From an uncultured Erysipelotrichaceae bacterium (GTDB lineage: Bacteria; Bacillota_I; Bacilli_A; RFN20; CAG-826), in assembly GCA_902769185.1 (NCBI GenBank), contig CACXNV010000006.1, positions 1,062-65,061 of the forward strand: DNA of 64,000 nucleotides. Reading direction: 5' to 3'. Position 1 is the first letter of the stretch. The number at the start of each line of letters is the position of its first letter. Below, piece after piece: positions 1 through 64,000 of this stretch. The position numbers were made by a program, and so were the translations under genes. Below the pieces are notes generated by a model. The model made no database searches. It saw only the letters and a list, made by a program, of their open reading frames with translations, and was not told where the DNA came from.

Positions 1-1
1 T

Positions 2-1381
2 GGTGATGTTAGCGATTTTATGACTAGTTTAAAAGTTACAATTAATGGCAAACATAATTCCTCTACTACAGGAGATCCGGACGGCAATATCTATAAAGTT
101 GAAGCAATATCAGGCGATGCTAATAACATTATTGTTAAAAGTACATTAACTAAACAAGGTGCTGATACTTTTGGTGCATCTTATAAAGATGTAGATTTTG
201 ATTTTAGTAGTGGTCTAGCTGGAACAACAGGAATTAGATTTACATATTCAACAAAAAGCAGTGGTAACCTTGCAGTTAAATCAATTTCGTGGTCTGCAAC
301 ATATGAACAGCCAACCTCTATAAGTGCTGTTGTGAAAAATGATAGAGTTTTTTATGCTGGTGAAATCATTACTGAAAATGATATTACTGTCACTACAAAT
401 TTAGGTAATGATATTACTGCATTAGTGGACTTTGAAGATTACCAATTCACTTATAGTGATGCTCCTAGCGGTGGCGCTGCTGCACATAAAGAGTTCCCTA
501 TCTATTTCAAAGAATTGGACACTACACTAGATGTCACTATAAAAAGAAAGGCGTATCAGGGGGAAACTAGTGATACCTTGAATAATAGTTTTATTGGCGT
601 TAGTGGTACATATTACAAAAGTTGGAGCGGAAAATCAGATCAATCTTCAGCTGTTTATGCTGGATATTCAGCCGGCGGAAGTGGCGATTATGTCTCAATT
701 CAACTAAATTCAAGCGGTAGCGCAGGTATTGTTTCTACGACATCAGGGGGCAATTTAAAATCTATTACTGTTACTTTTAATTCATATACGACAGACAACA
801 GATCTGTTGAAATTTACTATAAAGATACTGCTTATGAAGAATCTACCGACTTATATAGCGAGACTACTAGAGGTACATTAGCGGGCAGTATTACTGAGAC
901 ATCTACTACTCACTCTGGCACAGTGAATATCACTGGATCTCATGGTTATATTGGTTTGAAATCTGGAGGATCTGCTATTTATATCGATAGCATTGTCATT
1001 ACATACGCAGAAGAAAAATCAACTTCTAATGTCTCTAACTACATTATGTATGAAGACACCACCAATCAATGCAACAGCAAAACAGATGTTGCCATTGGAT
1101 ATCTCAATAACTTATCTACAAGTGAAAAAACAACATTTATGACTAGTGATGACTTTGTCATTTCTACTGCTAGAGAAAGATTTAATGCTTGGCTTAGAAA
1201 TCAAGGTAAATCAATTACTCCTAATAATGGGGATTATGTGATTCAAAGTAATAATAAAATTACTCTAACAACTCTAATTGGTAATAAAAATATATCTACA
1301 GTTGTTGCGGTTATTTTGTCCGCTTTTGGTGTATTATCTATAAGTGGATATTTCTTATTTAAAAAAAAGAAAGAAGATTAA
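2..1381 (+). CDS. Surface protein, 5-prime partial (continues upstream of window); C-terminal TM anchor plus KKKKED tail
   Basis: The frame of ORF 20..1381 stays open back to nt 2 and no SD precedes ATG20. The sequence is Ser/Thr/Gly-rich and looks extracellular. The last ~35 aa are a hydrophobic helix (VVAVILSAFGVLSISGYFLF) plus a basic tail, with no LPXTG. Confidence 0.6.
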   Translation, partial: GDVSDFMTSLKVTINGKHNSSTTGDPDGNIYKVEAISGDANNIIVKSTLTKQGADTFGASYKDVDFDFSSGLAGTTGIRFTYSTKSSGNLAVKSISWSATYEQPTSISAVVKNDRVFYAGEIITENDITVTTNLGNDITALVDFEDYQFTYSDAPSGGAAAHKEFPIYFKELDTTLDVTIKRKAYQGETSDTLNNSFIGVSGTYYKSWSGKSDQSSAVYAGYSAGGSGDYVSIQLNSSGSAGIVSTTSGGNLKSITVTFNSYTTDNRSVEIYYKDTAYEESTDLYSETTRGTLAGSITETSTTHSGTVNITGSHGYIGLKSGGSAIYIDSIVITYAEEKSTSNVSNYIMYEDTTNQCNSKTDVAIGYLNNLSTSEKTTFMTSDDFVISTARERFNAWLRNQGKSITPNNGDYVIQSNNKITLTTLIGNKNISTVVAVILSAFGVLSISGYFLFKKKKED

Positions 1382-1383
1382 TT

Positions 1384-1608
1384 ATGGACAAGATTGAATT
1401 ATTTAAAAAAGAAGATGGGTCAGTATGGTATCGCTATAAAGGGAAGGAAGCTAAAATTAGTGAACTTAATATTCCTTTATTTGCCCAATTATATAAACAA
1501 TTAGGTCAACTCCCATCATTCTCATTCCCTCAAGATGACATGGAACTTAATATTTTAAGTAAGACTCTAATTGAAAATATTAAGCAAACATCAACTAGAT
1601 TATTTTAA
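1384..1608 (+). CDS. Hypothetical 74-aa protein
   Basis: The ORF starts 3 nt after the upstream stop, so it is probably operonic. No recognisable motif. Confidence 0.4.
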   Translation: MDKIELFKKEDGSVWYRYKGKEAKISELNIPLFAQLYKQLGQLPSFSFPQDDMELNILSKTLIENIKQTSTRLF

Positions 1609-1693
1609 TAGTTGCATTTTTTATAGGGTTCAATATAATAATGACACTGGTCATTCCTGCTATTAATTTAGCAAGACCCGCGAGAAATCGTGG

Positions 1694-1715
1694 CCTTCAT
1701 CTGGAAGGTTTTTTT
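1694..1715 (+). terminator. Short intrinsic terminator
   Basis: Hairpin ccttc(1694-1698)/gaagg(1704-1708) followed by a T7 run at 1709-1715. The stem is only 5 bp. Confidence 0.45.
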
Positions 1716-1749
1716 CTTTGCTTTTTATATAGATTTTGGTTGATATAAT

Positions 1750-1777
1750 TTGACAATTATATAACCTGTGATACAAT
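1750..1777 (+). promoter_or_regulatory. Sigma-A type promoter for tmRNA
   Basis: TTGACA at 1750-1755, a 16-nt spacer, and an extended -10 TGaTACAAT ending at 1777. It lies ~27 nt upstream of the mature tmRNA 5-prime end. Confidence 0.6.
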
Positions 1778-1804
1778 TTTTTTGCTCTTCTAGGGAGCGT
1801 ACAT

Positions 1805-2193
1805 GGGGTCGTATTGGATTCGACGGAGATGTGCAGGGCATTAATTGCAGCGGTTGGTAACCTTAAACCAAAAACAAAATAACTGACAACAGTTATATGA
1901 GAGCTCCTAGAGCTCAATCTCTCTGCTTAGCTTAATTTACCCGATATAGGGTCCCGACAATTGTTGGGGCAGAGCGCCCTTTAAGGTTTTAGTTCTTTCA
2001 CGCTTAAAGTAGGTGTCATAACAAAAGAATAGTGGACTAGAGTAGATGAGTTACTAGTTCATGAAACTTCGTTCATCTCGCGTAGTGTAGTTAGTCGATA
2101 TACAAAGCTATGTTAAATGTAAATATCGTCTAAGCTGTAGACGTTATTGTATGGCCATCTTCGGACGTGGTTTCGACACCACCGGCTCCACCA
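1805..2193 (+). ncRNA. ssrA: tmRNA (SsrA)
   Basis: The 5-prime end ggggtcgtattggattcgacgg and the 3-prime end ggacgtggtttcgacaccaccggctccacca form a tRNA-Ala-like acceptor/T-arm with CCA. An internal candidate tag frame at 1867-1935 ends ...SLCLA-stop. Confidence 0.9.
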
Positions 2194-2241
2194 AATTACC
2201 TATTATCTATATTTATATATATTAAGGAGAATTTAATTATT

Positions 2242-3087
2242 ATGAAGATTTGTATCTCTGCTGAATCTACTATTGATTTACAAAAAGAGCAACTTGATGA
2301 ATTTGGTATTCATACTTTACCATTTACTGTTTTATTAGGCGCTGATCCTAAATTTGATGGAGTCATTACTCCAACTGAGATTTTTGATTATGTTGATAAG
2401 ACTGGTGTTTTACCAAAAACAAGTGCAATCAATGAAATTCAATTCGAAGAATACTTTAAAGCTTTATTAAAAGAATATGATGCGATTATTCACTTTGCTT
2501 TAAGTAGTGAAATCTCTAGTGCGTGTAATAACGCGATGAACGCTGCTAAAGGATTAAAAAATGTCTTTGTAGTGGATTCTAGAAGCTTATCTACCGGTAT
2601 TGCTTTAGAGGCTATTTATGCTTCTAGACTCGCTAAAGAAGGATTATCTCCTGAAGAAATCGTTAAGAAAGTAGAAGCAAGAATTCCATATAATCAAACT
2701 AGCTTTGTACTTGCCACTGTTGATTATTTATATAAAGGTGGAAGATGTTCTGGTTTAGCTAAATTAGGCGCAATGCTATTTAGAATTAGACCTCAAATCA
2801 TTATGGCGGAAGGCAAGATGAGCCCAGGAAAGAAATATATGGGTAAACAACTTGGATGTGTTGAAAGCTACGCTAAAGACACATTAGATCAATTTAATAA
2901 CCCAGATAAGAGTTTAGTCTTTATTACTCACTCTATGGCCACTCCAGAAATGGTAGAAGCTTGTAGAAAAGAATGTGAAGCTAGAGGATTTAAACGTATT
3001 ATTGTTACTACTGCTGGCGCTACTATTTCGTCTCACTGTGGTCCAAAATGCATTGGAATATTATATTTCAATGATGGCGATAAATAA
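2242..3087 (+). CDS. DegV family fatty-acid-binding protein (FakB-like)
   Basis: DegV-like sequence (MKICISAESTIDL..., ...YLYKGGRCS...). SD aaggag at 2224-2229. The longer ORF from 2167 would read through the tmRNA 3-prime end, so the start is trimmed to ATG2242. Confidence 0.85.
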   Translation: MKICISAESTIDLQKEQLDEFGIHTLPFTVLLGADPKFDGVITPTEIFDYVDKTGVLPKTSAINEIQFEEYFKALLKEYDAIIHFALSSEISSACNNAMNAAKGLKNVFVVDSRSLSTGIALEAIYASRLAKEGLSPEEIVKKVEARIPYNQTSFVLATVDYLYKGGRCSGLAKLGAMLFRIRPQIIMAEGKMSPGKKYMGKQLGCVESYAKDTLDQFNNPDKSLVFITHSMATPEMVEACRKECEARGFKRIIVTTAGATISSHCGPKCIGILYFNDGDK

Positions 3088-3106
3088 AAAGAATTGATGT
3101 AATCAA

Positions 3107-3148
3107 AACAAGTATTATTGGTTATTGACTGATAACACTTGTTTTTTT
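3107..3148 (+). terminator. Intrinsic terminator after degV
   Basis: A 12-bp stem with 1 mismatch, aacaagtattat(3107-3118)/ataacacttgtt(3132-3143), followed by a T-run. Confidence 0.7.
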
Positions 3149-3181
3149 ATTCTATTTGGTAGAAAGGATATTTATATAAAT

Positions 3182-4222
3182 ATGGAAAAAACAAACAAAG
3201 TAATGAGAATTGTTTTGAGTATTGTGACTTTTGTTGTTGTCGCCTTATTTGTCGTTTCATTATTTGCTTTACCAGTTGAATCTACAGTTCAAGGTAATCA
3301 AACAAATAATTTAAACATTTACGACATTATCAAAGCATTCTTCCAAGGCATTGAACAAATGCAAGCAATGGGCGAACAAGGACTTCAACTACTCCCTGCT
3401 CTTCTCGCTATCTTAATGACAATGGTTTTTGCAATCGTATTCGGTATTATTGCATTAGTCAAAGGCATTATCTTACTTGTTAAGACAATCAAAGGAATGT
3501 CTGGAAAAGGCGAATTAGAACCATTATTAAAATCCTTAGTTGGATTTGGTTCAATCTTAGTCATTTACATTGCATTACTCTTAGGTATTATCTATTCACA
3601 CAACCCAGCTCAAACCATCAGTTTAGGTGCTGGTACTGACATGATGTTGTCATGTGGTGTCGTCTCCTTAGCTATTGCTGGAGCCTATCGTATTGCTGTT
3701 AAAGACGAAAGAAAACTCGTTAACAAGATCCTTAGCTTAGCTACTTCCGCTCTTGTTATCGTTGGTGTCTTAGTCGCATTCTCTGCTTCTGTCGCACAAG
3801 GTGAAGACACTTCATTTGGTTTATTAGTGCTCTTCCCACAATTCATTTCCTTTGTGGCATCTGGTCATGCTGATTCTTCAGTTATCACCGGTTATGTCTT
3901 TGCTGTTATTGGCGTTGTCGCTATTTGCGTCAGCCTTGGTATGGCAAAAGGCGTTATCTGCAATGGCTTCACAGTTGATGTTGAAGGCAAAAATCCAGAT
4001 TTCGCAAAATCCTCTATCGTTAAATCCGCCGTTTGGTTTGGTTTAATGGTCGTTGGCTTTGTCTTAATCGTTGTCGGCCTTAACAAAGGTGGTATCGGTT
4101 TAGGTGCTGGTGCTATTGTTGGTATGGTTATGGGTGCTTTAGCTTTAGCAGCCGCTATCGTCAACAAAGTTTTAGCAAACAAATCTAAAGCTCCTGAAGC
4201 TGAAGAACCAAAAGCTGAATAA
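3182..4222 (+). CDS. Polytopic membrane protein, unknown function (Ala/Gly/Val-rich helices, acidic tail)
   Basis: About 9 hydrophobic segments. The start is moved to ATG3182 because 3125-3148 lies inside the upstream terminator. Confidence 0.6.
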   Translation: MEKTNKVMRIVLSIVTFVVVALFVVSLFALPVESTVQGNQTNNLNIYDIIKAFFQGIEQMQAMGEQGLQLLPALLAILMTMVFAIVFGIIALVKGIILLVKTIKGMSGKGELEPLLKSLVGFGSILVIYIALLLGIIYSHNPAQTISLGAGTDMMLSCGVVSLAIAGAYRIAVKDERKLVNKILSLATSALVIVGVLVAFSASVAQGEDTSFGLLVLFPQFISFVASGHADSSVITGYVFAVIGVVAICVSLGMAKGVICNGFTVDVEGKNPDFAKSSIVKSAVWFGLMVVGFVLIVVGLNKGGIGLGAGAIVGMVMGALALAAAIVNKVLANKSKAPEAEEPKAE

Positions 4223-4346
4223 TTACTTTATTTAGAAATAGAAAAGCTGAGTTTTCCACATTATTTGGACAGTGTCCAATAATTGAGAAAAACAGTTTTT
4301 TTATATTTATATAAGTATGGTATTCTTTTTCGCGTAGGGGAAAGTT

Positions 4347-4493
4347 ATGAATCTATATCTTGGACCAAATGATAAAGTGATGAATAATGATGAAGAGACT
4401 GTTGAAGTCATTGAAGTTATTGAAAACTACAACGATTATTCAGATATCGATGATGTAGATGAAATAATCGACCTTGATGAATTATTATTCTAG
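4347..4493 (+). CDS. Small (48 aa) extremely acidic protein
   Basis: Not in the ORF track (under 60 aa). ATG4347 is preceded by ggggaaag. The translation is MNLYLGPNDKVMNNDEETVEVIEVIENYNDYSDIDDVDEIIDLDELLF, with stop TAG at 4491-4493 followed directly by a terminator. Confidence 0.45.
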   Translation: MNLYLGPNDKVMNNDEETVEVIEVIENYNDYSDIDDVDEIIDLDELLF

Positions 4494-4494
4494 A

Positions 4495-4520
4495 AATAGC
4501 GAATTATATCGCTATTTTTA
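4495..4520 (+). terminator. Intrinsic terminator
   Basis: An 8-bp stem aatagcga(4495-4502)/tcgctatt(4509-4516), loop attata, then a T-run. Confidence 0.7.
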
Positions 4521-4550
4521 TTTATTTAAAAATGTATTATCATTATCCAT

Positions 4551-5924
4551 ATGAATAAATTGAAGCTTTTTGGCAAATATAGTGCGGCAATTACTTTTTT
4601 AGCTTTTGAATTCTTTGCTTTAATTGCTTTTAACTATAGTGGATCATTTGTTTTATTTGGTTCTTTATCTTTGGCGTTATGCCTTTTGTTAATCTTATTT
4701 AATATCGCGGAAATTAAAACTAAAGGGCTTTCTAATGTTGCTTTATTTTTCATCCCTTTATTTTTATTTGTTTTATTAACTGCGGTTGGTAACTATAACA
4801 CGGTGCACACTAAAGTGTTTGGTCATTTTTCTTGGGCTGAAACAGTCTTTATTCCTTTAGGCTTATTAGCTATGGCCTTTAATGGTTATCTATTAAGCAT
4901 TGATAAGAATTTTAAATTAAAGACATTTATCACTGTAGTGTTTTCAGCATTAGCGGTTTATGTATTAATTAACTTTATTTATAACTTAATTAGTTTTGGA
5001 GCGTTTTATCCTCTTGTTTATAAAGGGTATTACTTATATTACTCTGGCATCAAAAGCGAACTTCCTGTAAACGAGTTTGCCTATGTATTAGAAGGGTTTA
5101 AATTTGTGGAAGTAAAGATGGCTCATTATGTTTTGTTCCCATTACTTTTATTATCTAGTAGCGTGATGCTTTTATTTACTTCTCCTAAAAAAGAAAAAGG
5201 CTATTTTATTACTTATTTAGCGTTTACTCTTTTAGCCTTATTTGCTTTAATCTTTATTCCTTCTTTATTATCGCTAGGTGGAATAATCGCTACTGCATTA
5301 TTAGTTTTAGTTATTTATCTAGGTAAGACTTATGTTAAAACTAGAAAAGTCTTTAAGATTGTTTTATTTATTCTATTAGGTCTAGCCTTATTAGGATATT
5401 TATTCTATGTAATTGCAGTCGCTACAGGAATGAGTAATTCCTTTACAGGCATATTAGATAGAATATTTAACTCTAATAGATACGCTAGAAGAGTTAATCC
5501 AATATTAATTAATTTATTCTCAAGTAGTAAGTTTTTAGGATTCTATGGCAATCAAACCGCACCTAGCGTCATTGATGAAGTGAGCTTATCAGGCTTCTTT
5601 ATCTTTGATAGTTTTATGACTAGTGGGGTGATTGGAGCGTTTGCAATCTTTACTTTTATATTCCTAGGCTTTAAATCATTTAAGAAATATTTCTATTCGC
5701 ATAAAGATGAATTTAGATTGCAGGCCACTATGTTACTATTTTTAATTGTCTTTGTTGGTTATAGCGCTTTCTTTAACGAAGGAGAATATACGTTATACTA
5801 TAACGTTTATAAGCCTTTATATTTAACTTCCCCATTTATTTTAATGATCTTTATGCTTTCTTATGTTATTTGTAAATCAAGAGTGGAAACAGAAGAAGTA
5901 AAGGAGGAAATTGTTAATGAATAA
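4551..5924 (+). CDS. Polytopic membrane protein, possible Wzy/O-antigen-ligase-like glycan polymerase
   Basis: At least 10 predicted TM helices, located in a glycan-synthesis neighbourhood. The functional assignment rests on context only. Confidence 0.35.
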   Translation: MNKLKLFGKYSAAITFLAFEFFALIAFNYSGSFVLFGSLSLALCLLLILFNIAEIKTKGLSNVALFFIPLFLFVLLTAVGNYNTVHTKVFGHFSWAETVFIPLGLLAMAFNGYLLSIDKNFKLKTFITVVFSALAVYVLINFIYNLISFGAFYPLVYKGYYLYYSGIKSELPVNEFAYVLEGFKFVEVKMAHYVLFPLLLLSSSVMLLFTSPKKEKGYFITYLAFTLLALFALIFIPSLLSLGGIIATALLVLVIYLGKTYVKTRKVFKIVLFILLGLALLGYLFYVIAVATGMSNSFTGILDRIFNSNRYARRVNPILINLFSSSKFLGFYGNQTAPSVIDEVSLSGFFIFDSFMTSGVIGAFAIFTFIFLGFKSFKKYFYSHKDEFRLQATMLLFLIVFVGYSAFFNEGEYTLYYNVYKPLYLTSPFILMIFMLSYVICKSRVETEEVKEEIVNE

Positions 5925-6831
5925 AAAAATGAAATATTTATTACTATTACCTTTAACTACGATTGTTTCTTGCGGTTATAGTTCTTCTTATTTAGTGGAA
6001 GGAAATAAATATACTTCTGCAAAGTTCTCTGAAAATTATTATATCCACTGGGATAATGAGCTAAAATCCGCTCATAAAAAAGAAGTTATTGATGTTACTA
6101 ATGAAGCTTTAATTACTGGAATTAACTATAGTTATTTTGCGGATAACACGATTACTGGATTAGGCGAAATTGATCCAAATTACTTTGAAGCTGATCCAGG
6201 CTTAGAAGAGTTTGCTAATGATTTTAAAATGAATAGTGTTGATGATTCATTTAATTATGGGTATCAATCTAAATTATTCGATGGACAAATGGTGTGTGGC
6301 GGACAAAATGGACGTCCTGAATACGCTTATCAACTTGGAAGAGTGCAAATTAATAGAAACGGATTCTCTATAAGGTTCTCTAAAGAAAGTACTGATTTAC
6401 ATTATTTTGCTTTGAATTTTAAAGCATCTACCGATAACACTAAAAAATGTTATCCAGTTGATGGAACTACTTTAGCGACTACAGACACACAACTCTTCCA
6501 TAACTCAAAGATTAATTTAACTATTACTTTATATAACAAAACATTAAATGGTATTGAAGGTTATCCATTCTCTATGGATGTTGAATTTGATAATAAGCAC
6601 ACTAATGATGGTCATTATTACACCTTCATAGCTTTTGATTTAGAGGATTATGAATTATCACGTTTAGTAGGAGTGTCTTTAGAATTTACAGTCTTAGAAG
6701 ACGCCTTAATTTCCTATAATGAAGGTAAGACATATATAGAAGGCGGGGAAACAAAAAACGTAGACCTCACAATTGATGACTACGCTTTATTCTTATATGA
6801 ATTATTTTTCCCTTACACTAGTTGGAATTAA
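5917..6831 (+). CDS. Lipoprotein, unknown function
   Basis: Signal peptide plus lipobox (LTTIVSCGYSS). SD aaggagg at 5901-5907. Overlaps the upstream stop, suggesting translational coupling. Confidence 0.7.
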   Translation: MNKKMKYLLLLPLTTIVSCGYSSSYLVEGNKYTSAKFSENYYIHWDNELKSAHKKEVIDVTNEALITGINYSYFADNTITGLGEIDPNYFEADPGLEEFANDFKMNSVDDSFNYGYQSKLFDGQMVCGGQNGRPEYAYQLGRVQINRNGFSIRFSKESTDLHYFALNFKASTDNTKKCYPVDGTTLATTDTQLFHNSKINLTITLYNKTLNGIEGYPFSMDVEFDNKHTNDGHYYTFIAFDLEDYELSRLVGVSLEFTVLEDALISYNEGKTYIEGGETKNVDLTIDDYALFLYELFFPYTSWN

Positions 6832-7733
6832 CGATATTTAGATATATCGAGCCATTTGCCCATTTCAAAGTCACACTTATCATCATCTAATATTAATGTT
6901 CCTTTAGCAGGGGTGAAGGTCATCTCTGAAAAATAAATTTTTCCATTAATGTTATATAAATCCACTCTGACAAATGGGAATTTAGAGGCTAATTTCTCCG
7001 CGACTACAACCATCTCATCAAAATTAGATGGTTTTTTTAATGGATAGTCAGTCTTTTTCCAACCATTAAATTGAGATCCGTCAAATGGAGTCCAATCAAT
7101 GTAATAATTGTTATATTTAATATCTACTCCTCTAGAAGTAACTACATAAAGATTTTTTGCTTTTCCATTAAAGACATGAATCTTATATTCAGTAGGTAGT
7201 TTACCGTTTTCAAGCATTAACTCTTCGATGATGATTTGTGGCTTAATTTTTGAGTAGTGGAGCTCTAAAGTTTTCTTACCGTAATTAGTTTTAAGCCATT
7301 TATTAAATTTCTTTTTGAGCTCTTCATAGTTTATTTTACTTTTATCATAGCAAATATAATTCATCGCGCAGCCATGGCTACACTTTAAAACAAATTGATT
7401 TGGGAGCTTAGAAAAATTTATATCTTCAAATCTATCAAAAACCCCATAGATTTTGATTAATAATTCGTCAAAACCCTGTTCTTTTACGTATTCTCTTACT
7501 CCAACTCGACCAGCGCATTTACTCGCTAAATCATTTTTTGGATAGACATATAAACGTAGATATTGGAGTTTTTCTGTATAGCGGTTTAGCCCTTTCCAAT
7601 CAAGCTTATGATGAGTGATATATTTATATTGATATGAGATATATCCTTTTTTAGAGACACACTTAACTAAGCCTCTAAAAGGAGAGACTAAAGCTCTTTT
7701 AAATTTATTTTCTTTTAAATTAGGATTAGACAT
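6828..7733 (-). CDS. ATP-grasp fold amidoligase (TupA-like)
   Basis: By recall, the sequence resembles the TupA-like ATP-grasp family (FVLKCSHGCAMNYIC, EYKIHVFNGKAKNLYVV, FVRVDLYNINGKIYFSEMTFTPAKG). No search was run. Confidence 0.6.
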   Translation of the reverse strand: MSNPNLKENKFKRALVSPFRGLVKCVSKKGYISYQYKYITHHKLDWKGLNRYTEKLQYLRLYVYPKNDLASKCAGRVGVREYVKEQGFDELLIKIYGVFDRFEDINFSKLPNQFVLKCSHGCAMNYICYDKSKINYEELKKKFNKWLKTNYGKKTLELHYSKIKPQIIIEELMLENGKLPTEYKIHVFNGKAKNLYVVTSRGVDIKYNNYYIDWTPFDGSQFNGWKKTDYPLKKPSNFDEMVVVAEKLASKFPFVRVDLYNINGKIYFSEMTFTPAKGTLILDDDKCDFEMGKWLDISKYR

Positions 7734-9240
7734 TGTTATTTGCTCTCCTTTTCTTAGAAAATGAACTCACTAAGTCTTCTTTTAAAAGAACTAGAACACC
7801 AATATAGATAATTGCATCAATTAAAACAATGCTCACTAATTCGATGATGTAGCTATTGGCCACACTGATACCGTTACCAACTAATAAGTTATGCATCGGA
7901 TCTTTAATAATGAAAGTCATCATTAACACTAATATAGTGGCCAATAAGATTTTTAATGAATTGAAATTAAAGACTGCTTTAGAAATCCATTTCCAAGTTA
8001 CAGCAAGTAAATAAACTAGAATAAATAAATCTGTAACAGCAGTGCCAATAGCAACCCCTATTGCAGGTTTATCTTTAAATACCACTGCACCAAATACGAT
8101 TGATAAGGCAATGTTTAATATAGTTCCGCCTAATAAAGCGTATAGATAATATTTTTCTTTTTTCATCGGAAGAAGAATTTGCCCGTAGATGATATCGCTT
8201 ATTGAGTAGGTAACCATCATGCTACAAAGGATGATTAACACAGCCGGAGCATTAACGTATCCTAATCCTTCTGAAAAATCATAGTTACCAGAAATTAAGG
8301 CTGTAATAGGAGAAGCCAGCATTGTCATAGTGGCAATGGCAGGTAAAACAATAAATAGACATATGTTTACGGAATATTTATTTAGTCTATTAAAGTATTT
8401 CTTATCTTCTTGAGCGTAGCATATTGCCGCTCTAGGTATAAAGACGGTACTCAAAGCGGTAATAATTCCAATAATAATATCAATTCCTTTAACACCTACT
8501 GAATAAGAAGCAACTTCTCCTTTTCCTTTATCAATAAAGCCTAGGATGAATGTATCAGTTTGGTTATAAAAAGAGATGATAAGAGTGATAGAGAATAACA
8601 CTAAAAGTGGTTTGATATACTGTTTAAATTCATAAGGCATTGTCTTTTTATAAGATATAAACTTTTTAGAATAAATAAGATTAGCGATAGTGGTTACTAA
8701 AGTAACTGATGCAGTAATTAAAGCGTAGATATAAATATCACCAGGGTTAGTAACAAAAATGATAATTAATAATGTCGATAAGGCTAATACCGCAATACTT
8801 CTAACCGACATATAGAACTGTTTTTCTAAAGCAATAAATAGCCATTCAAAAGAGAACGCTCCTGAAAGGAAGTTGATTGATAGAAGGAATATAACCTCAT
8901 TATTATTTTTTAAATCGGGGACAGTAAACACTAATGAGCACATTAATCCAAAGGATAATAATGTAGTAATCATTTGAATTAAGAAGAATGTTTGAACTTT
9001 ATTTGATAATTTTTCTTTGTCGTCTTTGACTTTAACACATTCCCTAATTGCCAAATTAGGGATACCTACTTTTGCTAGAACTAGAAAATATAAAACAAAG
9101 GTGTTACACCAGGTATAAATACCAACTTGAGCGGATCCTAAATATCGACACACCCAAGGGAATGTCATAAAAGATAATATCGTTAATACTAAAGTACGAG
9201 AGATATTAATGATGACATTAGTACGTGTTCGGTCGTTCAT
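7726..9240 (-). CDS. Oligosaccharide/polysaccharide flippase (Wzx, MOP superfamily)
   Basis: 504 aa with about 14 TM helices. The N-terminus is typical of the Polysacc_synt family. Overlaps the ATP-grasp gene by 8 nt. Confidence 0.7.
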   Translation of the reverse strand: MNDRTRTNVIINISRTLVLTILSFMTFPWVCRYLGSAQVGIYTWCNTFVLYFLVLAKVGIPNLAIRECVKVKDDKEKLSNKVQTFFLIQMITTLLSFGLMCSLVFTVPDLKNNNEVIFLLSINFLSGAFSFEWLFIALEKQFYMSVRSIAVLALSTLLIIIFVTNPGDIYIYALITASVTLVTTIANLIYSKKFISYKKTMPYEFKQYIKPLLVLFSITLIISFYNQTDTFILGFIDKGKGEVASYSVGVKGIDIIIGIITALSTVFIPRAAICYAQEDKKYFNRLNKYSVNICLFIVLPAIATMTMLASPITALISGNYDFSEGLGYVNAPAVLIILCSMMVTYSISDIIYGQILLPMKKEKYYLYALLGGTILNIALSIVFGAVVFKDKPAIGVAIGTAVTDLFILVYLLAVTWKWISKAVFNFNSLKILLATILVLMMTFIIKDPMHNLLVGNGISVANSYIIELVSIVLIDAIIYIGVLVLLKEDLVSSFSKKRRANNNV

Positions 9241-9270
9241 GTGTTTAATTATAAACTTGATACTATGACT

Positions 9271-9290
9271 TTTGAAAATAATTTTTCAAA
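9271..9290. promoter_or_regulatory. 8-4-8 inverted repeat, candidate metal-regulator operator overlapping the ZIP promoter -35
   Basis: tttgaaaa(9271-9278)-taat-ttttcaaa(9283-9290), with TATAAT at 9308-9313 located 17 nt downstream. Confidence 0.3.
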
Positions 9291-9335
9291 TAAGTAGTAC
9301 TCTACTATATAATATACAGCGAGGATTTGAATATT

Positions 9336-10133
9336 ATGCCTGATTATGTTTATGCGATTATTGGTACTGCAGTTATCTTTGCAGCCACAACTATAGGTTC
9401 TGGATTGGTTTTCTTTTTTGGTAAAAAAGGATTAACTAAAAGAATTGGTCGAATCTTTACAGGATTTGCTTCCGGAGTGATGCTATCTGCGTCATTTTTT
9501 GGATTATTAAAACCTGCAATCTTTGAATCGAATGTTACTTATATGCCTCCTTCAGTAATTGCCGGCATATCAGTTATTGTTGGAGCGTTATTCTTGTGGG
9601 GTATTGATAAATTAGTTCCTCACCTTCATTTAGCAAATAATAATGAAGAAGGTATTAAAACTAGACACTTAAATAAAGACCAAAAGATGTTTTTAGCGGT
9701 CACTATTCATAATATTCCTGAAGGTTTATCTGTGGGTGTCGCTTTTGGTGTTGCTTTAGCAAATCCTGGGAATCACACTTTATTAATGGGTGCTTTATTT
9801 TTAGCGGTTGGTATTGGTATTCAAAACGTAACTGAAGGTGCTGCTGTATCTTTGCCTATTAAAGCTGATACAGGAAAATCAATGAAAGCATTTTTATTTG
9901 GAATGTTTTCTGGAATAGTGGAACCGATTGCTGCGGTTATAGGTTTATTCTTTGCTATGCAAATTCAAGAAGTTATGCCTTGGGCTTTAGCCTTTGCGGC
10001 AGGATGTATGATTTATGTTGTTGCAGAAGAAATGATTCCTGAAATAAAAGAAAACGAACACGACCACTTAGGTGTTTGGGCATTTATTATTGGCTTTGTT
10101 GTTATGATGCTACTAGACTGTATTCAATTCTAA
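9336..10133 (+). CDS. ZIP family divalent metal transporter (ZupT-like)
   Basis: HNIPEGLSVGVAF motif and about 8 TM helices. SD gagga at 9321-9325 favours ATG9336 over TTG9327. Confidence 0.85.
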   Translation: MPDYVYAIIGTAVIFAATTIGSGLVFFFGKKGLTKRIGRIFTGFASGVMLSASFFGLLKPAIFESNVTYMPPSVIAGISVIVGALFLWGIDKLVPHLHLANNNEEGIKTRHLNKDQKMFLAVTIHNIPEGLSVGVAFGVALANPGNHTLLMGALFLAVGIGIQNVTEGAAVSLPIKADTGKSMKAFLFGMFSGIVEPIAAVIGLFFAMQIQEVMPWALAFAAGCMIYVVAEEMIPEIKENEHDHLGVWAFIIGFVVMMLLDCIQF

Positions 10134-10172
10134 TTATTTATAAAGGCTCTTAACTTTGTTAATATTAAAACT

Positions 10173-11348
10173 ATGAAAATCTTAATTGTTTGTCAGTATT
10201 ATTATCCAGAGAACTTCATTATCACTAAAATTGCTGAGCAAATGGTGATTGATGGACATGAAGTTCATGTTTTAACTGGCAAACCAAATTATGGGTATGG
10301 TTATATTCTACCTGCTTATAAAAATATAAATGAAGAGCTAGTGAACGGAGTTAATATCCATCGTGTTAAACTATATCCAAGAAAGAAAAATAGATTATCG
10401 ATTATTAGGAACTATTTATCTTTCTGGAGAAATTCGAAGAAGTGGGTTAGAAAGACGAAGTTAAATTTTGACTATGTTTATTCAATGAGTTTATCTCCTG
10501 TCACTATTTGTTGCGCTGGCAATTTATACGCTAAAAAGCATGGAGTTAAACATATAATTCACTGCCTTGATTTATGGCCTGAAAGCACAGTTGTCACCCA
10601 TGCTGTTAAGAAAAATTCCTTTATTTATCGTCAACTTTATCGATGGAGTAGATCAATTTATTCTAAGGCTGATAAGATTTTAATTTCCTCGCCAAGTTTC
10701 AAAGATTATTTCGAAAATACCCTAAAATTGCCGGTAAATAATATTAAGTATGTCCCTCAATGCTCTTTAGTCGAAGATAGTGACATTGCCGCCTTTGATT
10801 ATGGGACAGGGACTCACATCCTTTATTGTGGTAATTTAGGATTAATTCAACAAATTCCTTTAATTATTGAAGCGATGAGCTTGTTAAAAAATGAAGATAT
10901 TTATTTCCATATTATTGGAATGGGACCAATGAGTGAATATTTAATTAACTCAATTAAAGAAAGAGGGTTAGAAAATAAGGTTATCTATCACGGTCCAATT
11001 GTTGCTAAACTTGCTGCTGCTTATTTTAAACGCGCTGACGCATTATATATATCTTTAAAAGCAGAAGGAACAGTTGGAAAAACCATTCCAAGCAAACTAA
11101 TGATGTCTTTAGCTTTTAGCCGACCAATAGTTGGAGTGCTTAAAGGGGACGGGAAAGATGTATTAGAGGATTCAGGTGGAGCTTTCTTGGCGGATGAGAA
11201 TCCTGAATCGGTGAAAAACGCTTTACTTGCGATTTCTAATTTATCTGAAAAAGAAAAAGCTCGCCTTGGAAGGCTTAATAAAATATATTACGACTCACAT
11301 TTCTCTTTAAGAACTGTGACTGATCAAATAGAAAAAGAGTTTAAATAA
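10173..11348 (+). CDS. Glycosyltransferase family 4 (WcaI/WbuB-like)
   Basis: N-terminus MKILIVCQYYYPENF...HVLTGKPNY and a GT-B C-terminal domain. Confidence 0.75.
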   Translation: MKILIVCQYYYPENFIITKIAEQMVIDGHEVHVLTGKPNYGYGYILPAYKNINEELVNGVNIHRVKLYPRKKNRLSIIRNYLSFWRNSKKWVRKTKLNFDYVYSMSLSPVTICCAGNLYAKKHGVKHIIHCLDLWPESTVVTHAVKKNSFIYRQLYRWSRSIYSKADKILISSPSFKDYFENTLKLPVNNIKYVPQCSLVEDSDIAAFDYGTGTHILYCGNLGLIQQIPLIIEAMSLLKNEDIYFHIIGMGPMSEYLINSIKERGLENKVIYHGPIVAKLAAAYFKRADALYISLKAEGTVGKTIPSKLMMSLAFSRPIVGVLKGDGKDVLEDSGGAFLADENPESVKNALLAISNLSEKEKARLGRLNKIYYDSHFSLRTVTDQIEKEFK

Positions 11349-12480
11349 ACAAGTCGTGGATTTGCTTTCCAATAATTTCTAAAGAAGTACGTTCCATGAC
11401 TTTTTCTTTTGCTTTTTTTATAAGCGTTTCTTTATCTTCTTTAGAAAGTGATAATGCTTTATTGATTGCGTCAACTAAATCTTCTTTACTAGATGATTTA
11501 GCCCAGATGATGCAGTCATCATAATGCTCTTTTAATAATAAATTATTAACAGTGATATTTAAAACACCTAAAGAGATGCATTCTAATGTTTTACTTGGAA
11601 TGGAATATTCATCAATTTTTGGATTAATTGGTCTAGGATTAATAGAGAATAATGAATTCTTAATCAAGTTTAAATTATCTTCATAACTTACTGGTCCTAG
11701 ATAAATTATGTTTTTATTATCTTTTATAGAGGAATTAAGTTTATCAACATTAACGTGATGTCCACATAAAACAAGCTTTATATCTCTTGGATTAATACAT
11801 TTATATGCCTCAATTAATGAATATACTCCGTATTCTTCCATAAGTGAGCCACCAAAATAAATATATTGGCCTTCTATCATTGGTTTAGAAGTAGCTTCAT
11901 ATTCTTCTGATACCCCATCAATTAAAAGAACAGGCTTATTGTTTTTGTTATATAAACTAGAGATCGCGGAAGTTAAACAAATATAGCCATCTAAAGATTG
12001 TCCTAATTTGATTAATTTGCTTTTATAACTGCTCGATGTAAAAGATATATTATTTGGATTATCTGTACATATCCCTATTAGTTTGCAACGATAAGTCTTT
12101 TTAATCTTAATCGCAGACTTTAGTAAAGACATGTTTAAAGTATCTACGAATATCGCTTTTATCTTTTCATTTTTAGGCAAGACTTTTTTGATTCTTTTAT
12201 TTAGTAATAAGTATTTTGCAACTTTACTCGAAGAGACTTTAGGATATCTCCAACAAATGTTGAATTCATCCTCAACAAGTTGAGGAAGCTTTTTATAAGT
12301 AAAATTAGAGTTAATTGGTCGAATCGATATAACATTTACTTTGTCAAACTTTGCAATCGCTCTAATTAATTTATTATGAAAATTCTGATTACTTAAATTA
12401 GGAGATACTTTCCAATTTTTTAAGTAATCCTTAAACATTAATTGGCTGACCGCGTTTGTAAAATAAAGTACTCTACTCAT
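11341..12480 (-). CDS. Glycosyltransferase (GT-B fold, GT1/GT4-like)
   Basis: C-terminal domain pattern IYFGGSLMEEYGV...LVLCG...IPSKTLECISLG. Overlaps its neighbours at both ends. Confidence 0.55.
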   Translation of the reverse strand: MSRVLYFTNAVSQLMFKDYLKNWKVSPNLSNQNFHNKLIRAIAKFDKVNVISIRPINSNFTYKKLPQLVEDEFNICWRYPKVSSSKVAKYLLLNKRIKKVLPKNEKIKAIFVDTLNMSLLKSAIKIKKTYRCKLIGICTDNPNNISFTSSSYKSKLIKLGQSLDGYICLTSAISSLYNKNNKPVLLIDGVSEEYEATSKPMIEGQYIYFGGSLMEEYGVYSLIEAYKCINPRDIKLVLCGHHVNVDKLNSSIKDNKNIIYLGPVSYEDNLNLIKNSLFSINPRPINPKIDEYSIPSKTLECISLGVLNITVNNLLLKEHYDDCIIWAKSSSKEDLVDAINKALSLSKEDKETLIKKAKEKVMERTSLEIIGKQIHDLFI

Positions 12481-13555
12481 AAATTCCTTTTAAAATTTTA
12501 TAAATTGCTTCCGCTGATTTTTCAAAAGTGTTGTTAGTGATGGAATCTCTTATTTTGTCCTTATCTAATTTCAAAGCTTTCGACATGGAAGATTTGATTT
12601 CTTCAATATTATTTATATCGACTACATAACCATTTTTATCGTTAGAAATATATTCTAAAGCAGAAACTATATTTTTACTGGCTACAACCGGTAAAGAACA
12701 AGACAAAGCTTCTAAAATAGTGTGACCAAAGATGTCTTGCTTACTTAAAGAAATATGAACATCTGACGCTCGATATAGTTCGAATAGGTCTTTTTTATTT
12801 AAAAATGAGATAAGATGAACATTATTTAAATTATTTTCTTTGATAAACTTTTGATATTTTTCTTTTAAAGGTCCATCTCCTACTAAAACTAAATGATCTT
12901 CTCTATCTTTAAATAATGACATTAATTCAATATTATTTTTACGGTCAATAAATTGAGAGGCATTGATAAAGATATTTTTATCTAATGGAAGATGAAATTT
13001 ATTTCTAATTCTTGTTCTTTCTTCTAAAGAAGGAATGACTATTTCACTAGAAAAGATATTGCTATATGGGTAGTTATAGATAGGATTTTTAGCTCCATAA
13101 TATTTTAAATATTCATTTGATGCCTGAGACGGCGATAAATAGTAAGAGGCTTTTGAAATGTAACTCGTTTTATATTTTCTTTTAAAGCAGCTTTCTTTTT
13201 TGATGACTCCACCGTTAATCAATAAGCCAAACTTAATTTTGTGTTTGGACATATATCTAATAGCCTTTAATTCTGCTAGATGAGAGTAGCCGTTCATTAG
13301 AATGACATCATATTCTTGATGATGATTTTTTATATATTTCTTAACGTTATTTGATAATGATCCTTCTCTTCCAAAATACCCATCTTTTAAGAAAAAATAT
13401 TTAAACTTATATTCGTTAGATGCATAAAAATAATCGGGTCTATCTTTTGCTTTTGTTCTTTCAAATAAGACAGTTAAATCAACGAATTTCGCTAATTCGT
13501 TAAAGGCATTAACCTTATATGGGGCTGGATGATTAAATATAATCAATACTCGCAT
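12473..13555 (-). CDS. Glycosyltransferase family 4
   Basis: MRVLIIFNHP... N-terminus and an EX7E-type region FGHTILEALSCSLPVVAS. The start is trimmed to ATG at 13555. Confidence 0.7.
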   Translation of the reverse strand: MRVLIIFNHPAPYKVNAFNELAKFVDLTVLFERTKAKDRPDYFYASNEYKFKYFFLKDGYFGREGSLSNNVKKYIKNHHQEYDVILMNGYSHLAELKAIRYMSKHKIKFGLLINGGVIKKESCFKRKYKTSYISKASYYLSPSQASNEYLKYYGAKNPIYNYPYSNIFSSEIVIPSLEERTRIRNKFHLPLDKNIFINASQFIDRKNNIELMSLFKDREDHLVLVGDGPLKEKYQKFIKENNLNNVHLISFLNKKDLFELYRASDVHISLSKQDIFGHTILEALSCSLPVVASKNIVSALEYISNDKNGYVVDINNIEEIKSSMSKALKLDKDKIRDSITNNTFEKSAEAIYKILKGIYE

Positions 13556-13612
13556 ATAGACATTATATCTATCGAAGTTTATCTTTGCTATTAAAAATGA
13601 TAAAATCATTTC

Positions 13613-14269
13613 ATGACTTGGAATGAAGTGTTTGTAAAAATTAAGTCTAAAGATTACGCGATCAGATTAAACAAATTCTTAGATGAGGAATATCAAAACC
13701 ATATAATCTATCCTCCTAGAGAAATGATGTTTAATGCTTTTAAACTTACTCCGATTGAAAATGTGAAAGTTGTTATCTTTGGTCAAGACCCATATCACGA
13801 AGAAGGGCAGGCAATGGGATTATCTTTTTCTGTTCCAGACAATGTCAAGGTTCCCCCTTCATTAGTAAACATTTATAAAGAGATCGAAAACGAATATAAA
13901 ACTCAATTTGCTAATAAAGGTGGCGACTTAACCTATTTAGCGAAGCAAGGAGTGCTTCTATTAAATACGATTTTAACTGTTAGAGAAGCTTCACCTCAAT
14001 CTCATAACATCAAAGAGTATAATCTATTTATGCAAGATATCATTTCTACTTTAAATAAATTAGATCAGCCAATTGTTTTTCTTCTTTGGGGAGGAAACGC
14101 CAAGGGACTAGCTAAATATTTAACAAATAAAAACCACCTGATTTTAACTGCGACCCATCCTAGCCCATTAGGTGCAAATCATGGTGGTTGGTTTAATTGT
14201 AATCACTTCCGTTTGACTAACGATTTTCTTGTCAAAAACGGACTAAAACCTATTAATTGGCTGAAATAA
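13613..14269 (+). CDS. ung: Uracil-DNA glycosylase
   Basis: GQDPYH water-activating loop, a HPSPL motif, and a typical length of 218 aa. Confidence 0.95.
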   Translation: MTWNEVFVKIKSKDYAIRLNKFLDEEYQNHIIYPPREMMFNAFKLTPIENVKVVIFGQDPYHEEGQAMGLSFSVPDNVKVPPSLVNIYKEIENEYKTQFANKGGDLTYLAKQGVLLLNTILTVREASPQSHNIKEYNLFMQDIISTLNKLDQPIVFLLWGGNAKGLAKYLTNKNHLILTATHPSPLGANHGGWFNCNHFRLTNDFLVKNGLKPINWLK

Positions 14270-15311
14270 TTGACTTATTCTCTTCTTTTTTTCTAATCAA
14301 GAAATAAGAAACAATTAAAGAAATACCTACTATAAAGCTTGGTGTAAACCAGGCCCAGTATAAATTATTAATATCGGTGTCAGAGTCGATATACATTTCT
14401 AATACTTTTGCTAATCCATATAGAGAAAAGGCTACAACAATTATTCCTGTTGCTAGACAAGTAACAGAGTATTTGAACTTATTTTTGTTAATTTTTAATA
14501 ATTGATTTAAAGAAGAAATAACTAAAGCAAATCCTGCAGCAAAAATTACCATACTATCTCTATCGAGCTTATAGTAAATATATCCTTCTCCTGATTTGTT
14601 TTTAAAACTTCCGATATATTTGACTAAAAAGAAGATAAATATAAATAGTCCAATCGCAATTAGTGATGAGGATAGGACATATTTAAGAGTCAATTGTTTT
14701 TTCTCTTCGCTAACAACATAGACATTAGATTCACCTTCGGTCATGATGACTTTTGGTGCTCTTAAGAATAAGACCAACATTAATCCAGTGCATAAGATAA
14801 TTGATGGACCTATAAAAGCAATATTATAAATAAACGAATATAAAGCTGGAGACATATAATTTAATCCCCAAACAAAGTCTTCTGCGTTGTTCCAGAAGAA
14901 TATTCCCGCAAAGAAATGGGAGAAGAATTTTAATAATCCTCCAACAACTGCTCCTATAATTAACCACATTATTTTTACATTTCGATTATCAGTTTTATCA
15001 AAAAATGGTTTAAATAGTCCTGCTATACCAACTAAAGCGTAAGGCAAGATGTAATCTAAAAATAATTGAGCCCAGTGAACTATGTATGCTTTAGTAGAAA
15101 TATCTAATAAGCCCATAATTAATCCGGTAAATATCGCCGGTAAAAATCCTCTTCTATACGCCATGATTAATACCGCTACCATGGCAAATCCGATACTACC
15201 TCCAGCAGTAAATGAGAATGAAAGAGCGCCTTGAACTTCATCTAAAACAAAACCAATTGCAGCAAAGATACCAATTTCCGCTATTGTTTTAACAATACTT
15301 CCTTTTTTCAT
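14253..15311 (-). CDS. thiT: ECF-transporter thiamine S-component ThiT fused to an extra ~160-aa four-helix membrane domain
   Basis: The N-terminal ~190 aa are ThiT-like (MKKGSIVKTIAEIGIFAAIGFVLD...). A TPP riboswitch lies immediately upstream. The ORF continues without a stop for 352 aa. Confidence 0.8.
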   Translation of the reverse strand: MKKGSIVKTIAEIGIFAAIGFVLDEVQGALSFSFTAGGSIGFAMVAVLIMAYRRGFLPAIFTGLIMGLLDISTKAYIVHWAQLFLDYILPYALVGIAGLFKPFFDKTDNRNVKIMWLIIGAVVGGLLKFFSHFFAGIFFWNNAEDFVWGLNYMSPALYSFIYNIAFIGPSIILCTGLMLVLFLRAPKVIMTEGESNVYVVSEEKKQLTLKYVLSSSLIAIGLFIFIFFLVKYIGSFKNKSGEGYIYYKLDRDSMVIFAAGFALVISSLNQLLKINKNKFKYSVTCLATGIIVVAFSLYGLAKVLEMYIDSDTDINNLYWAWFTPSFIVGISLIVSYFLIRKKEENKSIISAN

Positions 15312-15323
15312 AATTCCTCCAAT

Positions 15324-15447
15324 AAAAAACTCCGCGACTAAACGGAGAGATAGCCAATAAAAACAACTTCCTCCGCTAGCATTACCTAGATCAGGTACGG
15401 TCGATTCGAATCAGAATCCTCTCAGCCAGGTTCACCTAGCTCCCAAA
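15324..15447 (-). promoter_or_regulatory. TPP (thi-box) riboswitch with terminator expression platform
   Basis: The reverse complement reads ...GGCTGAGAGG...ACCTGATCTAGGTAATGCTAGCGGAGGAAG..., followed by hairpin ctccg/cggag plus T6 (15324-15347 on the + strand). A candidate promoter has TTGTCC at 15474-15479 and TATAAT at 15452-15457 (both as reverse complement). Confidence 0.9.
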
Positions 15448-15564
15448 ATCTATTATAGACTTGTATGAGAATTGGACAATATAAATATCGCATTATATTT
15501 TCATAATTATTCTCACTTAGTGAGATATTATGTTATGATAATTAGCAATAATGAGGTTATCGTA

Positions 15565-16572
15565 ATGGCAAAAAAAGAAAAAGCAAAAGTAGTTGAAACG
15601 GTTGAACCAGTAAACGAACAAGTTGAACAAGAAAAATTAGAAGCTAGTTTAGATGTTATTCAACTAGAACAAAATGAAACATTAAATTCGTTCTCTGAAA
15701 AAATTGAAAAAGGAAGAGATGATTTTTATACAACCTTCTCCAAACAAAGAAAAGTATCTAATTTCTTAATTCCAATCGTGGGATTAGTGATGGCTGCCTC
15801 TTTCGTTTTATTCCTTGCAGTTAGTGGATCTTGGGGCAAGATTGTTGGTGGAGTAATTATTGGTGTCACTTTAGTGGGCATGGTTGTTTTCTATATTATG
15901 ACCAAAAATAAACTCCCAGCAAAGTCTCAAGAATACTTAAGAAATTTTGCTATTTATTCTGATAGCTTTTTAGTTAGCAAGTCAGAAGTTAGTAATCCTC
16001 GTTTATTTTTTAAGAAGAGATATGCGATTGGTGATTTCTTACCTGATAGAGTTTATAAAGATGTTATTGATATCGCTAGTAGAAATATCGTTGAATTTGA
16101 TTATAAAGACCATTCAGTGCAATTGGGTGAAGTAGCTTTATATAAAAAAGGCGAAAAGAAAAATCAAAAACAATTACTATTTGTTGGAAGATATCTCTCA
16201 TTTACAAATGATCTTCATTTTGAAGACCGCTACATTATAAATATTAGCAAAAAAGATAAAGTTGATTTACCAACCGACTTTGATGACTTAAAAGTCTTAA
16301 AAGAGCAAAATAACTTTGCAATATATGGTAAAGAAGGAACAAACTTCACTAAAGATTTAGGTAAAGAAGTTATTAATAACTTAATGTCTATTGACTGTAA
16401 AGATTCTTTACTTAATGTCAATATTGTTGTGTGGGCTGGTCATACCGCTGCTTACTTATCTTATGATGACTCAATTGTCGCTATTCCTTTAGATAAGAAA
16501 CTCAATAGTGCGGCTTATCAACAATTAAAGAAAAATATTTACGATATTTTAGATATCTTATTAGAAAAATAA
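15565..16572 (+). CDS. Membrane protein, unknown function (charged N-terminus, 2 TM, soluble C-terminal domain)
   Basis: SD gagg at 15553-15556 supports ATG15565. The upstream part of ORF 15472 overlaps the thiT promoter. Confidence 0.6.
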   Translation: MAKKEKAKVVETVEPVNEQVEQEKLEASLDVIQLEQNETLNSFSEKIEKGRDDFYTTFSKQRKVSNFLIPIVGLVMAASFVLFLAVSGSWGKIVGGVIIGVTLVGMVVFYIMTKNKLPAKSQEYLRNFAIYSDSFLVSKSEVSNPRLFFKKRYAIGDFLPDRVYKDVIDIASRNIVEFDYKDHSVQLGEVALYKKGEKKNQKQLLFVGRYLSFTNDLHFEDRYIINISKKDKVDLPTDFDDLKVLKEQNNFAIYGKEGTNFTKDLGKEVINNLMSIDCKDSLLNVNIVVWAGHTAAYLSYDDSIVAIPLDKKLNSAAYQQLKKNIYDILDILLEK

Positions 16573-16573
16573 T

Positions 16574-17107
16574 ATGGGATTATTTGGTCATTGGTTAGCT
16601 ATTCAATGTTATAAACATGATGGTTCTTTGCATCGCTGTTGGGACCGTGGTTTAGTTTTGGCTAATAATGATGACTTTATAGTAATCGCTACTAAAAAAG
16701 CTAAAGTAGTGGAATATAACGGTAGAAGATGGTTCACAAAAGAACCTGCAGTTACTATCTTTTCTAAAAAAGAGTGGTGGAATGTTATCTGCATGCTTAA
16801 AGAAGATGGCATTTGCTATTATTGTAATATTGCCTCCCCTGCTTTAATTAACTCCAGGATGATTAAATATATTGACTATGATCTAGACGCAAAATTATTT
16901 CCTAGTGGAGATATCAAAATCTTAGATGAAAAAGAATATTTAAGACATAAAGAGACTTATAAATACACTGACGAATTAGATCAAGTTTTAAGATATTCTA
17001 TGAAACTTGTTTTAAGCAAAATGGAAGCTAGAGAATTTCCATTTAATGATGAAAGAATTAGAGCTTATTACGATAAGTTCTTAAACCAACTAAATAAGGA
17101 TAAATAG
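16574..17107 (+). CDS. DUF402/UPF0374 family nucleoside tri-/diphosphatase (Ntdp-like)
   Basis: Family-typical sequence (YKHDGSLHRCW..., YYCNIASP, YIDYDLD). Confidence 0.7.
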   Translation: MGLFGHWLAIQCYKHDGSLHRCWDRGLVLANNDDFIVIATKKAKVVEYNGRRWFTKEPAVTIFSKKEWWNVICMLKEDGICYYCNIASPALINSRMIKYIDYDLDAKLFPSGDIKILDEKEYLRHKETYKYTDELDQVLRYSMKLVLSKMEAREFPFNDERIRAYYDKFLNQLNKDK

Positions 17108-17119
17108 ACGCGCTACTGT

Positions 17120-17560
17120 ATGGAATTTGATGTTTTTAATCATGAACAAATGCATGAATTTGGACTTAAATTAGCTAACAAATTGCCTAATGGAACTGTA
17201 GTGGCTTTGTTAGGAGATTTAGGGGCTGGTAAGACCACTTTAGTAAGAAGTGTCGCTAAAGGATTAGATATTGAAGAAGTTGTTCAATCCCCAACTTTTA
17301 ATATTATGAAGTTATATCTAAAAGGTAAGCGTCCATTAATTCATATTGATGCTTATCGCTTAGCGGATTTAGATACTGATATTGGTTTAGATGAATATAT
17401 TGGTTATGAGACTGGCCTAACAATGATTGAGTGGCCTCAATATATTGAAAAGTTATTACCTAAAAATACTTTGTTTATTGAAATTAGTATTACTGGTGAA
17501 ACTTCTAGACACTTAAAGATTTATTCTCAAGATTTAAAACTATTAGAGGCTATTAAATAA
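17120..17560 (+). CDS. tsaE: tRNA t6A37 biosynthesis ATPase TsaE
   Basis: P-loop GDLGAGKTT, 146 aa, operon context. Confidence 0.9.
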   Translation: MEFDVFNHEQMHEFGLKLANKLPNGTVVALLGDLGAGKTTLVRSVAKGLDIEEVVQSPTFNIMKLYLKGKRPLIHIDAYRLADLDTDIGLDEYIGYETGLTMIEWPQYIEKLLPKNTLFIEISITGETSRHLKIYSQDLKLLEAIK

Positions 17561-17561
17561 C

Positions 17562-18146
17562 ATGGCAACTTTATTACTTGATAGTTCAAATACATCTTTA
17601 TCAGTAGGAATTGAGTCTAAAGGAGAGCTTCTTGGATTTATATCTTATGAAGCATGGCAAGCTCAATCTGAACACATGATTCCTGAAATTCATAATTTAC
17701 TAAAGAAATATTCTTTAACTCGTAAAGACATTACTGGGGTGGTCACCTCCATTGGTCCTGGTTCATATACTGGAGTGAGAATTTCTTTAACAATCGCGAA
17801 AGTCATTGCCTTATGTTTAGATGTTCCTGTTTATCCTGTTTCTTCTTTAAGAGTCTTAAAAGATAACGACAAACCATCGATTTGTTTAATTAACGCTAGA
17901 AGCGGAAGAAGTTATTTTGGTGTTTATGAACAAGATAAAATTATTGTTTCTGATACCATTAAGACCAATGAAGAAGTATTTCTGTACATTAAAGAGCATC
18001 CATTATATTCGATATGTGGCAATGTTTCTTATTTAGGATATGAGAATTTTGACACAAACATTTGTTTGCAAATGGTATCTTTATTAAAATCATTATCTAA
18101 GTGTGATAACGCTTTGGCGTTAAAACCAGTTTATCTCAAGGACTAA
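17562..18146 (+). CDS. tsaB: tRNA t6A37 biosynthesis protein TsaB
   Basis: YeaZ-like N-terminus (GPGSYTGVRI), located between tsaE and rimI. Confidence 0.85.
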   Translation: MATLLLDSSNTSLSVGIESKGELLGFISYEAWQAQSEHMIPEIHNLLKKYSLTRKDITGVVTSIGPGSYTGVRISLTIAKVIALCLDVPVYPVSSLRVLKDNDKPSICLINARSGRSYFGVYEQDKIIVSDTIKTNEEVFLYIKEHPLYSICGNVSYLGYENFDTNICLQMVSLLKSLSKCDNALALKPVYLKD

Positions 18147-18148
18147 TT

Positions 18149-18604
18149 ATGAATATAGTAGAAATTAGAGAACTTGTAGAGTCGGATTTAGATAGAGTAA
18201 TGGAGATTGAAAATCTATGCTTTGTTGCTCCTTGGAGTAGAGATGATATTCTTAGAGAACTAAATAACAATCAATTTGCGACTTTGTTAGTTGCTGTTAT
18301 TAATAACGAAGTTGTTGGTTATGTTGATTATTGGATCACTTTTGATAGCGCGACAATTTGTCAAATTGCAATTCACCCAGATTTTCAAAGAAAGTCTATT
18401 GGTTCAATGTTATTAGAAGAAGTCATTAAAGATTGTTATGCAAAGAAAGTGCTTAATATCACTCTAGAAGTTAGAGAATCTAACGTAAAAGGTATTAATT
18501 TCTATACTAAACACGACTTTAACAAATGCATAGTTAAACCAAATTATTATTCTAACGGTGAAAATGCGATTTATATGATGAGAGGAGTGGAATTAAATGG
18601 CTAA
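18149..18604 (+). CDS. rimI: Ribosomal-protein-alanine N-acetyltransferase
   Basis: GNAT fold motif (IAIHPDFQRKSIGSMLL) in the canonical tsaB-rimI-tsaD position. Confidence 0.8.
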   Translation: MNIVEIRELVESDLDRVMEIENLCFVAPWSRDDILRELNNNQFATLLVAVINNEVVGYVDYWITFDSATICQIAIHPDFQRKSIGSMLLEEVIKDCYAKKVLNITLEVRESNVKGINFYTKHDFNKCIVKPNYYSNGENAIYMMRGVELNG

Positions 18605-19610
18605 AATCTTAGCAATTGAAAGTAGTTGTGATGAAACAGCAGCGTCAGTTATCTCTGATGGTGTTCTTTTAAGTAACATCGTTTCCACTCAAATTGATGT
18701 ACATCGTAAATATGGTGGAGTGATGCCTGAAATTGCTTCTAGATTACATGCAGAAAATATTTCTATTGTTATTAAAGAAGCAATGGAAGAAGCTAAACTA
18801 ACTTTTGAGGAGCTTGATGCAGTAGCAGTTACTAGAGGACCAGGATTAATTGGTGCTCTTCACGTTGGTTTACAAGCCGCTAAAACAATTTCAATGTTAT
18901 ATAACATCCCATTAATTCCGGTCCATCATTTAGCAGGTCATATTTACGCTAATGAATATGTCTCTGATTTTAAATTTCCAATGCTTGCAGTAGTGGTGTC
19001 TGGAGGTAATACCGAACTTGTATTAATGAAAGACCATATGAATTTTGAAATCATCGCCGAAACTGTTGATGATGCCATTGGAGAATGTTATGACAAGGTT
19101 GCTAGAGTATTAGGCTTACCTTATCCGGGTGGAATTCCTATTGATAAACTTGCTAAAGAAGGAAAACATACATACGATTTACCAACTCCTTTAAAAGGAG
19201 TTAAGACTTTGAATTTATCTTATTCCGGATTAAAAACTAATGTTATTAATTTGGTGCATAATCTAGAACAAAAAGGTGAAAAAGTTAATGTTCCTGATAT
19301 GTGTAAATCTTTCCAAGATGTAGCGGTGGGTTTAGTAATTGATAGAACAATAAAAGCAGTTAAGCAATATCAAGTAAATCAAGTCATATTAGCGGGTGGA
19401 GTATCTGCTAATTCTTATTTAAGAAGCGAGATGACTAACGAAATGAACAAACTTAATGTTGAACTTCATATACCACCAATGTGGTGCTGCACTGATAACG
19501 CTGCAATGATTGCTAAAGTTGCATCAAGATTATATGATTTGAAAGTTTTTGCTCCTTTAAATTTAGGAGTGGATCCAAACTGGAAAATCGATGAATGGGA
19601 TAAATTTTGA
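18597..19610 (+). CDS. tsaD: tRNA N6-adenosine threonylcarbamoyltransferase TsaD
   Basis: Kae1/Gcp family sequence (SSCDETAASV, HHLAGH, GGVSANS). Confidence 0.95.
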   Translation: MAKILAIESSCDETAASVISDGVLLSNIVSTQIDVHRKYGGVMPEIASRLHAENISIVIKEAMEEAKLTFEELDAVAVTRGPGLIGALHVGLQAAKTISMLYNIPLIPVHHLAGHIYANEYVSDFKFPMLAVVVSGGNTELVLMKDHMNFEIIAETVDDAIGECYDKVARVLGLPYPGGIPIDKLAKEGKHTYDLPTPLKGVKTLNLSYSGLKTNVINLVHNLEQKGEKVNVPDMCKSFQDVAVGLVIDRTIKAVKQYQVNQVILAGGVSANSYLRSEMTNEMNKLNVELHIPPMWCCTDNAAMIAKVASRLYDLKVFAPLNLGVDPNWKIDEWDKF

Positions 19611-19662
19611 AATCTTTGTTAAATGATTTCACAAGATTAGATATAATACATACTACGAGGTT

Positions 19663-21063
19663 ATGAATATGAGTAAAAAAATCACAAACTTTGAATTATT
19701 CGACATCGTCCTTAACGGTGATGAAGAAGAGTTAAAAGAACTATTATCAGAAGAAGTTGAATTAGAAGGATGGGTCCGCACTAATAGAGCAAATGGACAA
19801 ATTGGTTTTATTGAATTTAATGATGGCACCTATTTTAAAAATGTTCAATTGGTCTACTTAAAAGAATCAAGTTGTTATGAACTTGGTTCTTCTTATAGAA
19901 ATGGTTGCGCGATTAAAGTAATTGGCAAGATTAAACTTACTCCAGAAAATAAACAGCCATTTGAAATTGAATTAATAGAAACTGTTTTATTAGGTGATTG
20001 TGATGAAGATTATCCTCTTCAAAAGAAGAGACACTCCTTTGAATTCCTTAGAGAAATTGCTCATATTAGACCTAGAGGGAACACTTTCCAGGCTGTTTTT
20101 AGAGTAAGAAGTGTATTAAGTTTTGCTATTCATCAATTCTTCCAAGAAAGAGGATTCTTATATGTCCACACTCCTGAAATTACCACTAACGATGGAGAAG
20201 GAGCAGGTAACGTATTTGATGTCACTACCCACGACACAAAAGATCCATTTGCATTCTACGGCAGAAAAGTTAACTTAACTGTTACTGGTCAACTCCATGT
20301 TGAACCTTTTGCTTTATCATTTAGAAATGTTTATACATTTGGTCCTGTTTTTAGAGCGGAACACTCTAATACAGTTAGACACGCCAGTGAATTCTGGATG
20401 ATTGAACCAGAAATGGCGTTCTGTGATCTTAACGGCAATATGTCAGTTATTGAAGATTGTATTAAGTACTGCATCAACTATGTGATGGAAGCATGCCCAG
20501 AAGAGATGAAATTCTTTAACACAATGATTGATCCTACCTTAATTGATAGATTAAATCATGTCACTAACTCTGAATTCAAAAAGATGACCTATACAGAAGG
20601 CATTGAAATCCTTAAAAACGCTGTCAAAAATGGCGTGAAATTCGAAAACAGCAATATTGAATGGGGTATGGATTTGCAGTCTGAGCATGAACGTTATTTG
20701 ACTGAAAAAGTGGTTAACGGACCATTATTCTTAATTGATTATCCAGAAGAAATTAAAGCTTTCTATATGAAACTTAATCCAGATAAGAAAACCGTTGCAG
20801 CTTGCGATTTACTCGTTCCTGCGGTTGGTGAACTTGTTGGTGGTTCTCAAAGAGAAGAGAATTACGAATTATTAAAAGCCAAAATGGATAAATTAGGTTT
20901 AACTAGTGGCTTAGAATGGTATTTAGACACTCGTAAATACGGCGGATGCGTCCATTCTGGATTTGGAATTGGCTTTGATCGTCTACTCATGTATGTCACT
21001 GGCATGCAAAATATTAGAGATGTTCAACCATATCCAAGAACAAGTGGATCAATTAAATATTAA
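19663..21063 (+). CDS. asnS: Asparagine--tRNA ligase
   Basis: Class IIb synthetase motifs (FRAEHSNTVRHASEFWMIEPE, GFGIGFDRLLMY) and AsnRS-type length. ATG19669 has better SD spacing and is an alternative start. Confidence 0.9.
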   Translation: MNMSKKITNFELFDIVLNGDEEELKELLSEEVELEGWVRTNRANGQIGFIEFNDGTYFKNVQLVYLKESSCYELGSSYRNGCAIKVIGKIKLTPENKQPFEIELIETVLLGDCDEDYPLQKKRHSFEFLREIAHIRPRGNTFQAVFRVRSVLSFAIHQFFQERGFLYVHTPEITTNDGEGAGNVFDVTTHDTKDPFAFYGRKVNLTVTGQLHVEPFALSFRNVYTFGPVFRAEHSNTVRHASEFWMIEPEMAFCDLNGNMSVIEDCIKYCINYVMEACPEEMKFFNTMIDPTLIDRLNHVTNSEFKKMTYTEGIEILKNAVKNGVKFENSNIEWGMDLQSEHERYLTEKVVNGPLFLIDYPEEIKAFYMKLNPDKKTVAACDLLVPAVGELVGGSQREENYELLKAKMDKLGLTSGLEWYLDTRKYGGCVHSGFGIGFDRLLMYVTGMQNIRDVQPYPRTSGSIKY

Positions 21064-21065
21064 TT

Positions 21066-21212
21066 ATGGAAAATAATAACGTTGCTTTATCAGAAAAAGA
21101 AAAAAGAAAAGAAGTTGCAAGACGTCGCACCTTCTGGTTTCTTATTGTATTTAATCTTTTATTAATTGTTTATATTTTTATTCAAGTGATAATGCTCGTC
21201 AGTAACAAATAA
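21066..21212 (+). CDS. Small (48 aa) single-pass membrane protein
   Basis: Not in the ORF track. The ATG lies 2 nt after the asnS stop. Translation MENNNVALSEKEKRKEVARRRTFWFLIVFNLLLIVYIFIQVIMLVSNK has a basic N-terminus followed by one TM helix. Confidence 0.4.
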   Translation: MENNNVALSEKEKRKEVARRRTFWFLIVFNLLLIVYIFIQVIMLVSNK

Positions 21213-21863
21213 TTAATTATTTGTATTGGTGTTATTGTTATTTGCAATAGCCTCATCTTGGTGATAGCCATCGAGGCTTTTTTCAAAGACAGTTTTACTG
21301 CGTTTATAAAGTAATACTGTTCTTGCTAATAAAGAACTAGCCGCTACTAAATACCAAGTTCCACCTACTAAAATACACGGTCCAAAGATATATCCACACC
21401 ACGCTATAGCGTCAAAATGAGGAGTATTATCTAAAACTAATTTTGCAAATTTAATTAAAGCACCATCTGTATATTCTCCCGATAATTTCCATGTAAAGAA
21501 TAAGGTGCCAAAACCATCATATGTAGAGAATGGATTATATCCCCAGTTGTTATATATAGCGTTATGAATAAATAAAACTATAAATCCTACAATGATTATA
21601 ATCATTGGAATATATGCTTGTTTAAAGAAATAAGCCCAGTTTTTATTTCTTCCATATCTAATAAAATGTCTTTTATCGTTTACTACTTTAGTGACAACTG
21701 CGTCATGGACTAATGTATCAATCTTCTTTGCTTGGAATTTCATAATTCTCATTAGCAAATAACCAAGTAAGCCAATAAAGACTAAGAGTATGATAACAAT
21801 TAAAAGAAGAGCAAATATCAATCTCTTATCGCCATCAGATAATGAAATTAAAATGTTAGTCAT
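21213..21863 (-). CDS. Membrane protein, unknown function
   Basis: 216 aa with 3-4 TM helices and an Asn/Thr-rich tail. Overlaps the upstream gene by 8 nt. Confidence 0.55.
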   Translation of the reverse strand: MTNILISLSDGDKRLIFALLLIVIILLVFIGLLGYLLMRIMKFQAKKIDTLVHDAVVTKVVNDKRHFIRYGRNKNWAYFFKQAYIPMIIIIVGFIVLFIHNAIYNNWGYNPFSTYDGFGTLFFTWKLSGEYTDGALIKFAKLVLDNTPHFDAIAWCGYIFGPCILVGGTWYLVAASSLLARTVLLYKRSKTVFEKSLDGYHQDEAIANNNNTNTNN

Positions 21864-22218
21864 TATTATCTAACTCCTCGACTTTTGTCTCTTCTTCTTT
21901 TTTATCTTCAAAGGTTGGTGAGATATAATCATCAACTTTATACATTTCCTGATCGCTAGGATATAAATTTAAAGCTGGCTCAACTGTATCTTCAGTTGGT
22001 TCTTCTTTGTTTACTTCTATAATCTTTCTTACTTCTTCATCTTCTTGAAGTTCTGTTTTTAAGCTTCTTCCAGTGAAAAATAAAATTGTGATTTTAATTA
22101 ATCGATAAATAAAAACAAAGATTCCAAAGACAGCATAAAGACTAATTCCTAGTAGTCCCAGCGGGAAGAATAGAACGTAAAATAAGCCTTTTAATAAACC
22201 TTTGAAAAAAGTAACCAT
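21856..22218 (-). CDS. Membrane protein with acidic C-terminal tail
   Basis: 120 aa with 2 TM helices followed by a Glu/Asp-rich region. Confidence 0.5.
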   Translation of the reverse strand: MVTFFKGLLKGLFYVLFFPLGLLGISLYAVFGIFVFIYRLIKITILFFTGRSLKTELQEDEEVRKIIEVNKEEPTEDTVEPALNLYPSDQEMYKVDDYISPTFEDKKEEETKVEELDNND

Positions 22219-22222
22219 GAAT

Positions 22223-23137
22223 CTATTTTAGTTTATTTGTATTTTTAATAAAACAATAATTGTCCAAAAAGTCAATTATTGTCACTAAACCTAAAATAGT
22301 GGTGATTAATATTAATTGATTTGGGGAGGAAACATATTGATATAAAAAGGCAAAAATAAAGATAAACGCTAAATGAAATATAACTAATAAAACATAGTTT
22401 AGTTTCTTTCTTTTTAGAATTAGTTGAATTGTTTCATAAATATAAATTGGTAAAGGCATCATTACAAAAACAAGACACCAATTTGGGAAATAGAAATACG
22501 ATAAAACTGCTAATCCGATCGTTAATAAAGTAGATAAATAGAGAATATATCGATAATGACATTCTAGGTTAACTTCTATTCTAAATTTATGAATTTCTAG
22601 TTTAATGAATAAATAAGATAGTACAATTTGAATTTGTGAGATTATAAATAAGAAAATCAATAGGAATGCGTGTAGATATTTAAAATCATTTAATCCAAAT
22701 AACTTTATTAAACCCATCATAACATCAAAATTATCAATTATCTTTGTTAATATAAAATAGGTTAAGTATGTTAGTAAAAATTGAGCGGTTGTTGTCCCTA
22801 CGATAATTAGGATTGCAGACACTCTATGTTCAAAGGATATACCAAATAAAAAGCCTACGATCATAGAAGGAAAAACATATATTAAAGCATCAAATATGCT
22901 GAAGCCGCCTGCAACCGCAAAACATAATCCTAGAGTGACTAAAGCGTAAACTGGATAGTACTTCTTTTTACAATATAAAGTAACAATAGTGCTTGTTAAA
23001 GGAAGAATTAACACCAATAAAAACAACAATACTGGTAATAGATTACTTAGTAATATAAAGATAACATTAATCGCTGACATAATGGCCATATAGGCGATAT
23101 TTTGAGTAGCGTTTTCTCTTTTTCTAAATAGTTCCAT
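22223..23137 (-). CDS. Polytopic membrane protein, unknown function
   Basis: 304 aa with about 8 TM helices. First gene of a three-gene minus-strand operon. Confidence 0.55.
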   Translation of the reverse strand: MELFRKRENATQNIAYMAIMSAINVIFILLSNLLPVLLFLLVLILPLTSTIVTLYCKKKYYPVYALVTLGLCFAVAGGFSIFDALIYVFPSMIVGFLFGISFEHRVSAILIIVGTTTAQFLLTYLTYFILTKIIDNFDVMMGLIKLFGLNDFKYLHAFLLIFLFIISQIQIVLSYLFIKLEIHKFRIEVNLECHYRYILYLSTLLTIGLAVLSYFYFPNWCLVFVMMPLPIYIYETIQLILKRKKLNYVLLVIFHLAFIFIFAFLYQYVSSPNQLILITTILGLVTIIDFLDNYCFIKNTNKLK

Positions 23138-23217
23138 AGAGAGATTTTAACAAAAAATAAAATTTTTTTCACAAAAATGGCCATTTTTCCACTCTATATA
23201 TAATAGAGGGACTTTTT

Positions 23218-23625
23218 ATGAAAAAACTAATTCTATCCACATTAATAGCAATGTTAGCGTCATGCTCGTCTTATGAGACAATTAAACATAACTATCATGA
23301 GATAAAAGATCATTTAATAAGTTGGAGCGATATCTTTATTCAAGAAGAAGATACTTATCTAGTGTATTTTTATTCTGAAAGATGTGGACACTGTAACGAG
23401 CTAAAGCAGGATATTTTATCTTATTATTTTAAGGAGATAACTCCGATGTATTTTATATGCACTGATATTGAGATTGTTACTGGTCCACCAAAAGATTTAT
23501 TGGGAATAAGTGATATTAATGAATTTTACATATTTGGTACTCCGTTTTTAACTTTAATTAAAGATGGAACAGTTGCAGATTATTATGTAGGTAAAGTTCA
23601 GATTTTAGACTTCATTTCAATTTGA
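23218..23625 (+). CDS. Thioredoxin-fold lipoprotein (extracytoplasmic thiol-disulfide oxidoreductase)
   Basis: Lipobox MLASCSS and a CGHC active-site motif (FYSERCGHCNELK). Confidence 0.75.
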   Translation: MKKLILSTLIAMLASCSSYETIKHNYHEIKDHLISWSDIFIQEEDTYLVYFYSERCGHCNELKQDILSYYFKEITPMYFICTDIEIVTGPPKDLLGISDINEFYIFGTPFLTLIKDGTVADYYVGKVQILDFISI

Positions 23626-23680
23626 TTAAAAATTTATTAATAAAATTGAATAGAAGGGTTATTTATGTTAGTATATTGCT

Positions 23681-27877
<4,197 letters not shown>

Positions 27878-27900
27878 CCCACATTTACTATATTTTAATG

Positions 27901-27931
27901 ACTCACCTAGTTTAATTGGGTGAGTTTTTTA
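27901..27931 (+). terminator. Intrinsic terminator after ligA
   Basis: Stem actcacc/ggtgagt followed by T6. Confidence 0.75.
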
Positions 27932-27989
27932 TATTTATGGTTTAATTAAATAGTTATCTTTGATAAAATACCTAATTGGAAATTGAAAT

Positions 27990-28286
27990 ATGAAAACTGT
28001 TACAAAAGAAGTATTAAAGACAACTGCTAACAAATTAATGTTTGATATGTCTGATGAGCAATATGATCACTTAGTTAGTGAATTTGACATTCTAATTAAA
28101 CAAATGAATTTGATTGGCGAAATTGAAGGAGTGGACACTGCAGAACCTATGACTTTTCCTTTTGATGTCACTAACGATTATCTAAGAGAAGATGTGGCTA
28201 CTGCTCCTGAAAATAAAGAAGAGATTTTAAAGAATTCTGCAGATGTAGTGGACGGACAAATTCGTCTTCCAAAGGTGGTCAAGTAG
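27990..28286 (+). CDS. gatC: Glu/Asp-tRNA amidotransferase subunit C
   Basis: 98 aa in the canonical gatCAB order. Confidence 0.85.
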   Translation: MKTVTKEVLKTTANKLMFDMSDEQYDHLVSEFDILIKQMNLIGEIEGVDTAEPMTFPFDVTNDYLREDVATAPENKEEILKNSADVVDGQIRLPKVVK

Positions 28287-28287
28287 T

Positions 28288-29745
28288 ATGAAATATATGA
28301 ATTTAAGCATCACCAAAATCCATGAAGCTATCTTAAAAGGAGAAGTCACACCTTTAGAATTAGTTAAAGAAGCAATTGAAGCTTGCAAAAAAGATGACAA
28401 TAACTCTTTTGAATATATATGTGAAAAAGAGGCAATTGAAAGAGTTGATAAACTTGATGAATCTAAAAAGGATAGCCTACTATACGGTATCCCTGTAGTT
28501 ATTAAAGATAATTACTCCACCAAAGATATTCCTACTACTGGAAGTAGTAATATGCTAAATGGCTATGTTCCTATTTTCTCTAGTGAAGTTGTTTTACGCT
28601 TAGAAAAAGCAGGTGCTATTGTTGTTGCTAAAGCGACAATGGATGAACTTGCAATGGGTGGTAGTGGTACTACTGGTCACTTAGGTATTACATATAATCC
28701 TTGGGATAAATCTAAAACTCATTTAATTGGTGGATCATCTTGTGGAAGCGCTAGTAGTGTTGCCGCTGGAATTGTCCCTTTTTCTATTGGTAGTGATACT
28801 GGTGACTCAGTGAGAAAACCAGCCAGTTATGGTGCGTTAGTTGGATTTAAACCATCATGGGGAAGAATCTCTAGATTTGGTTTATTCCCATTTGCTACTT
28901 CTTTAGACCATGTTGCCTATTTCACTAGAAACGTTGAAGATAGTGCAATCTTACTTAATGTATTAGCGGGTAGAGATGATAAAGATTTTTCATCTTCATT
29001 TAAACCTGTTGAAGACTACACTGCTAGATTAAACGAATCAGTTAAAGGCAAAAAGATTGCGGTTATTAAAGAAATTATGGATTCAATTTCTAACACCTCA
29101 ATAAAAGAAGCATTTAACAAAAATATCGCCGCATTAAAAAATCTTGGTGCGATTGTTGAACCAGTTAGTATTGACCATAAATTACTTAAAGCAATCTATC
29201 CTACATATATCATTATTTCTTGCGCTGAATCTACTAGCAATAACGCTAATTTAGATGGTGTTAAATTTGGTCCAAGAGAATCAGGTGAATCCTTTGAAGA
29301 AATTATGACCAATACAAGAAGTAAAGGCTTCTCAAGATTAATCAAGCGTAGATTTGTTATTGGTGGATATTCACTTTTAAAAGAGAACCAAGACGAATTA
29401 TTTGTTCGTGCACAAAAATGTAGAAGATTAATTGTTGACGCTTTTAATAAAGTTTTTGAAAAATATGATGCGATATATTGTCCAGCTTCTCCAAAAGTTG
29501 CTCCATTAGTGAGTTCTGATAGTGATGCGCTTAGTGATGAATATTTAATCGCTGACAACTATATGGCGTTTGCGAATATGGGTGGATTTCCATCTATTAC
29601 ATTGCCATTAGGATTTGAAGATAATCTCCCATTTGGTGGGAATTTGACGGGAAAACCATTTGATGAATCTGGTGTTTTATCTATTGCCAAAGTAATTGAA
29701 AATTGCACTGGATTAAAAGATTTAGTAGCTAAGGAGGGCAAATAA
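28288..29745 (+). CDS. gatA: Glu/Asp-tRNA amidotransferase subunit A
   Basis: Amidase signature (GGSSCGSASSVAAG...GSDTGDSVRKPAS). Confidence 0.95.
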   Translation: MKYMNLSITKIHEAILKGEVTPLELVKEAIEACKKDDNNSFEYICEKEAIERVDKLDESKKDSLLYGIPVVIKDNYSTKDIPTTGSSNMLNGYVPIFSSEVVLRLEKAGAIVVAKATMDELAMGGSGTTGHLGITYNPWDKSKTHLIGGSSCGSASSVAAGIVPFSIGSDTGDSVRKPASYGALVGFKPSWGRISRFGLFPFATSLDHVAYFTRNVEDSAILLNVLAGRDDKDFSSSFKPVEDYTARLNESVKGKKIAVIKEIMDSISNTSIKEAFNKNIAALKNLGAIVEPVSIDHKLLKAIYPTYIIISCAESTSNNANLDGVKFGPRESGESFEEIMTNTRSKGFSRLIKRRFVIGGYSLLKENQDELFVRAQKCRRLIVDAFNKVFEKYDAIYCPASPKVAPLVSSDSDALSDEYLIADNYMAFANMGGFPSITLPLGFEDNLPFGGNLTGKPFDESGVLSIAKVIENCTGLKDLVAKEGK

Positions 29746-29746
29746 C

Positions 29747-31171
29747 ATGGAATTTGAGGCAGTTATTGGTTTAGAAATCCACGTTGAGATGAAAACAAAA
29801 TCTAAAATGTTTTCTAGTGGCCCAGTTAGCTATGGAGAAGATCCAAACACTGAAGTTAATGTTGTTGATATGGGCTTTCCTGGAGTTATGCCTGTAGTTA
29901 ATAAGCAGGCAGTAATTAACGCAATCAGAGTATCTAACGCTTTACATATGTCTATTGATGATGTGGTGATGTTTGAAAGAAAGAACTATTTCTATAGTGA
30001 CCTTCCTAAAGGATATCAAATTACTCAACAATTTAGACCTATTGGTAGTAACGGTTATTTAATTATTACTACTTCCCAAGGAGAAAGAAAAATTGGTATT
30101 GAACGTTTACATATGGAAGAAGATACATGTAAACAACTTCATTCCTGGGATTTCTCTTTACTTGACTACAATAGAGCGGGTATTCCTCTTATTGAAATTG
30201 TTTCTAGACCAGATTTAAGAACTGGTGAAGAGGCCGCTAAATATGTTGAAAAGATAAGATCAATTGTTTCTTTCTTAGATGTCAGTGACGGCAAGATGGA
30301 AGAAGGATCTTTACGTTGTGACGTTAATATTTCTCTTAGAGAAAAAGGAACTGAAAAATTTGGCACTAAAGTAGAAATTAAAAACTTAAATAGTATTGCC
30401 AATATTCAAAAGGCGATTGATTTTGAAATTTCTAGACAATCAATCATCTTAGATTTTGGTGGAGTCATCGAACAAGAAACCAGAAGATTTGATGAAGGAA
30501 GTAAAGAAACAGTGTTGATGCGTGTTAAAACTGACGCTGTTGACTATAAATACTTCACTGAACCAAATATTGCTCCTATTAAGTTATCTAAGGAATTTAT
30601 TGATGAAGCAATTCGAACCTCTCCTGAATTAGCGGAAGTCAAATTAGAAAGATATAAATCTCTTGGCTTAAATGAATATGATTCTAATTTGTTATTAGCA
30701 GATAAAGATATTTCTAATTATTATGACGAAGCTATTATAAGTGGGGCTAATCCTAAATTACTCGCTAACTGGATTATTGGTGATGTCCAATCAGTTTTAA
30801 ATAAGGATGGCATTTCTATTAAATCATTTAAAGTTAGTCCTTCTTTACTTTCAGAATTAGTTTTACTAATTGAACAAGGAAAAGTATCTAATAAACAAGC
30901 TAGAGAATTCTTTGCTAAGATGATTGAAAATCCTATTTCACCTAAAAAATTATTAGAAGAATCTGGAACTTCATTAATTAGTGATGAAGATACTTTAAAA
31001 GCAATTGTTAAAGAAGTTGTGGATGCTAATGAGCAATCTGTCATTGACTATAAAAACGGTAAAGATAGAGCGTTAGGTTTTATCGTTGGTCAAATCATGA
31101 AAAAGACTCAAGGCAAAGCTAATCCAGGATTAACTTCAAAATTGGTCTTAGAAGAAATTAAAAGGAGATAA
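29747..31171 (+). CDS. gatB: Glu/Asp-tRNA amidotransferase subunit B
   Basis: GatB family sequence (VIGLEIHVE, HMEEDTCK, RCDVNIS) with a YqeY-like tail. Confidence 0.95.
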   Translation: MEFEAVIGLEIHVEMKTKSKMFSSGPVSYGEDPNTEVNVVDMGFPGVMPVVNKQAVINAIRVSNALHMSIDDVVMFERKNYFYSDLPKGYQITQQFRPIGSNGYLIITTSQGERKIGIERLHMEEDTCKQLHSWDFSLLDYNRAGIPLIEIVSRPDLRTGEEAAKYVEKIRSIVSFLDVSDGKMEEGSLRCDVNISLREKGTEKFGTKVEIKNLNSIANIQKAIDFEISRQSIILDFGGVIEQETRRFDEGSKETVLMRVKTDAVDYKYFTEPNIAPIKLSKEFIDEAIRTSPELAEVKLERYKSLGLNEYDSNLLLADKDISNYYDEAIISGANPKLLANWIIGDVQSVLNKDGISIKSFKVSPSLLSELVLLIEQGKVSNKQAREFFAKMIENPISPKKLLEESGTSLISDEDTLKAIVKEVVDANEQSVIDYKNGKDRALGFIVGQIMKKTQGKANPGLTSKLVLEEIKRR

Positions 31172-31174
31172 AAA

Positions 31175-32191
31175 ATGGCGATTTTAGTTACAGGTGGAAC
31201 AGGCTATATTGGTAGCCACACAGTTGTGGAATTATTAAACAAAAATTATGATGTTGTCATCGTTGATAACTATGTAAACTCAAAACCTGAAGTTTTATCT
31301 AGAATCTACAAAATTACCGGCAAAAACCCAAGATTTTATGAAGTTGATGTCTGTAATGAAGATAAAATGAGAGAAGTTTTTAAAAAAGAAAAGATTACTG
31401 ACATTATTCATTTTGCTGGACTTAAAAGTGTTGGTGAATCAACTCAAAAACCTGGCTTATATATTAGAAATAACATAGGATCTAGTATTGTCTTACTTAA
31501 TTTAATGAAAGAATTTGGTGTTCATAATATCGTTTTCTCTTCAAGTGCGACAGTTTACGGGGTTCCAGACCACGTCCCACTTAAAGAAGATGATAAAATC
31601 GGTGGATGCACAAACCCTTATGGACAAACCAAATTAGAGATTGAATATATGTTATGCGACTTCGCTAATGAGAATAAAGACGCTAATATTGCGATTTTAA
31701 GATACTTTAATCCGATTGGTGCTCATGCATCTGGCTTAATTGGAGAAGATCCTCAAGGTATTCCAAATAATTTAATGCCTTATATTACTCAAGTTGCGGT
31801 TGGCAAAAGACCATTCTTAAATGTATTTGGAGATGACTATAACACTCCAGATGGAACTGGTGTTAGAGATTATATCCATGTTGTTGATCTTGCTAAAGGC
31901 CACTTAGCAGCGCTTAAGAAATTAGAAGAAAAACCAGGTTTAGTTATTTATAACTTAGGAACTGGAAAAGGTACTTCGGTTTTAGAATTAGTGCACGCTT
32001 TTGAAAAAGCTAACGGATTAACAATTAAATACGAAATTAAGGATAGACGTCCAGGTGACGTTGATGAAAACTACGCTGATGCATCTAAGGCATATAAAGA
32101 GATGGGTTGGAAAGCTGAACTTAATATTGTTGATGCATGTAGAGACAGTTGGAATTGGCAAAAGAACAATCCAAAAGGCTACGATAAGTAG
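31175..32191 (+). CDS. galE: UDP-glucose 4-epimerase
   Basis: GxxGxxG (VTGGTGYIGSH), a YGQTK catalytic motif, and 338 aa. Confidence 0.9.
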   Translation: MAILVTGGTGYIGSHTVVELLNKNYDVVIVDNYVNSKPEVLSRIYKITGKNPRFYEVDVCNEDKMREVFKKEKITDIIHFAGLKSVGESTQKPGLYIRNNIGSSIVLLNLMKEFGVHNIVFSSSATVYGVPDHVPLKEDDKIGGCTNPYGQTKLEIEYMLCDFANENKDANIAILRYFNPIGAHASGLIGEDPQGIPNNLMPYITQVAVGKRPFLNVFGDDYNTPDGTGVRDYIHVVDLAKGHLAALKKLEEKPGLVIYNLGTGKGTSVLELVHAFEKANGLTIKYEIKDRRPGDVDENYADASKAYKEMGWKAELNIVDACRDSWNWQKNNPKGYDK

Positions 32192-32200
32192 TCTCATTCT

Positions 32201-32277
32201 GCGCTTGTAACTCAGTCGGATAGAGTGTCACCCTCCTAAGGTGAAAGTCGGACGTTCGAATCGCCTCAAGCGCGCCA
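32201..32277 (+). tRNA. tRNA-Arg (anticodon CCT), CCA encoded
   Basis: Manual cloverleaf: acceptor gcgcttg/caagcgc, D stem actc/gagt, anticodon stem tcacc/ggtga with loop ctCCTaa, T loop ttcgaat. There is one A-C mismatch in the T stem. Confidence 0.85.
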
Positions 32278-32287
32278 ATGCGTTTAA

Positions 32288-32316
32288 TAACCCTACTTCA
32301 TAGGGTTTTATTTTTG
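32288..32316 (+). terminator. Intrinsic terminator
   Basis: Stem aaccct/agggtt followed by a tttatttttg run. Confidence 0.7.
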
Positions 32317-32366
32317 CCTCAACTATATTTATATTGTTTTCACATTAATGTGATACACTATAAAAG

Positions 32367-33023
32367 ATGAAAAAGGCTCCATTATTATCATTTAAATATT
32401 TCTTCTACGATTTTATTCGATTAACTGGTTGGCCGCTTTTAATATTCTTCAGGCCTAAAAAGATTTATGTTTCTAAGAGCGCTAAATCTGGATTTAAAGG
32501 TGGCTTCATTTTAATGGCGAATCATAATTCAATGAAAGACCCATTTTATTTAATTGCGTGTTTACTTAGAAGAAGGCATCACTTTATTACCACAAATGAG
32601 GTATGTTCTACTAAATGGAAAAGGTTCTTATTTAAGATATGCTTCTTATGTATTGAAATTAATCGAGAAAAATTCTCAATGTCTTCTTTTAAAGAGATTA
32701 CAGCTAACTTACAAAGAGGAAATATGGTTTCAATGTTTCCTGAAGGACATATTAATGTTGAGCAAGATGAATTAAATCCATTTAAAGGCGGAATAGTGAT
32801 GATGGCGTTTAAGGCTAATGTTCCAATTAGACCAGTGTATTTAGAAAAAAGAAAACATTGGTATTCTAGATTAAGACTATACGTTGGAGAAGTGTTTGAT
32901 ATTAAAAATCATTTAAATGGTCGTTCACTTAATACTAATACAGTAAAAGAAATAGCCAGTGAGTTAGAGAATAAAGAAAAAGAATTAGAAATTCTTTGCT
33001 CAAATAGACAAAAAAGAGCATAA
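32367..33023 (+). CDS. plsC: 1-acyl-sn-glycerol-3-phosphate acyltransferase family
   Basis: HX4D motif (NHNSMKD) and an FPEG motif. Confidence 0.75.
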   Translation: MKKAPLLSFKYFFYDFIRLTGWPLLIFFRPKKIYVSKSAKSGFKGGFILMANHNSMKDPFYLIACLLRRRHHFITTNEVCSTKWKRFLFKICFLCIEINREKFSMSSFKEITANLQRGNMVSMFPEGHINVEQDELNPFKGGIVMMAFKANVPIRPVYLEKRKHWYSRLRLYVGEVFDIKNHLNGRSLNTNTVKEIASELENKEKELEILCSNRQKRA

Positions 33024-33060
33024 TACTTATGATTTTATAAATAAAAAAAGGGGAGAAACG

Positions 33061-33993
33061 ATGAATAAAAAGTTTGCTATTTTAGCAGATGTCACATGTG
33101 ACATATCAAAAGAATTTAGAAAAGAATATGATATTGAATTAATTCCAGGACACTTTACTACTCCTGACGGTAAAGAGCATTTAGGGGATTGTACTTGGGA
33201 TGAATTTGATCGTGACTATTTTTATAAAGAGCTCAAAAAGAACCCAGCTGGTTTCCAAAGTTCTCCTGCCAGTATTGAAGAATATCGCTTAGTGTTTAAA
33301 AAATACGCTAAAGAAAATGTTGCCATGGTTGCGGTATGTATTTCTGGTGCATTAAGTGGAACTTATTCTTTTATGGAATCCGCTAAAGAATTAGTCTTAA
33401 AAGAATTCCCTAAAGCCGAAATATATATTTGCGATTCTAGAAGATTTGGTCCAGTTGCGGGACTTATGTGCATTTATCTATCTGAATTAAGAAAAGAAGG
33501 TAAATCCGCTAAAGAAGCATTTGACTGGTTAGAAGAAAATAAAAATAGATTCCATCAAACTGGATGGATGGATGATTTATCTTTCGTTGCTAAAAAAGGA
33601 AGAATCACCCACGCGAAAGCCTTCTTTGGTTCTTTAATTGGAGTGAAACCAATTGGAGAATTTGACTATAATGGTATGACCACTGTTATTGGTAAAGGTA
33701 AAGGCGAAGATAAAACTATGGCCCTTTTACTTGAATATATGGCTAGACACATTGAAGAGCCAGAAAAGCAGTTGATCTTCATTGCTACTAGTAATGAACA
33801 TCCTCAAGCAGAAAAATTTAAACAATTAATCATTAACAAGTTCCATCCAAAAGGAGCGTATGTCTGTGATGTTTATTCTAACTGCGGCATCAATGTTGGT
33901 CCTGGTTTAATGGCAGCTTATTATTACGGCAAGCCAATCTCTCAAGGCTTAGTTGAAGAAAGCGAAGTCATGAAAGAATTATTAGCAAAATAA
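33061..33993 (+). CDS. fakB: DegV family fatty-acid-binding protein (fatty acid kinase subunit FakB)
   Basis: DegV-like sequence located directly upstream of the fakA homologue, with the stop adjacent to the next ATG. Confidence 0.8.
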   Translation: MNKKFAILADVTCDISKEFRKEYDIELIPGHFTTPDGKEHLGDCTWDEFDRDYFYKELKKNPAGFQSSPASIEEYRLVFKKYAKENVAMVAVCISGALSGTYSFMESAKELVLKEFPKAEIYICDSRRFGPVAGLMCIYLSELRKEGKSAKEAFDWLEENKNRFHQTGWMDDLSFVAKKGRITHAKAFFGSLIGVKPIGEFDYNGMTTVIGKGKGEDKTMALLLEYMARHIEEPEKQLIFIATSNEHPQAEKFKQLIINKFHPKGAYVCDVYSNCGINVGPGLMAAYYYGKPISQGLVEESEVMKELLAK

Positions 33994-35628
33994 ATGAGAC
34001 AAAGAATAAATGGATATGACTTCCAGTTAATGGTGGAGTCTGCCTTAAATAACATTCGATTAGCTGAACAACGTGTAAATAGCATGAATGTTTTTCCTGT
34101 GGCGGATGGAGATACTGGAACGAATATGCGTTTAACTTTAGAAAACGGATTTAAAAGAGCCCAACAAACTAGACATTTGGGACTATATTTAAAAGATTTA
34201 GCTGCTGGAATGCTTCTTGGCGCCAGAGGAAATTCCGGAGTTATTTTATCTCAGTTATTTAAAGGAATGTCTAACGCCTTAATAAACAAGGGTATTGTTA
34301 ATCCGGGTGAATTAAGAGATTCCTTTATTTTAGGATATAAAACTGCTTATAAAGCAGTAGTTAATCCAGTTGAAGGAACAATTTTAACAGTTGCTAGAGA
34401 AGGAATTGAAGAAGTTAGATATCAAATTAGAGGAAAAATTTCTTTAGAAGATTCTTTAAAACTTTATTTAGAAGCAATGTATCGTTCACTTAGTAAAACA
34501 CCAGAGAAGTTAGATGTTTTAAAAGAGTCTAATGTCCTTGATAGTGGAGCCTATGGCTATATTGTCATTATCGAAGGAATGTATAAATACTTAATTGGAG
34601 AAAAAGTTGAATCTAATACTGAATTACCTGAGATTAAAACTGAAACAGTAACTCCGTTATATTTTGATGAAAATAGTAATTTTGTTGAGGGATACTGCAT
34701 GGAGTTTTTACTCCAACTACTTTCTAGTAGAGTAAATGTTAAAGAATTTAATCTCAATAACTACATTAATCACATTAAAGAATTAGGTACTTCAATTGTT
34801 TGTTTAAAAGAAGGAAGTATTGTTAAGGTTCATATTCACACTCTTAATCCTTCCCCGATTATTGATTTTTCAAAACAATTTGGTGAATTTATTAACTTTA
34901 AGTTAGAAAACATGCAGCTCCAGCATAATGAATATTCAATCGTTAAAAATAAAAGTGATAAACCTGCTAAAAAGTTAGGCATCATTGCTGTTGTTAATGG
35001 AGAAGAATTAGAAAATATCTACCGTGAATTAGGTTGTGACTATGTGATTCCTGCAAGTGGAAACATGAATACCTCTAGTAGTGAATTTTTAAATGCGATA
35101 GATACAGTTAACGCTGAAAAGATTGCTATTTTCCCTAATAACTCCAATACCTTTGGAGCCGCTCATCAGGCAATTGATATTGCTAGAGCCAAAGATAGAA
35201 TATTTATTGTTCCAACTAAAACCATGATTGAGGGGATTGTAGCCTTGCAAATGGATCTACCAGACGATGAGCCAAATAGCAGGATGAATGCTTTTCATGA
35301 AAACATTAAATTAGCGACCACAATCGGAGTGACAAAAGCCACTAAAAATTATGAAAAAGGGGACTTTTGCTGCAAAATTAACGACGAAATCGCCTTAATT
35401 AACGATGAATTAGTTGCGGTTTCAACTGACGTAGTTAGCTGCTTAGAAAAGGCTATTCACTCAATTGATTTAACTGATAAAAGTGGCATGTTAATTTATT
35501 TGTCTAAAGATGTTAGTGATGAATTAGAAGAAAAGCTAAATGCTGTTTTATCTAATATAGAAGGAATTGACTATCAAATTACAAAGGGTGGACAAGATAT
35601 TTACGACGTCCTAGTAGGTATATTTTAA
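33994..35628 (+). CDS. fakA: DAK2-domain protein YloV/FakA (fatty acid kinase catalytic subunit)
   Basis: DhaL-type N-terminus (NVFPVADGDTGTNM), 544 aa, and YloV architecture. Confidence 0.85.
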   Translation: MRQRINGYDFQLMVESALNNIRLAEQRVNSMNVFPVADGDTGTNMRLTLENGFKRAQQTRHLGLYLKDLAAGMLLGARGNSGVILSQLFKGMSNALINKGIVNPGELRDSFILGYKTAYKAVVNPVEGTILTVAREGIEEVRYQIRGKISLEDSLKLYLEAMYRSLSKTPEKLDVLKESNVLDSGAYGYIVIIEGMYKYLIGEKVESNTELPEIKTETVTPLYFDENSNFVEGYCMEFLLQLLSSRVNVKEFNLNNYINHIKELGTSIVCLKEGSIVKVHIHTLNPSPIIDFSKQFGEFINFKLENMQLQHNEYSIVKNKSDKPAKKLGIIAVVNGEELENIYRELGCDYVIPASGNMNTSSSEFLNAIDTVNAEKIAIFPNNSNTFGAAHQAIDIARAKDRIFIVPTKTMIEGIVALQMDLPDDEPNSRMNAFHENIKLATTIGVTKATKNYEKGDFCCKINDEIALINDELVAVSTDVVSCLEKAIHSIDLTDKSGMLIYLSKDVSDELEEKLNAVLSNIEGIDYQITKGGQDIYDVLVGIF

Positions 35629-35629
35629 T

Positions 35630-36568
35630 ATGTGGTGGATTTGGTTAATTGTGGGTTTAGTAGCGGGAAGTATATTTATGTATTTCCTCCTTACTTTTAT
35701 TATCTCTTGTATCATTTACACCAAATTATTTGTTAGAACATCTCCTGAAAAATGGTCGAGAACTGTTTCTTGGCCAGATAAAGAACTTCAGACAATGTTT
35801 GATGAAGGGAAAAAATGGGGAGAGGAAAACGAAAAATATCGTAAACATGTGGAGATTGACTCATGTGGTTTTCATTTAGTAGGCGAATATTTTGATTTTG
35901 GATTTGATAAAGCAGTGATTATTATCCCAGGTAGAAGTGAATCTGGAACTTATTCATATTATTTTTCTGAACCATATAAGAAAAGTGGTTATAACGTTTT
36001 AGCGATTGATAACCGATGCCACGGATTAAGCGAAGGTAAATATAACACCTTAGGTTTAAAAGAATATAAAGATATCGCTAACTGGGCAAATCTATTAGAT
36101 AAAGAATTCGGTATTAAACATGTCCATATCCACGGCATTTGTATTGGTAGTGCGACTGGAATTCATTTATTAGCCCAAAAAGATTATCCAAGTAATTTAA
36201 AAGGTATTACTTGCGAAGGAACATATACGACCTTTAAAGAGTTATTTGATAATCAACTAAAGAAAAGAAATAAACCAACTTTTCCACATACTTTTGAAGT
36301 ATTGTCCTTGGTTTCTCTTAGAGCGGGTAAATCCTTAAAAAGAAATAGCCCTATTAGAGAAATCGATAAAGTTAAAGTTCCAGTTTTATTCTTATATAGT
36401 AAGCAAGATAGCTTTGCTAAACCTGATCAATCAATGAAGTTATTTAATAAAGTAACCGCTCCTAAACATTTAGAGTGGTTCCCAGTGGGAGAACATTCTC
36501 ATATTCGCTTCCATAACACTAAAGAATACGATACAGCAATAGAAAGATTTTTAAAGGAATTTTATTAA
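35630..36568 (+). CDS. Membrane-anchored alpha/beta hydrolase with Cys at the nucleophile elbow
   Basis: N-terminal TM helix. The elbow motif reads H-G-I-C-I-G-S (Cys codon at 36140-36142) instead of GxSxG. The C-terminal region contains D and H residues (KQDSF, GEHSH). Confidence 0.65.
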   Translation: MWWIWLIVGLVAGSIFMYFLLTFIISCIIYTKLFVRTSPEKWSRTVSWPDKELQTMFDEGKKWGEENEKYRKHVEIDSCGFHLVGEYFDFGFDKAVIIIPGRSESGTYSYYFSEPYKKSGYNVLAIDNRCHGLSEGKYNTLGLKEYKDIANWANLLDKEFGIKHVHIHGICIGSATGIHLLAQKDYPSNLKGITCEGTYTTFKELFDNQLKKRNKPTFPHTFEVLSLVSLRAGKSLKRNSPIREIDKVKVPVLFLYSKQDSFAKPDQSMKLFNKVTAPKHLEWFPVGEHSHIRFHNTKEYDTAIERFLKEFY

Positions 36569-37392
36569 TGAATAAATTAGCTTTTTTAACCATGGATGTA
36601 GAAAGTTATTTTGATACGTCATGTTTAAAAAATACTGATATCGATAGAGATCAAAAATATAACTGCGCTGAAGAAGTTTTAACTTACGCTAAATTTCTTT
36701 CTAAAAACGATATTAAAGGTACATTTTTTGTTACTGTTGATTTTATCAAATATTGTAAAGACTATTTATTAGAGGCAATTAGTTTAGGACATGAAATTGC
36801 TTTACACTGTTTAACTCATCAAAGCTATAAAAACTTCTCTAAAGAAGAATTCAAAAAAGAAATAGTGGAATCTAAAAAAATAATTAAAGAAGAATTAGGA
36901 GTGGAGCCAGTTGGTTTTCGCTTCCCTAGATGGGAATATAAAAAAGAATTATTAGATGTCTTAAAAGAGGAAGGTTTTATTTACGATTCAAGTGTTATTA
37001 AACCTAATAAGTCTTTTAAAAAAGAGTTTGGATATATCTATATAAAAAATGGATTATATGAATTCGCTCCTAATATTTGGAAGTTCCCATTTAAAACAGT
37101 CTTACTTTCTGGAGGAGGGTTTTATAGATTTTTAAAAGGTAAATCAATGTCCAGGGTCTTACGAAAGCACATTAAAAAACATGATACATTTATGATTTAT
37201 TTTCATCCTTTTGAAATTCATAAAGGATATTTACCGGTTCCTAAAAGAGGAATATTGCAAGTTCAGAAAAAATATTTAACTAAAAATAGAGATGTATATT
37301 TAGACTCTATTCAAAAGATGATTGAAGTATTAAAGGAGAATGGATATCTCTTTTCTAATATGAAGGAGTATGTCTACTCTAAAGAAAAATAA
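36568..37392 (+). CDS. Polysaccharide deacetylase family (CE4-like)
   Basis: CE4-like motifs TMDVES, HCLTH and RFPRW. Confidence 0.7.
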   Translation: MNKLAFLTMDVESYFDTSCLKNTDIDRDQKYNCAEEVLTYAKFLSKNDIKGTFFVTVDFIKYCKDYLLEAISLGHEIALHCLTHQSYKNFSKEEFKKEIVESKKIIKEELGVEPVGFRFPRWEYKKELLDVLKEEGFIYDSSVIKPNKSFKKEFGYIYIKNGLYEFAPNIWKFPFKTVLLSGGGFYRFLKGKSMSRVLRKHIKKHDTFMIYFHPFEIHKGYLPVPKRGILQVQKKYLTKNRDVYLDSIQKMIEVLKENGYLFSNMKEYVYSKEK

Positions 37393-37445
37393 TCTCACAA
37401 TCTTATTGATATTTTAATCCTATTATATATATAATTTATAGCGCT

Positions 37446-37521
37446 GGGTCCGTAGCTCACCTGGGAGAGCGCCTCCATGGCATGGAGGAGGTAGCGAGTT
37501 CGATCCTCGTCGGATCCACCA
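37446..37521 (+). tRNA. tRNA-Ala (anticodon GGC), CCA encoded
   Basis: Manual cloverleaf: acceptor gggtccg/cggatcc with the G3:U70 alanine identity pair, and anticodon loop atGGCat. Confidence 0.9.
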
Positions 37522-37534
37522 TAAATATGAAATT

Positions 37535-37565
37535 CCCCCGATAATTTATACTTGTCGGGGGTTTT
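37535..37565 (+). terminator. Intrinsic terminator after tRNA-Ala
   Basis: Stem cccccga(37535-37541)/tcggggg(37555-37561) followed by tttt. Confidence 0.75.
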
Positions 37566-37586
37566 AATTGCTATCATTTATCAAAT

Positions 37587-37615
37587 AAAAATCCCTTTTT
37601 AACAAGGGACTTTTT
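37587..37615. terminator. Bidirectional hairpin terminator
   Basis: aaaaa-tccctt-tttaac-aaggga-c-ttttt. The A-run and T-run flanks would let it serve both strands. Confidence 0.6.
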
Positions 37616-37650
37616 GCAAACATTAAGGCTTTTTTGCGGTTATAGATGTG

Positions 37651-37962
37651 TTATTTAGAACTCAATAATTCTGTTTTTATTGCGGTAAGAGAGGTAATTC
37701 TTCTTTCGCAGGCTGCTATTTTATTTTTTCTAACAATTATTTGAGGAAGGAAAATCATTAATCCAAGAAGGAACGCAAATGATAAAATTACACAAAATAC
37801 AATCTTCACCGGAATTACTCTTTTTAATACATGAATATATTGCTTGTTTAATTCAATGTTTTCATCGATTAATTTAATCTTTTTATCTGGATCATTTGTA
37901 TTAGCGATAAGTGTATCTAAAGTATAGATTTCTTGCCGATATTGTTCGTATGTCTTTCCCAT
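37651..37962 (-). CDS. Small membrane protein (103 aa), unknown function
   Basis: SD gagga precedes the internal ATG at 37962. One TM helix lies between helical charged segments. Confidence 0.5.
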   Translation of the reverse strand: MGKTYEQYRQEIYTLDTLIANTNDPDKKIKLIDENIELNKQYIHVLKRVIPVKIVFCVILSFAFLLGLMIFLPQIIVRKNKIAACERRITSLTAIKTELLSSK

Positions 37963-38116
37963 AATTATTCCTCGATTTACTCTTAATATTTTAACATTCT
38001 TTAATTGATTAAACATCTTAAAATTGATTCGCATTCATGCCCCATGATTGCTAGCATTTTTTTAATGTGTGTGCTTGCTTCTTCGTTTTCTTCTTAGTAC
38101 TATTTTATAAGTACGT

Positions 38117-39505
38117 ATGAATTATAATTCACTTTTCTTTATATTGGTGTTTCTTCCAGCTTCACTACTTATTTATTATGGAGTGAGTTATTTAAGTAAG
38201 AAGAATGTTATTGCTAAAAGGATAACTCTGTTAGTTTTAAGTTTATTCTTTTACTGTTACGCTTCAGGATTCATCTATTTTGGGGTTCTAATTGGAGCGT
38301 CATTAATCCATTATTTATTCGCATATTTAGTTTCAAAAAGCGATAAGAATAATTCTAGACTCACATTGATGTGGATAGATATATCTTTATCCGCTTTAAC
38401 ATTATTATTTTTTAAATATATAAATTTAATCGCGAGTTCATCATTTACAATCCTTTTTCCATTAGCATTATCCTTTTATACCTTCCAAAGTATTTCTTAT
38501 ATGGTGAATGTATATAAAGGAGAAATAGACTCTAGAGAAGTAAATATTCTTTCTTATTTCCTTTATTTATTTATATTCATGAAGCTTACCCAAGGTCCAA
38601 TTACTGAATATAATCAAATAAAAGAAGATAATCCAAGTGTTGAGAAGTTTTATCAAGGGATTATTAGATTTGCTTTTGGTTTAGCTAAAAAGATTTTAAT
38701 CGCTGATACATTAGCCTTAGTGGTTTCTTTAACTTTAGGGAATATCTCTACAATTGGTACAGGCTTATCCTGGTTTGGATTATTAGCCTTTACTTTACAG
38801 CTATATTTTGATTTCTCTGGATATAGTGATATGGCTATTGGCATTGGCAAGATGTTTGGTTATGACATTGCCGAAAACTTTAACGCTCCATATTTATCTT
38901 TATCAATTGGTGATTTCTGGAGAAGATGGCATATGTCACTAGGAAACTGGTTTAAACGCTATATCTATATTCCTTTAGGAGGCAATAGAAAAGGAACTCC
39001 TAGAACTTGCTTAAATCTATTTGTAGTTTTCTTTTTAACAGGGATTTGGCATGGATCTACACTTAATTTCTTAATTTGGGGTGTATATTTTGCTTTTTTC
39101 TCAATCTTAGAAAAGCTGTTTTTAGGAGAATTACTTAAAAAGAATAAATTTAAGTTTGTTAACTGGTTATACACGATATTTGTAGTGATGATAGGCTGGG
39201 TATTATTTATTTGCCCTAACTTCTCTGATATGGGTAATTATTTTAGAAACTTATTTGGAATTATTGGTAACGAATCAGATTTAAGCTTTATTGGTATATT
39301 TACCTTCAAAGTATTTTTAGCAGTTTTATTTGGCTTATTCTTCTCTTTAATTTTCCCACTTATCAAACCAAAGATCACTTTCTTATCAAGCGAGAACAAA
39401 GTTATGGAAGTTATTAAGTCTATTAGCGCGTTAGCCTTAGTAGTGGTAGCGGTTATCTTTATTACCTCTAATAACTTCTCACCATCAATTTATGGAGCCT
39501 TTTAG
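38117..39505 (+). CDS. MBOAT family O-acyltransferase (AlgI/DltB/PatA-like)
   Basis: Conserved block FDFSGYSDMAIGIGKMFGY...FWRRWHMSLGNWFKRYIYIPLGGNR containing the catalytic His. Confidence 0.9.
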   Translation: MNYNSLFFILVFLPASLLIYYGVSYLSKKNVIAKRITLLVLSLFFYCYASGFIYFGVLIGASLIHYLFAYLVSKSDKNNSRLTLMWIDISLSALTLLFFKYINLIASSSFTILFPLALSFYTFQSISYMVNVYKGEIDSREVNILSYFLYLFIFMKLTQGPITEYNQIKEDNPSVEKFYQGIIRFAFGLAKKILIADTLALVVSLTLGNISTIGTGLSWFGLLAFTLQLYFDFSGYSDMAIGIGKMFGYDIAENFNAPYLSLSIGDFWRRWHMSLGNWFKRYIYIPLGGNRKGTPRTCLNLFVVFFLTGIWHGSTLNFLIWGVYFAFFSILEKLFLGELLKKNKFKFVNWLYTIFVVMIGWVLFICPNFSDMGNYFRNLFGIIGNESDLSFIGIFTFKVFLAVLFGLFFSLIFPLIKPKITFLSSENKVMEVIKSISALALVVVAVIFITSNNFSPSIYGAF

Positions 39506-39506
39506 T

Positions 39507-40703
39507 ATGTTAGGGAAATATAAGAAAGTTATTGTCTTTGCTTTTGTACCTCTACTAGCTATTTCTCTTCCTATTTCTTTTGCTTTTAAAAGAAGTAGAG
39601 TAGAAAAGTCTGATCCGGTCGTGTTTCCAACTTCTTTTGATAATGATTTCTTCTCTAATTTTGATGAATGGTTTAACGATAACGTGCCATTTAGAGACGC
39701 TTTTATTGAATTTTATAAAAACTCTGAACTCACTATTGAAGATGCTTGGTTTAAGTTTTTACTAATGATCTCTGGAGATAGTGATTTTAATTATCCTAGT
39801 AGTGGCTCTATAGAAGAAATTACTGACCCATTTTTAGATAAAGGACAACCGTATTTCGCTCCTAGATATGATGGCTATGTGATTTATGGTAGAGATGATT
39901 GGTTATTTTATAGTGGAGATGGGGCGCTTGAAAATTATAAGGGTAGCGATATCTATACAGATTATGAAATGAATAAACACATGGAGAAATTTATTGCAGT
40001 AAATGATATCTGTAGCGATAGAAATATTGATGTTACCTTTAATATTTTCCCAAATAAAGAACAAGTCTATGCGGATAAGATGCCGTCTATTAGAGTCACT
40101 AACAGAGCAAAAAAGCTTCAAAGATTAGAACATTATTTCTCTAAAAATAGTAACTTATCATTCTCTTACCCAATCGATGAAATTATCGATTCTAGAAGCT
40201 TAGGCGATGTCTATTTAAAAGAAGACACTCACTGGAATCCACTTGGAGCAATGCAAGGTTATAGTGATATTTTAAAAGGATTAAATAGAAACGCTCCAAC
40301 ATATACATATAAAGAAACCACAGTTCAAGGTGGAGATTTAGCCTCTATGCTTTCTAGTAGTGGCTCTATCTATACTTCTTATAATGTGACATATAAAGAA
40401 GACGTTACTTATATGGTTATCGCAGATGGAGATAGAAGATATATCGAAACTAAATCATCTTTAACCGATGGTAGTCGATGTGTCTTAATCGGCGACTCAT
40501 TTAGAAATGCATTAGTACCTTATGTTGCTAAAGATTATGAGAACCTAACTTGTATTCACTTTGATTATTTAGATAGCGAATACGCTCAAAAGGAAATCGC
40601 TAAATTAAAAGCGGGCGATACTTTAATTGTTTCTTCTGTAGAAAGATTATATCCCGCTTTAGTAAAATCATTAGATTTCTTAAAGTCCCACTTAGAAAAA
40701 TAA
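39507..40703 (+). CDS. DHHW/AlgX-AlgJ-like SGNH protein (extracytoplasmic acyl-transfer partner of MBOAT)
   Basis: N-terminal TM helix and a LKEDTHWN motif. Always-adjacent MBOAT pairing. ATG39492 is an alternative start. Confidence 0.7.
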   Translation: MLGKYKKVIVFAFVPLLAISLPISFAFKRSRVEKSDPVVFPTSFDNDFFSNFDEWFNDNVPFRDAFIEFYKNSELTIEDAWFKFLLMISGDSDFNYPSSGSIEEITDPFLDKGQPYFAPRYDGYVIYGRDDWLFYSGDGALENYKGSDIYTDYEMNKHMEKFIAVNDICSDRNIDVTFNIFPNKEQVYADKMPSIRVTNRAKKLQRLEHYFSKNSNLSFSYPIDEIIDSRSLGDVYLKEDTHWNPLGAMQGYSDILKGLNRNAPTYTYKETTVQGGDLASMLSSSGSIYTSYNVTYKEDVTYMVIADGDRRYIETKSSLTDGSRCVLIGDSFRNALVPYVAKDYENLTCIHFDYLDSEYAQKEIAKLKAGDTLIVSSVERLYPALVKSLDFLKSHLEK

Positions 40704-40707
40704 TTAA

Positions 40708-41766
40708 TTAATGGGTATACACTATTTGTTTGATCTTATTAAAGAAGTCTTTTTCAAATTTATAGAAACTATAACTTTTACCAAACATGAGTAAATGGCC
40801 AAAGGGAATGAAGTAAGTAACTGCTACTACTCCAACTGTATTTACTACACATAGTAGGAATAAGCCAATCGTGTAGCCAGTAGCGAGTCCATTATCAGTT
40901 AAACCCATATTCGACCAATTCTTAATTAACATTAGATGCAAGAAATAAGCTTCTAAAGTAAATCTACCTGCAAAAGCGATAACTCTAGAGAATTTATATT
41001 GCTCAATTAAAGTGGCTAGGCCATATATCGATAAGAAAGCAAATATAGATGCGATATAAAATAAAGGAATATTAGTAGGTAAATCAACAACCACTAAACC
41101 TCTAGAATAATAAATAATCAAAATAGTGACAGTTAATCCAATTGCTAAACTAGCTAAAGACACCCACTTATTGATAAATCTAAATAATTTATCTCCAAAT
41201 AAATAGCCAAATAAGAATATTGGAACATAAGCGATAAAATAGTCATAGCCAATAAAGGTGTTGGAGTGGATTATGTTTTGTTGTCTTAAAATTATAATTA
41301 AGGCATAAGAGATTAAAACCACAAAAAAGACACATAATTTTTTATATTTAGGGAATATAGAGGCAATAAATAAACCAATATCAGAGGCTAGATTAATCCA
41401 TAATAGGACCCACAAAAACCATAAGCCCATCACTGGGAACTCCCAAAATTCTTCAAAAGCTTTAGGAACATCAACCCATTGATTATATAAGGCCACTCTT
41501 AGGATAAGGAAGAAGACAACTGGCCACATATAATTAATTCCTCTTCTTATAATGTCAAAGAAGAATCCGGCAGGCTTAAGAGGTTTTCTAAAAGAAAGAG
41601 ATATCCCACTTAAAAAGAAGAATATTGGTACTCCTAAAACCACAAAGAAAGAGCCTACAAAAGATTGATTAAAACCTAGTGTCGTTCTTTGTAAGACATG
41701 GATCAAAATGATAAATGTCATTGCAAAACATTTACAGATATCAATGGTTCTATTTCTGTCACTCAT
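40708..41766 (-). CDS. Acyltransferase family 3 (AT3) membrane protein
   Basis: The N-terminus (RNRTIDICKCFAMTFIILIHV) is typical of the AT3 family. About 10 TM helices. Confidence 0.75.
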   Translation of the reverse strand: MSDRNRTIDICKCFAMTFIILIHVLQRTTLGFNQSFVGSFFVVLGVPIFFFLSGISLSFRKPLKPAGFFFDIIRRGINYMWPVVFFLILRVALYNQWVDVPKAFEEFWEFPVMGLWFLWVLLWINLASDIGLFIASIFPKYKKLCVFFVVLISYALIIILRQQNIIHSNTFIGYDYFIAYVPIFLFGYLFGDKLFRFINKWVSLASLAIGLTVTILIIYYSRGLVVVDLPTNIPLFYIASIFAFLSIYGLATLIEQYKFSRVIAFAGRFTLEAYFLHLMLIKNWSNMGLTDNGLATGYTIGLFLLCVVNTVGVVAVTYFIPFGHLLMFGKSYSFYKFEKDFFNKIKQIVYTH

Positions 41767-41899
41767 CTTACATTTATTATATTAATTTAAGAGAAATGTT
41801 AATTGTATTAATAGACCTCATTTTTTCTTTATAGAAATTTATGTTTAATTTATTTAGAAATAATCTTAAAATATCAAATGAAAAAAAGGAGGGAAATTT

Positions 41900-42556
41900 A
41901 TGAGATTTCCACACGCTCATCGTGGTGTTAAATTAATTTTTATCGCCGAAATTGTTGCTCTTGCTTCGGCAGTTGTTGCTTTAATAGCAGCTGTATTTGT
42001 TTCTATTGCTAGTTCAGGGAATACGGCAGTAGCTAATTCTGCTGGCACGATGCTTTTAGTTGCTTCAATTGCATCTATTGTTGTCTTTGTTATTCAGTTA
42101 GTCGGTTTAATCATAGGGGCCAAAGATTCTCATGATTTCCGTATTGGATTAATTGTCACAATTGTTGGTTTAGCTGCTGCTATTACTTCAGCTGTTTTAC
42201 AATCTCTTCCAGCCACTAAGGGTTTAGCTCCAATTGTCTTTGCTATTTTAGATACAGTGGCAACAGTTGCGGACTTAATTGTTATTATTTGCATCTTATT
42301 TGGTATTTCTTCTTTAGCTGCTGCTTTAGGAAATGGAGAAATGGAAGAACAAGGACGTAAATTAGCGTTCTATATCGTGATTATCTATATCGTTTCTCTT
42401 ATTCTTGGTTTAATGCCAGGATTTAACGGTTATGTTAATCCAGGAATTGCTTTACTCTTCTCAATCTTTAGTATTGCCGCTGCGGTGATTGAAATCTTTA
42501 TCTATGTCACTACTATAATTTATTTATATAGAGCGACACATATGCTTGAAGAATAA
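41900..42556 (+). CDS. Polytopic membrane protein, unknown function
   Basis: Strong SD aaggaggg. About 6 Ala/Ile/Val-rich helices. Confidence 0.55.
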   Translation: MRFPHAHRGVKLIFIAEIVALASAVVALIAAVFVSIASSGNTAVANSAGTMLLVASIASIVVFVIQLVGLIIGAKDSHDFRIGLIVTIVGLAAAITSAVLQSLPATKGLAPIVFAILDTVATVADLIVIICILFGISSLAAALGNGEMEEQGRKLAFYIVIIYIVSLILGLMPGFNGYVNPGIALLFSIFSIAAAVIEIFIYVTTIIYLYRATHMLEE

Positions 42557-42576
42557 GATTATTATTTATACTAATT

Positions 42577-42601
42577 AGAGGGATTAATTTCCCTCTTTTT
42601 T
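42577..42601. terminator. Hairpin terminator between convergent genes
   Basis: Stem agaggga(42577-42583)/tccctct(42590-42596) followed by T5. Confidence 0.7.
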
Positions 42602-44051
42602 ATTTGATTTTTCTAGCGATTTGATGTGATGTCAATAAGGCGGTAGGAGTGCCTCCAATACATCTTGTCCACTGACCACAACAATATAGATTTTTAATTC
42701 CTTTAACTCGTCCTTCAGCAAAATAGAAACTCTTTAAATCTGTTAAGGAATATGATTGTAAGGCCCCAAAGGAAGTATGAGTTCTATTCTTTAATTCAAG
42801 TGGGCCAAAATGAGTAAGATATTTAATTCTTCCTTTTAAAGAAGGGTTCTTTTTAATAAGTGAATCAATCATCAAATCGATATTTTGTTTTGTAATTTTC
42901 TGATAATCATCCTTACTTAATGATTTGTAGTAGTGGTAGTCATGTTGATTTTGATCGACAAATAAAGAAACTACAGTTTTATGGTCTTTTATAAAATAGT
43001 CAGGATCAAAATTATATGGCCTTACTAAAAGATAATCTAATTCTTTATGCCCTATTTTTATTGGATCTATATTATATAAAGTTGGTCCGTTAATAGTAGA
43101 TAAATCTCCTTCAACTGTAACATAGACATTAAAGCAAGAAGAGATAGGATTTTTATTTATTCGTTTACGTGCTTTATTAATTTTATTAATTTGATATTTG
43201 TTATCTAGCAAATTATTTAATAAATATTGAGGATCCACACTAGAAACAACAGTGTGCGGCTTTAAGCTATTGTTTTTATTTGTTTTAATTTCTACGATTT
43301 TGTTGTTAGTGATTTCTAATTTAGTGACTTCTTCATTTAATAGTAGTCTACCTCCAAGAGATAAGAACCTATTTTTTATCCGTTCCACCATAAATTTGGA
43401 TCCTCCGCTAGGGAAGTCAGCGTTACCTTGAGAAAATAGGCTATATATATCAAATAAGAAAAACATATTGTTATAGCCCGTCATCATATTAGTAATCGCA
43501 AATCTAAGAGCGGGATTTTTAAATCTTCTCGCGTATTCTTCTCTAGATAAAGATAATGACTTAATAATTGAAGGCGATTTAAAGATGATTTTAGTTAAAT
43601 CAACGAAACTCTTTTTGCTTTTGCATTTAAGCGCATAACTCATTAATTTTTCCATCGCTTTGACTATAGAAAAGAATTTATTGATATTTCTTTTATCTTC
43701 TGGAGCAATAGCTAGCCACTCTAATCTTGTTTTTTCTAAGTCTCTTCCAAACTTTATATTAGCCCCGTTATAGTTAACAGTGACAAAGTTTTCTAACCTT
43801 ATGATTTTAACTTCATCATTAAGGGCATCGATGTTTTTCCATATTTCATAAATCTGGTTATCTTTTTGTGTACCCATTAACCAGTGAATACAAGTGTCAA
43901 TATAAAAACCATTAACGTCGTAGTAGGAGCATAATCCTCCGACGTTATCGTTTTTTTCAATGATTGTGACTTTATGTCCCTTTTGGAGTAATTCGATTCC
44001 AGCGTTAAGACCGGCAATTCCCCCACCGATGACAATGATTTCCTTACTCAT
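42600..44051 (-). CDS. FAD-dependent oxidoreductase (phytoene-desaturase/amine-oxidase superfamily)
   Basis: Dinucleotide-binding N-terminus IIVIGGGIAGLNAGIEL...IIEKNDNVGG. 483 aa. Confidence 0.7.
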   Translation of the reverse strand: MSKEIIVIGGGIAGLNAGIELLQKGHKVTIIEKNDNVGGLCSYYDVNGFYIDTCIHWLMGTQKDNQIYEIWKNIDALNDEVKIIRLENFVTVNYNGANIKFGRDLEKTRLEWLAIAPEDKRNINKFFSIVKAMEKLMSYALKCKSKKSFVDLTKIIFKSPSIIKSLSLSREEYARRFKNPALRFAITNMMTGYNNMFFLFDIYSLFSQGNADFPSGGSKFMVERIKNRFLSLGGRLLLNEEVTKLEITNNKIVEIKTNKNNSLKPHTVVSSVDPQYLLNNLLDNKYQINKINKARKRINKNPISSCFNVYVTVEGDLSTINGPTLYNIDPIKIGHKELDYLLVRPYNFDPDYFIKDHKTVVSLFVDQNQHDYHYYKSLSKDDYQKITKQNIDLMIDSLIKKNPSLKGRIKYLTHFGPLELKNRTHTSFGALQSYSLTDLKSFYFAEGRVKGIKNLYCCGQWTRCIGGTPTALLTSHQIARKIK

Positions 44052-44075
44052 CTTATATATATTTTAAAAAAATAA

Positions 44076-44104
44076 TTGTTGATAGAAAACAAGAGTGATA
44101 TATT
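44076..44104 (+). promoter_or_regulatory. Candidate promoter of the ABC-importer leader
   Basis: TTGTTG at 44076-44081, a 17-nt spacer, and an extended -10 TGaTATATT at 44096-44104. Confidence 0.45.
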
Positions 44105-44129
44105 TTTAACCAAGAAAAGAAGTAATTTT

Positions 44130-44189
44130 ATGAAATTTAGTAAGTATTATTTCTACTTTAGCTATTTCTATCCAAGAGGTAATCAATAG
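44130..44189 (+). CDS. Candidate regulatory leader peptide MKFSKYYFYFSYFYPRGNQ (5 Tyr + 4 Phe in 19 aa)
   Basis: Codons read directly: atg aaa ttt agt aag tat tat ttc tac ttt agc tat ttc tat cca aga ggt aat caa tag. The ORF lies inside a ~200-nt leader and overlaps the first arms of the alternative hairpins. The SD is weak (aagaag). Confidence 0.5.
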   Translation: MKFSKYYFYFSYFYPRGNQ

Positions 44190-44288
44190 ATCTTGGCTTT
44201 TTAGCTAGTAGGTGTGTTGATTACAAATATTAATCAAGCACCGAAATAAGTTGAAGAATTATCGGTGCCAAAAACACCGATTTTATTT
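44172..44288 (+). promoter_or_regulatory. Transcription attenuator: chained alternative hairpins ending in an intrinsic terminator
   Basis: All pairings are perfect complements. S1 gtaatcaa(44179-86) pairs with S2 ttgattac(44217-24). S2 ttgatta pairs with S3 taatcaa(44231-37), supported by ggtg(44211-14):cacc(44239-42). gcaccga(44238-44) pairs with tcggtgc(44262-68). The terminator is atcggtg(44261-67):caccgat(44275-81) followed by ttttattt. Confidence 0.6.
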
Positions 44289-44308
44289 AGAAGGAGGATT
44301 TATATCCT

Positions 44309-45325
44309 ATGAGAAAGAGATTATTTCTATTAACAGCATTACCGTTATTAATGGGTTCTTTAGTGGGGTGTGGCAGTAGTAGCGACGCCATTAAAGTTGG
44401 AATTCTTCAATACGCACCTGCGGAAGCGCTAGATATTGCGCGCTTAAGTTTTAAAGAAACTTTACTTAATTCCCCATTAATTAAAGGCGTCAAAAACATT
44501 GAATTTATTGAAAGATTTTCAATGGCGAAGGATGTTGATGATGTTAATTATGCAAAATCCTTAGTGACTAACTGTGATTTAATGCTTGGGATTGCTACTC
44601 CATCTGCAATTCATTTAAAAAACGAAAGAGATGAAGCTGGCAAGACTACCCCATTATTATTCACTGCAGTAACTGATCCTGTAGACGCTAGATTAGTGAA
44701 TGCTTATCCTCATCAAGGTGGTAACGTGACTGGCACTAGTGATGATAATCCAGTTGAATCCCAAATTAAATTAATCAAAAAGTGTATTGCTCATAAAGCT
44801 GCATCTGAAATTAGATTAGGTATTTTCTACACTAGTAGTGAATCTAATTCCGCTGTCCAAGCTAGAAGAGCAGAAAGTGCTGCTAAGTTAGAAGGACTGC
44901 TTGAAGAAAATATCTTTAACGAGCCATGTACAAGCATTGCTGACCTTCAAGCTAAATGTACAGCTCTAGCAAATAAAGTTGATGTCATCTATATTCCTAC
45001 TGATAACTTATGTGCTAGTAATATGAATATCATTAAACCTATTCTAGATAATGCTCATGTTTTGTGCATCGTTGGAGAAGAAGGAATGCTCAATGGCGGA
45101 CATATTACCTATAGTGTTTCTTATAGCTATTTAGGAAAAAGATGTGGTGAAATGGCCGCAGAAATCCTTTCTGGTAATAAGAAAATTCAAGATATTGATG
45201 TTGAAAAGTCATTAGACCCAAATGATTGGAATAAGGTTTATAGTTCTGCTAATATTGCTGACGCCAATCTAGGTTATTCAATTCCAGGCGATGTCTTAGA
45301 AGACTTTACTGATGTTTCAAAATAA
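44309..45325 (+). CDS. ABC importer substrate-binding lipoprotein, PF04392 (ABC_sub_bind, TrpX-like) family
   Basis: Lipobox LVGCGSS. Family-typical blocks IKVGILQY, LFTAVTDPV and GGNVTGTSD. Confidence 0.8.
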   Translation: MRKRLFLLTALPLLMGSLVGCGSSSDAIKVGILQYAPAEALDIARLSFKETLLNSPLIKGVKNIEFIERFSMAKDVDDVNYAKSLVTNCDLMLGIATPSAIHLKNERDEAGKTTPLLFTAVTDPVDARLVNAYPHQGGNVTGTSDDNPVESQIKLIKKCIAHKAASEIRLGIFYTSSESNSAVQARRAESAAKLEGLLEENIFNEPCTSIADLQAKCTALANKVDVIYIPTDNLCASNMNIIKPILDNAHVLCIVGEEGMLNGGHITYSVSYSYLGKRCGEMAAEILSGNKKIQDIDVEKSLDPNDWNKVYSSANIADANLGYSIPGDVLEDFTDVSK

Positions 45326-45328
45326 TTT

Positions 45329-46264
45329 ATGCCATACATTTTAAGTGTAATATTCAATATATTAACTAGTGGACTTCCGTGCTGCTTACTTGCTCTAGGA
45401 ATCTATCTCACCTTTAGAATTCTTGATTTTGCGGATTTAACCGCTGAAGGTAGCTTATTGATTGGTGGTTCATTTGCTATTGCTTTAATTAAGATTGGTG
45501 TTAATCCTTTTGTTGCTACTTTAGTAGCGACTATCGGAGGAGGACTTTGTGGTTATTTAACTTCAGTGTTTTATACTAAACTTAGAATTCCTAAGATCTT
45601 GTGCGGCATTATTACAATGACCGCCACTAGCTCAATTGCATTATTGATCTTAGGCTTAACTGATGGTACCCAATCATTTATCAATATTGTTTCTTTAGAT
45701 AGTAGTAATCAAACAGTGTTCTCTATATTCTATTTTGGTGATCCTATTTATAGACCTTTAATTAAAGCTGGAGTAATGCTTGCGTTTGTTGTTTTAATCT
45801 TTGTGATTATTTATTTCTTCTTTGGCACAGAATACGGTATTGCTATTAGAGCAACTGGTATCAATGAGAAGATGTCTAGAGCGCAAGGGATTAACACTAA
45901 AAGAGCTTCAATTGTGGCTTTAATTATTTCTAACGCCTTGATTGGTTTAGCAGGCGCTCTTATTTGTCAAAGTAATAGAGGTTGTTCAGTTGGTTATTCT
46001 ACTGGTTATTTAGTGGTTGGTTTAGCCTCCATTATTATTGGGGAGACCATCTTTGGTAATAAATCCTTTAGACGTAGCCTAATTGCTATCTCTATTGGGG
46101 CCATTATTTACTTTGTAATTATTAATGTCGCGATTGAACTTGGATTAAATGGCAACTTACTTAACTTGCTCTACGCTGTGTTAATTGTCTTTGCCTTATC
46201 CTTGCCTTTAATTAAACAAGGTATCTTGTATCTTGTTAAAGAAAGGAGGGAGAAACATGCTTGA
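45329..46264 (+). CDS. ABC importer permease (BPD_transp_2 type)
   Basis: 311 aa with about 9 TM helices. Family partner of PF04392 binding proteins. Confidence 0.8.
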   Translation: MPYILSVIFNILTSGLPCCLLALGIYLTFRILDFADLTAEGSLLIGGSFAIALIKIGVNPFVATLVATIGGGLCGYLTSVFYTKLRIPKILCGIITMTATSSIALLILGLTDGTQSFINIVSLDSSNQTVFSIFYFGDPIYRPLIKAGVMLAFVVLIFVIIYFFFGTEYGIAIRATGINEKMSRAQGINTKRASIVALIISNALIGLAGALICQSNRGCSVGYSTGYLVVGLASIIIGETIFGNKSFRRSLIAISIGAIIYFVIINVAIELGLNGNLLNLLYAVLIVFALSLPLIKQGILYLVKERREKHA

Positions 46265-47264
46265 ATTAGTTAATGTTATTAAAAAATTCAATATCAGTGG
46301 TAATAAAGAAGATGAAAGAACAGCTTTGGACCATGTTTCTTTACAAGTAAAGCCAGGGGAATTTGTCACTATTATTGGTGGAAATGGAAGCGGTAAGTCC
46401 ACAACCCTTAACATTGTTAGTGGCTCTTTAATTCCTGATAGCGGCAAAGTTTTATTAAACGGCTTTGATATCACCAAAATGAGTGAATATGAAAGAGCGG
46501 GGTATTTTGGTAGAGTCTTCCAAGATCCAATGGTGGGTACCGCTGCTAATATGTCGGTATATGAAAATCTTGAGATTGCCTATGCTAGAGGCAGAACTCA
46601 TAAGCCATGGAAATGGGGATTTTCTTCATCACATAAAAAATTCTTTATTGATGAATTAAAACGTTTTGATCTAGGACTAGAAGACCGCTTAAATCAAAAA
46701 GTAGGCGTCATGTCTGGAGGACAAAGGCAAGCTTTAACCCTCCTTATGGCGACTATTAGACAAAGACCATCAGAAAGAGTGATTAAACGTGATTATGTGA
46801 GGTTCTGTGAAACGGATAAACTTAAAGCCAAAGAAGAAGTGGAGCAAGGATTCTTGCTCGCTAAAAAAGAAAGAAAAAATGCTTTAACAGCTTTAAAAAC
46901 AGAATCACTTAACAAAGAAGAGCGTAAAGAAAGAATTACAAAAATTAATAGAGAATACGATTCAAAAATTTCTAAATTTGATTTAACCAAACAAATTCTT
47001 CTTTTAGATGAACACACTGCGGCCTTAGATCCTAAAACCGCTAGAAAAGTTTTAGAGTTAACAAATAAGACAGTTAGAGAAAATCATATGACCACATTAA
47101 TGGTCACTCATAATATGAAAGACGCTTTAACTTATGGGGACCGTTTAATTATGTTTCATTTAGGACATATCATCTTAGATGTTTCTGGAAAAGAAAAAGA
47201 TAAATTATCTGTTGAAGATTTGTTAAAAATGTTTGAAGACGCTGATAAGAAAGCGGAACAATAA
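46257..47264 (+). CDS. ABC importer ATPase with a ~75-aa insertion between the signature motif and Walker B
   Basis: Walker A GGNGSGKST, signature MSGGQRQ, Walker B ILLLDEHTAALD. SD aggaggg at 46244-46250 supports ATG46257. Confidence 0.85.
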   Translation: MLELVNVIKKFNISGNKEDERTALDHVSLQVKPGEFVTIIGGNGSGKSTTLNIVSGSLIPDSGKVLLNGFDITKMSEYERAGYFGRVFQDPMVGTAANMSVYENLEIAYARGRTHKPWKWGFSSSHKKFFIDELKRFDLGLEDRLNQKVGVMSGGQRQALTLLMATIRQRPSERVIKRDYVRFCETDKLKAKEEVEQGFLLAKKERKNALTALKTESLNKEERKERITKINREYDSKISKFDLTKQILLLDEHTAALDPKTARKVLELTNKTVRENHMTTLMVTHNMKDALTYGDRLIMFHLGHIILDVSGKEKDKLSVEDLLKMFEDADKKAEQ

Positions 47265-47282
47265 TTAATCTAAACTACAATG

Positions 47283-47311
47283 AACAACCGAACAAAACCG
47301 GTTGTTTTTTT
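47283..47311 (+). terminator. Intrinsic terminator
   Basis: An 8-bp stem aacaaccg/cggttgtt followed by T7. Confidence 0.8.
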
Positions 47312-47356
47312 GTTGCTTGATAAAAGTAATAACTAAGTTATAATGTAATTAACGCT

Positions 47357-48031
47357 ATGAGTCGAAAAAAAGAAGCAATGGTGGATTCTCTGCCATATAA
47401 AAAAGCTAATTGGTGGTATCGTTTTGTAAAGCGTTCTTTTGATATTTGGGTATCATTAATTGCTATTTTAATCTTATCTCCACTTTATCTTTTATTTATT
47501 ATTATCAATGCAATTTATACTAGAGGTCACCCAATCTTTTTTGATAAACGAATTGGTAAAGATCATAAACATATTAACGTCTATAAATATCGTTCTATGT
47601 ATTATGATGCAGAGACTAATGTTGATAAATATTTATCTAAAGCCCAAAAGAAACAGTGGAAGAAAGAAAGAAAAGTGGAAAATGATCCTCGTATCACTCC
47701 ATTTGGTAGAATTTTAAGAAAGACTTCTATTGATGAGTTACCTCAATTATTTAATATCTTATTTGGCTCTATGTCTTTTGTAGGACCTCGACCAATTACT
47801 GAAGGTGAATTAACTAATAACTTCACTAAAGAACAACAAGATATTATGTTGTCCGCTAGACCTGGCTTAATTGGTTATTGGGGAGTTAAAGGTAGAAGTA
47901 ATGTTGCCTTTGCTGATGGAGTGAGACAAAAATTAGAATTAGACTACTTTAAATTAAGAGGTATCTGGTTTGATTTAGGACTAATGTTTAGAGTCATTCC
48001 TGCAGTACTAAAAGGAAGCGGAGCGAAATAG
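47357..48031 (+). CDS. Phosphoglycosyl transferase (bacterial sugar transferase family, small WbaP/EpsL type)
   Basis: Single N-terminal TM helix. Conserved blocks DPRITPFGRILRKTSIDELPQLFNIL and SFVGPRP. Confidence 0.85.
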   Translation: MSRKKEAMVDSLPYKKANWWYRFVKRSFDIWVSLIAILILSPLYLLFIIINAIYTRGHPIFFDKRIGKDHKHINVYKYRSMYYDAETNVDKYLSKAQKKQWKKERKVENDPRITPFGRILRKTSIDELPQLFNILFGSMSFVGPRPITEGELTNNFTKEQQDIMLSARPGLIGYWGVKGRSNVAFADGVRQKLELDYFKLRGIWFDLGLMFRVIPAVLKGSGAK

Positions 48032-48034
48032 AAG

Positions 48035-48056
48035 AGACTTGAAAAAGTCTTTTTTT
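48035..48056 (+). terminator. Intrinsic terminator
   Basis: Stem agactt-gaaa-aagtct followed by T7. Confidence 0.7.
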
Positions 48057-48169
48057 AACGCCGCAACTGGCATTTGCAACCAAAAGTTGACAAAATTCTA
48101 ACTAGAGTTGGTGGAGTCTACTATAATAAAAATGTTAGATTGTTGCTATGAAAGTTGAGGACTGGAATT

Positions 48170-48934
48170 ATGACAATTGAAATCGCTGATCGATTAATTA
48201 AATTAAGAAAAAAGAATGGTTACTCTCAAGAAGAATTAGCGGATAAGTTAGGTTTATCTAGACAAGCTGTAAGTAAATGGGAAAGAGCGGAAGCTTCTCC
48301 AGACACTGATAATTTGATTTGTTTAGCTAAACTATACGGAGTGTCTTTAGATGAATTATTATCTACAGATGAAGATATCGACACGATTGTTAAAGAACAA
48401 GTTAAGGTACATGAAGAGAGCAGCGAAGAGAAGAAAGATAGTTCAATTACTTTAGAGGATGATGATGGCTCTAAAGTCGTTATTAAAGGAAGTCATATGG
48501 AATGTCTAGATAAAGACGGACATATCATCAAAAAGAAACCAAAAGATAAATTCTTATTATGGCTTGATACAGTTGACGGGATATTAACTGGCGCTGCTTT
48601 AATTACTTATGTTTTCTTAGGAGCATTTTTAAATATGTGGGCCTATGCCTGGATCTTCTTCTTTGTTCCTGAAATCATTTGTTCTGTAATTAGAGCAATC
48701 CATAAAAGAAATGCGAATAATGTGAATATGGCCTTTATCTCATTATTTACATTCTTCTTAGTGTGCTTATTCTTACCTAATTATATTCCTACCATGTCAA
48801 AAAGTTTATGGCACCCAATGTGGACAGTGTTCTTAGCGATTCCTTTATATCACAGCATTGTGGGCTCAATTAATAAAGCCCTTGGTAAAAAGGATATAGA
48901 TGACAAAATTGAAGTAGAAAAAGTAGATGAATAA
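48170..48934 (+). CDS. XRE-family HTH regulator fused to a C-terminal multi-pass membrane domain
   Basis: HTH_3 region (LRKKNGYSQEELADKLGLSRQAVSKWE) followed by an acidic linker and 3-4 TM helices. SD gagga supports ATG48170. Confidence 0.75.
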   Translation: MTIEIADRLIKLRKKNGYSQEELADKLGLSRQAVSKWERAEASPDTDNLICLAKLYGVSLDELLSTDEDIDTIVKEQVKVHEESSEEKKDSSITLEDDDGSKVVIKGSHMECLDKDGHIIKKKPKDKFLLWLDTVDGILTGAALITYVFLGAFLNMWAYAWIFFFVPEIICSVIRAIHKRNANNVNMAFISLFTFFLVCLFLPNYIPTMSKSLWHPMWTVFLAIPLYHSIVGSINKALGKKDIDDKIEVEKVDE

Positions 48935-48951
48935 TTACTAAAAGTTCACTC

Positions 48952-48982
48952 AAAAAAAGCTCCATTTAATGAAGCTTTTTTT
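48952..48982. terminator. Bidirectional terminator between convergent genes
   Basis: A7-gctcc-atttaat-gaagc-T7, with one mismatch in the stem. Confidence 0.6.
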
Positions 48983-48987
48983 CATAT

Positions 48988-49482
48988 TTACTTAGCGTAA
49001 TCTTCTAAAGTTAATTCTCGTTTTTTGAATAGGAAACAAAATGCAATATAAATGAAACAATTTAATACCAAATATGAAGATATAGCCATGATGATAAACA
49101 TTGAGCAAAATACAGAAACTGTATTTAATCTTGTACAAAGTATCACAATTGTAAGAATATCTAAGCCTAATCCAACGCCAGTTCCAACAAGGACAAAAAC
49201 AAGAAAAACTTTATTAATTGTCCCATCTGTATTAAAGGCAATATCCAATAAATGACTTTCTTTCTTTTTCCCTCGTAAAATAAAGATTATTTGAGCAATT
49301 GAAAAAACCAAAGTCAGAGATAAAGCAATTAAATCCAAAACTATATTTTCTGGATGAGCAACAATTACTTTATATAGGCAAAAAGATGTCAAAGCAATGC
49401 TGATAAATAGCAATAGTGACGCAATTGTTCTATAGGCAATTATTTTTCTTACACGAATATTCATAAAATTATTGTATATCAA
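48988..49482 (-). CDS. Membrane protein, unknown function (4-5 TM)
   Basis: 164-aa hydrophobic ORF. The internal + strand ORF 49052..49255 is judged spurious. Confidence 0.5.
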   Translation of the reverse strand: MIYNNFMNIRVRKIIAYRTIASLLLFISIALTSFCLYKVIVAHPENIVLDLIALSLTLVFSIAQIIFILRGKKKESHLLDIAFNTDGTINKVFLVFVLVGTGVGLGLDILTIVILCTRLNTVSVFCSMFIIMAISSYLVLNCFIYIAFCFLFKKRELTLEDYAK

Positions 49483-49505
49483 TAGACAAAAACATTAAAA
49501 GTAGA

Positions 49506-49533
49506 TTGCGAATTATTTATTCGCGTATATAAT
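49506..49533 (+). promoter_or_regulatory. Candidate promoter of the maltodextrin operon with an inverted repeat in the spacer
   Basis: TTGCGA at 49506-49511, a 16-nt spacer, TATAAT at 49528-49533. The inverted repeat gcgaat(49508-13)-N5-attcgc(49519-24) sits inside the promoter. Confidence 0.4.
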
Positions 49534-49596
49534 TGTATACGTACATATGTTGGGCTTATGCTCAGCAAAAAAATTTTTCAAAAGTAGGGACAATGT

Positions 49597-51405
49597 ATGA
49601 AAAAAAGAATTTTTAAGTGGTCTTTATTTCCTGCCATTGGTTTTTTGCTTTTCTCTTCTTTCGGGGTCGCTGCTTGTAGCAATTCCAGCTTTAAGCCAGC
49701 CTCTGTTAGGTTGAATAAGAAAGAAATCCAGATGTCGATTGGAGATAGAGAAGTTCTCACCGCAAGTGTTTCCAAAGGTTATGAAGGTTCGGAACTCGTA
49801 TGGATTAGTTCGAATGAATCAGTAGCTTATGTGGATGGCGGTTATGTTTTTGGAGTTGGTGAAGGTGAAGCTTATGTTAGAGCTTTCTATGGCGGAGGTA
49901 ATGATTACTGCCATGTCACCGTTAGTGATGGCGGTTCAGGACCAGTTGATACTCCAAGAATCAATCTTAATAAAAATAGTGAAACCATTAAAGAAAACGG
50001 TTCATTTACTTTAACAGTTACATCGATTTATCCAACTGATGCAACTGTTGAATTTAGAAGTAGTGATACCAATATTGCTACTCTTACTCAAATTGATGAC
50101 AAATCAGTCACAGTAACCGGTAAAACTGAAGGTAGTACAACAGTTACAGTAAGCGGAAGCAATGGAATCACAAAAGTTTGCCAAGTTACAGTTAGTAATG
50201 GTAGTACCCCATCTTCAGATTATGATACTGGTGATTTAGGTACTTTAGGATTTACTGGTAATTTAAAAATTGGATCACCTAAGAATCAAAGAACATTTAT
50301 GGAAGGTTTATTAGCAGACTTTAATACATTTACTGGTAGTAATATGACTTGGACCATTATGGACTTTGAAGAAGATAATGGTACTTCTGGATATAAAGAT
50401 GCATCTGGTATGCCTGCTGTATTCCCATACGCTAGTGACCAAACTATGACACTTTCTCAATTTGGCGCTTTAGCTAATGTTCCAAACTCTGATGTTGATT
50501 GGATCATAGACAATATGGGTGATAATGTAAGAAAAGCAGCTTCTTTAAATAAAGTTGTTGGTTATCCATTCGCTGCTGATAACGGCTTAGTTATGTTCTA
50601 TAGCAAGAGTGCAGTCGCTGGGCATGAAGAAGTTCTTGAAACTCTTCCTGGAATTCTTGATTATGCTCAATCTGAAGGCTTAGAAGTTGATTACAACTTA
50701 AATTCTGGCTTCTATTTAGCACCAGCACTTATGTCTTATAACAATGGTGAAGCTTTATATAATGTTGAACCTGATGGCCAATCCTATACCGCTACCAGCA
50801 ACTTCAACTGTGAAAATGGTTTAAAAGCAGCAAAAGATTTACGTAACGCAATTACGCATCCTGCAATTAGAAACGCAAACTCTGCTCCTAAACTTTCTGA
50901 TTATGTATTCGTTACAATTACTGACTGTTCTAAAGTTGAAAACTTTAAGAAATCATTAGGTAGTGAATATGCCGTTGCCCCTCTCCCATATATTGACTCT
51001 GCAAAAACTGCAAGATTAGGCAGTTTCTTAGGATATAAATTCTATGGCGTAAACTTACAATTAAGTAAGGACGACATGACAAAAGCAACTAATGTTGCAA
51101 GATTCTTATGTTCTGAATATGCACAACACAAGAGATTCGTTGAATATAATGTCAGACCAACATTATTACAATCAGTTATGAGCACTGACTTTATTGTTGA
51201 TGCTGCCAACGAACCACATATTAAAGCATTAGCTGAGCAATCTAAAAACAATGGTGTCATTCCAATGAAAGCTGTTTCCTCTTCTCTTTGGAGTGAATCC
51301 ATGGTGGCTTATTCAAGCCTTAAACTTATTCCAGCCGGCGCAGATGACGCCGCTTATGAAGCAGTCTTAAAATCCTTAGACAAGGCTTTAACAAAAGGAA
51401 GCTAA
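49597..51405 (+). CDS. Lipoprotein: two Big_2-like Ig domains fused to a family-1 (MalE-like) sugar-binding protein
   Basis: Lipobox GVAACSNS. There are two repeats of the Big_2 pattern (...VTASV...SSNESVAYV... and ...LTVTSIYP...FRSSDTNIATL...GSTTVTV). The C-terminal ~390 aa are solute-binding-like and the gene heads a MalFGK-type operon. Confidence 0.65.
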   Translation: MKKRIFKWSLFPAIGFLLFSSFGVAACSNSSFKPASVRLNKKEIQMSIGDREVLTASVSKGYEGSELVWISSNESVAYVDGGYVFGVGEGEAYVRAFYGGGNDYCHVTVSDGGSGPVDTPRINLNKNSETIKENGSFTLTVTSIYPTDATVEFRSSDTNIATLTQIDDKSVTVTGKTEGSTTVTVSGSNGITKVCQVTVSNGSTPSSDYDTGDLGTLGFTGNLKIGSPKNQRTFMEGLLADFNTFTGSNMTWTIMDFEEDNGTSGYKDASGMPAVFPYASDQTMTLSQFGALANVPNSDVDWIIDNMGDNVRKAASLNKVVGYPFAADNGLVMFYSKSAVAGHEEVLETLPGILDYAQSEGLEVDYNLNSGFYLAPALMSYNNGEALYNVEPDGQSYTATSNFNCENGLKAAKDLRNAITHPAIRNANSAPKLSDYVFVTITDCSKVENFKKSLGSEYAVAPLPYIDSAKTARLGSFLGYKFYGVNLQLSKDDMTKATNVARFLCSEYAQHKRFVEYNVRPTLLQSVMSTDFIVDAANEPHIKALAEQSKNNGVIPMKAVSSSLWSESMVAYSSLKLIPAGADDAAYEAVLKSLDKALTKGS

Positions 51406-51425
51406 TTTTCTAGGTATTATTATTT

Positions 51426-52943
51426 ATGACAACGATTCAATATTTATCGTTAACAAAATATGAGAGATTCCTTGTCAATCTTGGGAATTTCTTTAAAGGA
51501 TTTGGCATTGGTTTTGTTAATTTCTTTAAAAGAATCCCAAATAAGTTATTAAAACTTTGGCATAAGATTATTTCCCCATTTGATACCATTACCGAAGCCT
51601 GGAAGAAAGGTTCTTGGGGTGTAAGAACAAATTTCTTGGTTATGGGTTTTTATCAATTAACTCATCATCAAGTAATTAGAGGAGTTCTCTATCTTTTGTT
51701 TGAGGCCGTCTTCATCTGGTTTATGATTGCTGCTGGTGGCCCATATTTAGCAAAATTAGGAAACTTAGGCTCATTTGCTGCTAATAGCAGTATGTATGTT
51801 GACGATGTTGGTCAAGGAACAACCTTGATTATTCAAGGCGGAGATCTTTCCTTCTCTATCCTTTTATACTCCATCGCCACAATTATTTTGATGTTAATCT
51901 TTGTCGCTTTATGGTTCTTCTCTATTAGAGACGCCAAATCGCTTCAAGATAACAATTATGTCGGACGTTATGCAAAAGATTCACAGTTCTTCCATGACAT
52001 TCTTGACTCTAAATACCATACCTTATTACTTGCAATTCCAATCGTTGGACTTGTCGGATTCACTGTTATTCCAGTCATCTTTATGATTGTTACTGGTTTT
52101 ACAAACTATAGCGGATCTCAGTTCTATTTATTTGACTGGGTTGGATTTGATAACTACGCAAACTTCTTCTCAAGTTCTAATTCTTCTGGACTTGTTAGCG
52201 TTTTCTTTAAAGTTTTGGCGTGGACCCTTTTATGGGCATTACTTGCAACATTTACTAACTATTTCTTAGGAATGATTGTTGCCTTATTAATTAATAAAAA
52301 AGGTATTAAATTAAAGAAATTATGGAGAACAGTTTTAATCTTAACAATCGCTGTTCCTCAATTCGTTTCTTTGCTTTTAATTAACCAGATGCTTGCTGGT
52401 AATGGTGTACTTACTAATTTATTCCGTGATTGGGGATGGATTAGTGGTGCTGAAAGCGCTTTTGATAATAGGTTATTATCTCGTATTCTCATTATTGTGG
52501 TAAACACATGGGTTGGTGTTCCTTACACAATGCTCATTTGTTCTGGTATTTTAATGAATATTCCTGAAGATTTATATGAATCTGCGAGAATCGATGGTGC
52601 TTCTCCAATGAAGATGTATACCGCAATCACATTGCCTTATATGCTCTTCATTACAGGTCCATACTTATTATCACAGTTCATAGGAAATATTAATAACTTC
52701 AATATTGTTTATCTCTTATCTCGTGGCGCTCCTTCAATGGGTATGGCTTCACTGGGATATGGAGATGTTGGTGAAACTGACTTATTAATTACCTGGATTT
52801 ATAAAATGTCTATGGAAGGACAAGACAAAGCATACGCAGTTGCCTGTGCTCTTGGCGTGTTAGTCTTTATTATCATTGCTGTCTTCTCACTTATTTTCTA
52901 TGGACGAAGTAATTCTGTTAAGAATGAGGAGGATTTCCAATAA
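51426..52943 (+). CDS. Sugar ABC permease (MalF-like)
   Basis: EAA loop (YESARIDGASPMKMYTAITLP). 505 aa with an extended N-terminal region. Confidence 0.85.
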   Translation: MTTIQYLSLTKYERFLVNLGNFFKGFGIGFVNFFKRIPNKLLKLWHKIISPFDTITEAWKKGSWGVRTNFLVMGFYQLTHHQVIRGVLYLLFEAVFIWFMIAAGGPYLAKLGNLGSFAANSSMYVDDVGQGTTLIIQGGDLSFSILLYSIATIILMLIFVALWFFSIRDAKSLQDNNYVGRYAKDSQFFHDILDSKYHTLLLAIPIVGLVGFTVIPVIFMIVTGFTNYSGSQFYLFDWVGFDNYANFFSSSNSSGLVSVFFKVLAWTLLWALLATFTNYFLGMIVALLINKKGIKLKKLWRTVLILTIAVPQFVSLLLINQMLAGNGVLTNLFRDWGWISGAESAFDNRLLSRILIIVVNTWVGVPYTMLICSGILMNIPEDLYESARIDGASPMKMYTAITLPYMLFITGPYLLSQFIGNINNFNIVYLLSRGAPSMGMASLGYGDVGETDLLITWIYKMSMEGQDKAYAVACALGVLVFIIIAVFSLIFYGRSNSVKNEEDFQ

Positions 52944-53815
52944 TGGCAAAGATTCACGCTTCCAAAAGATTTGCGGAAAAAAGCTCAAAAATAACAACTT
53001 ATGTCGTTTTGACTATTATCTCTGTTATTTGGTTATTCCCATTCTTCTATTTAATTCTTCAATCATTTGCAGATATTCAAAATACTGCATATAACTCCAA
53101 AAGTATTATTCCAAACGTTTGGACTTTTAATAATTACAAAGCGTTATTTACCGATTCACGTGTTCCATTTATGAGTTGGTGGTTTAACACTTTGATTATT
53201 GCTTTCTTTACTGCCTTACTTCAAACTATCTTAGTTTTGATGACCTCGTACGCGTTATCTAGATTAAGATTTAAAGGCAGACAAGGACTCATGAAATTAA
53301 TCCTTATTCTAGGCATGTTCCCTGGATTTTTAGGAATGTTGGTTATCTACTATATTCTTGAATTATTAGGATTAAATACATCAATTTATTCGTTAATTTT
53401 GGTTTACACCGCATCTAGTGCGATGAGCTATTACGTTGCTAAAGGATTCTTTGATACGATTCCTAAATCATTAGACGAGGCGGTTATGATTGATGGTGGA
53501 ACTAAAAACACAGTTTTCTGGAGAATTATTATTCCGCTTTCTAAACCAATTATTATTTATACCATCTTAGTATCATTTACTGGGCCTTGGGGCGACTTTA
53601 TGTTTGGTAAATACATCATTCAGTCTGCCGGTATTCAACCAACCGGTTATACCATCGCTGTTGGTTTGCAAGGTTTAACCACAATGTCTACTAATGATTT
53701 ATATGGAGCGTTCTGCGCTGGCGCAGTTCTCGTTTCCATTCCGATTACCGCGTTATTCTTCTGGTTACAACGTTACTATGTTGAAGGTATCGCTGGTGGT
53801 GCGGTTAAAGGTTAA
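52943..53815 (+). CDS. Sugar ABC permease (MalG-like)
   Basis: EAA loop (LDEAVMIDGGTKNTVFWRIIIPL). 6 TM helices. Confidence 0.85.
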   Translation: MAKIHASKRFAEKSSKITTYVVLTIISVIWLFPFFYLILQSFADIQNTAYNSKSIIPNVWTFNNYKALFTDSRVPFMSWWFNTLIIAFFTALLQTILVLMTSYALSRLRFKGRQGLMKLILILGMFPGFLGMLVIYYILELLGLNTSIYSLILVYTASSAMSYYVAKGFFDTIPKSLDEAVMIDGGTKNTVFWRIIIPLSKPIIIYTILVSFTGPWGDFMFGKYIIQSAGIQPTGYTIAVGLQGLTTMSTNDLYGAFCAGAVLVSIPITALFFWLQRYYVEGIAGGAVKG

Positions 53816-53830
53816 TAGGAGGAAGATTAT

Positions 53831-56389
53831 ATGGCTTCTTTAAAATTAGAACACATTTACAAAGTTTATCCTAACGGACATAAAGCTGTTAGTGACTTTA
53901 ACATGAATATTGAAGACGGTGAATTTATCGTTTTCGTTGGTCCTTCTGGCTGTGGTAAATCTACTACTTTAAGAATGATTGCTGGCTTAGAAGAAATCTC
54001 TACTGGTGAGCTTTATATCGGTGACACTCTTGTTAACGATATGCAACCAAAAGATAGAGATATCGCCATGGTCTTCCAAAACTATGCTCTTTATCCACAT
54101 ATGACTGTTTATGAAAACATGGCTTTCGGTCTTACACTTCGTAAAACCCCAAGAACTGAAATTCATGAAAAAGTGATGTGGGCCGCTGAAGTATTAGGCT
54201 TAAAAGATTATTTAGATAGAAAACCAAAAGCGATGTCTGGTGGTCAAAGACAACGTGTTTCTTTAGGAAGAGCAATTTTAAGAAATCCTAAAGTTATGTT
54301 ACTTGACGAACCATTATCAAACCTTGATGCGAAATTAAGAGGTCAAATGAGAAGTATGATCTCTAAACTCCATCAACAATTAAAGACAACGTTTATTTAC
54401 GTTACTCACGACCAAGTCGAAGCTATGACTTTAGGTACTAGAGTAGTGGTTATGAAATTAGGACGTGTCCAACAAATTGATACTCCGCAAAATTTATATG
54501 ATCACCCAGTGAATAAATTCGTTGCTGGATTTATCGGAACTCCGCAAATGAACTTCTTTAACGTTAGATTAAAAGATAACGGAAAAGATGTTGATGTATT
54601 ATGGCAAGACTGTGAACAACCTGCCTTAAAACTCACCCATGATCAAGTATTAAAAGCTGAAAGAAAGTATTTAACTGGTGAAAAAGATATCATCTTAGGT
54701 TTCAGATGCGAAGCTATCTCCGCGGATGAAGAAGAACTTGCAAAAGGCGATAATATCGTCGATGTGACCATTTCTCACTTTGAAGAACTTGGTAATGAAA
54801 CACTTATCTATGGTGATTTAAAAGAAATTGAAGGCTTAGGCGCAGAAAGTAAAACTTCTGTGATTATCAAGGCTCCAAGCAAAATGGGACATGTTGCTGG
54901 AGATGTCATTAAAGCTAGAGTAGATGTTTCTAGAATCCATTTATTTGATGCTGAAACTGAAGTCACAATTATTCCTCAAATCCCAGATAGAAATGTTTTA
55001 CCTGTCACTATCGAAAATGAAAAGATGACTTTATTTGGCACCGCTACTAAACCTCAATCAATTCCTGTTGATTATTTAGTTAACGGAACAATTGCTTTAC
55101 CTTTAGATGCAACTGTTATTTCTGAATCTGGTAGTGTTGAAGGCAAGGTTGAATTAGTAGAAAAACATCGTGAAGCTACTATTGCTTTAGTTAAAGTTGG
55201 CGACAAGAAATTATTCTTAAAAGTTGGCGATGACGTGAAAAAGGGTAGCACTGTTAAATTCATGGTGGATTATTCACGTGCTACATTTAGAGATGAAAAT
55301 GATCAAGTGGTGGCTGAACCTCTCAAAGATAGAGATTGCATTAATGCCACATTTGTAAACTTCAAGACTGTTTCTGAAGTGACTGGCGATGCTCATTTTG
55401 AAGCATTAAAACAAGAAAAAGTTGCTAAAGTCCAAGAAGAGTTTGCGGAAAAACGTAATGCCTTTGAACAAGAAAAAGCTAAAGCTTTAGAAGATGCACA
55501 AGCTCGTCAAGCCGCTATTGATCCACAAGTTGGACAAAAAGAAGCAGAAATGGAAGCACGCAGAATGGAACTTTCTAATCAACTTAAGGAAGCTAAAGCG
55601 AAATATTCTGCTGATGTTAAGGAAGCAAAAGCCAGACATAAACAAATTAGAAAAGAAGAGATGGCAAAAATCAATGAGCAATATCGCAAGATTAAAGAAG
55701 ATGAAGCTCTTGATTATAAAGATTTCATGATGAAAAACAAAGACAGAGAATCTCGCCGTTCTCGTCGATTATCCTATAGTGTCTTCCGTGAAAACTTCCC
55801 ACAAATGAAACAAAGTGAAGTTGAAAGAAGAATGAATGCTTTAGATTTTGATAAAGAAACTGAATTAAATGGATTAAAAGCTCATTATTCCCAATTTGTT
55901 GCCTTAAGCAAAGACAAAATGAAGGAAGAAGAAAGACTCTTTAAAGAAGAGTGTTATCCACTTGAAACCGTTACTAAAGAATATGAAAAGAAAACTAAGG
56001 CATTTGATAAAGAAGAAGCTGACGCTCTTAGACGTGCTGAACTCTTATTCTTCTTTAAATATGATTATTATTATCAATTATTATCTGATGATATTACCAA
56101 CAAGATTATTCAAGGTATGGGCGAAAGAGTCTTTACCAAAGTGTTCCGTATTGAAGTCCCACATGATGGATTTGAAGAAAAAGAAGGCGCTTTGGAATTC
56201 AAAGTCGTTTCCCTTGTTAACTATGGTGATGTCAAACTTTATAAATGCGCTGGTGAAATGTATGGTGAAAAAGTCACCGCATATATTAATCAAGAAAGGG
56301 ATATTGCTTTAGGTTCCGTAATTCACCTATCCCCTATCGTGGAAAAGACACAAATTTACGAAGACGAACGCAATATTAGGTTGTACTAA
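53831..56389 (+). CDS. MalK/MsmX-type sugar ABC ATPase with a ~470-aa C-terminal extension (852 aa)
   Basis: Residues 1-~385 form a canonical ATPase (GPSGCGKST, MSGGQRQR, LLDEPLSNLD) plus a regulatory barrel. The ORF continues uninterrupted through a Lys/Glu-rich region to a second barrel-like C-terminus. Confidence 0.85.
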   Translation: MASLKLEHIYKVYPNGHKAVSDFNMNIEDGEFIVFVGPSGCGKSTTLRMIAGLEEISTGELYIGDTLVNDMQPKDRDIAMVFQNYALYPHMTVYENMAFGLTLRKTPRTEIHEKVMWAAEVLGLKDYLDRKPKAMSGGQRQRVSLGRAILRNPKVMLLDEPLSNLDAKLRGQMRSMISKLHQQLKTTFIYVTHDQVEAMTLGTRVVVMKLGRVQQIDTPQNLYDHPVNKFVAGFIGTPQMNFFNVRLKDNGKDVDVLWQDCEQPALKLTHDQVLKAERKYLTGEKDIILGFRCEAISADEEELAKGDNIVDVTISHFEELGNETLIYGDLKEIEGLGAESKTSVIIKAPSKMGHVAGDVIKARVDVSRIHLFDAETEVTIIPQIPDRNVLPVTIENEKMTLFGTATKPQSIPVDYLVNGTIALPLDATVISESGSVEGKVELVEKHREATIALVKVGDKKLFLKVGDDVKKGSTVKFMVDYSRATFRDENDQVVAEPLKDRDCINATFVNFKTVSEVTGDAHFEALKQEKVAKVQEEFAEKRNAFEQEKAKALEDAQARQAAIDPQVGQKEAEMEARRMELSNQLKEAKAKYSADVKEAKARHKQIRKEEMAKINEQYRKIKEDEALDYKDFMMKNKDRESRRSRRLSYSVFRENFPQMKQSEVERRMNALDFDKETELNGLKAHYSQFVALSKDKMKEEERLFKEECYPLETVTKEYEKKTKAFDKEEADALRRAELLFFFKYDYYYQLLSDDITNKIIQGMGERVFTKVFRIEVPHDGFEEKEGALEFKVVSLVNYGDVKLYKCAGEMYGEKVTAYINQERDIALGSVIHLSPIVEKTQIYEDERNIRLY

Positions 56390-57201
56390 TGCTTAAAAAA
56401 TTAACTCCCTTCTTAATTATTCCAATTCTCCTTACTAGCTGTGGACAAGATTCTGTAAGTTTAGAGCAAGCTAAAGAAGCAGTGTCTCGTTATTCTACAG
56501 AGACTGTTTATCCATATTACAAAGTAATTGGTAAATTGGATTTTAATGGCGAAATCACATCTGTTGATGCGACTTTTGATCAAACTCCTGAAGTTGATAA
56601 ATTTGTTCCATACGCTAGATATAATGAAGGATTCTTCAACGATACCGCTGATCCAAGAAGCAGTGATTTCGATATCATTATTTATGCGATGGCTTCAAGA
56701 AGCTATTGGCTAAGAGCGCCATTAAGAATTAATTCTGAAAACTTCTTTGCTTATAGTAAAGACAAAACCACTGGTGAGTTTACTAGTAGCGAAAATAATA
56801 CATGTGCTCATTATATTTTAGAACACTTGATTACGTCTTATGTTGGTCAAGCCGCTAATGCAAATCCAAGTGGAATGCATATGTATATGAAAATTCTTCC
56901 TGATGGTGGAATGATTTTCGGTGGCGAAAGCATTCACACAACTGTAAAAATTGATAATTATCCATATTATCCTGATTATAATGCTCATCCAGAATTGTAT
57001 CCTTGGAAAGATTATAATCCTCTCCCATGTTATGGAAACTCAGTTAATTTCAAAGGAGATATATTCTTTGAATATAATAAAGATGGCTGGCTTATTAAAG
57101 AAAGTATGTATTCTAAAGGATACGATGCTAATTCATCAAGCGTTGCCCAAGTTGGTTTAGAGGCTGTTTATTCATACGAATTTGGTCCAACAAATCCATA
57201 A
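56389..57201 (+). CDS. Lipoprotein, unknown function (in maltodextrin operon)
   Basis: Lipobox LLTSCGQDS. The ATG overlaps the ATPase stop (taATG). Confidence 0.65.
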   Translation: MLKKLTPFLIIPILLTSCGQDSVSLEQAKEAVSRYSTETVYPYYKVIGKLDFNGEITSVDATFDQTPEVDKFVPYARYNEGFFNDTADPRSSDFDIIIYAMASRSYWLRAPLRINSENFFAYSKDKTTGEFTSSENNTCAHYILEHLITSYVGQAANANPSGMHMYMKILPDGGMIFGGESIHTTVKIDNYPYYPDYNAHPELYPWKDYNPLPCYGNSVNFKGDIFFEYNKDGWLIKESMYSKGYDANSSSVAQVGLEAVYSYEFGPTNP

Positions 57202-57202
57202 T

Positions 57203-57871
57203 ATGAAAAAGATTCTTTTACCTTTACTTGTTGTCTTGACTTTAACTGGCTGTCATACGAAGCCAGAATTAAGAAAAGATATTGCCGACTTTATCTCCCA
57301 ATTCTCGTTAAAAGAATCAATGGATGCATATAAAAGCGGAGGCTATACGTATCTTGTTGAAGATAACATTGAAGGAAAGAAAAGTGTTACACGAATAGAG
57401 ATGGAATTCTCTTATCTAGATGCGAATCATCCAACTTATTCAAAAATAACTACAAATTATGAAGATGATGTTCAAACATCTAAAGAAGAAGTCGAATTTG
57501 TAGAAATGGATGAAAAATACTACATCTCCACTAATGGTGAACTCAAAGAATCATCACTAGATGAATGCAGTAAGCTAATTGAAAACTTCTTCTTCCTAAA
57601 AAGCCAGGTTGATGGTGAATATCACACTCAAGGAATGTATTACGGTGACTATATCAAACAAATCGCTCCTGTAGTACAAAACCGAATCACCATCGATCAA
57701 GAAAATGAGCTTTACCTTTATGAATATGAAGTTGAAGCTATCCAAGATGGAGTGATTGTGAATTACACCCAGAATTATTCAGTTAATAAACTAGGGATGT
57801 TGGTTGAAAATCATGCAATTGCTCAAAGTGTGAAAGAAACTAAAAAAACGGACGTTTATGTCCACGATTAA
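57203..57871 (+). CDS. Lipoprotein, unknown function
   Basis: Lipobox LTLTGCHTK. ATG57203 lies 2 nt after the upstream stop. Confidence 0.65.
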   Translation: MKKILLPLLVVLTLTGCHTKPELRKDIADFISQFSLKESMDAYKSGGYTYLVEDNIEGKKSVTRIEMEFSYLDANHPTYSKITTNYEDDVQTSKEEVEFVEMDEKYYISTNGELKESSLDECSKLIENFFFLKSQVDGEYHTQGMYYGDYIKQIAPVVQNRITIDQENELYLYEYEVEAIQDGVIVNYTQNYSVNKLGMLVENHAIAQSVKETKKTDVYVHD

Positions 57872-57895
57872 GATTGTTAAAAGGAGAAAGAAATT

Positions 57896-60800
57896 ATGCG
57901 AAAAAGAATATTAATCCCATTAATTGTTAGCATATTTTCATTAGGTGCTTGTAGTGACAACACTATGGTCATTAATCCTACGCAAGAAGTTGATTATGTT
58001 GATTTATCGAATACAACATTATCCCTTGCTATTGGTGAAACCCAAACTTTAACTGCTTTATCTTCAGATGGTAAAACAGTTAGCTGGGCTAATAGTGACT
58101 CTACAGTAGTTAGATTAACGTATCAAGGCAATGTTGCTACTGTTTCAGGTTTAGCTAAAGGTTCTGCTAATATTATCGCTATTCATGGCGGTAAGAGTGC
58201 TGTTTGTACTGTTACAGTTGGTGGTGGTAATGTCGAACCTACTATTTCTTTAACTCTTTCTCCTACTTCTAAACAATTATTTGTAAACGACGAATTTATT
58301 TTAAATGCTTCTGTAAGCGGATCTACAAATCCTGTAACATTCTCTTCTAGCGACAATAGTGTTGCTACAGTTGAAAGCAAAGATAATGTTTCCGCAAAAG
58401 TTAAGGGTGTTAGCGAAGGTTTAGCGACTATTATTGCTAAAGTCGGAACTAAAACCGCATCTTGTTCAGTTACTGTTGTTGATCCTGAAAGTGATATTTA
58501 TATTTCTTTAGACAAATCAACTTTAACAATGGTTGAAGGCACTAGTGATGTATTAAAAGCTACTTATCGTCCAGCTAGTGCGACAGTTACTTGGGGATCT
58601 AGCGATTCAAGCGTTGTTGAAGTCACTAATGGTAATATTAGAGCCTTAAAAGCAGGTAGCGCTGATATTACCGCTACCGTTAGTAGTGAAGGCGACAATC
58701 GTACTGCTTCTTGTCATGTTACTGTTACTGGTAGCGGCGGAGAAAGCGCATATGATGATTTAATTAAAGGCTGGTCTAAACCAGGTCACTTATATTTCCA
58801 CTATTTAAGAAATAGTGATACTGATTATGATAAATGGGCTATTTGGGCATGGCCAAACTATCCTGATGATGGAGAAGGTAGTTTATGGGGTGCATCTCAT
58901 AATTATGATCAAAAAGGTATTACTCCACAAACTTGGGGTTGGATGACTAACGCCGAATGTGGTGGAGAAGGTACAGATACTTATTGTGATGAATATGGAC
59001 AAGTCATGGACATTGTTCTTGATCAATCATTAATTCCTGGTGGCGTTGTTGGTGGAAGAACTGGCAACCCTGCACCTCTTATTGGTGATTATCTCTGGAC
59101 CGAAGAATATAAACAATTGTATTTATCAGCTGCTATTGGTTTCTTAGTTGTTGACCAAACCAAAATGGATGGTAGCGACATGTGGACATCTGATGGTGGA
59201 GCTGAAAGCTATATTAAACGTATTGGTAGAATTATGCCTGATGGCAAAAATGGTTATTTGCATGTCTACGCTGTTGAAGGTGCTGTAAGTGATTTTAAAA
59301 CCACTAGTGGTACTCAAACTATTGTTAACCCAACCGCTACTGATGATACAGGTAAATACCGTTCTAAAAATGATATTACCAACTTAAAATATGATGCCTT
59401 TACTTCTGGAGTGAGTACATCTACTTCATTCTTAAATGACCGTCCAGGAACTGGATATCAAATCTTTGTTCCATCTTTCTGCGACAGCAATGGTGATGGT
59501 TATGGAGATATTAAAGGTATCACCTCAAAATTAGATTATTTAGAAGATCTTGGAATCGATGTTTTATGGTTAACACCAATTCAAGAAAGTAATTCGTATC
59601 ATGGATACGATGTTACCGACTACTACAAGATTGACCAAAGATTTGGAACCTTACAAGATTACCAAGAATTATTATATAAAGCCCATGCGAAGGGCATGAA
59701 AGTCTTAATGGATATGGTTATCAACCATACCTCTAAGAGTAACGTCTTATATAAGAAATCTCAAAGAGCAGAACCAGGAGTTCTTCCTAGCGGAAAAGAA
59801 TTCAACTATCGTGATATGTATGTCTGGAAATTTAAAGGCGATCAGATCTTAGAATGGAACGGAGTGGAAGCACCTGATCCAAAGAAACCATATGGTCCTG
59901 ATAATCCTGCTACATTTGTCACTAAGAATGTTGAAGATTCTTCTGACTGGTATAGAGATGGAACTTCTAATTACTACTACTACGGCAAATTCGGTAGTGG
60001 TATGGCCGAACTCAATTATTCTTGCCAAGCCACAAGAGATTATATGACCGATATGTGTAAATATTGGTTAAGCTTTGGTCTAGACGGCTTCAGATTAGAC
60101 GCGATTAAACATATTTACTTATTATCTGAATTAGATCCAACCTATAACTATTCTGGTGATTATGTTACTTATGATGTTGGTTATCGTACTTACTATAATC
60201 CAGAACTAGGAAGAGAAATCAAAGTCATGAATGACTACACTTATGACCGTGACCTTAACGTTATGTTCTGGAAACAGTTTGCCGGCACTATTAAAGCGGC
60301 TTATCCAAATTGTTTCTTAGTTGGTGAAAACTTCGATGGATGGAATCAAAGAATTGCTCCATTCTATGAAGCTATTGACTCTCAATTTGACTTCTCAACT
60401 TATTATCATTTACATGAATCTACTATTTCTGGTGGTGGCGCTACCGCTATGGGTGGAGATATCACTGCTACATTAGGCTATAATGCTTCATTCCGTGGCA
60501 AAGCCATTAATGGTGCCTTTACTTCTAACCACGATGTCGCTAGATTACTTAACCACGCTGCATCAACTGATGTAAAAGCACATCACGCTGAAGTTAATAC
60601 TTCTAACTGGGATAGCGCAATTAAACGTGCTAAATGGTTTAGTGCCATTACAATTTTAAGTCCAGGATTAAGCTGGATCTATTATGGTGATGAAATTGGC
60701 TTATGTGGTAACTTAGGCGATAAGATTCAAGATGTTGATGACCATGGTAACAATGTCGATAGATGGTATCGTCAACCAATGAGATGGGGCACAACTTATG

Positions 60801-61180
60801 GTGAAGACGGAGTTGCTAAATATGGCTTTGGCGGTCTTGATGTCCTTTGGGATAAGATTTCCGCTCAAACTCCAATTGTTTCCGCTCAACAAGCTGATGC
60901 AAGTTCTATGTATAACTTCTTTAAGGCTCTTTGCCATGTGAAAGGTGATTCTAGATTCCCTACCTATGGTAATTTAGAATGGACAGGCACAATCGGCGGA
61001 GATACTAATACACTATCAATGAAGATTTCTGATGGTTCTAGAAGCGTTATCGTCTTTGTTAACGCTGGACCAACTGCAAAAGAAATCGAAGGAAATAACC
61101 AAGGACCATTAATTGGTGGTTCTTATGGTTGTACCGCAACAACAGTTCCAGCTTATGGATTTGTTGTTGTTCAAAAATAA
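57896..61180 (+). CDS. Lipoprotein GH13 alpha-amylase family enzyme with three N-terminal Big_2 domains
   Basis: Lipobox SLGACSDN and three Big_2-like repeats. GH13 regions are present: DVLWLTPI...YHGYDVTDY, DMVINHTS, GFRLDAIKH, LVGENFD and FTSNHDVARL. Confidence 0.9.
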   Translation: MRKRILIPLIVSIFSLGACSDNTMVINPTQEVDYVDLSNTTLSLAIGETQTLTALSSDGKTVSWANSDSTVVRLTYQGNVATVSGLAKGSANIIAIHGGKSAVCTVTVGGGNVEPTISLTLSPTSKQLFVNDEFILNASVSGSTNPVTFSSSDNSVATVESKDNVSAKVKGVSEGLATIIAKVGTKTASCSVTVVDPESDIYISLDKSTLTMVEGTSDVLKATYRPASATVTWGSSDSSVVEVTNGNIRALKAGSADITATVSSEGDNRTASCHVTVTGSGGESAYDDLIKGWSKPGHLYFHYLRNSDTDYDKWAIWAWPNYPDDGEGSLWGASHNYDQKGITPQTWGWMTNAECGGEGTDTYCDEYGQVMDIVLDQSLIPGGVVGGRTGNPAPLIGDYLWTEEYKQLYLSAAIGFLVVDQTKMDGSDMWTSDGGAESYIKRIGRIMPDGKNGYLHVYAVEGAVSDFKTTSGTQTIVNPTATDDTGKYRSKNDITNLKYDAFTSGVSTSTSFLNDRPGTGYQIFVPSFCDSNGDGYGDIKGITSKLDYLEDLGIDVLWLTPIQESNSYHGYDVTDYYKIDQRFGTLQDYQELLYKAHAKGMKVLMDMVINHTSKSNVLYKKSQRAEPGVLPSGKEFNYRDMYVWKFKGDQILEWNGVEAPDPKKPYGPDNPATFVTKNVEDSSDWYRDGTSNYYYYGKFGSGMAELNYSCQATRDYMTDMCKYWLSFGLDGFRLDAIKHIYLLSELDPTYNYSGDYVTYDVGYRTYYNPELGREIKVMNDYTYDRDLNVMFWKQFAGTIKAAYPNCFLVGENFDGWNQRIAPFYEAIDSQFDFSTYYHLHESTISGGGATAMGGDITATLGYNASFRGKAINGAFTSNHDVARLLNHAASTDVKAHHAEVNTSNWDSAIKRAKWFSAITILSPGLSWIYYGDEIGLCGNLGDKIQDVDDHGNNVDRWYRQPMRWGTTYGEDGVAKYGFGGLDVLWDKISAQTPIVSAQQADASSMYNFFKALCHVKGDSRFPTYGNLEWTGTIGGDTNTLSMKISDGSRSVIVFVNAGPTAKEIEGNNQGPLIGGSYGCTATTVPAYGFVVVQK

Positions 61181-61193
61181 GGAGGATATGAAA

Positions 61194-62027
61194 ATGAAAG
61201 CAAAATATTTATTTACTTTACTTCCTCTTATTGCTTTAGCAAGTTGTTCTAGTGGTGGACAAGAATTAGCACCATCTGACCCTCATTTCGAACGTGGAGA
61301 ATTAAATGGTAGACCAGCTATTGGTTTTAGAGATAATAACTCCGAATTCATTACCTATTTAATGATTGGGCCATTTGGTTATCTTTCCATTGATGGGGCG
61401 CCTGTAAAAGGATCCGTTGATGAATTATTCTATGAAAACACTATTACCTGGAAAGGTGATACTGGTAGTGCATTACCAGATGCAACTATTGTTAAAACTA
61501 CTGTTAGTGGTTCGACATTTAGAGGCTGGGCGTATTATGACGAAGATAATGACCATGTTTGGCCAGATTATTACACAACCGTTCCTTCTAAAGCTGGTTT
61601 AGCTTTAAAAGCAATTTTTGACGGCACTGACGCTGGTGGAAATACCGGTGGTGGAGGCTCTGGAGGAGGTTCCGGAGGAGGATCTGGCGGAGGAACTGTA
61701 CAAACTGGATTCGGTATTATCAAAGGTGATGGAACCGCTTATATCGGAGAATCAAAGGGTAAAAATTTTGAAGGATATGATGAATATTTAGTTCAAGGAG
61801 TTACTCTTAATGCTGGAGATACATTCTCACTTTATGATCCTTCAACTTTAGGTAAGTGGGTTGTTAATATTAATCCTTATTCCTTTGGTGGAAGTGAAGC
61901 AAGTCCAAAAGTTGATGAATATCTCACTATTGGTACTAAAGAATACACTGTTAAACAAACATTTACAGGTGATTTCTATATTCAAATCATGTATCAACAA
62001 GATAGGCTCTATATCGAACTTGCCTAA
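61194..62027 (+). CDS. Two-domain lipoprotein with a (GGGS)n linker, unknown function (possible glycan-binding accessory)
   Basis: Lipobox LIALASCSSGG. SD aaggagga spacing favours ATG61194. The internal linker is GGNTGGGGSGGGSGGGSGGG. Confidence 0.65.
   Translation: MKAKYLFTLLPLIALASCSSGGQELAPSDPHFERGELNGRPAIGFRDNNSEFITYLMIGPFGYLSIDGAPVKGSVDELFYENTITWKGDTGSALPDATIVKTTVSGSTFRGWAYYDEDNDHVWPDYYTTVPSKAGLALKAIFDGTDAGGNTGGGGSGGGSGGGSGGGTVQTGFGIIKGDGTAYIGESKGKNFEGYDEYLVQGVTLNAGDTFSLYDPSTLGKWVVNINPYSFGGSEASPKVDEYLTIGTKEYTVKQTFTGDFYIQIMYQQDRLYIELA
61648..61695 (+). repeat. Imperfect 12-nt tandem repeat encoding (GGGS)3-GGG
   Basis: ggt ggt gga ggc tct / gga gga ggt tcc / gga gga gga tct / ggc gga gga. 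Synonymous codons vary between units. Confidence 0.8.
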
Positions 62028-62057
62028 TCAAAACAATAAAAATTTGGAGGTTGTCCA

Positions 62058-64000
62058 ATGAAAAATAAAGTATTATCAATGCTAACTTTATTACTTGCTG
62101 GTGGAGCGTTAGTCTTACCAGCGTGTAGTAATGCTTATGAACCTGAAAAAGGTGAACCAAGTACATCTGAGCCACCGGTAGAGAAAACTGATGACGATGA
62201 TTTAACAAACATTAAAGGAAAGCCATTCCGCACTGTTAGAGCAGCTGCTGATGACGATGAATTAGTATTACCTAACAAGGTTATTCTTCATTATCATAAT
62301 GATGATAACGCTTGTAATACTCGTCGATTCTATACCTGGGTTACTGGAGTAGATGGTACAGAAAGAAAGCCAAATGGAGAGTGGTCCGCTGTTGATATGG
62401 AAATCACTTTAGATTTTGCTGTTATTCCGGAATATGCTGATTTACCAAGCTTATATTTTATTATCAAAGTGGCTGGAACTTGGGCCGGCCAATCTGAAGA
62501 CACTATCGTTGATTATGCTTTGTATCAAGATGTCATTAAAGAAAATAATGGTGTTCTTGAATTATGGACCATCCCTGGAGAAGGAACCTCTGTTGAAATT
62601 TACAAAACTAAAGCAGAATCTGAACTTCCAAAAGTGAAGACTGCGAAATTTGTCGATTTTAAAACTATCCACTGCACTTCTACAATTGATGCAGAAGGCA
62701 AAAAATGGGTACCAACTGAATATCGATTATATGCTTACGATAAAAACTATTTAAATATGACTGAAGCTGCTCAAGCGGCAAATAAGGAGTATTTCCAAAT
62801 CAAACAAGGTGTACCTACTGGTAACGAGTTTGATATTGTCTTTAATGTCCAAGCAAAAATTAATGTTCAATATATCGTTGAAACTAAATTCCCTGGTTTT
62901 GATAGATGGCAAAAATGTATTGTTGGTGCAGAAAACCTCTACACTCAAACTAGATTTGACCAATATTATACATATGACGGAGAACTTGGAATGTTCTACA
63001 CTCCAAGTAGAACCACATTTAGAATTTGGTCTCCAATTTCTGCAAATGTTTTATTAAATATTTATGAAACTGGTATTCCAAAATCTTATGGCGGTAATGA
63101 TGATAAAGATGTTTACAAGATGTCTTATCGCGCTGGCGGTATTTGGGAAACTACCATTGAAGGGGATATGGCTGGAAGCTATTATACCTTCACTTTAACT
63201 CATAGCGCTGGTACTGTGGAAACAGTCGATCCATATGTTAAAGCGTGTGGTGTCAACGGTATTAGAGGCTATATTTACGATAATGCTGGTAGTGATGCTA
63301 ATCCTAGTGGCTGGGATAGTGTACCTGCTATATGGGACGGACAACCTGGTTACGATATTAAAACTCCTCAAGATTTATCAATTTATGAAATTCATATCCG
63401 TGATTTAACTATGGATGAAACCTGGGTTTCTAATAAAGGAAATACTAGAGGTACATATAAGGCATTTATTGAAAAAGGTACAACCTTAACAAAAAATGGT
63501 AAAACTGTAACCACTGGATTTGATCACATCAATGAATTAGGTGTTAATGCAGTACAAATTTTACCTGTATTTGATCAAGACAATGATGAAAGACCAGAAA
63601 AAATGAAATTTAACTGGGGATATAATCCTCTTAATTATAACTGTGTTGAAGGCGGCTACTCGCCAGAATCATTTAAATATGACCAAGATGGTAATTTAGT
63701 TGATTATGATCCTCTTGAAAGAATTAGAGATTTCAAAAATATGGTTATGGCGTTTGCGAATAATGACCAACATACCCGTGTCATTATGGACGTTGTTTAT
63801 AACCACGTTAGTAGTGCTTCTCAATCTTCATTTAATAAAATGATGCCTAAATATTATTTCCGTTATACGCCTAACTGGGAATATTACGATGGTTCAGGAT
63901 GTAATAATGAATTTAAAACTGACGCAAAAATGGGTTCTAAATTTGTTGTTGATTCCTTACATTGGTGGGCAGAAGAATATAAAATCAAAGGATTCCGTTT
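62058..64000 (+). CDS. pulA: Lipoprotein type I pullulanase (GH13), 3-prime partial
   Basis: Not in the ORF track because it has no stop in the window. SD ggagg at 62046-62050. Manual translation gives MKNKVLSMLTLLLAGGALVLPACSNA...YYTYDGELGMFYTPSRTTFRIWSP...YEIHIRDLT...NWGYNP...VIMDVVYNHV...KGFRF, with the frame open to nt 64000. Confidence 0.85.
   Translation, partial: MKNKVLSMLTLLLAGGALVLPACSNAYEPEKGEPSTSEPPVEKTDDDDLTNIKGKPFRTVRAAADDDELVLPNKVILHYHNDDNACNTRRFYTWVTGVDGTERKPNGEWSAVDMEITLDFAVIPEYADLPSLYFIIKVAGTWAGQSEDTIVDYALYQDVIKENNGVLELWTIPGEGTSVEIYKTKAESELPKVKTAKFVDFKTIHCTSTIDAEGKKWVPTEYRLYAYDKNYLNMTEAAQAANKEYFQIKQGVPTGNEFDIVFNVQAKINVQYIVETKFPGFDRWQKCIVGAENLYTQTRFDQYYTYDGELGMFYTPSRTTFRIWSPISANVLLNIYETGIPKSYGGNDDKDVYKMSYRAGGIWETTIEGDMAGSYYTFTLTHSAGTVETVDPYVKACGVNGIRGYIYDNAGSDANPSGWDSVPAIWDGQPGYDIKTPQDLSIYEIHIRDLTMDETWVSNKGNTRGTYKAFIEKGTTLTKNGKTVTTGFDHINELGVNAVQILPVFDQDNDERPEKMKFNWGYNPLNYNCVEGGYSPESFKYDQDGNLVDYDPLERIRDFKNMVMAFANNDQHTRVIMDVVYNHVSSASQSSFNKMMPKYYFRYTPNWEYYDGSGCNNEFKTDAKMGSKFVVDSLHWWAEEYKIKGFR

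Follow-up and report, generated by a model that had tools for sequence, protein, structure and literature searches.

The question raised by this locus was how the short leader in front of a putative aromatic amino acid importer operon might control its expression. The window, i.e. the whole stretch of 64,000 nt that was analysed, belongs to a genome with a G+C content of 33%. A 257-nt region in it forms the gap between a divergent oxidase gene and a PF04392 operon. The expression signals and genes read in and downstream of this gap were as follows.

44079..44106, forward strand: promoter-like site (9/12 matches), with the -35 element TTGATA at 44079-44084, a 16-nt spacer, and the -10 element TATTTT at 44101-44106
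44130..44189, forward strand: leader ORF of 19 codons, from ATG at 44130 to TAG at 44187-44189, encoding MKFSKYYFYFSYFYPRGNQ
44145..44171, forward strand: regulatory codon run TAT TAT TTC TAC TTT AGC TAT TTC TAT (YYFYFSYFY)
44291..44297, forward strand: Shine-Dalgarno sequence AAGGAGG of the substrate-binding protein gene, read from the sequence
44309..45325, forward strand: substrate-binding lipoprotein, PF04392 (Pfam E = 8e-38, 130.7 bits), a predicted tyrosine binder
45329..46264, forward strand: ABC permease, PF02653 (Pfam)
46257..47264, forward strand: ABC ATPase, PF00005; probable start codon ATG at 46257, within the 3' end of the permease gene
47282..47315, forward strand: terminator at the end of the operon

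Transcription was predicted to start near the CAAG at about 44111-44114. The promoter block, TTGTTGATA...GTGATATATTTTTAA, was kept in the close relatives L001 and L201-L205. An alternative reading of the promoter-like site, TGaTATATT at 44096-44104, was also noted.

The sequence-only reading had pointed to a leader ORF of 19 codons rich in Tyr and Phe, with eight of these residues in a run of 10 codons. The ORF was read directly at 44130-44189 as claimed. Nine residues of MKFSKYYFYFSYFYPRGNQ were Tyr or Phe, and the count of eight in the run also held, all eight lying in nine codons (44145-44171). We propose these codons as the stall zone for ribosomes when Tyr-tRNA or Phe-tRNA is scarce. Only one other uORF in the 64 kb started with ATG and had at least six Tyr/Phe in 10 codons. 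As a weak point, the uORF of the window lacked a Shine-Dalgarno sequence, the sequence 5' of its ATG being AAGAAAAGAAGUAAUUUU, and the same was true of its whole sub-clade. Initiation of this uORF would therefore need a short A-rich 5' UTR. We infer that the uORF is translated.

Downstream of the start of the codon run, the leader contained a series of RNA pairings.

44159..44164 with 44202..44207, forward strand: outer helix, UAGCUA with UAGCUA (95% of cells paired in 18 clade members)
44172-44177 with 44191-44196, forward strand: hairpin P0, CCAAGA (in the Pro-Arg codons) with UCUUGG (97% of cells paired in the clade)
44191..44202, forward strand: 3' arm of P0, then a C and a U-run (44198-44202), a candidate transcription pause signal
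44179..44188, forward strand: segment 1, GUAAUCAAUA, spanning the three final sense codons and reaching into the stop codon
44211..44242, forward strand: anti-antiterminator hairpin, which folds alone at -9.8 kcal/mol
44238..44268, forward strand: antiterminator, GCACCGA (44238-44244) with UCGGUGC (44262-44268), -9.4 kcal/mol
44261..44288, forward strand: intrinsic terminator, AUCGGUG (44261-44267), loop CCAAAAA, CACCGAU (44275-44281)

The mutually exclusive chain of perfectly complementary segments claimed from the sequence alone was found as described. GTAATCAA (44179-44186) was the exact complement of TTGATTAC (44217-44224), and the helix between segments 1 and 2 could be extended to 10 bp (44179-44188 with 44215-44224), including one G-U pair. 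Segment 2, UGUUGAUUAC (44215-44224), lay within the 5' half of the anti-antiterminator. The inner helix of the latter paired TTGATTA (44217-44223) with TAATCAA (44231-44237), and its closing helix paired GGTG (44211-44214) with CACC (44239-44242), with an additional pair between U44215 and G44238. The terminator stem had the 3' flank TTTTATTT and the U-tract UUUUAUUU. This terminator, also part of the initial claim, was the sole terminator-like site in 43800-44600, and a transcript end was predicted near 44288. The AAGGAGG at 44291-44297 was downstream of the leader terminator and free of its pairing. As a whole, the leader (44105-44310) folded at -49.6 kcal/mol, versus -32.8 +/- 3.8 for shuffled sequences (z = -4.4).

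The P0 hairpin and the UAGCUA outer helix were not in the initial list of pairings. P0 encloses the stop codon of the uORF and is directly followed by CUUUUU. We interpreted the CCAAGA/UCUUGG stem plus the U-run as a putative pause site or a trap for segment 1. The outer helix has its 5' arm in the Tyr/Phe run, which accounts for the Ser codon conserved there.

From these features, we consider it likely that the leader is a ribosome-mediated transcription attenuator, with charged tRNA-Tyr, and probably charged tRNA-Phe, as its signal and an ABC importer for tyrosine or other aromatic amino acids as its target. Transcription would begin near 44112, and a ribosome would translate the 19-codon leader. 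When Tyr and Phe are plentiful, the ribosome would pass through YYFYFSYFY and cover segment 1 (44179-44188) at the last codons and the stop codon. Segment 2 would then be free to form the anti-antiterminator hairpin (44211-44242). This hairpin would lock up GCACC, so that the antiterminator could not form; the terminator (44261-44281 plus the U-tract) would form instead, and transcription would stop near 44288. When Tyr or Phe is scarce, the ribosome would stall in the run and leave segment 1 free. Segment 1 would pair with segment 2 over 10 bp and break the anti-antiterminator, and the pairing of GCACCGA with UCGGUGC would block the terminator, allowing the importer genes to be transcribed. 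Stalling in the Tyr/Phe run would thus be the response to starvation. If the stall occurs at the last Tyr codon, part of segment 1 may be under the ribosome already.

The effect of ribosome position was modelled by folding the leader with the ribosome footprint masked, which is an equilibrium calculation of a process that is itself kinetic. In the window, sequestration of the terminator 5' arm was 0.90 for all A-site positions up to Tyr14. The value fell to 0.62 at Pro15, 0.23 at Arg16 and 0.04 at the Gln codon, and was 0.38 at the stop codon. Simulated stalls at any codon of 44145-44171 left the antiterminator favoured, and the fold flipped at the end of the Tyr/Phe run, between Tyr14 and Arg16, in support of the switch logic suggested by the sequence-only reading. 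Shuffling of 44190-44237 (n = 300) gave a difference of -0.006 +/- 0.05, and none of the 300 shuffles reproduced the fold switch. With no ribosome, the model gave read-through (0.90).

Across 63 leaders, the mean difference was +0.15, in the predicted direction; it exceeded +0.2 in 22 and was below -0.2 in none. The equilibrium switch was weak or absent in about two-thirds of the relatives. Since many leaders lacked it, the mask-folding test was relied on for the window only.

Conservation was assessed in 77 homologous PF04392 loci, with 1540 dinucleotide shuffles as the control. An ATG uORF with at least six Tyr/Phe in 10 codons was present in 67 of the 77 loci and in 14 of the 1540 shuffles (0.9%). 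With at least seven Tyr/Phe, the numbers were 55 loci and 4/1540 shuffles. The reverse strand reached six or more in only 2/77 loci. Orthologues with as little as about 35% protein identity still had the biased uORF in their leaders.

The set contained 55 distinct leader peptides of 13-36 aa, which were variable at the N-terminus and constant in the aromatic run. Their 1174 residues included 288 Tyr, 149 Phe and 1 Trp. The runs spanned 6-10 codons, with a Tyr:Phe ratio of about 2:1. The changes in the run of L201 and L204 were synonymous only (TAC to TAT, TTC to TTT, AGC to AGT), as was the change of the stop codon from TAG to TAA. GGAG, GAGG or AGGA was found at -17 to -4 in 31 of the 55 distinct leaders, versus a background of 5%. 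In most peptides, the residue after the run was Arg (codons AGA, AGG or CGC). A P0-like hairpin with a U-run was present in 39/55 distinct leaders versus 18% of shuffles, and L021 and L029 retained the CCAAG of P0 in another frame. A role for Pro-Arg at the peptide level was rejected on the basis of this change of frame and of the covariation of the C-terminal residues with their downstream RNA partner.

In almost all loci, a terminator followed the stop codon of the uORF at a distance of 60-130 nt, with the ATG of the binding protein about 25 nt further on. The genes downstream of the leader were those for a PF04392 binding protein, a permease and an ATPase in all related loci. The family included Acholeplasmatales-like, Erysipelotrichaceae-like and Streptococcus genomes, with single examples from Eubacteriales and Chloroflexi; many of the leaders came from Acholeplasmataceae. 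A DNA-pattern scan of metagenome contigs with the conserved 17-mer TCTTGGYYTTTTRGCTA, a pattern too unspecific for 241 million metagenome records, found the leader in five of 120 fetched loci (L089, L090, L122, L126 and L186), all of one type. By sequence comparison, the predicted attenuator leader is thus a widespread family present in dozens of other Bacilli and not peculiar to one genome.

The pairing between segments 1 and 2 was retained across this family. The sequences of the two segments were wholly different between clades, with their complementarity kept: GUAAUCAAUA/UGUUGAUUAC in the window, GGUGUCAUGU/ACAUGACAUC in L015 and AAGAUAUUGUG/CACAAUAUCUU in L063. A 1-nt insertion in L021 was compensated. 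Duplexes of segment 1 with its own partner averaged -13.2 kcal/mol, versus -8.6 (sd 3.0) with the partners from other leaders and -8.0 for shuffled segment 1. The own partner ranked in the top 6 of 51 for 36/51 leaders.

Within the window's clade (an alignment of 18 sequences), the antitermination structure was 96.4% paired, versus 21-52% when the structure was slid along the alignment. Five of its pairs changed on both sides, a number reached by 0/500 shuffles. The segment 1:2 pairing had 95.6% of cells paired and 3 covarying pairs, the antiterminator helix 97.6% and 2, and the terminator 100% and 3; the inner helix of the anti-antiterminator was 86% paired. In L011, all four chained segments changed together, with GGUG to GAUG matched by CACC to CAUC. 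The MAFFT alignment (A2) had misplaced gaps around AGGTG, and L011 was misaligned in it. The closing helix GGUGU:GCACC was consequently undercounted at 60% because of this gap placement, and was assessed by eye in individual leaders. Collection of the orthologous PF04392 leaders, a comparison that the initial reading had proposed, thus revealed both a conserved Tyr/Phe-rich uORF and compensatory changes in the stems.

The aromatic cargo proposed for the transporter fitted the binding protein. Its closest relative in the PDB was 6HNI, the CD0873 protein of Clostridioides difficile, which binds tyrosine through Glu-263 and excludes Trp by Tyr-279 (PMC6816091). E257 and Y272 of the window protein aligned to these two residues and were invariant in alignment A1. 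Glu and Tyr occupied both specificity columns in 61/69 leader-associated homologues. We therefore predict from the sequence a CD0873-like binding protein with a tyrosine-type pocket. In C. difficile, loss of an ABC transporter, which may not be of the CD0873 family, cut the uptake of Tyr and Phe (PMC5951980).

Comparison with known RNA families gave no T-box or riboswitch, as anticipated by the sequence-only reading. T-box RF00230 had no match in 43950-44450 at the gathering threshold or at E <= 10, and no T-box or riboswitch was found in 20 related loci scanned with Rfam. The leader-peptide families of Rfam (Phe_leader RF01859, Trp, His, Leu and Thr) did not match the window at E <= 10. A Phe_leader (RF01859) match in L073 was on the wrong strand (15 bits, E = 8.4) and was regarded as noise. 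An E-value scan of one Acholeplasma-type leader returned no uORF or leader family.

The leader of Streptococcus salivarius aligned to the full length of RF02863 with 32.3 bits (local E = 0.0013; the gathering score is 61). RF02863 had no match in the window. Its consensus opens with codons for F-S-Y-F-R-stop; the segment 1:2 pairing has its counterpart in the outer helix of the model, and the terminator in the last hairpin. This sub-threshold match suggests a distant homology of the S. salivarius sub-family only. RF02863 represents sRNA_2410 of Enterococcus faecium, a transcript of about 195 nt validated by Northern hybridization (Sinel et al. 2017, PMC5593968). This short RNA is the one experimental hint, and an indirect one, in favour of the proposed attenuation. 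In contrast to the leader described here, it is annotated as a free-standing sRNA, and no function, uORF or attenuator role has been proposed for it.

Other readings of the leader were weighed against ribosome-mediated attenuation. The Tyr/Phe run is also a triplet repeat, and an RNA-binding protein of the TRAP type might read the UAY/UUY triplets and make the same choice between terminator and antiterminator, the ORF being incidental. Protein-mediated attenuation is common in Bacilli, where TRAP of B. subtilis reads (G/U)AG repeats (PMC3064811), and the window uORF has no Shine-Dalgarno sequence. On the other hand, the run, free of internal stops, shared its frame with an ATG upstream and a stop close by in 67/77 loci, and a strong Shine-Dalgarno sequence preceded the uORF in more than half of the distinct leaders, far above the background. 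Substitutions within the run were synonymous or exchanged Tyr for Phe, and the number and spacing of the triplets varied freely among leaders. In addition, the fold switch fell on the codon at which segment 1 would come within reach of a translating ribosome. We regard such a protein reader as highly unlikely. A riboswitch or a tRNA-sensing RNA, such as a degenerate T-box, that binds tyrosine, tRNA-Tyr or another effector directly would suit the strong structure of the leader (z = -4.4), and the paralogous TrpX transporters of streptococci are under T-box control (PMC9382623). This possibility appeared very slim indeed: no Rfam model came at or near its threshold in the window and the 20 related loci, the RNA from the uORF to the terminator was made up of simple alternative hairpins, whose loops varied and which showed no conserved core resembling a pocket, and the codon run was the only conserved feature outside the helices.

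Antibiotic-responsive ribosome-mediated attenuators also exist in Bacilli (PMC4191407, PMC9226507), and the uORF might accordingly sense translation speed or ribosome-targeting drugs, as in erm, bmrCD and vmlR, or its aromatic nascent peptide might arrest the ribosome, an Arg following the run in most peptides. This was judged highly improbable, because the Tyr/Phe composition, rather than a defined arrest motif, was the sole feature conserved across the 55 peptide variants. The residues after the run tracked the RNA pairings, with CCAAG read in the other frame in L021 and L029 and the C-terminus covarying with segment 2, and the tyrosine-type binding pocket of the regulated importer matched the sensing of an amino acid. 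Lastly, the AT-rich spacer of a 33% G+C genome favours TAT and TTT codons, and the uORF could have arisen by chance there, with the hairpins as a leftover of upstream transcription, an ordinary constitutive terminator. The observed Tyr/Phe density was reached by fewer than 1% of shuffles, the arrangement was conserved and covarying over phylum-level distances, and the upstream gene is divergent, so that there is no upstream transcript to terminate. The shuffles, the segment 1:2 pairing in the family and the covariation in the clade refuted this reading, to which we assign a negligible probability. Ribosome-mediated attenuation, in comparison, was supported by the conserved uORF, the covarying helices, the mask folding and the lack of any T-box or riboswitch in the Rfam scans.

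The proposed attenuator resembles the trpL, pheL/pheA, pheST and hisL leaders of Escherichia coli, in which a short ORF likewise carries consecutive codons for the amino acid that is sensed. The end of their ORF also overlaps the first of the mutually exclusive helices, and an antiterminator/terminator pair reads out the position of the ribosome. The his leader also uses a multi-segment relay. These Proteobacterial leaders had no sequence or Rfam similarity to the window leader, and they control biosynthetic operons or a tRNA synthetase, whereas the leader here would sense mainly tyrosine and precedes an importer operon in low-G+C Bacilli. Because of the extra relay hairpin, i.e. the anti-antiterminator, the absence of translation predicts read-through at equilibrium. 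In this respect the window differs from the E. coli trp paradigm, unless P0 traps segment 1.

Leader-peptide attenuation had been described by the sequence-only reading as rare in low-G+C Gram-positive bacteria. It is rare, but it is not unknown there (PMC2965389, PMC5794164, and the aroF uORF of Acholeplasma in PMC8632094). The His leader of hisS/hisZ paralogues in bacilli is a leader-peptide attenuator (PMC2965389), and the ilv-leu operon of Staphylococcus aureus has a Leu-rich attenuator peptide (PMC5794164). Both use the same mechanism in the same phylum, and they show that it can operate in low-G+C Gram-positives. They differ from the present family in the amino acids and genes concerned and in their narrow taxonomic range. 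The uORFC-13-1 motif occurs in Acholeplasma and environmental sequences, exclusively upstream of aroF, which encodes DAHP synthase (Brewer et al. 2021, PMC8632094). Besides a promoter, an RBS and a start codon, it has Phe codons in a U-rich run, an adjacent intrinsic terminator and a further covarying helix, and has been proposed to sense Phe or aromatic amino acids by ribosome speed (PMC8632094). The two elements, which were compared by description only, are alike in their Acholeplasma hosts, in that many of our leaders are also from Acholeplasmataceae. They differ in that uORFC-13-1 is associated with aroF and Phe, with no link to PF04392 or tyrosine, and the window leader precedes a PF04392 operon.

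In Corynebacterium glutamicum, the aroR leader before aroF is an experimentally supported Phe-Tyr-Phe attenuator (Neshat et al. 2014, as cited in PMC11802643). It is similar in its mixed Phe and Tyr regulatory codons, and, according to that secondary account, only the availability of Phe mattered and not that of Tyr. As described there, it differs in being from Actinobacteria, in controlling a biosynthetic operon, and in having three regulatory codons versus 6-10 here. The T-box of Streptococcus suis controls TrpXYZ, a transporter of the same family (PF04392 binding protein, permease, ATPase), and also chooses between terminator and antiterminator in response to tRNA charging, but there the uncharged tRNA is bound directly by a leader of about 680 nt (PMC9382623), whereas here a ribosome would act on a leader of about 180 nt.

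None of the published leader peptides compared (Trp, Phe, His, Cys, Leu and the Phe-Tyr-Phe of aroR) had a Tyr run. In our searches of the literature, neither Tyr leader peptides nor attenuation of PF04392/COG2984 transporters led to a description of such an element, in line with the initial suggestion that attenuation was undescribed for these transporters. The leader most likely belongs to a known mechanism, ribosome-mediated attenuation, and what appears to be new is its use for a PF04392 importer.

RNA polymerase runs ahead of the ribosome in B. subtilis (PMC7858274). Should this also apply here, it would tell against the proposed mechanism unless the polymerase pauses. Tentatively, the Tyr-run leaders could be a standard, unrecognised regulator of tyrosine ABC importers in much of Bacilli, with P0 and its U-run as a dedicated pause site for RNA polymerase; we think this possible, although on balance doubtful. 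The range of the regulator may include Acholeplasmatales-like gut lineages, Erysipelotrichaceae, Streptococcus and probably Enterococcus. If this is true, the terminated leader of Enterococcus would be the RNA catalogued as sRNA_2410, and the P0 pause site would re-synchronise transcription with the leading ribosome. This would be a natural and widespread case of obligatory transcription-translation coupling at a defined site, in a phylum whose transcription is believed to run ahead of translation.

In the leader family, the leader-peptide mechanism would govern the uptake of an amino acid and not its synthesis. As no Tyr run was present in the leader peptides compared, the family would add tyrosine to the amino acids sensed in this way. 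The mechanism would be widespread in low-G+C Bacilli, including reduced-genome lineages of the gut and rumen and streptococci. It predicts that many uncharacterised PF04392 transporters are starvation-induced importers of tyrosine and phenylalanine. It also points to an attenuated leader behind at least one of the sRNAs catalogued in Enterococcus. Because transcription outruns translation in B. subtilis, an attenuator timed by the ribosome would also offer a concrete site for testing whether coupling is restored locally, for example by P0 and its U-run.

Direct reading of 43700-44500 bore out all the coordinates of the sequence-only reading. The Tyr/Phe-rich leader ORF (uORF) runs from ATG 44130 to TAG 44187-89, with the product MKFSKYYFYFSYFYPRGNQ. 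The claimed first pairing, between GTAATCAA (44179-86) and TTGATTAC (44217-24), is exact, and the helix was longer than proposed, with 10 bp between 44179-88 (segment 1) and 44215-24 (segment 2). The other claimed pairings were also present: TTGATTA (44217-23) with TAATCAA (44231-37), supported by GGTG (44211-14) with CACC (44239-42), which make up the anti-antiterminator (44211-42); GCACCGA (44238-44) with TCGGTGC (44262-68), the antiterminator; and ATCGGTG (44261-67) with CACCGAT (44275-81), the terminator, followed by TTTTATTT. Folding of the leader gave -49.6 kcal/mol, compared with -32.8 +/- 3.8 kcal/mol for shuffled sequences (z = -4.4). The surroundings of the leader are as follows.

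Promoter-like site, genes and operon terminator around the leader
42600-44051, minus strand: divergent FAD-dependent amine-oxidase-family gene (PF01593)
44079-44106: promoter-like site, TTGATA + 16 nt + TATTTT
44309-45325: PF04392 substrate-binding protein gene
45329-46264: PF02653 permease gene
46257-47264: ABC ATPase gene
47282-47307: operon terminator

A site scan found the leader terminator to be the only terminator-like site in the neighbourhood. It cannot be that of the upstream gene, which is divergent. The PF01593 gene also neighbours the operon in close relatives (L001, L201-L205), and it may have a metabolic tie to aromatic amino acids or amines. Directly 3' of the operon terminator lies a near-consensus promoter-like site (47317-47344; TTGATA, 16 nt, TATAAT; 11/12), followed by a bacterial sugar transferase gene (PF02397, 47357-48031).

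At gathering thresholds, an Rfam scan found no T-box or riboswitch in the PF04392 leader, as the sequence-only reading had anticipated. The matches in the window were one tmRNA (1805-2193, plus strand, 109.5 bits), one TPP riboswitch (15351-15456, minus strand, 60.7 bits) and two tRNAs. The TPP riboswitch indicated that this genome employs riboswitches besides the leader-peptide device. A scan of the leader at a permissive E-value gave only noise, and in 20 related loci the region preceding the transporter likewise yielded no T-box, riboswitch or leader family. The leader belongs to no catalogued family, although the proposed mechanism is that of a textbook leader-peptide attenuator. In a Bacilli metagenome-assembled genome from human gut (L041), the leader-controlled transporter is preceded, at a distance of about 1.8 kb, by a purine riboswitch (1110-1211, 81 bits).

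The comparative evidence for the leader was decisive. Homologues of the binding protein were graded from 99% to below 40% identity, and nearly all came from uncultured gut or rumen Bacilli. When 33 such homologues were aligned and used to scan genomes, 80 loci were obtained, of which 77 were usable. The 80 loci came from metagenome-assembled genomes of 'Bacilli bacterium', Acholeplasmataceae and Erysipelotrichaceae, and from Haploplasma modicum, Streptococcus salivarius, S. henryi, S. entericus, an Anaerofustis and a Chloroflexi genome. A short ORF with a Tyr/Phe run was found upstream in nearly all of the homologous loci.

Leader peptides of six homologous loci
L001: MFNKYYFYFSYFYPRGNQ
L002: MRNSYAFYFYYYYFSRN
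L015: MIKSINNVNQYYYYYYFPRRCHV
L055: MFNKNLQTQVYYYYYYQGDIMI
L073: MLNKATHLGNLKAFYYFSFFR
L072: MKRRFFYYYYYYFSPAVECCAANI

An ATG uORF with at least six Tyr/Phe per 10 codons was present in 67/77 loci, and one with at least seven in 55/77. Dinucleotide shuffles reached six in 14/1540 cases and seven in 4/1540; the reverse strand reached six in 2/77 loci. The 55 distinct leader peptides (13-36 residues) contained 288 Tyr, 149 Phe and a single Trp among 1174 residues. A GGAG/GAGG/AGGA core stood at -17 to -4 in 31 of these 55 leaders, versus 5% at control positions. Between the window and its close relatives, the run differed by synonymous changes only (TAC>TAT, TTC>TTT, AGC>AGT, TAG>TAA). A translated regulatory ORF should show such a pattern; a protein-binding triplet repeat, the rival account of the run, should not. 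Only one other ATG ORF in the window has at least six Tyr/Phe per 10 codons (4735-4779, plus strand, MLLYFSSLYFYLFY); it may lie within a gene in another frame.

In the sub-clade of the window (window, L001, L017, L023, L038, L201-L205), the uORFs lack a Shine-Dalgarno sequence; strong GGAGG sites precede those of other sub-clades. In the same sub-clade, a conserved CAAG follows the -10 box by a few nucleotides and the 5' UTR is short and A-rich (44107-44129 in the window), with the uORF starting about 17 nt 3' of the inferred transcription start. Since this UTR is presumably unstructured, initiation without a Shine-Dalgarno sequence is plausible, if unproven, and these features hint at such initiation in this sub-clade.

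Eight PF04392 homologues had no Tyr/Phe uORF upstream (L044, L056, L057, L064, L068-L070 and L074), among them an Acholeplasmataceae, a Streptococcus gallinaceus, Chloroflexi and other Bacillota. The specificity residues are Glu/Tyr in all of these except L074 (Ser/Tyr). These homologues must presumably be regulated differently.

The rest of the architecture was also conserved. In nearly all leaders, an intrinsic terminator follows the uORF stop by 60-130 nt and precedes the start of the binding-protein gene by about 25 nt. Segment 1 was tested across the family by forming duplexes of the last six codons and stop with the downstream region. The mean was -13.2 kcal/mol with the leader's own partner, versus -8.6 (sd 3.0) with the regions of other leaders; shuffled segment 1 gave -8.0 kcal/mol. 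In 36/51 leaders, the own partner ranked among the top six of 51. Between clades, the segments are wholly different and still complementary: GUAAUCAAUA/UGUUGAUUAC in the window, GGUGUCAUGU/ACAUGACAUC in L015, AAGAUAUUGUG/CACAAUAUCUU in L063 and AGGAUAUCA/UGAUAUCCU in L025. A 1-nt insertion in segment 1 of L021 is matched by a 1-nt insertion in segment 2.

The clade of the window was tested with a MAFFT alignment of 18 sequences. The antitermination-state structure (segment 1:2 plus antiterminator) was 96.4% paired, versus 21-52% with a slid partner. Five of its pairs change on both sides, a number reached by 0/500 shuffles. The termination-state structure was 89% paired (slid, 23-45%), and the terminator 100%, with three covarying pairs. 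Gap placement led to undercounting of the helix that closes the anti-antiterminator; on visual inspection, every member had both GGUG and CACC. L011 shows a joint change of all four chained segments (GGUG>GAUG with CACC>CAUC). Acholeplasma-type leaders have a different but equivalent relay (GUGUUAUUAC, GUAAUAACAC, GUGUUAUUAC, GUAAUARCAC), preceded by the same pairing at the uORF end.

The effect of ribosome position was simulated by masking the leader from its 5' end through the 12th nucleotide beyond the ribosomal A site. The transcript was then folded as far as the terminator loop, with the loop included, and the sequestration of the terminator 5' arm was read.

Sequestered fraction of the terminator 5' arm by A-site codon
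Any codon up to Tyr14: 0.90
Pro15: 0.62
Arg16: 0.23
Gly or Asn: 0.17
Gln: 0.04
Stop: 0.38

The native difference was 0.52, compared with -0.006 +/- 0.05 in 300 shuffles of 44190-44237, none of which came near. This profile suggested that segment 1 stays free while a ribosome is halted at any point of the Tyr/Phe run, although at the last Tyr codon the ribosome may already touch it. Free segment 1 would pair with segment 2 and break the anti-antiterminator, allowing the antiterminator to form. A ribosome past the run would cover segment 1; the anti-antiterminator would then lock GCACC, and the terminator would form. We infer that the uORF is translated, that ribosomes stall upon starvation, and that transcription otherwise terminates near 44288. 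Without any ribosome, the equilibrium model predicted read-through. The same masking of 63 distinct leaders gave a mean shift of +0.15, above +0.2 in 22 and below -0.2 in none. Since many leaders showed no equilibrium switch, the claim of a family-wide mechanism rests on architecture and covariation, not on simulation. A device under kinetic control need not show one.

A further hairpin surrounds the stop codon. CCAAGA (44172-77, the Pro-Arg codons right after the run) pairs with UCUUGG (44191-96) just 3' of the stop, enclosing segment 1 and the stop codon, and is followed by CUUUUU (44172-44202 in all). An outer UAGCUA helix (44159-64 with 44202-07) lengthens it. A similar hairpin with a U-run was found in 39/55 distinct leaders, versus 18% of shuffles, with compensatory variants in L051 (CUAAG:CUUAG), L019 (AGCAG:CUGCU) and L063 (CAAGGAAG:CUUCUUUG). 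In L021 and L029, CCAAG is retained in another reading frame (YQGVNQ instead of YPRGNQ), which indicated that the constraint acts on the RNA and not on the peptide. The hairpin might pause RNA polymerase until the ribosome arrives, or trap segment 1 in the absence of a stalled ribosome. Both roles would be of importance in organisms whose transcription tends to run ahead of translation, as it does in B. subtilis (PMC7858274).

The predicted aromatic cargo fitted the codon bias. The nearest solved structure to the window's binding protein is C. difficile CD0873 (6HNI), which binds tyrosine; its Glu-263 hydrogen-bonds the phenol OH and its Tyr-279 sterically excludes tryptophan (PMC6816091). At the first of these positions, the relatives that bind Phe or Trp carry Ala; at the second, the Trp binder carries Gln (PMC6816091). 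Glu257 and Tyr272 of the window's protein align to these two residues, and both are invariant in the 33-sequence alignment. Glu and Tyr occupy these columns in 61/69 leader-associated homologues; in the S. salivarius group, they are occupied by Asp and Tyr. Loss of a C. difficile ABC transporter lowers uptake of both tyrosine and phenylalanine (PMC5951980). If that transporter is of the CD0873 family, dual uptake would match the mixed Tyr/Phe runs.

Leader peptides are known in related settings: the His leader of hisS paralogues in bacilli, the first 'regular' one described in Firmicutes (PMC2965389), a Leu-rich attenuator peptide in S. aureus (PMC5794164), and the C. glutamicum aroR leader, whose Phe-Tyr-Phe motif responds to Phe and not Tyr (PMC11802643). 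A Phe-sensing role has been proposed for the uORFC-13-1 motif, which is reported from Acholeplasma and environmental DNA only and always precedes aroF (PMC8632094); it may be related to the present family. For the paralogous TrpXYZ transporter, the control described in the literature is a T-box (PMC9382623). In our literature search, no paper connected a leader peptide with transporters of PF04392 or COG2984.

The S. salivarius KSS6 leader (L073 2669-2868, upstream of the PF04392 gene) matched Rfam RF02863, 'Enterococcus sRNA 2410', over its full length at a sub-threshold score (32.3 bits, local E = 0.0013; gathering score 61); the permissive scan of the window leader gave no RF02863 match. 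The RF02863 consensus starts with uuaGCuacUUuaGauaG, which reads F-S-Y-F-R-stop when placed against the final part of the streptococcal uORF. Its outer helix corresponds to the segment 1:2 pairing and its last hairpin to the terminator. The E. faecium RNA sRNA_2410, a Northern-validated RNA of 195 nt, occurs in two transcript forms and has been given no function (PMC5593968). Rather than being a free-standing sRNA, it probably represents the terminated leader of a homologous attenuator. If so, it would give indirect experimental support for premature termination in the family.

The proposal of an attenuator was supported by the conserved uORF and terminator, the covarying pairings, the switch seen in mask folding and the tyrosine-type pocket. 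On this comparative and folding evidence, we consider it likely that the leader is a ribosome-mediated attenuator sensing Tyr, Phe or both. The leader family is large and, as far as we can find, was not previously recognised for the PF04392 transporter. As such a sensor, it would add tyrosine to the amino acids sensed by leader-peptide attenuation, and it offers a defined place for studying the timing of transcription and translation in Bacilli.
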